The translations under genes and the position numbers were made by a program. DNA of 35,425 nucleotides from positions 1-35,425 of IMG/VR virus record IMGVR_UViG_3300042894_000460, one strand, 5' to 3'. Shown here piece after piece: positions 1 through 35,425 of this stretch. This DNA is from a virus (lineage: Duplodnaviria; Caudoviricetes). The notes below the pieces were generated by a model. It was not told where the DNA came from, did no database searches, and saw only the letters and a list, made by a program, of their open reading frames with translations. The number at the start of each line of letters is the position of its first letter. Position 1 is the stretch's first letter.

Positions 1-794
1 ATGTCGCGGTACAGACCTGAGCGGATGCGGTTCTTGAACTCCCACTCAGTCAGGGTCTGCATCTCAGTGACGCGCTGAGCTGTGTAGAAGTTAGCGGCGG
101 CAAAGGGTAGCAAGATGTTGTCGATAGGCATGAACTCAGCACAAGGACGCTTCTTCTTGTCGTCGTACCAGAGCTTCATGTACTGTGAACCACCCAGTGG
201 GAGCTGAGTCAGGAGCTGTTCCTGCTCGTCGCGGAACTCTTCGATCTGCTCAGTCAACTGCCAGTTCATGAAGTCGCGCTTGCGCTCGGCTTTCTCGATC
301 TTTTCCTCGTCAACCTTGCCCAAGATCTTGGTGCGGGTTGGGCCATCAGGTGGAAACATCTCCTTGATAGCGCGTGAGGCGAAGTCCACGCAGGCTTCAG
401 CCATGACAGGGTGGACGACTTTGCTGGCGCCCATGAAGGTAGCACCGCCCGGCGCATCATTCCCCATACCCGTACGGCGCAAACCCTCTTCGTACTTCTT
501 ATCGCGCTCCTCACGAGACTTCTTGTCGTTCTCGACCAAGTCCATGTAACGCAGAGCAATCTTGTTCAGGTCATAGGGTTGGAGCACCTCAGCCAAGTTC
601 TGGTAGAAGTCCTCGTCCTCCATGGGCCCCTTCGTGTCCATGCGCACAATGGCAGACCCATCAGGTAGCTCCTCGATCTCTGAGTCTTCGTCAGGCATCT
701 CGAACTCCATGCCTTCGTCAGCATTAGCCTGCTGGTCTTTTAACCCATCGATAAAACGACCCGCGTTAGGATCTTGTGGGAATTGTGTCGCCAT
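1..794 (-). CDS. Portal (head-tail connector) protein, N-terminal part; runs off the left edge
   Basis: Not in the ORF track because there is no stop in the window. Hand translation from ATG 794: MATQFPQDPNAGRFIDG...FYQNLAE...KYEEGLRRTGMGNDAPGGATFMGASKVVHPVMAEACVDFASRAIKEMFPPDGPTRTKILG...KRDFMNWQLTEQIEEF...QLLTQLPLGGSQYMKLWYD, which is typical of podoviral portals. It lies downstream of the terminase on the same strand. Confidence 0.85.
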   Translation of the reverse strand, partial: MATQFPQDPNAGRFIDGLKDQQANADEGMEFEMPDEDSEIEELPDGSAIVRMDTKGPMEDEDFYQNLAEVLQPYDLNKIALRYMDLVENDKKSREERDKKYEEGLRRTGMGNDAPGGATFMGASKVVHPVMAEACVDFASRAIKEMFPPDGPTRTKILGKVDEEKIEKAERKRDFMNWQLTEQIEEFRDEQEQLLTQLPLGGSQYMKLWYDDKKKRPCAEFMPIDNILLPFAAANFYTAQRVTEMQTLTEWEFKNRIRSGLYRD

Positions 795-797
795 AGC

Positions 798-3700
798 TTA
801 TTTCCTTTTGAGCTTCTTGTTGCTCAGTTCCATGAACATTGCGTCGCGGTTGTCACTCATCTTAACTTTACCACTAACAGACTTTTTAACTTGAGGTTTA
901 ACTGACCCACCTTTAGCGTAGACATCAGGCAGAATAATTGGTGGGCGACCACCCATCATCGGTTCAGATTGTGGCAACACCAAATCACCAGACAGCTCTA
1001 ATTCTTTTTTCATTGCCTCAATAAACTCTTCTTGAGAGCGCCGTGGCAATCCTTCACGCAAGTCCATTGTTGGGGTTACACCAACCAAGTTACGCTTCTC
1101 ACCCTTGCCAGCCAACGCTCTACTGCGGTGGCGACCTTCGTGCCCTGAGACATAAGGTAGCAGTGGCAAGCCAACTTCTTCTTTTGCCAAGTTGAGGTAA
1201 GGAACGCTATCAAACATAGCTATTCGCTCAAGGTGTTTGACATAGTCACTTGTTGGCACGGTGTACTTAGAGATCTCGCCTTGCTTGGCTGACTCTGCCG
1301 CCTTGGGGCCAACGCTAGTCTTGCCTTGCAACTCGGTCGCAAACTTCTCAAAGTCCGCTGGACTCATGGTCATCAAAGCTTTGGCATTGTCGCCAGTGAA
1401 GCGTTCTTTGAGCGCATCTAGGGTGTACATCTTCTCAAGGTTTGGAACTTCGTCAGCCGCACGTTCTACACGCCTTGCTCCGTAACCACCCTTTTCCTTC
1501 TCGACGATCTTCTTCAGCTCTGTCAATGTACTTGGCTTAATGATCTGTGGCGCTTTAGATGCTGGCGCGGCTTTTCTAGCCATCTTGGAAATAAACCCGC
1601 CAGTGGCTTTGGTTATGTCTGGTTCATTGGTGTCGTACGTGCCACGGTTTCCAATAGCAGATTTAATTTGCTCTGGTTTAAACACGGCAATGTTTTTTGC
1701 CAAATCGTCAGAGTAAAACGAATCAAAACCTAATTTTTGGATTGCTTCCAAAACGTCTGGGCTTTCTATTGCTGACCATAACCCATCTTTTATGTATTCA
1801 AGCTGTTCTCTGTCTTTTATGATAGACCTGAGTTTATTTAAGTGAGATGGATTTTCATAGTCAAACGGATTTTCAGCACGAACGTGCACGGGCATGATGT
1901 TTTGCCCACGAGGTTGTCCCAAACCGGGGTATTGATTAGCAACCTTTGGGTCGGGGGTGGCAAAAATGTATGGCCTAAATTCGGTAATGTCTTCGTCAGT
2001 ACCGTGGTACATCACGTTTTTTTCTTTCGACTTCTCAAGGTACTTGGCTTTGTTGGCTTCACGCTCAGCCAAAGGCAACACACCCTCCTGTTGACCAGAA
2101 GCTTTAGCTCTTGCCGCCATGCGCTTGATCTCAGCCTCGATCTCAGCGTTGGTCAGCGAGTTAGGAACAACGTCGCGCAGGTATCTGTTCTCGTCTCTAG
2201 CGATTATGTTCTTGACAGCTTCTGCACGAGGCGCCATCTCGCCTCTCATCTGCTTAAGCTTAGCTAGAGCCGCCATCTTGGCAATTGATCCGCCCTTGCT
2301 GTATTCAGGTTCTTCTTGAGGCTCAAGCATCTGGGATGCCGCACCAGCGCCAGCAGTTGGGATGCCAACCTGTTGGTATAGGGGTAGACCCTTCGTCTTG
2401 ATGGACTCACGCATCTCTGGTGTGATAGGGAAGTTGTGGAGCTTGATCTGGTTATACGTATCTAGCTTCTGAAGCTCTTCAGCCATAAGCCGCTCAGACT
2501 CTGGTCTTGTCATTCTTCCAACCAGAGTTTCTTCGCCAGTCTCTGGATGACGCCTCATTAGATCTACCATTCCATCAAATGGTTCATTGAGGTCTTGAAC
2601 GGTTATGAATGGGTGGTCGCCACGCATACCACCGCCCCAAGATGTGCTTTTAGGGTCTCTGGTAGATACAGGGATACTGCCCATCTCAACCCTAGCGCCG
2701 TATTTATCGCCAAAGGTGTTTAGGTAGTCGGTCAGCATCTTGTCGTAGAACCCTTCCATGCCTTCTTTACGGGGAAGAGACGTGCCTTCTGCTTCCGTCT
2801 GCATACGATCCCACACGCGGTTTGTGAGCTTGTCTATTTGCTCTTTGCTGTTATCACGACGCATGACTACGCTAATAATTTTGTGCAGGTCTTCTTTTGA
2901 TTTGACTGGGTCACCTTGGTTCTCAAGTAAAACACCGCGTTCACGGGCTATCTCTTCGATGTTTTGTCCGCCGTAATCGCCACCATATTGCTCTTTGGCT
3001 CCAACAGTCCAACCGTCATCGCTCTTCTTCCAATCGATGCGTTCACTACCGTAGCGCCTGAATTGCTCGGCTCCGGGCGAGATCGCAATGCTGTCATACC
3101 CATTCTCAGCCGCGTAGTTCAGCAAACGCTTCATCGCCAGCTCGTGCCAGTTCTTTTTAAACGGGGCGTCAGGTACTCCGTAATTGATGATGTTCTGCAA
3201 TTCGTCCCGCTTCTCTTGTAGTTGCATGAGTTGGGGGGTAATGCTGTTTGCCTCATCAACTAAGGCTCTGTGTCCTTCGCCACGATAACCTATGCGCTCA
3301 GCTTCATCACGAAGTTGACCACGCTTGTTTACTAAATCTTTAAACTCTTTTTCTAGCGCATTGCTCTGCTCTACGTAGTCGTCAGGTTTGTATCCCTTCT
3401 TACGACCAGTTTGGTGCCAGTCAGACTGGATCTCTTCGACGTGTAGGATCTTTTTTGGCGGCGTCTTGCGCTCACCCTGAGTCATTGTTACGTTGTTGCG
3501 TATGTTCTCAGGCAAAGTCTCAACATATGCCTGCAACTCTTCAGGTGTGTCAAACATCTGTGATTGCCTGCCAGACGTCTTGTTGACGACGTAGAAGCCC
3601 TTCTGTGGGGGCTGAGGAATAAGCCTGTCTTGCACACGCATGTGAGCTAAGACGTTAGGGTCTTGCAGAAAATGTGTTGACCAATAGTTGTTGTCGCCTT

Positions 3701-4190
3701 TTGATGTATCTAATTTGGGTAACTTCAACAACATCTCGCGGTAGTTTTCACCACCAGCCGTTTTGTACTCACTGTACTTTTCAAGATCTTCATCAATTTC
3801 TTCGTTCCACTTCCGTATTACACGACTTGGAACTTCATCCCATGAGTCGTAACCAGAAGTCTCAATCCTGTCACGTAACAAGTCATTGCGCTCTTCATCA
3901 CTAATCTCAGTAAGATGGCGCTCACTTACTTGAGGTGGTGGGTTCTCTTTGAGGACTTGCTGAGCCTCTTGCTTGGTCATCTTGCCCTTGCCCTTGAACG
4001 CTTGCTCAAGCTTACGGTCGGCGATCTCAGCAGGCTTGACGCCCTTGGTCTTCATGACTTCGGTCAGGAACTCAATGCCAGTACCCTTGTTGCGCTTTAG
4101 GTTAGCCAACGTCTCATCCACAGCGGAGTAGAAGGGTTTCTTCTTTGCGGCTTTGAGTCCGATATCAGGCAATCCACGAATTAAGCTCAT
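798..4190 (-). CDS. Large polyvalent-type multidomain protein (N-terminal VEEIQSDWHQ domain, ART-PolyVal-like ADP-ribosyltransferase domain, ParB/Srx-like domain)
   Basis: 1130 aa. Motifs: GGENYREMLL, AHMRVQDR, LHVEEIQSDWHQ, DAPFKKNW; VMYHGT...IFATPDPKVANQY...IMPVHV..ENPFD...AVFKPEQIKSAIGNRGTYD (ART-like); GHEGRHRSRAL (ParB-like GxHR). ATGA overlap with the upstream gene. Confidence 0.7.
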   Translation of the reverse strand: MSLIRGLPDIGLKAAKKKPFYSAVDETLANLKRNKGTGIEFLTEVMKTKGVKPAEIADRKLEQAFKGKGKMTKQEAQQVLKENPPPQVSERHLTEISDEERNDLLRDRIETSGYDSWDEVPSRVIRKWNEEIDEDLEKYSEYKTAGGENYREMLLKLPKLDTSKGDNNYWSTHFLQDPNVLAHMRVQDRLIPQPPQKGFYVVNKTSGRQSQMFDTPEELQAYVETLPENIRNNVTMTQGERKTPPKKILHVEEIQSDWHQTGRKKGYKPDDYVEQSNALEKEFKDLVNKRGQLRDEAERIGYRGEGHRALVDEANSITPQLMQLQEKRDELQNIINYGVPDAPFKKNWHELAMKRLLNYAAENGYDSIAISPGAEQFRRYGSERIDWKKSDDGWTVGAKEQYGGDYGGQNIEEIARERGVLLENQGDPVKSKEDLHKIISVVMRRDNSKEQIDKLTNRVWDRMQTEAEGTSLPRKEGMEGFYDKMLTDYLNTFGDKYGARVEMGSIPVSTRDPKSTSWGGGMRGDHPFITVQDLNEPFDGMVDLMRRHPETGEETLVGRMTRPESERLMAEELQKLDTYNQIKLHNFPITPEMRESIKTKGLPLYQQVGIPTAGAGAASQMLEPQEEPEYSKGGSIAKMAALAKLKQMRGEMAPRAEAVKNIIARDENRYLRDVVPNSLTNAEIEAEIKRMAARAKASGQQEGVLPLAEREANKAKYLEKSKEKNVMYHGTDEDITEFRPYIFATPDPKVANQYPGLGQPRGQNIMPVHVRAENPFDYENPSHLNKLRSIIKDREQLEYIKDGLWSAIESPDVLEAIQKLGFDSFYSDDLAKNIAVFKPEQIKSAIGNRGTYDTNEPDITKATGGFISKMARKAAPASKAPQIIKPSTLTELKKIVEKEKGGYGARRVERAADEVPNLEKMYTLDALKERFTGDNAKALMTMSPADFEKFATELQGKTSVGPKAAESAKQGEISKYTVPTSDYVKHLERIAMFDSVPYLNLAKEEVGLPLLPYVSGHEGRHRSRALAGKGEKRNLVGVTPTMDLREGLPRRSQEEFIEAMKKELELSGDLVLPQSEPMMGGRPPIILPDVYAKGGSVKPQVKKSVSGKVKMSDNRDAMFMELSNKKLKRK

Positions 4191-7100
4191 AGTGGTCTCT
4201 CTTCAATGATCAGGTCGTCACCAGTTACTTCGCCACCTTCGGCTTTGTGCATCCCACTGTCAGCAACTTGACGTGCCGCATCATCCACTGTCAAGCCCTT
4301 GTTGACAAGGTTTACGATCATGTTCAGGTTGTTCATGCTGTCTCTGATGCCGTACTTCTGGGCGGCTTCTACGAACTCATTGCCATCGATGTAGGCGGCT
4401 GGTTGCTTGACAGCTCCGCCCTTCTTCTTGCCAGTGTACTTCTTGATCATCTCTTGGTACTGCTTGATCTCGTCGATAAGTTGCTGGTCAATGACTTGGC
4501 GTGGGCCGACATACTTGAATGAGCCGAACTCCTGTGGAGCTTGCTTAGGGTTCTCGCGCACGGCTTTGACGGAGTCAGGGAAGGATAGCTCGTAAGGGAT
4601 GTTGTATTTGGAGGAGCCCAGAAACTCCCCCGGTATATCGTGCGAATAAGTCGGGTGCTCAGAATAACCAAGATTCTCAACCTCTGGACGCAGGCGACCA
4701 ATCGACTTGCCTGTCACACCAATCTCCAAGTCACGCAGGTCAGGCTCAGTCACAGCGTGGCGTATATCAACACCGCTGGGCAGGTTGTACTTCTGAGTCA
4801 CCGTTGGCATCTGCATCAAAGCGTTGAAGTGCTTGCGCAGTTCTGGGTCGATGGAGAAGTGTAGGTAGGCTTCGGACGGGTTCTCGATCCCCGGGAACGA
4901 GGGGCGAGGGCCAGACTTCTTACTCCCAAGGCGAACCAATTTGTTGAAGTCCTCAATCTGTCCCCTGCTCATCTTGGCTGGGTTGATGGCGGCAAGGTTC
5001 GCGTCCGCGTAGTGCTGGGCGTAGTTGATGGAGTCAGGCCCCATCATCACGTAGTTCCCAAGCACAGGTAGGTCATACTGCTTAGACGCCTCACGGGCAA
5101 CATTCTGCACACGGTTAGCCGCATTCAAGCCAGAAGCCCAGAATGCGTCACCTTCGTGCTCTAAGCCGTACAGAGGGCCTCCATGCTGAGGGGATGGACT
5201 TTCCAACGGAACGCCGTTTACGGAGTAGATCGTCTTGCCTGAGATCGTCGGGTCACCAGCGATGCCAACCATCACGTTGTCTTTGAGTTCCTCATAGTCC
5301 ACAGTTCTTGGCAACCCACGTTCAGCACCTGTTGGACGGATGTCGTGCACCATCTCCTTCTCTCTGGCAAACTGCTTTTGAGTCTTTTCAGCAACTGACT
5401 GTGAACCAGTTCTGCCACGGACAAACTCACCAAGCATCTGTGGAGCCATGCGTCTAGCAATGGCATCAATCTCTGCCTTGCTTTTTGGGGCGGCTCTAGC
5501 TAACTTGGCAATAGCGCCACCGCCAGCCATCTTCTGGTTGTTCAGCTCCAGCATCATGGTGTCTGGGTTGTTGGAGATGACCACGCCACCACGCTTCATG
5601 CCTTCAAGATCTGGTGGTACATCTGGTAAAACGTCAGGTGGTACGTCTGGCGTTGGTGGCTCTTTTGGCAAGCCAGTGTCATAGTTCTTTCCTGTCTGCA
5701 ACTCGTACAACTTTCGTACAAGGTCGTCCCTCTCAGGTGTAGTCAAATACCTTGGGACTTTGTTGCCAGCCTGTTCCAACGCTTTGACATCATCTTGCGC
5801 AAAGATGCCTTGAGGGCCAGTCGTGCGCCATTCAAAACCTGTGTTGTTAAAGTCGCGAACATCAGTCCAATTTTGACCACGGACAAAGTCTTGAACAAAC
5901 GGAAGGTAAGCATCCTTGGGCTTGGCGTTGCCTTTTCCTTTAATCTGAACAATTTGATCAGGCATGTTTTCTTTAGCCATGCGGGTTGCAATGTCATACA
6001 CATCTGAATCGGTGTAACCGTTTGGCAACTGCTTTGCCTCTTGCTCTGCCGCTGATTTGTATTGAAGCACCTGTTCATGGCGCGGAGCATATTTGGCTGG
6101 TTGAACCTCAATCGTCACATGTGGCTCACCCTTGGCATCACGCAGGCTAAAGATCTTTGACTTGCCTTCCAGCACGTCAGGACAATAACCACCAACGCAG
6201 TGACCCATAGTCTCGCCTTCGTACTTGAGTGCGTCTTCAATAATCTTTTCTCTAGGGTGACGTTGTAAGTTTCCAGCCTCGTCATAGTATGTGCCAACTA
6301 TAGCGGACTCTTTCCAACCTTCAGGCAAGTCTTTTGGCTGATTCAACTCAACCCATTTGTAGCCCTCTGGGTACTCCTTGTAGGTAGGGAAGCCCTCTTG
6401 CTGTTGAAGAGCGGTCTCCTGCATCTTCTTAGCCATCTCTTGGTCGTACTCGTAGGTGCGGCGTACAGCCTGCTCCATGCTGACCTTATTCAGTTGCTCA
6501 GGGCGGATGCGACCAGCGGCTACGTCTTGCCTAAGCACGTCAACAATGTGGTTGAAGCCAAGATCTTGTGTGAAGTTCACAGAATCCATTGGGGAGATCC
6601 CATAGACTTTGGTGAACGGATCAACCTTCTCCATCCATGGTTCACCCTTGCCTCTGTTGATCATCTCACCAGCAGTGCCAAATCCTATTGGCTTATCTGC
6701 CTTGCTTTCCCACAACATACCTTGCCATGATTGCCCATACGGATCAGGAAACCCAGCCTCTTTGCGTGTCTCCCTAACTGCGCCCATGTTGAGCGGCGTA
6801 CTTGCATCTGTGGGCAAATGGCTGACGCCCTCTTCTGCCAGCCTACGGACTGGGTCTTCAGGTGTACCCATGTCCTTCTTGACGTAGTTGGTCAGGTTGC
6901 TTTGAATCCACTTGTTCAGAGCGGCTTCGTTTGCCCTGCGTGGGTTGTTTATGTCGCGCTCAAGGTGCTCAGCTACCCTACCTGCACCGCCTGTGTAATC
7001 GGGCTGGCTGGCGGCTTCTTTAAGCTCTGCAATACGTTTTAGTGCCGCGGCATCGAACTCAGGGCCATACGGGATGTTGACGTTGTTGATCGTGCCCTTT

Positions 7101-7840
7101 TGGATCAGGGGATCAAGAACCTTTTCGACGCTTCCAGCTAACCAGTTACCACCTCTTGGCTTGACCACGTTGGACTGCGTGTTAGCACCCATAGCCAAGA
7201 CCATCTCACGAGGTAGACCACCACGCTCTAAGGCACCCTTGACGACTGGCTCCATGCGACGCTCGATAGCTCTACCAGCCTGCTCTGCGCCTCTGCCTGC
7301 TGTTCTCATGGCTTGGGACGTGGCTGGGCCTGACAGGTATTGAAGGGCAACCGCCTCGGGCAATATGGGTGGGAGCTTGTACTGGGTCTCAAGGCGATCA
7401 AGGAAGTCGCCTACGTCGCCTGCGTACTCATACGCCAGTGGTTGCTCAGGCTTGTACATGCGGTCTTCTATGAACTTCTCAGCCGCGGCGTCACCATGCA
7501 CCACTCTGGTTGGCAGAGAGTTGATGGCTTGCGTCAGGGCTGAACCCATGAGCCTGACTGTCTGCAATGCGCCAGCCGCCTTCTCAAGTGGGGATCTGTC
7601 AGCCTCTCGCTGGCGCCTGAGTTGGTTTTCACGCTCAACCATGCGCCTGCCTAACTCTAGGTTCTGTTGGCTTGGGACGCCTACATCCACCATGCCGAAC
7701 TGGTCGCTGTCCTCGCCAAACCGAGGCAACTCCATCGCTCTTGGATCATCAATGAACGGCATCGGCTTAGCAGGCTTGAAGTTCTTTGCCTTGATGTTCC
7801 CAACTCGTGGGTAGAACGCTGGTTTGTTTTCGTCAGCCAT
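4187..7840 (-). CDS. Large multidomain protein with a PcfJ-like domain; probably virion-associated
   Basis: 1217 aa. LKYEGETMGHCVGGY...IFSLRDAKGEPHVTIEV...QIVQIKGKGNAKP matches the PcfJ-like signature. Additional domains are unrecognised. Confidence 0.7.
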   Translation of the reverse strand: MADENKPAFYPRVGNIKAKNFKPAKPMPFIDDPRAMELPRFGEDSDQFGMVDVGVPSQQNLELGRRMVERENQLRRQREADRSPLEKAAGALQTVRLMGSALTQAINSLPTRVVHGDAAAEKFIEDRMYKPEQPLAYEYAGDVGDFLDRLETQYKLPPILPEAVALQYLSGPATSQAMRTAGRGAEQAGRAIERRMEPVVKGALERGGLPREMVLAMGANTQSNVVKPRGGNWLAGSVEKVLDPLIQKGTINNVNIPYGPEFDAAALKRIAELKEAASQPDYTGGAGRVAEHLERDINNPRRANEAALNKWIQSNLTNYVKKDMGTPEDPVRRLAEEGVSHLPTDASTPLNMGAVRETRKEAGFPDPYGQSWQGMLWESKADKPIGFGTAGEMINRGKGEPWMEKVDPFTKVYGISPMDSVNFTQDLGFNHIVDVLRQDVAAGRIRPEQLNKVSMEQAVRRTYEYDQEMAKKMQETALQQQEGFPTYKEYPEGYKWVELNQPKDLPEGWKESAIVGTYYDEAGNLQRHPREKIIEDALKYEGETMGHCVGGYCPDVLEGKSKIFSLRDAKGEPHVTIEVQPAKYAPRHEQVLQYKSAAEQEAKQLPNGYTDSDVYDIATRMAKENMPDQIVQIKGKGNAKPKDAYLPFVQDFVRGQNWTDVRDFNNTGFEWRTTGPQGIFAQDDVKALEQAGNKVPRYLTTPERDDLVRKLYELQTGKNYDTGLPKEPPTPDVPPDVLPDVPPDLEGMKRGGVVISNNPDTMMLELNNQKMAGGGAIAKLARAAPKSKAEIDAIARRMAPQMLGEFVRGRTGSQSVAEKTQKQFAREKEMVHDIRPTGAERGLPRTVDYEELKDNVMVGIAGDPTISGKTIYSVNGVPLESPSPQHGGPLYGLEHEGDAFWASGLNAANRVQNVAREASKQYDLPVLGNYVMMGPDSINYAQHYADANLAAINPAKMSRGQIEDFNKLVRLGSKKSGPRPSFPGIENPSEAYLHFSIDPELRKHFNALMQMPTVTQKYNLPSGVDIRHAVTEPDLRDLEIGVTGKSIGRLRPEVENLGYSEHPTYSHDIPGEFLGSSKYNIPYELSFPDSVKAVRENPKQAPQEFGSFKYVGPRQVIDQQLIDEIKQYQEMIKKYTGKKKGGAVKQPAAYIDGNEFVEAAQKYGIRDSMNNLNMIVNLVNKGLTVDDAARQVADSGMHKAEGGEVTGDDLIIEERPL
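5605..5655 (-). repeat. Short coding tandem repeat, PDVP-PDVL-PDVP-PDL linker
   Basis: 12-nt-period repeat encoding a proline-rich linker just before the MKRGGVV motif. Confidence 0.6.
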
Positions 7841-7896
7841 GGCTTATCCTGCTGAGTTGCTGTTGCCCCAATGATACCTTGGTGCTCATGCTGTGT

Positions 7897-8637
7897 CTAC
7901 GCAATTAGATCCGTGCCAACCAACCTGCGCACCAGCTCCTTGCGCCTGTCGTCCAGCTCAGCCAACCACTGGTAACCGCTCTCACCCTCAACATTGGGCT
8001 TGGCTTCGGGTGGCGGCGTCTCGCCCACATTGAGATAGGACGTTGCCCACAGGTTCAAGTAGTTTACGGTCACGGCTTTGTTGGTCGCGTAGTTCAAGTC
8101 AGCCTCCATGATGGACTTGTAGAACACACGGTCACAGACGTTGGAGACTTGCTTTGGCATTAGGTTCCACACAGGGAAGAAACTGTAAGCACCGCGCAAC
8201 AAGAAGTAGCAGTTGGTGTCGATGTGGTTTGGCTCCTCTGGTATGTCAGCCACGGTCAGGTCAGGACGTACAAACCTGCGCCTAGCTACCACGTAGTCAC
8301 AGTTCAAAGGGGATCCGTAGTTGCCTATCGCCGTCTTGAGGCACTCCTCGGTGTGCTTGGGGTCAAGCCAGCAGTCAGCGTCTAGCAAGCCAATTGCGTC
8401 GTACCCGTCACTGATAGCAAGCTGAGCACCAATCCCTCGAGGGGTGTTGCCATAGTCTGCGCTAGGTTTGCCAAGCTGGATGTGGCGGGTCACCCTGTCT
8501 GTCAGCCAATCCTGTGGGTAACCATCGCTCACAAAGAAGTGGTCGCTCTTGATGGTCTGAGCCTCCACGCTCTTGATGCACCTCTCCAGCACCTCTGGCT
8601 CTTCTTTGTAGTAGGGCGTGATGTAAGCAACTCTCAT
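7897..8637 (-). CDS. Glycosyltransferase family 2 (GT-A fold)
   Basis: ITPYYKE...CIKSVEAQT...FFVSDG...GNTPRGIG...GLLDADCW (DxD motif); ATGA-coupled to terL. Confidence 0.8.
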   Translation of the reverse strand: MRVAYITPYYKEEPEVLERCIKSVEAQTIKSDHFFVSDGYPQDWLTDRVTRHIQLGKPSADYGNTPRGIGAQLAISDGYDAIGLLDADCWLDPKHTEECLKTAIGNYGSPLNCDYVVARRRFVRPDLTVADIPEEPNHIDTNCYFLLRGAYSFFPVWNLMPKQVSNVCDRVFYKSIMEADLNYATNKAVTVNYLNLWATSYLNVGETPPPEAKPNVEGESGYQWLAELDDRRKELVRRLVGTDLIA

Positions 8638-10067
8638 GCGGCGTAGGGGTTCTCAAGCTTACGCTGACCACTGTCTATGTAGTCGTCCATGTCGTAGTCG
8701 TCCCGCGGTGCTCCGTCGATGTCAAGCCACCCTGAGTCACGTAGGAACCTGAGACCTTGGGTGCAGGCGTCCACGAAGTCGTCATGCGTTGAGTCAGGGA
8801 AGCTACAGATCTGGGACACGAAGCCCTCAGCCCAGTCCTTGACGTAGCCCTTCCTGACACTGCTCTCAGGGATCCAGACACGCCCAGCGGCGATGATGTT
8901 GGACACGATGTTCAGGCGTTGGATCTTGTCAGCCCGACCCGGGTTATACGCCCGAACAGGCAAGTGCCCACGTTGCAAGTCTTGTATAAGAGCTATGCCT
9001 GCGGACTTGTCTTCCACGAGGATCAGGTCAACCCGCTTCTTGTTCTTGCCCTCACCGTACACCACGTCGTACTCCTCGATCACCTTGGGGCGTAGGTCTG
9101 GGTATTGCAGGCGGTCTTGCCAGCAATCGATCACCATGGCGGACATGGGGCCATCGAGTGGCTTGAACACCCCGAACGTGATAGCCGCTGTCGGATCGTT
9201 GACAGTCTTCTCCGAGCTGGCGCAGTCGTAGGACTGGATGATGTACTCGAACTTGGGGAACTCTTTGTTTGGCGCCCAGAGCTTAAACATCTCGCGCTTG
9301 ACGATCCCTGATTCCTCGGCATCTATGAGCTCCGCATGGATCTCTTGACGTCCGATCTTGGTTCCTTCATAGCTAAGAATCTGTTTCTTGAAGCTTGCAG
9401 ACAGGTTCTCAAGGTTGACGTAGGTAGACGCCGTAGTGAGGGCTACGTCGTCTCCTTCACGCCCTACGAGCTCCACAATGAGGTCTTTGGGACGTGGGGT
9501 AGTCGTGGCAATAATCTGGGTGCGACCATCTGCCTTCTTCAAGCGGACGGCGAACTGGATGTTGTACCAAGCTTCTTCAAGGTAGTCCCATGCCGCCAGC
9601 TCGTCTAGCCATGCGCCATGGTACTGACCACCACGGAAACGATCAGGTTCGCTGGCGCTGATCCCTTTGATCAGGCTCCCATTGATCAGGACGATCTCGT
9701 GCAGGGCTTTGTTGTAGTCTTTGATCAGGATCGGAGGGATCACAGCCATGAGTCCTGACTCACCTTCAAAGCAGGTTCCGCGGACGTCCATCGACGTGGG
9801 AGCGGATACCAGCCAGCGGGTGTTCGGGTTCTCCCACGCCCACCACCAGATCTGTTCTGCCGCTGTTCTTGTTTTTCCCGCACCACGCCCAGCTAACATC
9901 AGCCAGATACTCCACCATGTACCTTGGGGTAGCTTTTGATGATTGAAGGCGCCCGAGAGCCATTCCGTGCGCTTGGCGTAGGCTGATCCGTGGAACGGGC
10001 CACTCCTGCGCAGGTTGTCCTTGTCAGACAGGATCTCCAGAATCTCTGGCTCTATGACCGCGCTCAT
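8634..10067 (-). CDS. terL: Terminase large subunit
   Basis: Walker A AGRGAGKT, Walker B GAWLDE, coupling motif ATTTP, RNase H-like nuclease IQSYD...VEDK...HDDFVDA. Confidence 0.95.
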   Translation of the reverse strand: MSAVIEPEILEILSDKDNLRRSGPFHGSAYAKRTEWLSGAFNHQKLPQGTWWSIWLMLAGRGAGKTRTAAEQIWWWAWENPNTRWLVSAPTSMDVRGTCFEGESGLMAVIPPILIKDYNKALHEIVLINGSLIKGISASEPDRFRGGQYHGAWLDELAAWDYLEEAWYNIQFAVRLKKADGRTQIIATTTPRPKDLIVELVGREGDDVALTTASTYVNLENLSASFKKQILSYEGTKIGRQEIHAELIDAEESGIVKREMFKLWAPNKEFPKFEYIIQSYDCASSEKTVNDPTAAITFGVFKPLDGPMSAMVIDCWQDRLQYPDLRPKVIEEYDVVYGEGKNKKRVDLILVEDKSAGIALIQDLQRGHLPVRAYNPGRADKIQRLNIVSNIIAAGRVWIPESSVRKGYVKDWAEGFVSQICSFPDSTHDDFVDACTQGLRFLRDSGWLDIDGAPRDDYDMDDYIDSGQRKLENPYAA

Positions 10068-10624
10068 TCAGCAATCCGAATAAGCTCTAAGCGTTTGATC
10101 GCCACATCCATCTTCGCCTTCACATCTACGTCAATGATGTTACGGTCATCCTGCTCCTCAGAAGGCATTACCCGCTCGTTGTACTTCTTAGGCGCCATAC
10201 GCGCCGCTGTCCACTTGCGAGTGTCAATGCGAAGCTTCATCCATTGCACGTAAGAGGAGTCAAACTTGACCTCGACCAGCTCACCGTTCTTGTCAGTCAC
10301 GTGGCTCAGCTCTGGCGGTTGGTCAACAATGTCGATCATTTCATCGAACTGAGTCTCAGCCTGAATTTCACGTGCGCGTGTGTATTGCTCAAGAAAGTCA
10401 GCCTTGGTGGTCAACCACGTCATCACTGAAGCCATGCTTGGCATGTCGTCGTCTGAGCATATCTTGCGTAGACTCTCACCTAATCCTAACCTTGTACAGA
10501 TCTTGATAGCTAATGCATCTGAGTAGAGAGATGGTCTACCCATTTTGGCTTTCTCTTTTGTTTGCGGCTTACCTGTCACATCGGCGACATTATCGCTGGA
10601 AAGATCTTTTGGTTTCTTAGCCAT
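10064..10624 (-). CDS. terS: Terminase small subunit (Sf6-like HTH)
   Basis: GRPSLYSDALAIKICTRLGLGESLRKIC...MPS...WL...YTRARE...RIDTRKWTAARMAPKKY; immediately upstream of terL with ATGA overlap. Confidence 0.9.
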   Translation of the reverse strand: MAKKPKDLSSDNVADVTGKPQTKEKAKMGRPSLYSDALAIKICTRLGLGESLRKICSDDDMPSMASVMTWLTTKADFLEQYTRAREIQAETQFDEMIDIVDQPPELSHVTDKNGELVEVKFDSSYVQWMKLRIDTRKWTAARMAPKKYNERVMPSEEQDDRNIIDVDVKAKMDVAIKRLELIRIAE

Positions 10625-10675
10625 GTTGCAACTCCTTTAACGCAAAGTTTAACGGATCTTTGTGTTTGTATGCAA

Positions 10676-10888
10676 TCAGTCTCTCAATCCCCTCATGATC
10701 CTTCGATCCATGTCCTTGATGGTTAGCTTGTATTCTTTGTTTTGGCTTTCAAGTTTGGCGACTTTGTTGTTTGCGTGTTTCAGCTTCGACTCGAGCTCCT
10801 GCACTAGCGTCTGTAGCTCTGTGATGGCTTTGTTTGCCAGCTCAGGGTTCTCGCTGATCCAGTCAGCTTCCCAGATCTGTTCGTTCAT
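10676..10888 (-). CDS. Small coiled-coil hypothetical protein
   Basis: GGAG upstream, ATGA overlap, heptad pattern. Confidence 0.65.
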   Translation of the reverse strand: MNEQIWEADWISENPELANKAITELQTLVQELESKLKHANNKVAKLESQNKEYKLTIKDMDRRIMRGLRD

Positions 10889-11571
10889 TTGCCCTTCTCC
10901 ATCAGGTCAGCAAGCATTGTCTCAGCGTACTTGTACTGGTAGTCACCCTCGTATTTCTTGACTCCAAAGTGGCTACAGGTGTGGCGTATGTCCAAGTAGC
11001 TCTTGATCCCAGCCTCCTTGAGCTTCTTACCGATCTGGATGTCCTCTGAGATCATCCCACCATCAATGATCTGCACATCACAGATGAGCCTACGGATCTT
11101 CCCGTCGTTGTAGGGGGTTGACACGTCGTACAAGGCTTTCATGGCTTTCCTGCTTAGGCGCAAAAATCCTGTGGCTAGGTACTCTACCTCTAGGAGCCTG
11201 AGATCTTGATCCCAGCGGTGCTGTTTAGGGTCTTCTGGGCGGTGAGTGTAGCGCTCGTCGTCTGTCTTCATCCTTGCGGTGATCCCCACCACGTCTACAG
11301 GGTGGTCGAGCACATCAAAGAACGCCTGCGCATCGAACGCTTGATCCACGTCCAAAAACACAATGTCGTCTACCCCACTGTCGTAGGCGTCGCAGAACAG
11401 GTTGTTTCGGGCTTTTTGCAGGAGAGCCTCACCCATCCAGTAACTCAGGCTGAGCTGTAAGTCAGGGCGCTCCTTGGCGGCTCTTTGGAAGATGGTCACC
11501 AGTGCAATAGCGTGGTCACATACAATCTTGCCATCATAGGACGGGCTGACTATCGCTACTTTTCTGGTCAT
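10885..11571 (-). CDS. GT-A fold glycosyltransferase-like phage protein
   Basis: VAIVSPSYDG...LLQKARNNL...DIVFLDVD...ATGFLRLSR...SEDIQIG...CSHFG. Confidence 0.75.
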   Translation of the reverse strand: MTRKVAIVSPSYDGKIVCDHAIALVTIFQRAAKERPDLQLSLSYWMGEALLQKARNNLFCDAYDSGVDDIVFLDVDQAFDAQAFFDVLDHPVDVVGITARMKTDDERYTHRPEDPKQHRWDQDLRLLEVEYLATGFLRLSRKAMKALYDVSTPYNDGKIRRLICDVQIIDGGMISEDIQIGKKLKEAGIKSYLDIRHTCSHFGVKKYEGDYQYKYAETMLADLMEKGK

Positions 11572-11768
11572 TTCTTGAGTCCTCGTACGTAGGCGGCGAA
11601 GCTTGCCGTGGTATCCCCACCGTTGCGCATCTTATCGAACTCAAGCGCCACCTCTTCGAGTGTGTCATTCCTGATCTTGTTTGTGATGGGATCGAGCTGG
11701 CGTTGGATCATCTGCCTTTTGCGCCAGCCTAGCGCCCTCTCCCAGATGTTTAGTTCTGCTTCGCTCAT
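11568..11768 (-). CDS. Hypothetical protein (RNDTLEEVA type)
   Basis: Start moved to MSEAEL at 11768 because of ATGA coupling with the upstream stop. Confidence 0.65.
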   Translation of the reverse strand: MSEAELNIWERALGWRKRQMIQRQLDPITNKIRNDTLEEVALEFDKMRNGGDTTASFAAYVRGLKK

Positions 11769-12049
11769 GAGTTTTTCTCCAATAGGGCGGTTTCGATCTT
11801 CTTTGCCCACTCGAGCACCATGATCATGTTCCAGTTGGAGCTCTCAGCAGTTACACCTAAAGCTTTCTGAATCTCTTCGTCAGTAAGGCTTTCCCATTCA
11901 GGTTTGTCAGTGCTTTGCTCTACCATGTCGTAGACACCAGCCAAACAGGTTGGGCAGAAGTTGGCAGGGATCATACCGATCAACCCCTCAGCTCCACCCT
12001 CGTCATTCGTAAAGTCAACTCTACACACAGAGCATTCAATCGCGTTCAT
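11765..12049 (-). CDS. Hypothetical protein with CxxC...CxxC and a WxxLTDEEI module
   Basis: CSVC...CPTC; WESLTDEEI...IETALLEKN; AAGGA RBS. Confidence 0.65.
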   Translation of the reverse strand: MNAIECSVCRVDFTNDEGGAEGLIGMIPANFCPTCLAGVYDMVEQSTDKPEWESLTDEEIQKALGVTAESSNWNMIMVLEWAKKIETALLEKNS

Positions 12050-12287
12050 TGCTCATTCCTTTAGGTCTTGGACAATCATTTGGGGGGATTACGGCACACC
12101 AAACGGCTTTGTATTGCCCCCTTGGTGCCACTTCCCATCGGTCTATGTACACGTCAGGCATGTTCTTCAACACCTTCCTGACGTTGGTCTTTGGTCTGCT
12201 CAACAAGTCTGACAGCTCCTCTAAGGTCATGCCATCAGGTATTCCGCGGAGCGCAACACGTACGCTCTTGATCACAGCCATGGTCAT
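12036..12287 (-). CDS. HTH-like hypothetical protein (YIDRW type)
   Basis: PDGMTLEELSDLL...MPDVYIDRW...AVWCAVIPPNDCPRP. Confidence 0.65.
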   Translation of the reverse strand: MTMAVIKSVRVALRGIPDGMTLEELSDLLSRPKTNVRKVLKNMPDVYIDRWEVAPRGQYKAVWCAVIPPNDCPRPKGMSNERD

Positions 12288-12448
12288 GGAGCCCCTTTAT
12301 CGGGCTTTGGAGCCGTTTTCTGGTCGCGTTGAGGGTCAAGGTGCTTGAGAAGCTGTTCGAGGTTTATAGGGGCTATTTTCTCAAGTCGCTTAATTTCGGT
12401 CAAAACGCAGTCAACCCCTGCGTTGAACCCTTTGATGTAGTCGCTCAT
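12284..12448 (-). CDS. Small hypothetical protein (54 aa), not in the ORF track
   Basis: MSDYIKGFNAGVDCVLTEIKRLE...DKGAP*; fills the gap and is ATGA-coupled to the next gene. Confidence 0.6.
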   Translation of the reverse strand: MSDYIKGFNAGVDCVLTEIKRLEKIAPINLEQLLKHLDPQRDQKTAPKPDKGAP

Positions 12449-12459
12449 TTTGGTCTCGC

Positions 12460-12648
12460 TCATACTGGGTTGTTGGTTAAGATTTTTTTCAGGTTGACCA
12501 TCAACTGCTCAGCCTCGACCCGAGTCAGTGGGACGCTCATCATCGAGCGGCGCCCTTGCAGGCACAGCCATACGCCCTCGTCGTACTGGTCGGCACTGAC
12601 GCGAATTTCTGCCTCAGTGTTGATTGATGTTTCGATTTCGTTTGTCAT
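12460..12648 (-). CDS. Hypothetical protein
   Basis: 62 aa, tightly packed in the operon. Confidence 0.6.
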   Translation of the reverse strand: MTNEIETSINTEAEIRVSADQYDEGVWLCLQGRRSMMSVPLTRVEAEQLMVNLKKILTNNPV

Positions 12649-12651
12649 GAT

Positions 12652-12936
12652 TTAGCCGTTCCAATATTCGTTGAATGAGAGAGGTTGTGCAAAAGAATTC
12701 CATGCGTCAAGGCTGGGGAAGACGGCGTATATGTCCATCCAGTTGGTTGTCTGTCCAATCTCCAGAACGCGACCATCAGCCAGTTGGAAGCATTTGCTTC
12801 TGTTGTCCCACACACGGTTGCCAACGATTGGCTGTGCGCCAGTCATGTCAGGGCGAGAGAGGGGCTTCTCTGGCTTGACTACGTTAGGGTGCTTGGCTTG
12901 CCAGTCAGCCAAATAAGATTCGTATGCGTTGCTCAT
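12652..12936 (-). CDS. Hypothetical protein
   Basis: Start moved to MSNAYES at 12936 (AAGGAG RBS). Confidence 0.65.
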   Translation of the reverse strand: MSNAYESYLADWQAKHPNVVKPEKPLSRPDMTGAQPIVGNRVWDNRSKCFQLADGRVLEIGQTTNWMDIYAVFPSLDAWNSFAQPLSFNEYWNG

Positions 12937-12946
12937 GGTTGGCTCC

Positions 12947-13177
12947 TTAAACAGTTGCAGGCTGAAGCATAGACACAATCTTTTTGCCGAGGCGACCAAA
13001 TTGGCTGATGGATGCATAGCGGTGAACCATGCGGGGGTGGCAAGAGCCAGCATCGGCTGGGTGTGGGATTTCCCATGATGTGCTGATGTCGATAGAACCA
13101 CTGGCGCGGACAATTACGTTGTACTGCTTGCCGCCGAGGTTGATGTACTGCTTGCTGATGATTTCATGACCGTTCAT
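12947..13177 (-). CDS. Hypothetical early protein
   Basis: Start MNGHEII at 13177 (AAGGA RBS); first gene after promoter copy 1. Confidence 0.6.
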   Translation of the reverse strand: MNGHEIISKQYINLGGKQYNVIVRASGSIDISTSWEIPHPADAGSCHPRMVHRYASISQFGRLGKKIVSMLQPATV

Positions 13178-13263
13178 TTTTGATTCCTTCAAGTAACCGC
13201 CTTGTTGGCGTGATTGAATTGTAACACCAAATTAAAATGGATTGGGAGTAGGGACTTTCCCTA
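13178..13263 (-). promoter_or_regulatory. Repeated promoter element, copy 1
   Basis: Minus strand: TAGGGAAAGTCCCTA (13249-13263), TTTTAATTTGGTGTTACAAT (13218-13237; TG + TACAAT extended -10), leader hairpin CGCC-AACAA-GGCG, then RBS. Confidence 0.7.
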
Positions 13264-13276
13264 CCCCCCCTTTTTT

Positions 13277-13711
13277 TCAGAACATTGGGTTACGCGCTTC
13301 AATGTGACCTTCGACCATTGACCATGTACCGTTAGCCAACCAGCAACCTGTGTTACGGCGACGGTAGAAGGTCTTGCCTGTAGTCGTGGTAATTTTCTTC
13401 ATGGTCTTGCTGATGGACTTGATGTGACCGCAAGGGTAGTAGTCGCCATTGAAGCAGTAGGAGACTGGAGCCAAGTGCTGGGGAGCCTTGATCACGTCGT
13501 AGCGTGGTGAGCAGTATGCGCCAGCGTCAGTAGCGATGTAGTCCACGCCCTCGAAGCGGCTGGCGGCTTCTGCCACCTCTTCAGCCTGCTCAAAGGTTTT
13601 GAAGTCATTGCGTGATACCCAGCCGTCTGTGTGCTGTGTCTTGTCGCTGATCTCCACAACAATGATGTGGACTGGAGCGTGTGGGTTAGGTTGTGTTTTG
13701 AAGAAGTTCAT
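13277..13711 (-). CDS. Hypothetical early protein
   Basis: 144 aa; first gene after promoter copy 2. Confidence 0.7.
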   Translation of the reverse strand: MNFFKTQPNPHAPVHIIVVEISDKTQHTDGWVSRNDFKTFEQAEEVAEAASRFEGVDYIATDAGAYCSPRYDVIKAPQHLAPVSYCFNGDYYPCGHIKSISKTMKKITTTTGKTFYRRRNTGCWLANGTWSMVEGHIEARNPMF

Positions 13712-13795
13712 TTTGGTCTTTCAAGTAAACGCCCGATTGGCGTGGATGCATCTTAACACGAAATTAAAACGGATCAGATATAGGGACTTTCCCTA
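13712..13795 (-). promoter_or_regulatory. Repeated promoter element, copy 2
   Basis: TAGGGAAAGTCCCTA (13781-13795), TTTTAATTTCGTGTTAAGAT (13750-13769), hairpin CGCC-AATCG-GGCG. Confidence 0.7.
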
Positions 13796-14449
13796 ACATT
13801 CAATGACCCAGCCTGCAAACTCACCCATGCGGAAGAATTGCTTGGCATCCTCCCCCAAGATGGCTGGGTCGATAGGGATCTGCACCCCTGCCAAACTCAT
13901 CTCCTTGTGGAGCACGTCCTCTGGCTTGGCGCCCTGCTGGAGCTTGAACTGCATCGTAAGACGCTTTAGGACGGTCGCAAAGTACCCACCATGGTCACAG
14001 ATCTTGTCCACCACCACTATCACCCCACCTTTGACACAACGCGCTCTGAGGTCTTCTAAAACCAACTGACGCTCGTGCACAGGAATAAACATCATGGTTA
14101 AGAACACGATAAAGACTTGCGCCTCTGGGATGTCGCACTCTCTGATGTCACCCTGAACTACGGCGACGTTGTTGTGATACTTCAGGCGCTCTTGCAGGAC
14201 TTCGCACATGTTGCGGCTTTTTTCGATGGCAACCGCTTGCGCTAAGCGTTCATTCAGCAGTGGCATCAGCTTGCTCAGCATGTTCCCAGTAGACGACCCT
14301 ACGTCCACCACAATGCCGCCTTCGGTCAGGTAGTTGCGCACGATATAGCACACAGCGTCTGTGGTCATGTCGTACCACGGTAATTGCTCACGAACGTGCG
14401 AGTCAAACGTACTGGCAATCTCAGGGGTTTCAAATGTCCAAGAGCTCAT
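13793..14449 (-). CDS. cmoA: CmoA-like carboxy-S-adenosylmethionine (Cx-SAM) synthase homolog
   Basis: Colinear with E. coli CmoA as I recall it: [23 protein letters not shown] ~ [31 protein letters not shown] ~ VYDLGCSLG; GDIR...[13 protein letters not shown]....GGVIVVVDK ~ GDIR...FTLQFLEPSERQ..L....GGALVLSEK; FKLQQG....VLHKEMSL ~ FKRANG....ISQKRSML. Confidence 0.8.
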   Translation of the reverse strand: [218 protein letters not shown]

Positions 14450-15245
14450 CTTTTTCTTTCGCTAAGTTTTTGACCAAGTAGTTGTAGATTCCAACCACTG
14501 ACTTGTGCCTTCCCACGTTCAGATCCGTGGTTAGGAGCTTCTCAAAGTGCTCAGAGATACCTGAGTCACCCTTCTGAAAGTTTGTGTGCTTAAACACCCG
14601 TATACGCTTGAACTGCTCAGGGAATGCGTCAAGGATGGGTTGCTTCTGGTGGGGGCGGTTGACCTCATCCCACGTAGACCCCCTGAGCTCGTCAATCATC
14701 TCCTGCGTCATGTAGGGTGCAATCCAGCATTTCTTGTAGACCATGCTGAGCTTCCTGTGGATGTGCTCCTGCCCGTAAGAGGGGTTAGAGAACAGGGCAT
14801 CCCTGAACTCATCGATCCTGTTTTTGAAATGCATCATTCCTTTTTTGCTGATGCAGAAGTGCCCGTCAGCACCCATACCAGAGAAGATCTCGTGTTCGCG
14901 GATGGTCTTGTAAGCGTAGAGCATTGGCCAACCACACTCAAAGTCCGTCTTCTTCCTAGCCCCAAACCTCACCAAATCCACCAAGTCTTCCCTGAGCACG
15001 TCAATGCTCGTGGGTAGCGGTATCTGCACAAACGGTACGCCAAACTCCTTAGCTGTGATCTGCGCATACTTCACGTCGGTTGACGTTCTGTCGTCCAAGC
15101 AAAAAGAATACGCTGTAACGCGCTTACCAGCCTCTAGCAACGCGAATAGAACGCTGGATGAGTCTACCCCTGCGCTAAGCAAAACAGCGGCTTCATTCGA
15201 CGGTGTACCAGCGCTTTGGAGCAAAACCTTTTTGATGTCAATCAT
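14430..15245 (-). CDS. Asparagine-synthetase-like ATP-dependent amide ligase (synthetase domain only, no glutaminase domain)
   Basis: PP-loop LLSAGVDSS; IFSGMGADGHF (AsnB SGEGADE equivalent); IAPY; K..I..AF...FQKG. Start moved to MIDIKK at 15245 (ATGA overlap with the MTase stop). Confidence 0.8.
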   Translation of the reverse strand: MIDIKKVLLQSAGTPSNEAAVLLSAGVDSSSVLFALLEAGKRVTAYSFCLDDRTSTDVKYAQITAKEFGVPFVQIPLPTSIDVLREDLVDLVRFGARKKTDFECGWPMLYAYKTIREHEIFSGMGADGHFCISKKGMMHFKNRIDEFRDALFSNPSYGQEHIHRKLSMVYKKCWIAPYMTQEMIDELRGSTWDEVNRPHQKQPILDAFPEQFKRIRVFKHTNFQKGDSGISEHFEKLLTTDLNVGRHKSVVGIYNYLVKNLAKEKDELLDI

Positions 15246-16294
15246 GCTGGTAACCTCTTGGCAATTTCGTATATCACGTTGACCGTTACGGCACGACCAC
15301 ATCGCTCGTACCTGTGTGTATCAGGAACTTCTGATCCGTCTGCAAACCAGCGCGTCCAATCATCAGGTAGCGACTGTAAACGCTCGCACTCTAATGGTGT
15401 GAATCTTCTGAGCTGTGACCCAACCATCAACCCGTGCCTGTCTTGAGCTGTAAGGGTGAATGCAGGTTCGTTGTGCTCCTTCATTCGGCGACCACGCTGG
15501 CGCTTCTTTTCTTTGGCTGGTGTCAGGACTGCCCGAACAGATCCATTTGGTTCGGTGGTGCTGTCTTCTCCTCCTGCTGTAGCGTCCTCAAGTTGTTCAA
15601 CTTGTCCTCGTACTTGTCCAGCAAGGTAGAAGTTGTTAGTGTCTCCCTTGTAAAGTCTGTGACAGAGTGTTCCGATAGTGAGACCACCTTCGCTCCGAAA
15701 CCGCGGTTCTTGATCTTGTTCACCTCGGTGTTGAACGCTATCTTCTGCATAACATCTTCCGAGAGGAAATACTTGGGGTCTGGGGTGTCCTCTAAGACTT
15801 GCGACAATAAAGACTCGTTCCCGATTCTGTGGGACTCCGAAATTCTTGCTGTTAAGACACTCCCATTGGACGTCATACCCCAGTTCATCCAGACTTGCGA
15901 TGATAATTCCAAAGGTTCGTCCTCCGTCGTGATTGAGGAGTCCCTTAACATTCTCAAGGAATAGATATGGGATTCGCTTACCAGAGGCAATGCGACAGAT
16001 CTCAAAAAAGAGAGTACCGCGTGTATCCTCTGTCCCGAATCCTGTTCGTCTACCAGCAACGCTGAAAGTTGCGCATGGAAATCCTCCAACGAGTAGGTCG
16101 GCGCTGGGGATTTCATCAATGTGAACTCCTCGTATGTCTCGTCCGTCGGGTTTGTGTTTGAAGTTGTGCTCATAGATGCTTGCCGCTTTAGGTATAAATT
16201 CGTTAGCCCACACGCACTCGTGACCCGCCTTTTCTAATCCAAGGCGGAACCCACCAATGCCTGCAAATAATTCAATGAATTTCATATTGATCAT
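15242..16294 (-). CDS. C5-cytosine DNA methyltransferase-fold enzyme; predicted carboxymethyltransferase
   Basis: Motif I FAGIGG, IV GGFPCATFSVAG, VI ENVKGL, VIII PQNRERVF, IX RRFTPLECERLQ, X YERCGRAVTV. Confidence 0.9.
   Translation of the reverse strand: MINMKFIELFAGIGGFRLGLEKAGHECVWANEFIPKAASIYEHNFKHKPDGRDIRGVHIDEIPSADLLVGGFPCATFSVAGRRTGFGTEDTRGTLFFEICRIASGKRIPYLFLENVKGLLNHDGGRTFGIIIASLDELGYDVQWECLNSKNFGVPQNRERVFIVASLRGHPRPQVFPLGRCYAEDSVQHRGEQDQEPRFRSEGGLTIGTLCHRLYKGDTNNFYLAGQVRGQVEQLEDATAGGEDSTTEPNGSVRAVLTPAKEKKRQRGRRMKEHNEPAFTLTAQDRHGLMVGSQLRRFTPLECERLQSLPDDWTRWFADGSEVPDTHRYERCGRAVTVNVIYEIAKRLPA
15523..16173 (-). CDS. Alternative-frame protein nested in the MTase gene (M.EcoHK31I beta-like subunit); true start uncertain
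   Basis: 216-codon same-strand shifted frame containing WGMTSNGSVLT...SLLSQVLEDTPDPKYFLSE and ending QMDLFGQS. Confidence 0.6.
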   Translation of the reverse strand: MSTTSNTNPTDETYEEFTLMKSPAPTYSLEDFHAQLSALLVDEQDSGQRIHAVLSFLRSVALPLVSESHIYSLRMLRDSSITTEDEPLELSSQVWMNWGMTSNGSVLTARISESHRIGNESLLSQVLEDTPDPKYFLSEDVMQKIAFNTEVNKIKNRGFGAKVVSLSEHSVTDFTRETLTTSTLLDKYEDKLNNLRTLQQEEKTAPPNQMDLFGQS

Positions 16295-16589
16295 TCACAA
16301 CAGACGCAATGACTTTTTTAGCATCTGCAAAGTAATCAGTGTATGAAGGCATTTTCTGTGCAATCAACACACCAATGTCAGAAGTTCTGACTGGCTCAAA
16401 CTTCCAGATCTGCGAGGGGGTGCCACGCTTCTTTTCGCTTTGCCCCCACCCTTCTTTGGTGACACGCAGGAAGCCGACGGTCTTGCCATCAACTTGCACC
16501 CTGCGCTGGTTCCCGCCGGGGAACTGCCCCTTGTCCCCTATGGTGTGATCCGTGTCAAACCAATAGGCTTGGTATTGAATTTTTCTCAT
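16272..16589 (-). CDS. Hypothetical protein
   Basis: 105 aa; overlaps the MTase start. Confidence 0.6.
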   Translation of the reverse strand: MRKIQYQAYWFDTDHTIGDKGQFPGGNQRRVQVDGKTVGFLRVTKEGWGQSEKKRGTPSQIWKFEPVRTSDIGVLIAQKMPSYTDYFADAKKVIASVVNDQYEIH

Positions 16590-16603
16590 GATGCTGTCTT
16601 CAC

Positions 16604-16807
16604 TTAAATAAAATAGTTGCCGTTTTTGATTGACTCGTAGATGTCAAGCACAGAGCTGTACTCACCATACGCAACCACTCGATCAAAGTCAGTCTTGTCT
16701 TTGATTTGGTTAGTGCCGTTGTCAGGCACAAAACCCCAAATAGATTCCATGTGTGCAATTTTTTCTTGCAACTGAAGGAGTAAGTTTTGTTTGCTGAAGC
16801 GTGTCAT
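16604..16807 (-). CDS. Hypothetical protein
   Basis: AGGAG RBS, 67 aa. Confidence 0.65.
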   Translation of the reverse strand: MTRFSKQNLLLQLQEKIAHMESIWGFVPDNGTNQIKDKTDFDRVVAYGEYSSVLDIYESIKNGNYFI

Positions 16808-16817
16808 GGTGCTCTCC

Positions 16818-17132
16818 TTACTTGACTGGTGTTACGCGAATGTCACCACGGCTTTCCTTGCGGAAAGTGTTCAACACGTCGTCAGTGATACCGTAGGAGA
16901 CGCAGAGCTTTTTGTAGTCAACAGTGCCAGAGACTGGAACCAGCTTGACTGTCACGCTGTGGAGTTCGCCTTTGTGCTCGCCTTCGCCGTACTTGTTGGC
17001 GATGGAATCTTTGAGAGCTTTGATTTGCTCAGCCAATGCTTTGGCTTGTTGGTCGAGCACGTAGAGTGAGTCAATGTCAGAAGTGATTGTGGAGATCAGA
17101 GCTTCTGTTTGGATCAATGTTGCTGTAGTCAT
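16818..17132 (-). CDS. Hypothetical early protein (coiled coil + VDYKKL)
   Basis: First gene after promoter copy 3. Confidence 0.7.
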   Translation of the reverse strand: MTTATLIQTEALISTITSDIDSLYVLDQQAKALAEQIKALKDSIANKYGEGEHKGELHSVTVKLVPVSGTVDYKKLCVSYGITDDVLNTFRKESRGDIRVTPVK

Positions 17133-17240
17133 GATGTTTGTCTTTCAGGTAACCTGCTTATTGCAGTGATTGGGATCTTAACATGAAGTTAAAACGGTTT
17201 AGAAGTCTTTTTATAAATATTTTTATTAGGACAAACCCTA
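17133..17240 (-). promoter_or_regulatory. Repeated promoter element, copy 3
   Basis: TAGGGTTTGTCCTA (17227-17240), AT-rich tract, TTTTAACTTCATGTTAAGAT (17175-17194), hairpin CTGC-AATAA-GCAG. Confidence 0.7.
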
Positions 17241-17510
17241 ACGCTTAATCAACAGCTCCATCACCCTCTGCACGGTGATGTTCAGGGCATCGATCTCCTC
17301 CATCTTGGCTATCGCCCACGCCCTGCGCTCGCCGTGCCAGCCCATCTTGGAGCCTTGGTGGCAGGACTTACACAGAGCTATGACGGTGTACTGCCTATGC
17401 TGTTTGACGTGGTGGGCGTCGCTGGGCCCCTCTTGGTCGCACACAGAGCAAGGGAGCTCCTTTACCAGCCCGACATAAGCTTTTTCTTTGGCGGTCAGAG
17501 TGTTGTTCAC
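17238..17510 (-). CDS. Small Zn-binding HNH-like protein (Ref/DUF968-like)
   Basis: LPCSVC...DAHH...IALCKSCHQG; GTG start at 17510 overlaps the upstream stop (GTGA). Confidence 0.7.
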   Translation of the reverse strand: MNNTLTAKEKAYVGLVKELPCSVCDQEGPSDAHHVKQHRQYTVIALCKSCHQGSKMGWHGERRAWAIAKMEEIDALNITVQRVMELLIKR

Positions 17511-17857
17511 AGGGTAGCCTTCTCGACGTGGCGGTTGGAAGCCTCCATAGAGCGCCACACAGCGATTCTTTCTTGGCAGGCTATGAGGAGCCACCTGAGT
17601 CGTTCGCGCTCCTGTACGGCTTGTCTAAGGGCTTCTAGGTGCTCTTTGTAGCGTGGGGAGGCGTAGGCTTCGCGTTCCTGCATAGCGGCGGTCTTGTACT
17701 CGCCGTTGCCAAAAATTTCTGCGTTCTTCATCTCTTCGGCTTTGATGGTCTTGCGTAGCTCCTCCATGTACACCTTTGTTGCCTCTGCCTCGGCGTACTT
17801 GGCTGAGTTGGAGATCATGAAGTCCACGGCTTCGTTTGGGTCAATAAGCTTGCTCAT
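17507..17857 (-). CDS. Hypothetical helical protein
   Basis: QEREAYASPRY...IAVWRSMEASNR; GAGG RBS, ATGA overlap. Confidence 0.7.
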   Translation of the reverse strand: MSKLIDPNEAVDFMISNSAKYAEAEATKVYMEELRKTIKAEEMKNAEIFGNGEYKTAAMQEREAYASPRYKEHLEALRQAVQERERLRWLLIACQERIAVWRSMEASNRHVEKATL

Positions 17858-18213
17858 GTTTGTTCCTCGATTTCGATTAAAAGTTTCCCGGGTTTTGTTC
17901 CAAATTTTCTGTAAATCATGATGGGCTGAAACAGTTGGTCATTCACCATCAATGCGTCGGCTAAGCCGTCCAGCGCTCCCTTTGCCGCGGCTAAGCAATT
18001 GTCCGCGTCGCGCTTTCGTTTATCAGGCATCTCAAACGTCAGCGTAAGCCTCAGTTCTCCACCTGCATGTTTCCAGCCCTTGATTTGGTGTTTAGCCAGC
18101 CAAGTACTGCTGTCACGGTAGTCAGACCGTAGTTGGTAGAGCTTGCCCCAATGCGTACCCTTGGCACGATTAGGGAAGAGTTCCGCAGGTGGGAAGTCCA
18201 GCTCAATCCGCAC
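17854..18213 (-). CDS. rusA: RusA-family Holliday junction resolvase
   Basis: PDKRKRDADN...KGALDGLADALMVNDQ acidic triad; likely GTG start VRIELDFPP at 18213. Confidence 0.75.
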   Translation of the reverse strand: MRIELDFPPAELFPNRAKGTHWGKLYQLRSDYRDSSTWLAKHQIKGWKHAGGELRLTLTFEMPDKRKRDADNCLAAAKGALDGLADALMVNDQLFQPIMIYRKFGTKPGKLLIEIEEQT

Positions 18214-18451
18214 GGTGCATCCGCGTTCTGATTGCGTGTGCCAGCTCGTCAAAGCCTGCTTGTTGGGCAACCTGTGCGCAGGCTTCACGCTCGATGCCAA
18301 TCGCTTGCTTGGTGGTCTGTATCGCTACAGCCATGATCTCCGCCTTAGCCTGCGCCAGCCCCTCCTCAAATTCTTTTGCTGTGTACAAGGTTTGTCCTGT
18401 GCCCTGAGCAAAGAACTTCTTTTGAAAGTCACTGAGTTCTACTTTTGCCAT
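18203..18451 (-). CDS. Hypothetical protein (EREACA type)
   Basis: IEREACAQVA...AHAIRTR; AGGAG RBS. Confidence 0.65.
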   Translation of the reverse strand: MAKVELSDFQKKFFAQGTGQTLYTAKEFEEGLAQAKAEIMAVAIQTTKQAIGIEREACAQVAQQAGFDELAHAIRTRMHRAD

Positions 18452-18632
18452 TTTCTCGCTCCTTTTTCATTCGGTTTACTAGGTCATTCATAGCGTCGGT
18501 TCCACGACGCTTCTCAATGTCACTCTTTACTTTTTGCCACCATAATTGCGCGCTCCCTGAGCCTAGCTCGATAGCCTTCTTCTCGTACCGTTTCATCCAC
18601 TCTCGCGCTTCGCATTGTTTCATGTGTTCCAA
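18429..18632 (-). CDS. Hypothetical protein (CEAREW...IEKRRG type)
   Basis: AGGAG RBS just before TTG at 18632 (alternative ATG 18623). Confidence 0.6.
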   Translation of the reverse strand: MEHMKQCEAREWMKRYEKKAIELGSGSAQLWWQKVKSDIEKRRGTDAMNDLVNRMKKERENGKSRTQ

Positions 18633-18738
18633 GGTCTCCTGTGAGATAGAGACATTCGATGGCGCAAGCCTCGGTATAGGCATCACCAAACCCACTGCGG
18701 ATTTCGTCGAGGATTTTTTGGGCTTCATGCTTGGTCAT
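18520..18738 (-). CDS. Hypothetical protein (LxLTGDL type); overlaps the next gene
   Basis: ATGA-coupled to the upstream gene; AAGGA immediately upstream. Confidence 0.5.
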   Translation of the reverse strand: MTKHEAQKILDEIRSGFGDAYTEACAIECLYLTGDLGTHETMRSARVDETVREEGYRARLRERAIMVAKSKE

Positions 18739-19514
18739 CCTTGTCCTTTAAGTTCACGGTCAGCCACGTAGTCATGCACGATAAGCCCGTTCTCAATGCT
18801 ACCTACCCACATCTCAGGTATCCAAACAAAACTACCATCTCTTTTCTTTCTTAGGTGCGCTCTACGCTTATGCCTAGCAGGGCTGGCATGGGTGCCACCT
18901 TTATGGGGCTGTTTAACTTGTGCGCTAGGTTTAAGTTCTATGGTGTTCCATGAGTACAACAATGGCTGGTGCTTGGCTTTACGCTTGCGATTGATGAAGT
19001 CCAGCCCTTTGGCGTTGTGGGCAATCAGAACCTCTTCAGTTGTATGCGCTCTCATGTTCAACAAACAAGTAACATTCAAAGCCGCAAGACACGCATCGTT
19101 AAATGTTCTGGAAACCGTCTCCAATGATTTGTTTTCATAAAGTTTTTTTTGAAGTCTTGTTAAATGTTGAACTGTTTTGCTGTCTAAAACATCTGTGATA
19201 AAACCAAGCGGTACTTCTTCTAAGTTTAAAGCCCAAAGGCAAAGCACAGCCCCCTCGTAATCGTCCACCTTGCCATGTTTTTCGTAAGTTACAACTGTGT
19301 TTTTAAGCTTAGGATGAATTATTGCCATCTTCTCGGACGGTGGCATGTAGTCTGAAATTCTGTACTTGCTTTCTTGATGATCTGGGACGTTTTTACCAGC
19401 CCAATCCATCAATTCTTTTTCACCAAACTCACTGATGTTTGATAAGTCAAACCAAGTGAAATCAGCAACATCAAACCCAACCTTTGATGCCATGTCAGCT
19501 ACTTTTGGATTCAT
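18735..19514 (-). CDS. Hypothetical protein with C-terminal GTHASPxxHxRRxHxR motif
   Basis: 259 aa; visibly AT-richer than its neighbours; ATGA overlaps at both ends. Confidence 0.75.
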   Translation of the reverse strand: MNPKVADMASKVGFDVADFTWFDLSNISEFGEKELMDWAGKNVPDHQESKYRISDYMPPSEKMAIIHPKLKNTVVTYEKHGKVDDYEGAVLCLWALNLEEVPLGFITDVLDSKTVQHLTRLQKKLYENKSLETVSRTFNDACLAALNVTCLLNMRAHTTEEVLIAHNAKGLDFINRKRKAKHQPLLYSWNTIELKPSAQVKQPHKGGTHASPARHKRRAHLRKKRDGSFVWIPEMWVGSIENGLIVHDYVADRELKGQG

Positions 19515-19933
19515 GATTTCCTCTTTGCCAAGCCTGCACGGATAGCCAGCTCATTGCGCAAGCGGTACTCGTACTTTGTTTTGCGGATCTTCTCGTGCTC
19601 GTTTGGTTGGAGCTCAGGTTCATTGTCAAACAGGGCGGCAAACTCTTGCCACTTGGGTGGGTAACCATTGACGCTGGCGCCCCAAGAGATCATGTCGATC
19701 TTCATGACTTCGTTGATCGCAACACGAACGGCTTCTGCGTCACGCAAAGCTTCTGTGACGCGAGGCCACGTGTCCGAGGTAGCCTGATGGTGGTAGGCAC
19801 AGACCCAGTTGCCACCAGTGGAGATCCCACCAGCCATGGGGCAACCATTGGCAAAGCAGTTGTGGCTGACAGGTTGGTCTTCAAACCCTGTTGTTTTTTC
19901 AGCGTAACGCTGTTTGGCTGATGCGTAACTCAT
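19511..19933 (-). CDS. Hypothetical protein with Cys/His cluster (possible replication accessory)
   Basis: CFANGCP...WVCAYH; directly downstream of the initiator. Confidence 0.7.
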   Translation of the reverse strand: MSYASAKQRYAEKTTGFEDQPVSHNCFANGCPMAGGISTGGNWVCAYHHQATSDTWPRVTEALRDAEAVRVAINEVMKIDMISWGASVNGYPPKWQEFAALFDNEPELQPNEHEKIRKTKYEYRLRNELAIRAGLAKRKS

Positions 19934-20676
19934 TTTTGCTCCTTGTGGTATGTGCCTTCAATGACTCGGGGAAACTTGCTTGGGTTGAACAGGAAGTCCA
20001 TGTCAGCCTTCCAGTCCTTTGATTTGCCTGTCAGGAACTTCGAAGTCTTGACCATCTCGAAGTACCAGCGGAAGAAGTCCAGCCCACCTTGCCTGTCAAG
20101 CTTGTCAGCAGTGACAACCTCACGCCATCTGGCGGCTATAGCCCTCTTGCGAGAATCGTTGACAACAACAGTCTGTGGCAACTCAGGAAGGATGCTGTTG
20201 TACAACTCTACAATTTCCTGAATCGGTGCAGAGGGCACTGACTTCGGCTTGCCGAGGTCAGGAGTAGCGTTAGCTACTTTAGATTGGTTATTGGTTAATA
20301 GTTCTTGGTTATTAGTTGCCTTAGCGCTGGGTTCCGAGTCGGATCCCACTGGGCTACCCACTGGGTTCTTTCTACGACCACCCAATTTGCCATTAGCCCT
20401 GTTTTTCTCTGCCATGGCGTGATAGTGCTCAATAACTTCTTGGCAACGAGAATGAAACCATCCGTCATCATGTTTGACAAACATGTCAGACAGAACTGCG
20501 TTAACCGTCTTGGTATCGACTCGCAAACGTCTGGCAACCCACTGGGTATCCAATGGGATCTTTTGTTCGGTGTCGTAGTACATGTCGAGAAGCCTGCGAT
20601 AAGCAAGATCCTCGTCGTTTGAAAGATGAGCTGTGGCGGCTCTATAGTCGCCGATGCTGAATTGATAGTAGTGCAT
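19930..20676 (-). CDS. DUF1376/YdaU-family replication initiator
   Basis: MHYYQFSIGDY...TAHLS...AYRRLLDMYY..E N-terminus; NGKLGGR; C-terminal FLTG..DWKADMDFL....F.RVIEGTY. Confidence 0.85.
   Translation of the reverse strand: MHYYQFSIGDYRAATAHLSNDEDLAYRRLLDMYYDTEQKIPLDTQWVARRLRVDTKTVNAVLSDMFVKHDDGWFHSRCQEVIEHYHAMAEKNRANGKLGGRRKNPVGSPVGSDSEPSAKATNNQELLTNNQSKVANATPDLGKPKSVPSAPIQEIVELYNSILPELPQTVVVNDSRKRAIAARWREVVTADKLDRQGGLDFFRWYFEMVKTSKFLTGKSKDWKADMDFLFNPSKFPRVIEGTYHKEQK
20284..20365. repeat. Candidate replication origin inside the initiator gene
   Basis: 7-nt-period TTRGTTA repeats (20284-20317) next to CCCACTGGG x2 (20345-20353, 20357-20365); another copy at 20538-20546. Confidence 0.5.
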
Positions 20677-20692
20677 ACCGATCCCAATAACA

Positions 20693-20767
20693 CATCCCAA
20701 AAAGAAACAGCGGCAGGCGGGGATGGAACGCTTTTCGGAACGGGTAATTAGTCCGTCCTAGCCGTGC
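20693..20767 (-). ncRNA. Candidate structured cis-RNA upstream of the replication initiator
   Basis: Hand fold: CGGCUAG/CUGCCG closing stem, GACGG/CCGUU and GCG/CGC hairpins; loop CAUCCC complementary to downstream GGGAUG. Confidence 0.4.
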
Positions 20768-20775
20768 TTCAAACT

Positions 20776-20982
20776 TTACACGAAAAACAAATCTGGACGC
20801 AAGTCTTTTCTTGTGACTAAACCTTGTGTTGCTTTTTCAATCTTAACCGCCAACGCGGCTGATGCTGTTCTGCGCTCGTGGATCAACAGAGACATCCATG
20901 TCAGGCTAATGCCCAGATACTCTGCCATCTCACCTCTTGCGCCCAACGGCTCCGTCGAAAAGTACTCTTGCAATGTCATCAT
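20776..20982 (-). CDS. Cro/YdaS-like HTH regulator
   Basis: EMAEYLGISLTWMSLL...AALAVKIEKATQGLVTRKDLRPDLF; first gene of the leftward operon. Confidence 0.8.
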   Translation of the reverse strand: MMTLQEYFSTEPLGARGEMAEYLGISLTWMSLLIHERRTASAALAVKIEKATQGLVTRKDLRPDLFFV

Positions 20983-21062
20983 TGTTCTTCTTGGCGGCAA
21001 GTATACATTAACTTTAAATTAAAGATACCCCTACGTTTCACTCGGGAATGTATTGTGTTGCT

Positions 21063-21117
21063 TTTTAATTCGGTGTTAAGATTCGTGTACGCCGATACGG
21101 CGGTTAAGGAGAATCAA
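21063..21117 (+). promoter_or_regulatory. Repeated promoter element, copy 4 (rightward)
   Basis: TTTTAATTCGGTGTTAAGAT (21063-21082), hairpin CGCC-GATAC-GGCG, AAGGAG RBS. Confidence 0.7.
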
Positions 21118-21336
21118 TTGGAAAAACAACTTCCCTACACGACCAAGTCTGGTCTTCAAATTGGGTGCAACTACACCCCTCCCCAACGCAATTACATGAG
21201 TGCTGATGCAGAGCTTCTGCAAAGTGCACTGCTTGGCATCGAGCCTGAGTTCTCTCAGCGCCGTATTGCTGGCTGGATTGCCTATACCCTCTTCCTGATT
21301 GCGCTGTACGCAATGCTGATCGTGTGGGAGATCTGA
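21118..21336 (+). CDS. Small protein with C-terminal TM helix (YTTKSGLQIG type)
   Basis: TTG start after AAGGAG; the longer ORF-track start is unlikely. Confidence 0.7.
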   Translation: MEKQLPYTTKSGLQIGCNYTPPQRNYMSADAELLQSALLGIEPEFSQRRIAGWIAYTLFLIALYAMLIVWEI

Positions 21337-21337
21337 C

Positions 21338-21436
21338 ATGAACGACGACGAATTTAAGGCTATGCGCCTGAACGTGATCTTGTTCTTCATCGGGGCTTTG
21401 ATCCTTGCCCTTGACCTTTTTATCTGGAGACCCTAA
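21338..21436 (+). CDS. 32-aa membrane peptide ending DLFIWRP
   Basis: MNDDEFKAMRLNVILFFIGALILALDLFIWRP*; GGAG upstream, TAATG coupling. Confidence 0.65.
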   Translation: MNDDEFKAMRLNVILFFIGALILALDLFIWRP

Positions 21437-21645
21437 TGAATTTACAAGACGTGCTTTGGCTTGACACCAGCAAAGGTCGCATCGGCATCCTGATGGTGCT
21501 TGATTGGCACACAGAACAGCTTCACTACTACCTTGGCGTTGCTGATGGCATGAACACCAACATTGACATCAACCACATCTACAACGGAGGCGTAAAGCTT
21601 CCTGACAACGTAGGCATGGCTTTCTTCTTTGGAGGCTCAGAGTGA
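21436..21645 (+). CDS. Hypothetical protein
   Basis: 69 aa; GGAG RBS. Confidence 0.65.
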   Translation: MNLQDVLWLDTSKGRIGILMVLDWHTEQLHYYLGVADGMNTNIDINHIYNGGVKLPDNVGMAFFFGGSE

Positions 21646-21653
21646 GGATCACC

Positions 21654-21818
21654 ATGGCAACAAATCAGGAATACGAACAATGGAAAAACGACCCTGTTGC
21701 ACAGCAGGAATACACACAATATTTACTTGAGGAAGCAACCAAAACAGCACCAAATTTAGACCAATTTATTGACAACTTTACAAAACAATTTGACCAAATA
21801 TTTAAGGAAAAAACATGA
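21654..21818 (+). CDS. Small hypothetical protein (54 aa), not in the ORF track
   Basis: MATNQEYEQWKNDPVAQQEY...FKEKT*; GAGG RBS, ATGA overlap. Confidence 0.6.
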   Translation: MATNQEYEQWKNDPVAQQEYTQYLLEEATKTAPNLDQFIDNFTKQFDQIFKEKT

Positions 21819-22471
21819 GCTTTATCGTAGAAAACACAGCGCCGATTGGCGACTTCAAAGCAGTACCCGCAGGTCTTCACCTTGCTCGTTGCTACCGCAT
21901 CATTGACTTGGGAACCCAGCGTTCTGAGTACGAGGGTCAAGAGAAGCACCAGCGCAAGATCATGCTTGGTTGGGAGCTCCATGGCAAAGACGACGAAGGC
22001 GAAGAGCTGGTCACAGAGCGTGGCGACCCCCTAGCGATCTTCAAGAATTACACGCTGAGCTGGTCAGAAAAGGCTAACCTTCGGATCGACCTACAGAACT
22101 GGCGTAACAAGCCCTTCACAGAGGCGGAGATGCGTCGGTTTGACATCTCTACGATCCTTGGTGCGTGGTGCATGTTGACGGTCATACCGAGACCGGGGAA
22201 AAACGGCAAGATGTACTCCAACGTCAAGGGCGTCGCCCCCGTTCCTTCGGTCATCAAGTCCGCTGGTCTACCCCCAGCCATCAACCCTAACCAAGTGTTC
22301 CGTTTGGCTGAGCCTGACTACGAGCTGTACGACACCTTCGGTAAAGGGCTCAAGGCGATGATTGAGGCTTCCCCTGAGTGGCAGGCTCTCCAAGGCAAGA
22401 AACCCGCTCAAAACGCCGTTAAAGCCCCTTCTAGCGGCTTTGATGACATGGAAGACGATCTGCCCTTCTGA
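21815..22471 (+). CDS. Probable single-stranded DNA-binding protein
   Basis: PAGLHLARCYRIIDLGTQ...YTLSWSEKANLR...YSNV; acidic tail FDDMEDDLPF. Confidence 0.7.
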   Translation: MSFIVENTAPIGDFKAVPAGLHLARCYRIIDLGTQRSEYEGQEKHQRKIMLGWELHGKDDEGEELVTERGDPLAIFKNYTLSWSEKANLRIDLQNWRNKPFTEAEMRRFDISTILGAWCMLTVIPRPGKNGKMYSNVKGVAPVPSVIKSAGLPPAINPNQVFRLAEPDYELYDTFGKGLKAMIEASPEWQALQGKKPAQNAVKAPSSGFDDMEDDLPF

Positions 22472-22473
22472 TC

Positions 22474-22836
22474 ATGAAGACATTTGAAGACACTCATACC
22501 CGCGACCTCTTCAGCGAACCACTCGCTAGGAGGACAGATCCAGTGACTTCACACGAAGCCGCTCACAGGGCGAGCTTCAGCGCTTCGGCGCACCGAGTCA
22601 TGGCGATGGAGGCTCTGCTCAGGTACGGTGCAATGACCGACTTTGAGCTGGCTGACGTCACAGGACTACAGCAAAACAGCATTGGCAAGCGCAGAAAAGA
22701 CTGCCAAGACGCTGGGTTTATTGAGCGACTCAAGGACGAGGAGGGGCTTACCGTCAAACGTAAGACCCCTTCTGGTAGCAACGCAATTGTTTGGACATTA
22801 ACAAAAGAGGGATTGGCATGGCTGAGATTACAGTAA
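22474..22836 (+). CDS. Winged-helix protein (ARxTDPxTSHxAA type)
   Basis: ARRTDPVTSHEAA...MTDFELA...KRRKD...GFIE...SGSNAIVW. Confidence 0.75.
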   Translation: MKTFEDTHTRDLFSEPLARRTDPVTSHEAAHRASFSASAHRVMAMEALLRYGAMTDFELADVTGLQQNSIGKRRKDCQDAGFIERLKDEEGLTVKRKTPSGSNAIVWTLTKEGLAWLRLQ

Positions 22837-23582
22837 GAGCGAGCGAGAGCTCACATTGGTACACCCGAGAGGGGGCGCCGAAGTACACCGTGGAAGCCAA
22901 GAACGGTAACCCACGCAACACAACACTAGCGGATGCGCGCAAGCTGAACCTTGTACCGTCGGTGACGACGATCATCGGGTGCGCCGCGAAGCCCGGGCTC
23001 GAGGCGTGGAAGCTCAACCAAATGATGCTTGCCTCTATGACCCTCCCAAGGGCGCCTGACGAGCCTGAAGACCTCTACGTCCAGCGAGTGATCAAAGACT
23101 CTCGTGAACACGCCCGTGCCGCCGCTCAGAGGGGTACAGAGGTACACACCGCTTTGGAGAGCTGGTACGAGGGCGTGATGATCTCCCCCATGATCGAGTA
23201 CCAAATGGGCGTGGGTGAGGAGGTCAAGAAGATCTTTGGTGAGCCTACGTGGGTGTCTGAGAAGTCTTTCGCCTGCGAACTAGGGTTTGGTGGAAAGCTA
23301 GACCTGTGCACGTTTGACGGGGATGGGGTTGTGATCGACTTCAAGACGAAGGAGTTCACAGACCCAACCAAGGTCGACGCTTATGACGAGCATCTGATGC
23401 AACTAGCCGCCTATCGCTTGGGACTGAACCTCCCGCAAGCAAGGTGTGCGAATGTGTTTGTCTCGGTGAGCGAGCCGGGGCTCTGCGTCACCAAAGAATG
23501 GTCTGAAGAAGACCTCGAACGCGGGGAGGAGATGTTCTACCACCTCCTCAAGTACTGGCAAGCCAAAAACAAACACAAGTGA
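22818..23582 (+). CDS. PD-(D/E)XK-superfamily exonuclease
   Basis: PSVTTI, RGTEVH..LE, SEKSF, GGKLDL, VIDFKT, QLAAY; start moved to MAEITV. Confidence 0.85.
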   Translation: MAEITVRASESSHWYTREGAPKYTVEAKNGNPRNTTLADARKLNLVPSVTTIIGCAAKPGLEAWKLNQMMLASMTLPRAPDEPEDLYVQRVIKDSREHARAAAQRGTEVHTALESWYEGVMISPMIEYQMGVGEEVKKIFGEPTWVSEKSFACELGFGGKLDLCTFDGDGVVIDFKTKEFTDPTKVDAYDEHLMQLAAYRLGLNLPQARCANVFVSVSEPGLCVTKEWSEEDLERGEEMFYHLLKYWQAKNKHK

Positions 23583-23589
23583 GGACAAC

Positions 23590-23937
23590 ATGGAACACAT
23601 GCAGGAAGTAGCTTTTAAACGTGCAATCAACGCGCTCACAGCGCTCAAGTGTCAGTTTGCCATCATTACCCCAGAGGGCGAGAAGTATGGTGAGCTGGCT
23701 GTTGCAAAAGAAGTAGTGACCAGAAAACACAAACAAGGCGAGATGAAGTCTTACGTTGACCCCTACCTAAACTTGGTGCAGGTTGGCGAAGGGTTCACCG
23801 TCCCTTGTGGTGAGTACGACATGCTAACCACGGTGCGAAGCGTCAGTAACTGGTTCTACAAAAAACATGGTGCTGGTTCTTTTAACTACAAAAGCGACAA
23901 GTACACCAACGCTGTTCACGGCATTCGCATTAAATAA
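23590..23937 (+). CDS. Hypothetical protein
   Basis: GAGGA RBS, 115 aa. Confidence 0.7.
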   Translation: MEHMQEVAFKRAINALTALKCQFAIITPEGEKYGELAVAKEVVTRKHKQGEMKSYVDPYLNLVQVGEGFTVPCGEYDMLTTVRSVSNWFYKKHGAGSFNYKSDKYTNAVHGIRIK

Positions 23938-23945
23938 GGAAAAAC

Positions 23946-24113
23946 ATGGACGAACTATTACCGTTGCTTCTTGTGGGCTGGATGCTTGCATCTTGGATCA
24001 CGCACATTGTGGTCTGCATTCAAACAATGTCGTGGGGCTTTTTGATTGCTGGCGCTCTTGTATTCCCAGTTGCCAATCTTCACGGCACTGGCATTTGGTT
24101 TGGATGGTGGTAA
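23946..24113 (+). CDS. Small two-TM membrane protein (55 aa), not in the ORF track
   Basis: MDELLPLLLVGWMLASWITHIVVCIQTMSWGFLIAGALVFPVANLHGTGIWFGWW*; AAGGA RBS. Confidence 0.7.
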   Translation: MDELLPLLLVGWMLASWITHIVVCIQTMSWGFLIAGALVFPVANLHGTGIWFGWW

Positions 24114-24115
24114 AT

Positions 24116-24343
24116 ATGAACCCGTATTTGGATAAAAACGAAATTAAAGAAGCCTTTCGCAAGATCTACCTTGAGGAGACTCACGACTTCCTCGAGGAAG
24201 ACCTTGAGAAGCTCGCTGATGGTTTCATCATGGCGGCTATGCCTGCTATCGTGAAGACAGAGCGCGACATGTGCATCAAGTTTGTTAACTCGCTGAATAC
24301 CAACGTAGCTCGCGCTCTTGGTGAGTACCGCGAGAACCTATGA
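24116..24343 (+). CDS. Hypothetical protein
   Basis: Start moved to MNPYLDK at 24116. Confidence 0.65.
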   Translation: MNPYLDKNEIKEAFRKIYLEETHDFLEEDLEKLADGFIMAAMPAIVKTERDMCIKFVNSLNTNVARALGEYRENL

Positions 24344-24576
24344 CACCCAAGGACTTCGTCACCGAGCTCTTTGGTGAGGGGTGGAAGCCTGCACAGCTCC
24401 ACTCCTTCCTAGACGCTATCAAGGGGTGGTCTGAGGACTCTCAAAGGTACTACGCTGTACGAGACTTTGCTAAAAAGTTAGAATGGCGAATCAACCCACG
24501 AGATCGCGGGGAATGCCACGAGTTTGACGACCTTGTGGACTCCAAGCGTTTTGAACATGATCTTGATGAAAATTGA
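24340..24576 (+). CDS. Hypothetical protein
   Basis: ATGA-coupled, 78 aa. Confidence 0.6.
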   Translation: MTPKDFVTELFGEGWKPAQLHSFLDAIKGWSEDSQRYYAVRDFAKKLEWRINPRDRGECHEFDDLVDSKRFEHDLDEN

Positions 24577-24781
24577 CGGAAATGGCGAGTTAGAAGCAGA
24601 TTGGGACGCAATAGAGCGCCTTACAAAGTGCTTCGACAAAGGCTGTAAGTCTGAACAAGCTTACAAAGCCAAGCTGTTCTCGTTAGTTCTCGAGCATGGG
24701 TATGACGTTGCCATGGATGACGTAGAGCAGGATCGCAAGCAAGTCCTGTTCATGCTCTGTACGCCTGCTGGCAACGCATAA
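24557..24781 (+). CDS. Hypothetical protein
   Basis: Likely start 24557 or 24566; last gene before the terminator. Confidence 0.55.
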   Translation: MILMKIDGNGELEADWDAIERLTKCFDKGCKSEQAYKAKLFSLVLEHGYDVAMDDVEQDRKQVLFMLCTPAGNA

Positions 24782-24806
24782 AAAAAGCCCCCGTATTAGG
24801 GGGGCT
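24780..24806 (-). terminator. Rho-independent terminator at the convergence point
   Basis: Minus strand AGCCCCC-CTAATAC-GGGGGCT followed by a T-run. Confidence 0.8.
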
Positions 24807-24846
24807 AAACAAGTGGCAACTGCTTAAAAGACACTTGTGAGGAGAA

Positions 24847-26145
24847 TCAATTACCAATAATCGTTGAAGGCGGAACTGTGCCTAATGGTGGAAGTCTTGG
24901 TTGAAATGGTGCTTGACTTTTAGGCTTAGGATACCTGAAAGCTGGGTTCTGTGCCGCCTGCATTTCTTGAGGGGAGGCGGGAACTTGCGGTGGTTGGTTC
25001 ATGGAGCGCATCTTGTCGAGCACCGCTAGAGCCGCAGGAGAGACCGTAGAAGCCGTTAAACCGAGTGCTCTGGTGGCTGGGTGAGGAACCATCGATGCAA
25101 GCCCTCCTAGAGCGCCTACGCCAGCAACGGTAGCGCCAGCCATGTCACCCTTTTGGTAACGGTTAAAAGCATCTTGACCTTGGTAGCCTGCGGAGGCTCC
25201 GCCAAGGGTGGCTGGAACCACTGGAATCTTACCCATGACATTCCCTACGGTCTGAGCGCCTTGACGAATGTTCTGAAGCATAGGCGTTGGGGGAGGCGTG
25301 GGGACTTGCCTGTTGATGGACAGCGCGGCGGTAGTCCCCGGCACCGTGGGCAAGTTCCGAGGGCCAGCCCCCATGGAGGTCTTCTTTGGATCACCAGCAA
25401 ACATCTGCTCACCCAATGGCTGAGGCGCGTATTTCTTATAACGCTCGATGGCTTCTCTAGTGGATCCTTCACCCAAACCATAGCCTGTCTTGGCGGCGTA
25501 CTTGCCGCCCGGGGTCGTGGCGTTCGTCGTCACACCACCTTGCCCACCACCACCACCACCAAACATTGTCTGAACCGCACCAGCACCAAACCCACTAAGT
25601 CCACCAATCATGGCGGCTTTCTGCTTGCGCAGGTCTTCCTCTGACGCAGGGGTTACGGTGGTTCCAGCGCCTGCATTAGTGTCTTCTGTTGTCTCTTCTT
25701 TAGGGGTTGTTGTAAACCCACCAAGATCCTTGATGTCTCTGACGTAATTGACGGTGCTCTCAGGCAAAGGTGTCTTTGGGTCTGAGAAATACGGGTGGTC
25801 AGGCCCCGCGTTGTACCCAGCCACAGCCAGCACTGGATCATTAAACTTGATCAAGTTTTGGTTCAAATACTGCAAACCAGCATCAATGTTTTTAGATGGG
25901 TTTTGCAGATCCTTTACCGAGTACTTCATTAGCTTGCCAGTAGAGGGTTTGACTTGCCACAAGCCAATCTCACCACTGTCACCAACAGCGTTAGGGTCAA
26001 ACTTGCTCTCACGATAGACCAACGCTAAACCAAGGCGCGGATCCATGCCTTTTGCCTTAGACTTTTCAATAATCTCGTCTGCAAATTTTTTTTGCGTCTC
26101 GTCAAGAGTGTCAAGAAACGCCATTGGTTTTTGTGGTTCAGCCAT
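24847..26145 (-). CDS. Virion/ejection protein with N-terminal SLT lytic transglycosylase domain
   Basis: YRESKFDPNAV..GEIGLWQV...NIDAGLQYL...AVAGYNAGP; Gly/Ala-rich C-terminal half. Confidence 0.85.
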   Translation of the reverse strand: MAEPQKPMAFLDTLDETQKKFADEIIEKSKAKGMDPRLGLALVYRESKFDPNAVGDSGEIGLWQVKPSTGKLMKYSVKDLQNPSKNIDAGLQYLNQNLIKFNDPVLAVAGYNAGPDHPYFSDPKTPLPESTVNYVRDIKDLGGFTTTPKEETTEDTNAGAGTTVTPASEEDLRKQKAAMIGGLSGFGAGAVQTMFGGGGGGQGGVTTNATTPGGKYAAKTGYGLGEGSTREAIERYKKYAPQPLGEQMFAGDPKKTSMGAGPRNLPTVPGTTAALSINRQVPTPPPTPMLQNIRQGAQTVGNVMGKIPVVPATLGGASAGYQGQDAFNRYQKGDMAGATVAGVGALGGLASMVPHPATRALGLTASTVSPAALAVLDKMRSMNQPPQVPASPQEMQAAQNPAFRYPKPKSQAPFQPRLPPLGTVPPSTIIGN

Positions 26146-26147
26146 GA

Positions 26148-27680
26148 TTACATCCCTATCTTTTTGCGCAGATCATTACCAGCCGCTGGGTTAACATTTC
26201 CGCCCACACTTGGAGCTTTGACCTCACCAATTCGCTCTAGGCGGTTGCGGTAGTCAAGGAATATGCGATCAAAGTCATTTGAATTAACGTAGTCCTCGTA
26301 CTGCAAACCAGTGCGGTAGAGTTCTTTGCCAAGCAATTGCTCAAAGTTAGCCTTCTCACGCATGAACTGGAGCTTCTTGGTGTAGGCGTCTTTGGGATCT
26401 TTGAAGTTAGGGCCCATCGAGTTCACCATCTGCTGTTCAAAGTTTGACACAGACGTTCCAGAACCCAAACCTTTACGCTGAGCAAACTGCCACATCGCTT
26501 CAACTTGACCTAGCTCTGTCAAAGCGCTGATTACTTTAGGATCAGTAGCAAAGTTTGTAACGATCTTACGAATAGCAGGAGCATTGACGGCGTAAGGGCC
26601 AATCCTCACGGCGTCATCAAGGAAAGCTCCAAGTTGAGCCAAAAAGTCAGGTCTCTCAAATACACCCAAAGCCTCATCAATTCCTTGGGTCTTTAAAAGC
26701 TTGCCAGCTCTGTCGTACAAAGGAAGCAAGGTCATAGCGGCTTTGGCGGCGTCCTTGACTTCAGTTGTTTGCTGGACGCGAGTCTTAGCTGTTGTTTCAG
26801 CCTCAATCCTCTTAGCGGCGGCGGCGGACTCTGAGTCAGAAGTTGTTGGGCGTCCGCCAGTAATAGGAGTACCAGCAGGCAAAGGAACAGCGCCAGCAAC
26901 AGGTTTACCAGATACGTCAATCTTGCCTTGACGCCACATGTCCATCCACTCTTTGCCCTTGCCCTGAGACATGGCTTGACCAAGTTGGGCGTACTCGTTG
27001 GCGGTCATGTTGAATGAGCCAAATGGCGTATCAAACTTCGACTGCGTCTGCCCCGGGATCGGGATGTTCAAGTACTGACCCGTTCCTGAGTCAAAAACAA
27101 TACCGTTCTGAGAGATCTTAAAACGCTCTCTATCCGCCTTAACAGCTTCTGCTAAAGCACTACCTATGTCTTTGTTTGCAACGGTAATTTTAAAAATATC
27201 TTCACTAGAAATTGCTCGCATTCCCTGAGCGGAAGGAGCGCCAACAGGGGCAACAGGAGCACCACCAGCAGGCGCGCCACCAGCGGGTGCGCCATCAGTA
27301 GGAGCGCCAGCAGGCTTAGGAAACAGGTTCCCAACCATACCCATAGCTCTTTCCTTGTTGCCCTGCTCTAACCCCATCTGAGCTAGTTGCATACGCATCT
27401 GGGCGTTTTCCATCAAGTTCTTTTGCTGACCTTGAGCGGCTTGATTAGCTAAGCCTGCGGCAGTACTCAATGACTCACCAAAGGCACCAGTTTTTGTGGG
27501 TGCGGCAAAGCCTTGAGACAGCGCCAACAGCACTGGGTCAAACAATTGATTCTCACGAGCGGCAAGAGCCGCCCTTAAATCTGCTTGAGACTTTTTAAAG
27601 TCGGCTTTGTATTCCTCGTCTTCTGGTGAAGTACCAGAAAGATCGACAGGCTTTTTAAGTAAGCTTGTTGGAAGTGCCAT
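26148..27680 (-). CDS. Probable internal virion (ejection) protein
   Basis: Helical; LLALSQGFAAPTKTGAFGESL; GSGTSVSNFE; lies between ejection-type genes; GAGGA RBS before MALPT. Confidence 0.65.
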   Translation of the reverse strand: MALPTSLLKKPVDLSGTSPEDEEYKADFKKSQADLRAALAARENQLFDPVLLALSQGFAAPTKTGAFGESLSTAAGLANQAAQGQQKNLMENAQMRMQLAQMGLEQGNKERAMGMVGNLFPKPAGAPTDGAPAGGAPAGGAPVAPVGAPSAQGMRAISSEDIFKITVANKDIGSALAEAVKADRERFKISQNGIVFDSGTGQYLNIPIPGQTQSKFDTPFGSFNMTANEYAQLGQAMSQGKGKEWMDMWRQGKIDVSGKPVAGAVPLPAGTPITGGRPTTSDSESAAAAKRIEAETTAKTRVQQTTEVKDAAKAAMTLLPLYDRAGKLLKTQGIDEALGVFERPDFLAQLGAFLDDAVRIGPYAVNAPAIRKIVTNFATDPKVISALTELGQVEAMWQFAQRKGLGSGTSVSNFEQQMVNSMGPNFKDPKDAYTKKLQFMREKANFEQLLGKELYRTGLQYEDYVNSNDFDRIFLDYRNRLERIGEVKAPSVGGNVNPAAGNDLRKKIGM

Positions 27681-27689
27681 GTTCAATCC

Positions 27690-28760
27690 TCAATCGGGGT
27701 TATTGGCGTAATATTCTTGGAGCCATGCAGGAAGCTCCTCGGTGTAGTCAACAGTACCAGTGTCGCCAATATCAAACGGGCTATTTCCTGTTGCTTTGAA
27801 ATAATCGTTAATTGCTTTATCTGCATCTGAAGTACTACCAAAAGTACCCAAGCCTTTAAGCAACTTGTTACCCCAACCAGAACTGGAATTGAAGCCACTG
27901 CCCAAAAGGGTGCCCAAGCTGGCAATCTGTGACAGGGGGGAGGGCTGGAACGCGTCCCCGGGGCCTTTGTACACTTGCTCCTGCGTCGTTGGCACTGTGT
28001 ACCCTCTCATCAACTGAGCGACGTTTGTAGCTTGTGTGAGCGGTGCGTTGATCTGAGCTTGCGTGTAAGCCTGCTCTAAAGCACCAAGGTCAGCCCCAGT
28101 CTTCAGTCCAGTCGTTGCGGCTTGCTGTTCAGCTTGACCTACTCCTGTCAAGGCGGAAGCGGCTTGGTTAGACAACTGCGCCTCTTTCATAGCCGCATCA
28201 AGCGCTGTGTTGTAACCAGCCATGCGTGTCTTGTTCTGCTCTTGCAGGAGACCAGTGTTCACGTCGCCCATGGTCTGACCCATGGCGTTGGCATAGCGTG
28301 AGCTACCCAAAGCACCAGAACCAACAAAGCCAGCCTTGAGCTGAGGCATGAGGTTACGCTGTACGTTTGTCGCGCTCTGAGTACCCAAACCACCAACAAC
28401 GGCATTCTCGTAGGGGTTGTAGAACTTGGAGATGTCAGCTTGACTAACATCCATGCCAGATTTACCAGCAGTCAAAGCTTGCTCAAGGGGATCTTGATAG
28501 CGCGTCAGTTGCGTTGGAGCACCACTGAATATGTCCTTCTGCTCTTGAGTCAACTCAGCAACGTAAGGAGATCCAGCCGCCACCATAGATGCCTGAGTTG
28601 GCGCGGTAAACTGCTTAGTCACTGGGTCAAACGTACCCATGGCATTCTGACCAGTTTGAGACAGCTTGGTCAGGTAGTCCGTGTAGTAGTCAGGCGTAGT
28701 AGACGCAGTCGTTTGCGTCTTGGTTACGTCTGGTGGTGCGGCTCCAGTAAATAGTCCCAT
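27690..28760 (-). CDS. Probable DNA-transfer/pilot ejection protein
   Basis: FYNPYENAVV...GALGSSRYA...GYNTAL...PSPLSQIASLG; AAGGAG RBS. Confidence 0.65.
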   Translation of the reverse strand: MGLFTGAAPPDVTKTQTTASTTPDYYTDYLTKLSQTGQNAMGTFDPVTKQFTAPTQASMVAAGSPYVAELTQEQKDIFSGAPTQLTRYQDPLEQALTAGKSGMDVSQADISKFYNPYENAVVGGLGTQSATNVQRNLMPQLKAGFVGSGALGSSRYANAMGQTMGDVNTGLLQEQNKTRMAGYNTALDAAMKEAQLSNQAASALTGVGQAEQQAATTGLKTGADLGALEQAYTQAQINAPLTQATNVAQLMRGYTVPTTQEQVYKGPGDAFQPSPLSQIASLGTLLGSGFNSSSGWGNKLLKGLGTFGSTSDADKAINDYFKATGNSPFDIGDTGTVDYTEELPAWLQEYYANNPD

Positions 28761-28770
28761 GGTGTGCTCC

Positions 28771-33145
<4,375 letters not shown>

Positions 33146-33146
<1 letters not shown>

Positions 33147-35389
33147 TAGTAAGGTCTCACGTCACCGAAGTCAGCGTCTAAGATAATCTTACCAACTTGG
33201 TAATTACCACCAGTCACGTTAGACACAAACTTTAACCTTAACTCACGACGCTGTTCACGCATGTCAACCTTGCCTGTCGTGGGCGTGAATGTGTATGCAG
33301 AAGACGTAACGTCTTGAGATTGAGCAAAGGGTCGTCCAGTCACGTATAGCTCCATGTCACCGCTTTGAATAAAGTCAGGTTCAACACGCTCTAAACGTAA
33401 CCATTTATTCCCGCCGACAGGGGATGGCTGGGACGGGCCTCCACTCACCAACCCTAAATCATTGGTCTCAAAATAGGACTCAATTGCCACAGCCAAAGCA
33501 CCACTGACTTTATCAGTCCCAATCTCGTTTTGATACAAAGACACAAAGTTCATCAAGGTGCTGACAGTTAAAACAAACCCAGCACCACCTGCAATTGATG
33601 CAGATAGCGTGTTTCCAACAACATAATTGACACCGTGACCATTGATCACGGCAGAAGTAATGACACCACCAGCTACGGTGATGTTAGCTGTAGCACCTGT
33701 TCCCGCACCACCTGTGAGCGCTTGATTGGTATAGGTTCCGTTGGTATAACCAGCGCCAGCGTTTGTAATAGTGGCAGTCAAAATACCACCTGAAGCGTTG
33801 ATATTCCAATCAGCGGAAATTGGAAATGGAAAGACTTGAGAGAAGTAACCAGCAGAACGCTGAGCACCCAATGCTTGACCTGCGTCGTACCAAGTATTCT
33901 CACGCACGTTGTAGACAATTGCATCTGTGCACTCTGTAGCTGTACCGCGGGGGTAAAACCACCAGATCTCGCCAAAACGAGGAACCTTTGAAACCCAAAC
34001 CTTCTCGCGCTGGGCGTAGTTCAGGTTATCAAAGAAGTAGTTCTGGTTCATGGCGTTAGGGATCTCTTTCACAACACCGTTGTAAAGCAAAAATCGATCA
34101 ACACCACACCAATAATATATACCGTCGTACTCAATTACAGACTGACCAGACAGAATAGACGATTGAGAAGAGATCAAGTCATAGCGCCAGTATTGAGGAG
34201 GAGTACCAGCACCACCAATGTAGGACACACGGATCAGTGAATCAAGGCTCCAAAACAGCCCAGAAGGCGCGTTTGAACCACCGCGTACTGGTAACCCTTG
34301 GACAATCTTTCCAGTCGCTACAGAGACCTCATTTGCGTCAGCAGAGACCCAATCTTGGACGTTACCCGCCCCAGAGTTCCTGATTAGCCCGTCATTTCCA
34401 TAAACAAACACGTAGGGGTGAAGGGTAACCACACCACCAGAGACAGATACGTTGTTGTCAAAGGTAATGGTAGAAGCACCAGAAGCTGTCGCGGCGTTGG
34501 AGATCACCACGTCTTGGATCTGACCCATGGTGAAGACCAAACCAGTCGTTGTTCCTGCGGTAGTTGTGATTGCCGCACCACCAGAAGAGGCTGACAACGT
34601 AAAGGTCGTCGCATAGTTGGTGGCAATAATGAAGTACGTCACGCCAGAAGTAATACCAGTAGCAGTGCCAGTGCTGGTTCCTGATACGGCAACTGTTTGC
34701 CCAACATAAAGACCAGTTGTAGATGTGCATGAACACTGACCAGCAATACCAGTTACAGCTACGGCGTTCAACACAGGAACCCGTAGGTTTGCAGAAACAA
34801 CAGTTGTATTAGCAGGAATACCAGTTCCTGTGATTGTTTGACCAGCGCCAATTAAAAGGCTCTGTGTCGACAGGTACATGGTCGTGGTGGCGTTTAAAAA
34901 TACGGAGCTTGTGAACACACCAAGAGCCGCTAACGATGTGCCAGTGATGTCGCCACCCAAAACAGGGGTGTTGACGTTATTGTCAATGAGCGAAAGGTTA
35001 CGACCGGGGTGCGCTAGGAGCAAATTATTTCCAGACCCACTCACGTCATAGAACGTGTCAAACTGCCATAAGTTGTCTGCGTTTGCTGTGAAGTTCGACA
35101 GCGTCATGTCCGTGATACCAGAACCTGTTCCAGTACTGCTGATCGGTAGCAACTGCAAGCCACCAGAGTACCCACTAAACACGTTGTTAAAGTTCTGCTG
35201 TGGGTTGAGGTACATCCCGCGGGAAGGGCCAGCCAAGTCGTTCACAATCTCACGATACCCACCCATCTTACGTGGACGACCACGTTGAAAGCGAACCCAA
35301 CGACCGTCGTTGTAGAACTCTTTGTCAAAGACGGTTCCATCGCGCTGGATCCCCGGCTTCGTGTCGAGGGCAAACACCTTTTGCGTCAT
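33146..35389 (-). CDS. Probable tail tubular/nozzle (DNA-stabilisation, P22 gp10-like) protein with inserted beta-rich domains
   Basis: PGIQRDGT...WVRFQRGRPRKMGG N-terminus; YYWCGVDRFLLYNG..EIP; FGEIWWFYP; YNVRENTWY; Thr/Gly-rich inserts. Confidence 0.7.
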
Positions 35390-35425
35390 GTGAACGTACC
35401 CCCAGCAATACCTGTGGTGAACGTG
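35386..35425 (-). CDS. C-terminus of an upstream structural gene (partial)
   Basis: ...TFTTGIAGGTFT*, ATGA-coupled to the 35389 start. Confidence 0.55.
   Translation of the reverse strand, partial: TFTTGIAGGTFT

What the first reader, a model, noticed from the sequence alone, without database searches (positions are those of the whole stretch)
15281..16090. MTase has natural substitutions at both cofactor-pocket gate residues (PCQ->PCA and GN->GR)
Seen: motif IV reads GFPCATFS (Ala codon 16070-16072) instead of the near-invariant PCQ. Motif X reads CGRAVTV (Arg codon 15293-15295) instead of GN(S/A)V. Known: these align to M.HhaI Q82 and N304, the positions mutated to Ala to accept bulky SAM analogues. 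The equivalent Asn->Lys change in M.MpeI (N374K) lets it use Cx-SAM and make 5cxmC. Inference: Arg pairs with the Cx-SAM carboxylate and Ala makes room. This is independent residue-level support for a carboxymethyltransferase and gives a search signature for the family.
Basis: partly seen in the sequence, partly recalled or inferred. Interest (0 to 1): 0.88.

Follow-up and report, generated by a model that had tools for sequence, protein, structure and literature searches.

The report
Second-lineage phage DNA carboxymethyltransferase
This phage carries a cytosine-modifying enzyme with an arginine in its cofactor pocket, next to genes for a likely carboxy-SAM maker and an amide ligase, so it likely puts carboxymethyl groups on its DNA, a chemistry published in 2025 but here likely re-invented on a different, predicted two-chain enzyme.

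Summary
Observation confirmed: Ala75 (16070-72) and Arg334 (15293-95) align with M.HhaI Q82 and N304. The gene overlaps an amide-ligase gene and a CmoA-like gene. The Arg signature is published: CmoX of phage S-B43 (R350, PDB 8YF3; PMC12783734). This enzyme fails that family's definition (GFPC, not SPPC; 27% identity). Trees place it among ordinary Gln/Asn phage methylases; one Arg clade is rejected (p-AU 2e-20), so it is likely a separate origin. After de-duplication, 60 of 60 Ala/Arg loci with readable flank have cmoA; 0 of 94 others do. Corrections: Arg alone is not diagnostic (DNMT3A has it and uses SAM). Ala is not universal and more likely suppresses methylation than makes room. A third site (HhaI D42) shifts in all three Arg lineages. 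A conserved +1-frame gene inside it (15523-16173) matches a phage methylase beta subunit and is predicted to bind it (0.88; best control 0.01). The genome still lacks CCWGG, GCWGC and GGWCC, so the mark is probably not blanket GC protection. No chemistry was measured. This scan noted the same lineage before on other DNA. Verdict: new variant of a known kind.

The parts
15242..16294 (-). C5-cytosine methyltransferase-fold enzyme, alpha chain, 350 aa (start at 16294 or 16285); likely Cx-SAM-dependent carboxymethyltransferase of a non-SPPC lineage
   Evidence: PF00145 E 3.4e-79; TIGR00675; alignments to HhaI and SpCmoX; trees
16070..16072 (-). Ala75, at M.HhaI Q82 / SpCmoX S99, next to catalytic Cys74 (16073-16075)
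15293..15295 (-). Arg334, at M.HhaI N304 / SpCmoX R350; inferred partner of the Cx-SAM carboxylate
   Evidence: PMC12783734
16193..16195 (-). Ile34, at M.HhaI D42 / SpCmoX V49: third site where Asp is lost in all three Arg lineages examined
15302..15307 (-). Glu330-Arg331: ER-x-GR shared with SPPC CmoX; the Asn sisters have Lys and a variable residue
15523..16173 (-). Nested +1-frame ORF, 216 aa, homologue of the annotated C5-methyltransferase beta subunit of Streptococcus phage MM1; predicted partner chain
   Evidence: 46% identity, E 4e-26; phrog_16143; frame open in 3 of 5000 synonymous randomisations; complex score 0.88, best control 0.01
15535..15549 (-). QMDLF near the beta C-terminus, resembling a sliding-clamp binding motif (motif recalled, not from a call)
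   Evidence: Qx[DSGTN][LM]F in the last 22 aa of 49 of 58 beta ORFs; the 9 without it are all outside the window-type Arg clade; alpha-frame residues under it vary
14430..15245 (-). CmoY-like ATP-dependent amide ligase, 271 aa, no glutaminase domain; start overlaps the methylase stop (ATGA)
   Evidence: PF00733 E 3.3e-11; 36% over 262 aa to SpCmoY, E 4e-44
13793..14449 (-). CmoA-like protein, 218 aa, likely carboxy-SAM synthase; overlaps the ligase gene by 20 nt
   Evidence: best PDB sequence hit 4GEK E 1.2e-11; TIGR00740 E 6.9e-20, below cut-off; model's best fold hits 4GEK/1IM8/4IWN, TM 0.81-0.85

Best explanation
[quoted passage not shown] Shown by sequence and calls: the Ala75/Arg334 pair, the three coupled genes, the association of Ala/Arg with cmoA, the position among Gln/Asn phage methylases, and the conserved nested gene. 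Inferred steps: (1) the CmoA-like protein makes Cx-SAM from SAM and prephenate; (2) Cys74 attacks cytosine C6, and Arg334 holds the cofactor's carboxylate as R350 does in SpCmoX; (3) Ala75 and the loss of Asp at position 34 act as helpers, Ala75 most likely by disfavouring plain methylation; (4) the nested +1-frame protein binds the alpha chain and completes it, and may tether it to the replication clamp; (5) the CmoY-like ligase joins an amine, most likely glycine or another amino acid, to the carboxyl group. The target sequence is unknown and is probably not the blanket GC motif of S-B43.
For: Arg334 aligns with SpCmoX R350, which contacts the Cx-SAM carboxymethyl group in 8YF3; wild-type SpCmoX accepts only Cx-SAM. 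Engineered Asn-to-Lys at this site gives carboxymethylation in M.MpeI and M.MedI (PMC12015181). All three S-B43 genes have counterparts here with overlapping starts and stops. Of 170 distinct methylase loci, 60 Ala/Arg loci have cmoA, 3 Ala-type loci are cut by the contig end, 0 of 94 others with at least 1.5 kb of 3' flank have cmoA, and 13 others have too little flank. Separate origin: window-type Arg enzymes form a clade (100/97-100/99) among GFPCQ/GN enzymes, SPPC-Arg enzymes group with SPPCQ/GN enzymes (115 of 120 homologues of one such protein), and holding the Arg enzymes together is rejected (lnL 107 lower, p-AU 3e-81 under LG+G4; 88 lower, p-AU 2e-20 under the mixture model). Beta chain: homology to an annotated beta subunit, present in 61 of 61 Arg-type loci, complex score 0.88 against best control 0.01, runs agreeing in at least 51% of contacts, partner pLDDT at least 53; that mark was reached by 116 of 157 solved complexes and 2 of 215 mismatched pairs.
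Against: No chemistry was measured. DNMT3A/B have Arg at this site and use SAM. The CmoA-like protein has Glu183 where E. coli CmoA has the carboxylate-binding Arg199 (PMC3663124); the active SpCmoA also has Glu there but has an Arg four residues on, where the window protein has Ala187; it scores 71.7 bits against a cut-off of 193.3 for TIGR00740. The 60 associated loci are one clade, so they are one evolutionary event, not 60. The trees are unrooted, use 39-67 chosen rows and join the groups by a long branch. One protein (P0193) has a window-type N-half and an SPPC-type C-half, so the lineages may recombine, and ER-x-GR is shared between them. The genome has no CCWGG, GCWGC or GGWCC site (about 100, 79 and 42 expected), like cassette-less relatives, so no protective benefit is visible. 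Position 34 is Glu in 6, Thr in 4, Gln in 2 and Asn in 1 of 60 Arg-type proteins, so that site is looser than the Arg. The complex pass may reflect likeness to how single-chain methylases pack the same segment.
Confidence: 0.85

Rival explanations
1. Function as above, but a single origin: the Arg-bearing end of motif X was acquired from an SPPC-type CmoX by recombination rather than by separate mutation.
For: ER-x-GR is shared by the window clade and SPPC-Arg enzymes; P0193 looks like a chimera of the two; the ligase is 36% identical to SpCmoY, so cassette parts are exchanged.
Against: The shared patch is at most five codons (330-334); its flanks (RY before, AVTVNV after) match the Asn sisters. 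Changes at 34 and 75 lie far away and use different residues (Ala against Ser). A third Arg lineage (L104/L105, NALGRSM) lacks ER and is rejected as part of the window clade (p-AU 0.0014).
Confidence: 0.15
2. The enzyme is an ordinary SAM-dependent cytosine methylase that tolerates Arg, as DNMT3A does, and the CmoA-like neighbour serves another purpose.
For: DNMT3A R887; engineered M.MedI-N377K still methylates fully with SAM; the closest structures are HhaI.
Against: cmoA beside 60 of 60 Ala/Arg loci and 0 of 94 others; a carboxyl-dependent ligase homologue lies between the two genes; Q82A lowers methylation in HhaI.
Confidence: 0.06
3. The divergent CmoA-like protein makes a different anionic SAM derivative, so the base is a new C5-substituted cytosine rather than 5cxmC.
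For: Arg199 is replaced by Glu183 with no Arg at +4; Arg20, Arg163 and Glu183 are invariant in 32 of 32 aligned relatives; 21% identity to SpCmoA.
Against: Tyr39, Asp62, Gly64, Ser66, Asp117 and the Glu/Asp164 position are kept; best fold hits are CmoA; a 40%-identical CmoA in Moraxella phage Mcat8 partners a canonical SPPC/GR CmoX.
Confidence: 0.06
4. The enzyme uses both cofactors in vivo and writes a mixture of 5mC and 5cxmC.
For: Engineered Lys variants use both; the scaffold is close (57-68% in conserved columns) to SAM-type sisters.
Against: Wild-type SpCmoX accepted only Cx-SAM; Ala75 is expected to lower methylation.
Confidence: 0.1

Closest known systems
CmoA-CmoX-CmoY of Synechococcus phage S-B43 (Yang et al., Nat Commun 2025, PMC12783734; PDB 8YF3)
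   Same: Three-gene set; Arg at HhaI N304; non-Gln at Q82 (Ser there, Ala here); non-Asp at D42 (Val there, Ile here); 271-aa ligase without glutaminase domain, 36% identical.
   Different: GFPC instead of the defining SPPC; 27% identity; separate clade; nested beta gene (SpCmoX is a monomer and its locus gave no beta hit); gene order X-Y-A instead of A-Y-X; GCWGC absent from this genome but not avoided in SpCmoX-like loci (283 seen, 218 expected).
M.EcoHK31I alpha/beta and the Streptococcus phage MM1 alpha/beta C5-methyltransferase
   Same: Second polypeptide encoded in another frame inside the alpha gene; 46% identity to the MM1 beta subunit.
   Different: MM1 alpha has PCQ and GN and no cmoA in the 2.8 kb fetched. 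In EcoHK31I motif IX is said to lie in beta (PMC2836561); here alpha keeps the stretch that aligns with HhaI 272-287. The EcoHK31I sequence itself was not compared.
Engineered M.MpeI N374K, M.MedI N377K and M.HhaI Q82A/N304A
   Same: Same two pocket positions; a basic residue at motif X gives Cx-SAM use (PMC12015181; PMC3526304).
   Different: Natural Arg with its own cofactor supply; the engineered Lys enzymes still methylate.
DNMT3A/DNMT3B
   Same: Arg at the motif X position that corresponds to DNMT1 N1580 / HhaI motif X (PMC13594970).
   Different: SAM-dependent methylases; no CmoA context. They show that Arg alone is not diagnostic.

Membership tests
C5-cytosine methyltransferase fold (PF00145) | Profile score over cut-off; FxGxG, PC, ENV, RxR and motif IX-X stretches intact | tested here: met
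   267 bits, cut-off 22; motifs located; motif numbers recalled
CmoX as defined by Yang et al. | SPPC motif before the catalytic Cys | tested here: not met
   GGFPC
CmoX as defined by Yang et al. | Arg at R350 / HhaI N304 | tested here: met
   Arg334
CmoX as defined by Yang et al. | CmoA (and often a ligase) in the neighbourhood | tested here: met
   13793-14449 and 14430-15245; cmoA in 60 of 60 readable Ala/Arg loci, ligase in 9 of those 60
CmoX as defined by Yang et al. | Common descent with SpCmoX (same clade) | tested here: not met
   AU tests reject one clade
CmoX as defined by Yang et al. | Uses Cx-SAM and not SAM; makes 5cxmC | not testable with these tools
   needs an assay
CmoX as defined by Yang et al. 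| GC target motif | tested here: inconclusive
   GCWGC and several GC-containing 6-mers are absent from the genome, which argues against blanket GC protection but may be inherited
CmoX as defined by Yang et al. | Listed among the paper's 5,615 sequences | tested here: inconclusive
   six contig ids, including an SPPC positive control, were all absent from the source-data file
EcoHK31I / MM1-type alpha-beta methylase | Beta chain encoded in an alternative frame inside alpha | tested here: met
   15523-16173, +1 frame
EcoHK31I / MM1-type alpha-beta methylase | Motif IX in beta and missing from alpha (EcoHK31I as described in PMC2836561) | tested here: not met
   alpha 296-311 aligns with HhaI 272-287; beta is predicted to pack against it
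EcoHK31I / MM1-type alpha-beta methylase | Both chains needed for activity | not testable with these tools
   binding only predicted
CmoA carboxy-SAM synthase | CmoA fold and cofactor-contact residues (Y39, D62, G64, S66, D117, E/D164) | tested here: met
   Y26, D49, G51, S53, D101, D148; TM 0.85 to 4GEK; D89, N90 and N132 are replaced by E76, K77 and F116
CmoA carboxy-SAM synthase | Arg199 salt bridge to the carboxylate | tested here: not met
   Glu183; also Glu in the active SpCmoA
CmoA carboxy-SAM synthase | TIGR00740 cut-off | tested here: not met
   71.7 bits against 193.3; SpCmoA was not scored
CmoY glycine ligase | AsnB-type ATP-binding domain without glutaminase domain, similar to SpCmoY | tested here: met
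CmoY glycine ligase | Glycine as the amine | not testable with these tools
   the pocket residues are shown only in a figure not held as text

The most novel reading that the evidence does not exclude
Carboxy-SAM use arose at least three times in phage cytosine methylases by a repeatable three-site change (HhaI D42, Q82, N304). This lineage did it on a two-chain enzyme whose second chain is overprinted inside the first and gained a C-terminal clamp-binding motif together with the switch, so the mark is written at the replication fork, on a target other than GC, and for a purpose other than shielding the host's common restriction sites.
Probability: 0.35. Interest if true: 0.72.

Novelty: new variant of a known kind. 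Interest (0 to 1): 0.48.

Why it matters
The published census (5,615 CmoX) required SPPC, so this branch is outside it, and the family is larger and of several origins. Close SAM-type sisters (57-68% identical in conserved columns) make a natural before-and-after pair for finding what switches cofactor choice; the published R350N mutant could not answer this because it was dead. Carboxymethyltransferases are used in bisulfite-free methylation sequencing, where only CG and GC specificities are reported in the papers read, so a natural enzyme with another target would be useful. Practical warning: a codon-optimised gene would erase the nested chain and would probably look inactive.

Tried and rejected
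Target motif from word counts: CCGG looked more depleted in cassette-bearing loci (168 of 1226 expected against 396 of 849), but region-matched counts put the window (4 of 25) inside the range of cassette-less relatives (2 of 34 to 32 of 51); rejected. No word was relaxed in the window. 'GR' in L297 was a misalignment (the protein has GN) and was not counted as Arg. De-duplication by contig name failed and was redone by protein sequence. The AU test on the 67-row mixture tree did not finish; it was replaced by tests on 40 and 39 rows (F1_X left out of the second as a long branch). The paper's source-data file holds no contig ids that could be matched. No paper describing the MM1 beta subunit was found; its label comes from the GenBank record. 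PMC7496830 and PMC10491745 (passages) did not mention Arg199. Host: the genome scan gave only two complete Ala/Arg loci (L247, L253) and one cut one (L275, an uncultured betaproteobacterial bin), all in metagenome bins, so no host is assigned. No docking with Cx-SAM and no residue-level superposition could be run. No read mapping was done.

Full report
Setting. The window is a 35,425-base virus record, about 64% complete, of a tailed phage with terminase, lytic transglycosylase and large polyvalent proteins. On the minus strand three genes overlap in a row: a C5-cytosine methylase (15242-16294, PF00145 E 3e-79), an asparagine-synthase-like gene (14430-15245, ATGA overlap) and a CmoA-like gene (13793-14449).

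Observation. Both codons are as stated. Ala75 aligns with M.HhaI Q82 and Arg334 with N304. Of the 120 nearest homologues 118 have Ala+Arg; of the 150 nearest 50%-identity representatives 126 have Gln+Asn, 7 Ala+Arg, none a mixed Ala+Asn or Gln+Arg pair, and 17 are other or unreadable.

What is published. Yang et al. (PMC12783734; I read parts 1-3 of 8 of the text, passages, supplementary file 1, part 1 of 3 of the peer-review file, and term searches of all four files) showed that phage S-B43 CmoA makes Cx-SAM, CmoX makes 5cxmC at GC, and CmoY adds glycine. R350 replaces HhaI N304 and contacts the carboxymethyl group; R350N used neither cofactor. Their family required SPPC plus R350. The text has no occurrence of 'Gln', 'overlap' or 'converg'. 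Searches for other reports returned only this paper for a natural enzyme; subscription journals are not covered, and figures were not seen.

Association test. Loci came from three viral scans and one genome scan seeded with methylases. 225 loci reduced to 170 distinct proteins: 60 Ala/Arg with cmoA, 3 Ala-type cut off by the contig end, 94 others with at least 1.5 kb of 3' flank and no cmoA (83 with Asn read at motif X, 11 unreadable), 13 others with short flank. The ligase is present in 9 of the 60, so it is an optional add-on. These 60 are one clade and count as one event.

Separate origin. The enzyme has GGFPC and is 27% identical to SpCmoX but 57-68% identical in conserved columns to most Gln/Asn phage methylases in the tree set. 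Trees left out the trait columns: 67 rows, mixture model; 40 rows, LG+G4; 39 rows, mixture; rows were chosen from the fetched sets, partly at random. Window-type Arg enzymes form one group (100/97 to 100/99) among Asn enzymes. SPPC-Arg enzymes sit with an SPPCQ/GN family (115 of 120 homologues of the CL131 enzyme) across a 100/100 branch. Holding all GFPC- and SPPC-type Arg enzymes (with two Met derivatives) together is rejected. A third Arg type (L104/L105, GSPCQ and LGRSM, beside a cmoA 64% identical to the window's) is also rejected as part of the window clade (p-AU 0.0014; long branch). Against: trees are unrooted, P0193 looks chimeric, and ER-x-GR is shared, so a short recombined patch is not excluded.

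The pocket residues. Arg: well supported as the carboxylate partner by SpCmoX and by engineered Lys variants (PMC12015181, passages), but DNMT3A R887 at this position methylates with SAM (PMC13594970, passages and section 24), so the signature needs cmoA context. Ala75: cmoA-linked Arg enzymes carry Ser, Ala, Lys or Gln here. In HhaI, Q82A lowered methylation about 16-fold, gave 4-fold more activity with one analogue alone and little or none in combinations (PMC3526304, passages); I infer that it mainly selects against SAM. A column scan (155 rows) found a third site, HhaI D42: Asp/Asn/Glu in both Asn groups (Asp 87% and 80%), Leu/Val/Met in the window clade, Ile/Val in 5 of 5 SPPC-Arg enzymes, Leu in L105. 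In 60 Arg-type locus proteins it is never Asp, hydrophobic in 47. That removing this charge helps an anionic cofactor is inference; no distances could be measured.

Nested gene. A 216-codon +1 frame lies inside the methylase gene (15523-16173). It matches phrog_16143 and the annotated beta subunit of Streptococcus phage MM1 (46%, E 4e-26). M.EcoHK31I needs such a chain for activity (PMC2836561, passages). The frame stayed open in 3 of 5000 synonymous randomisations and is found in 61 of 61 Arg-type loci. The alpha model is confident in the catalytic core and low in 75-92 and most of 185-291. The complex of alpha with beta 1-160 scored 0.88 against a best control of 0.01; runs agree in at least 51% of contacts, partner pLDDT at least 53; the mark was reached by 116 of 157 solved complexes and 2 of 215 mismatched pairs, and holds only roughly here. 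Beta 92-145 is laid against alpha 141-155 and 293-306. This supports binding without showing it, and may reflect likeness to single-chain methylases. A QxxLF ending is present in 49 of 58 beta ORFs, and the 9 without it are all outside the window-type Arg clade; its reading as a clamp-binding motif is recalled.

Partners. The CmoA-like protein's best sequence and fold hits are CmoA structures and most cofactor contacts are kept, but Arg199 (PMC3663124, passages) is Glu183, as in the active SpCmoA. The ligase is 36% identical to SpCmoY.

What the mark does. The window has no CCWGG, GCWGC or GGWCC (about 100, 79, 42 expected). Of 80 terminase relatives I examined the 26 with at least 6 kb upstream: 1 had the cassette there (four further loci with shorter upstream flank carry cmoA), and 4 had a long Gln/Asn methylase instead. 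Cassette-less relatives avoid the same sites (0 of 274, 1 of 356, 1 of 169 upstream), while the four with the long methylase have largely regained CCWGG and GCWGC (46 of 74, 43 of 91 outside that gene). So protection can relax avoidance in this lineage, and the carboxymethyl cassette has not done so. I infer a narrower or different target than GC, or frequent gain and loss of the cassette; this is indirect.

Earlier scan notes reached the same readings on other DNA (separate lineage, two-chain enzyme, clamp-like motif, ParB-fused partner). I saw them after my own trees and complex job; they are not counted as support.

Verdict. Real feature; works like CmoX with probability about 0.85; not a member of the CmoX family as defined; likely an independent origin (about 0.8). 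New variant of a known kind; interest 0.48.

Noticed in passing
L115:2053-5216, L125:4466-6642, L132:1-3952 (Gordonia phage Evaa); cmoA without C5-methylase also in L112, L114, L116-L121, L126: cmoA sits beside a ParB-fused class I methyltransferase-fold protein (DFGAGH...SVLNSVPF) instead of a C5 enzyme; candidate amino-group carboxymethyltransferase, which PMC12783734 says its preliminary search did not find. Earlier scan notes report it too.
   Followed up: partly
L129:4980-6679, L130:4986-7504 (Staphylococcus phages), L122:5965-7610: cmoA-linked C5-methylases with no Arg at motif X (GGVINQ; LNGMTV); L130 also has the ligase. They may bind Cx-SAM in another way.
   Followed up: partly
L104/L105:6001-7757: Third Arg lineage (GSPCQ, LGRSM, Leu at D42, own nested ORF) beside a cmoA 64% identical to the window's: cmoA has swapped methylase partners.
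   Followed up: partly
L215:1144-2184, L216:1129-2196, L217:1147-2199: SPPC enzymes with Ser at Q82, Met at N304 and Asp at D42 nest inside the SPPC-Arg clade, with no annotated cmoA within 1.2 kb: possible return to SAM or another cofactor.
   Followed up: partly
window 1-35425: No CCWGG, GCWGC, GGWCC, and none of several 6-mer palindromes (GGTACC, CTGCAG, GCTAGC, AACGTT, CAGCTG, GCATGC); GGCC and CCGG strongly depleted.
   Followed up: yes
L409:4154-6859, L426:6058-8766, L427:6588-9002, L438:5088-7646: 800-900 aa Gln/Asn methylases with repeated variable-region units (inferred multi-specific) in close relatives, which have regained CCWGG and GCWGC sites.
   Followed up: partly
P0193, P0021: Apparent chimeras of two methylase lineages (natural recombinants or assembly artefacts).
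   Followed up: no
window 7897-8637 (-) and 10885-11571 (-): A family 2 glycosyltransferase gene directly after the terminase, and a second gene matching phrog_1574 of unknown function; any link to DNA or virion modification is untested.
   Followed up: no
window 798-4190 (-) and 4187-7840 (-): Two large proteins with ART-PolyVal and PcfJ-like domains after the packaging genes.
   Followed up: no
window about 29450-29800: Long Thr-Gly repeat inside the 1370-aa protein 28771-32883 (-).
   Followed up: no
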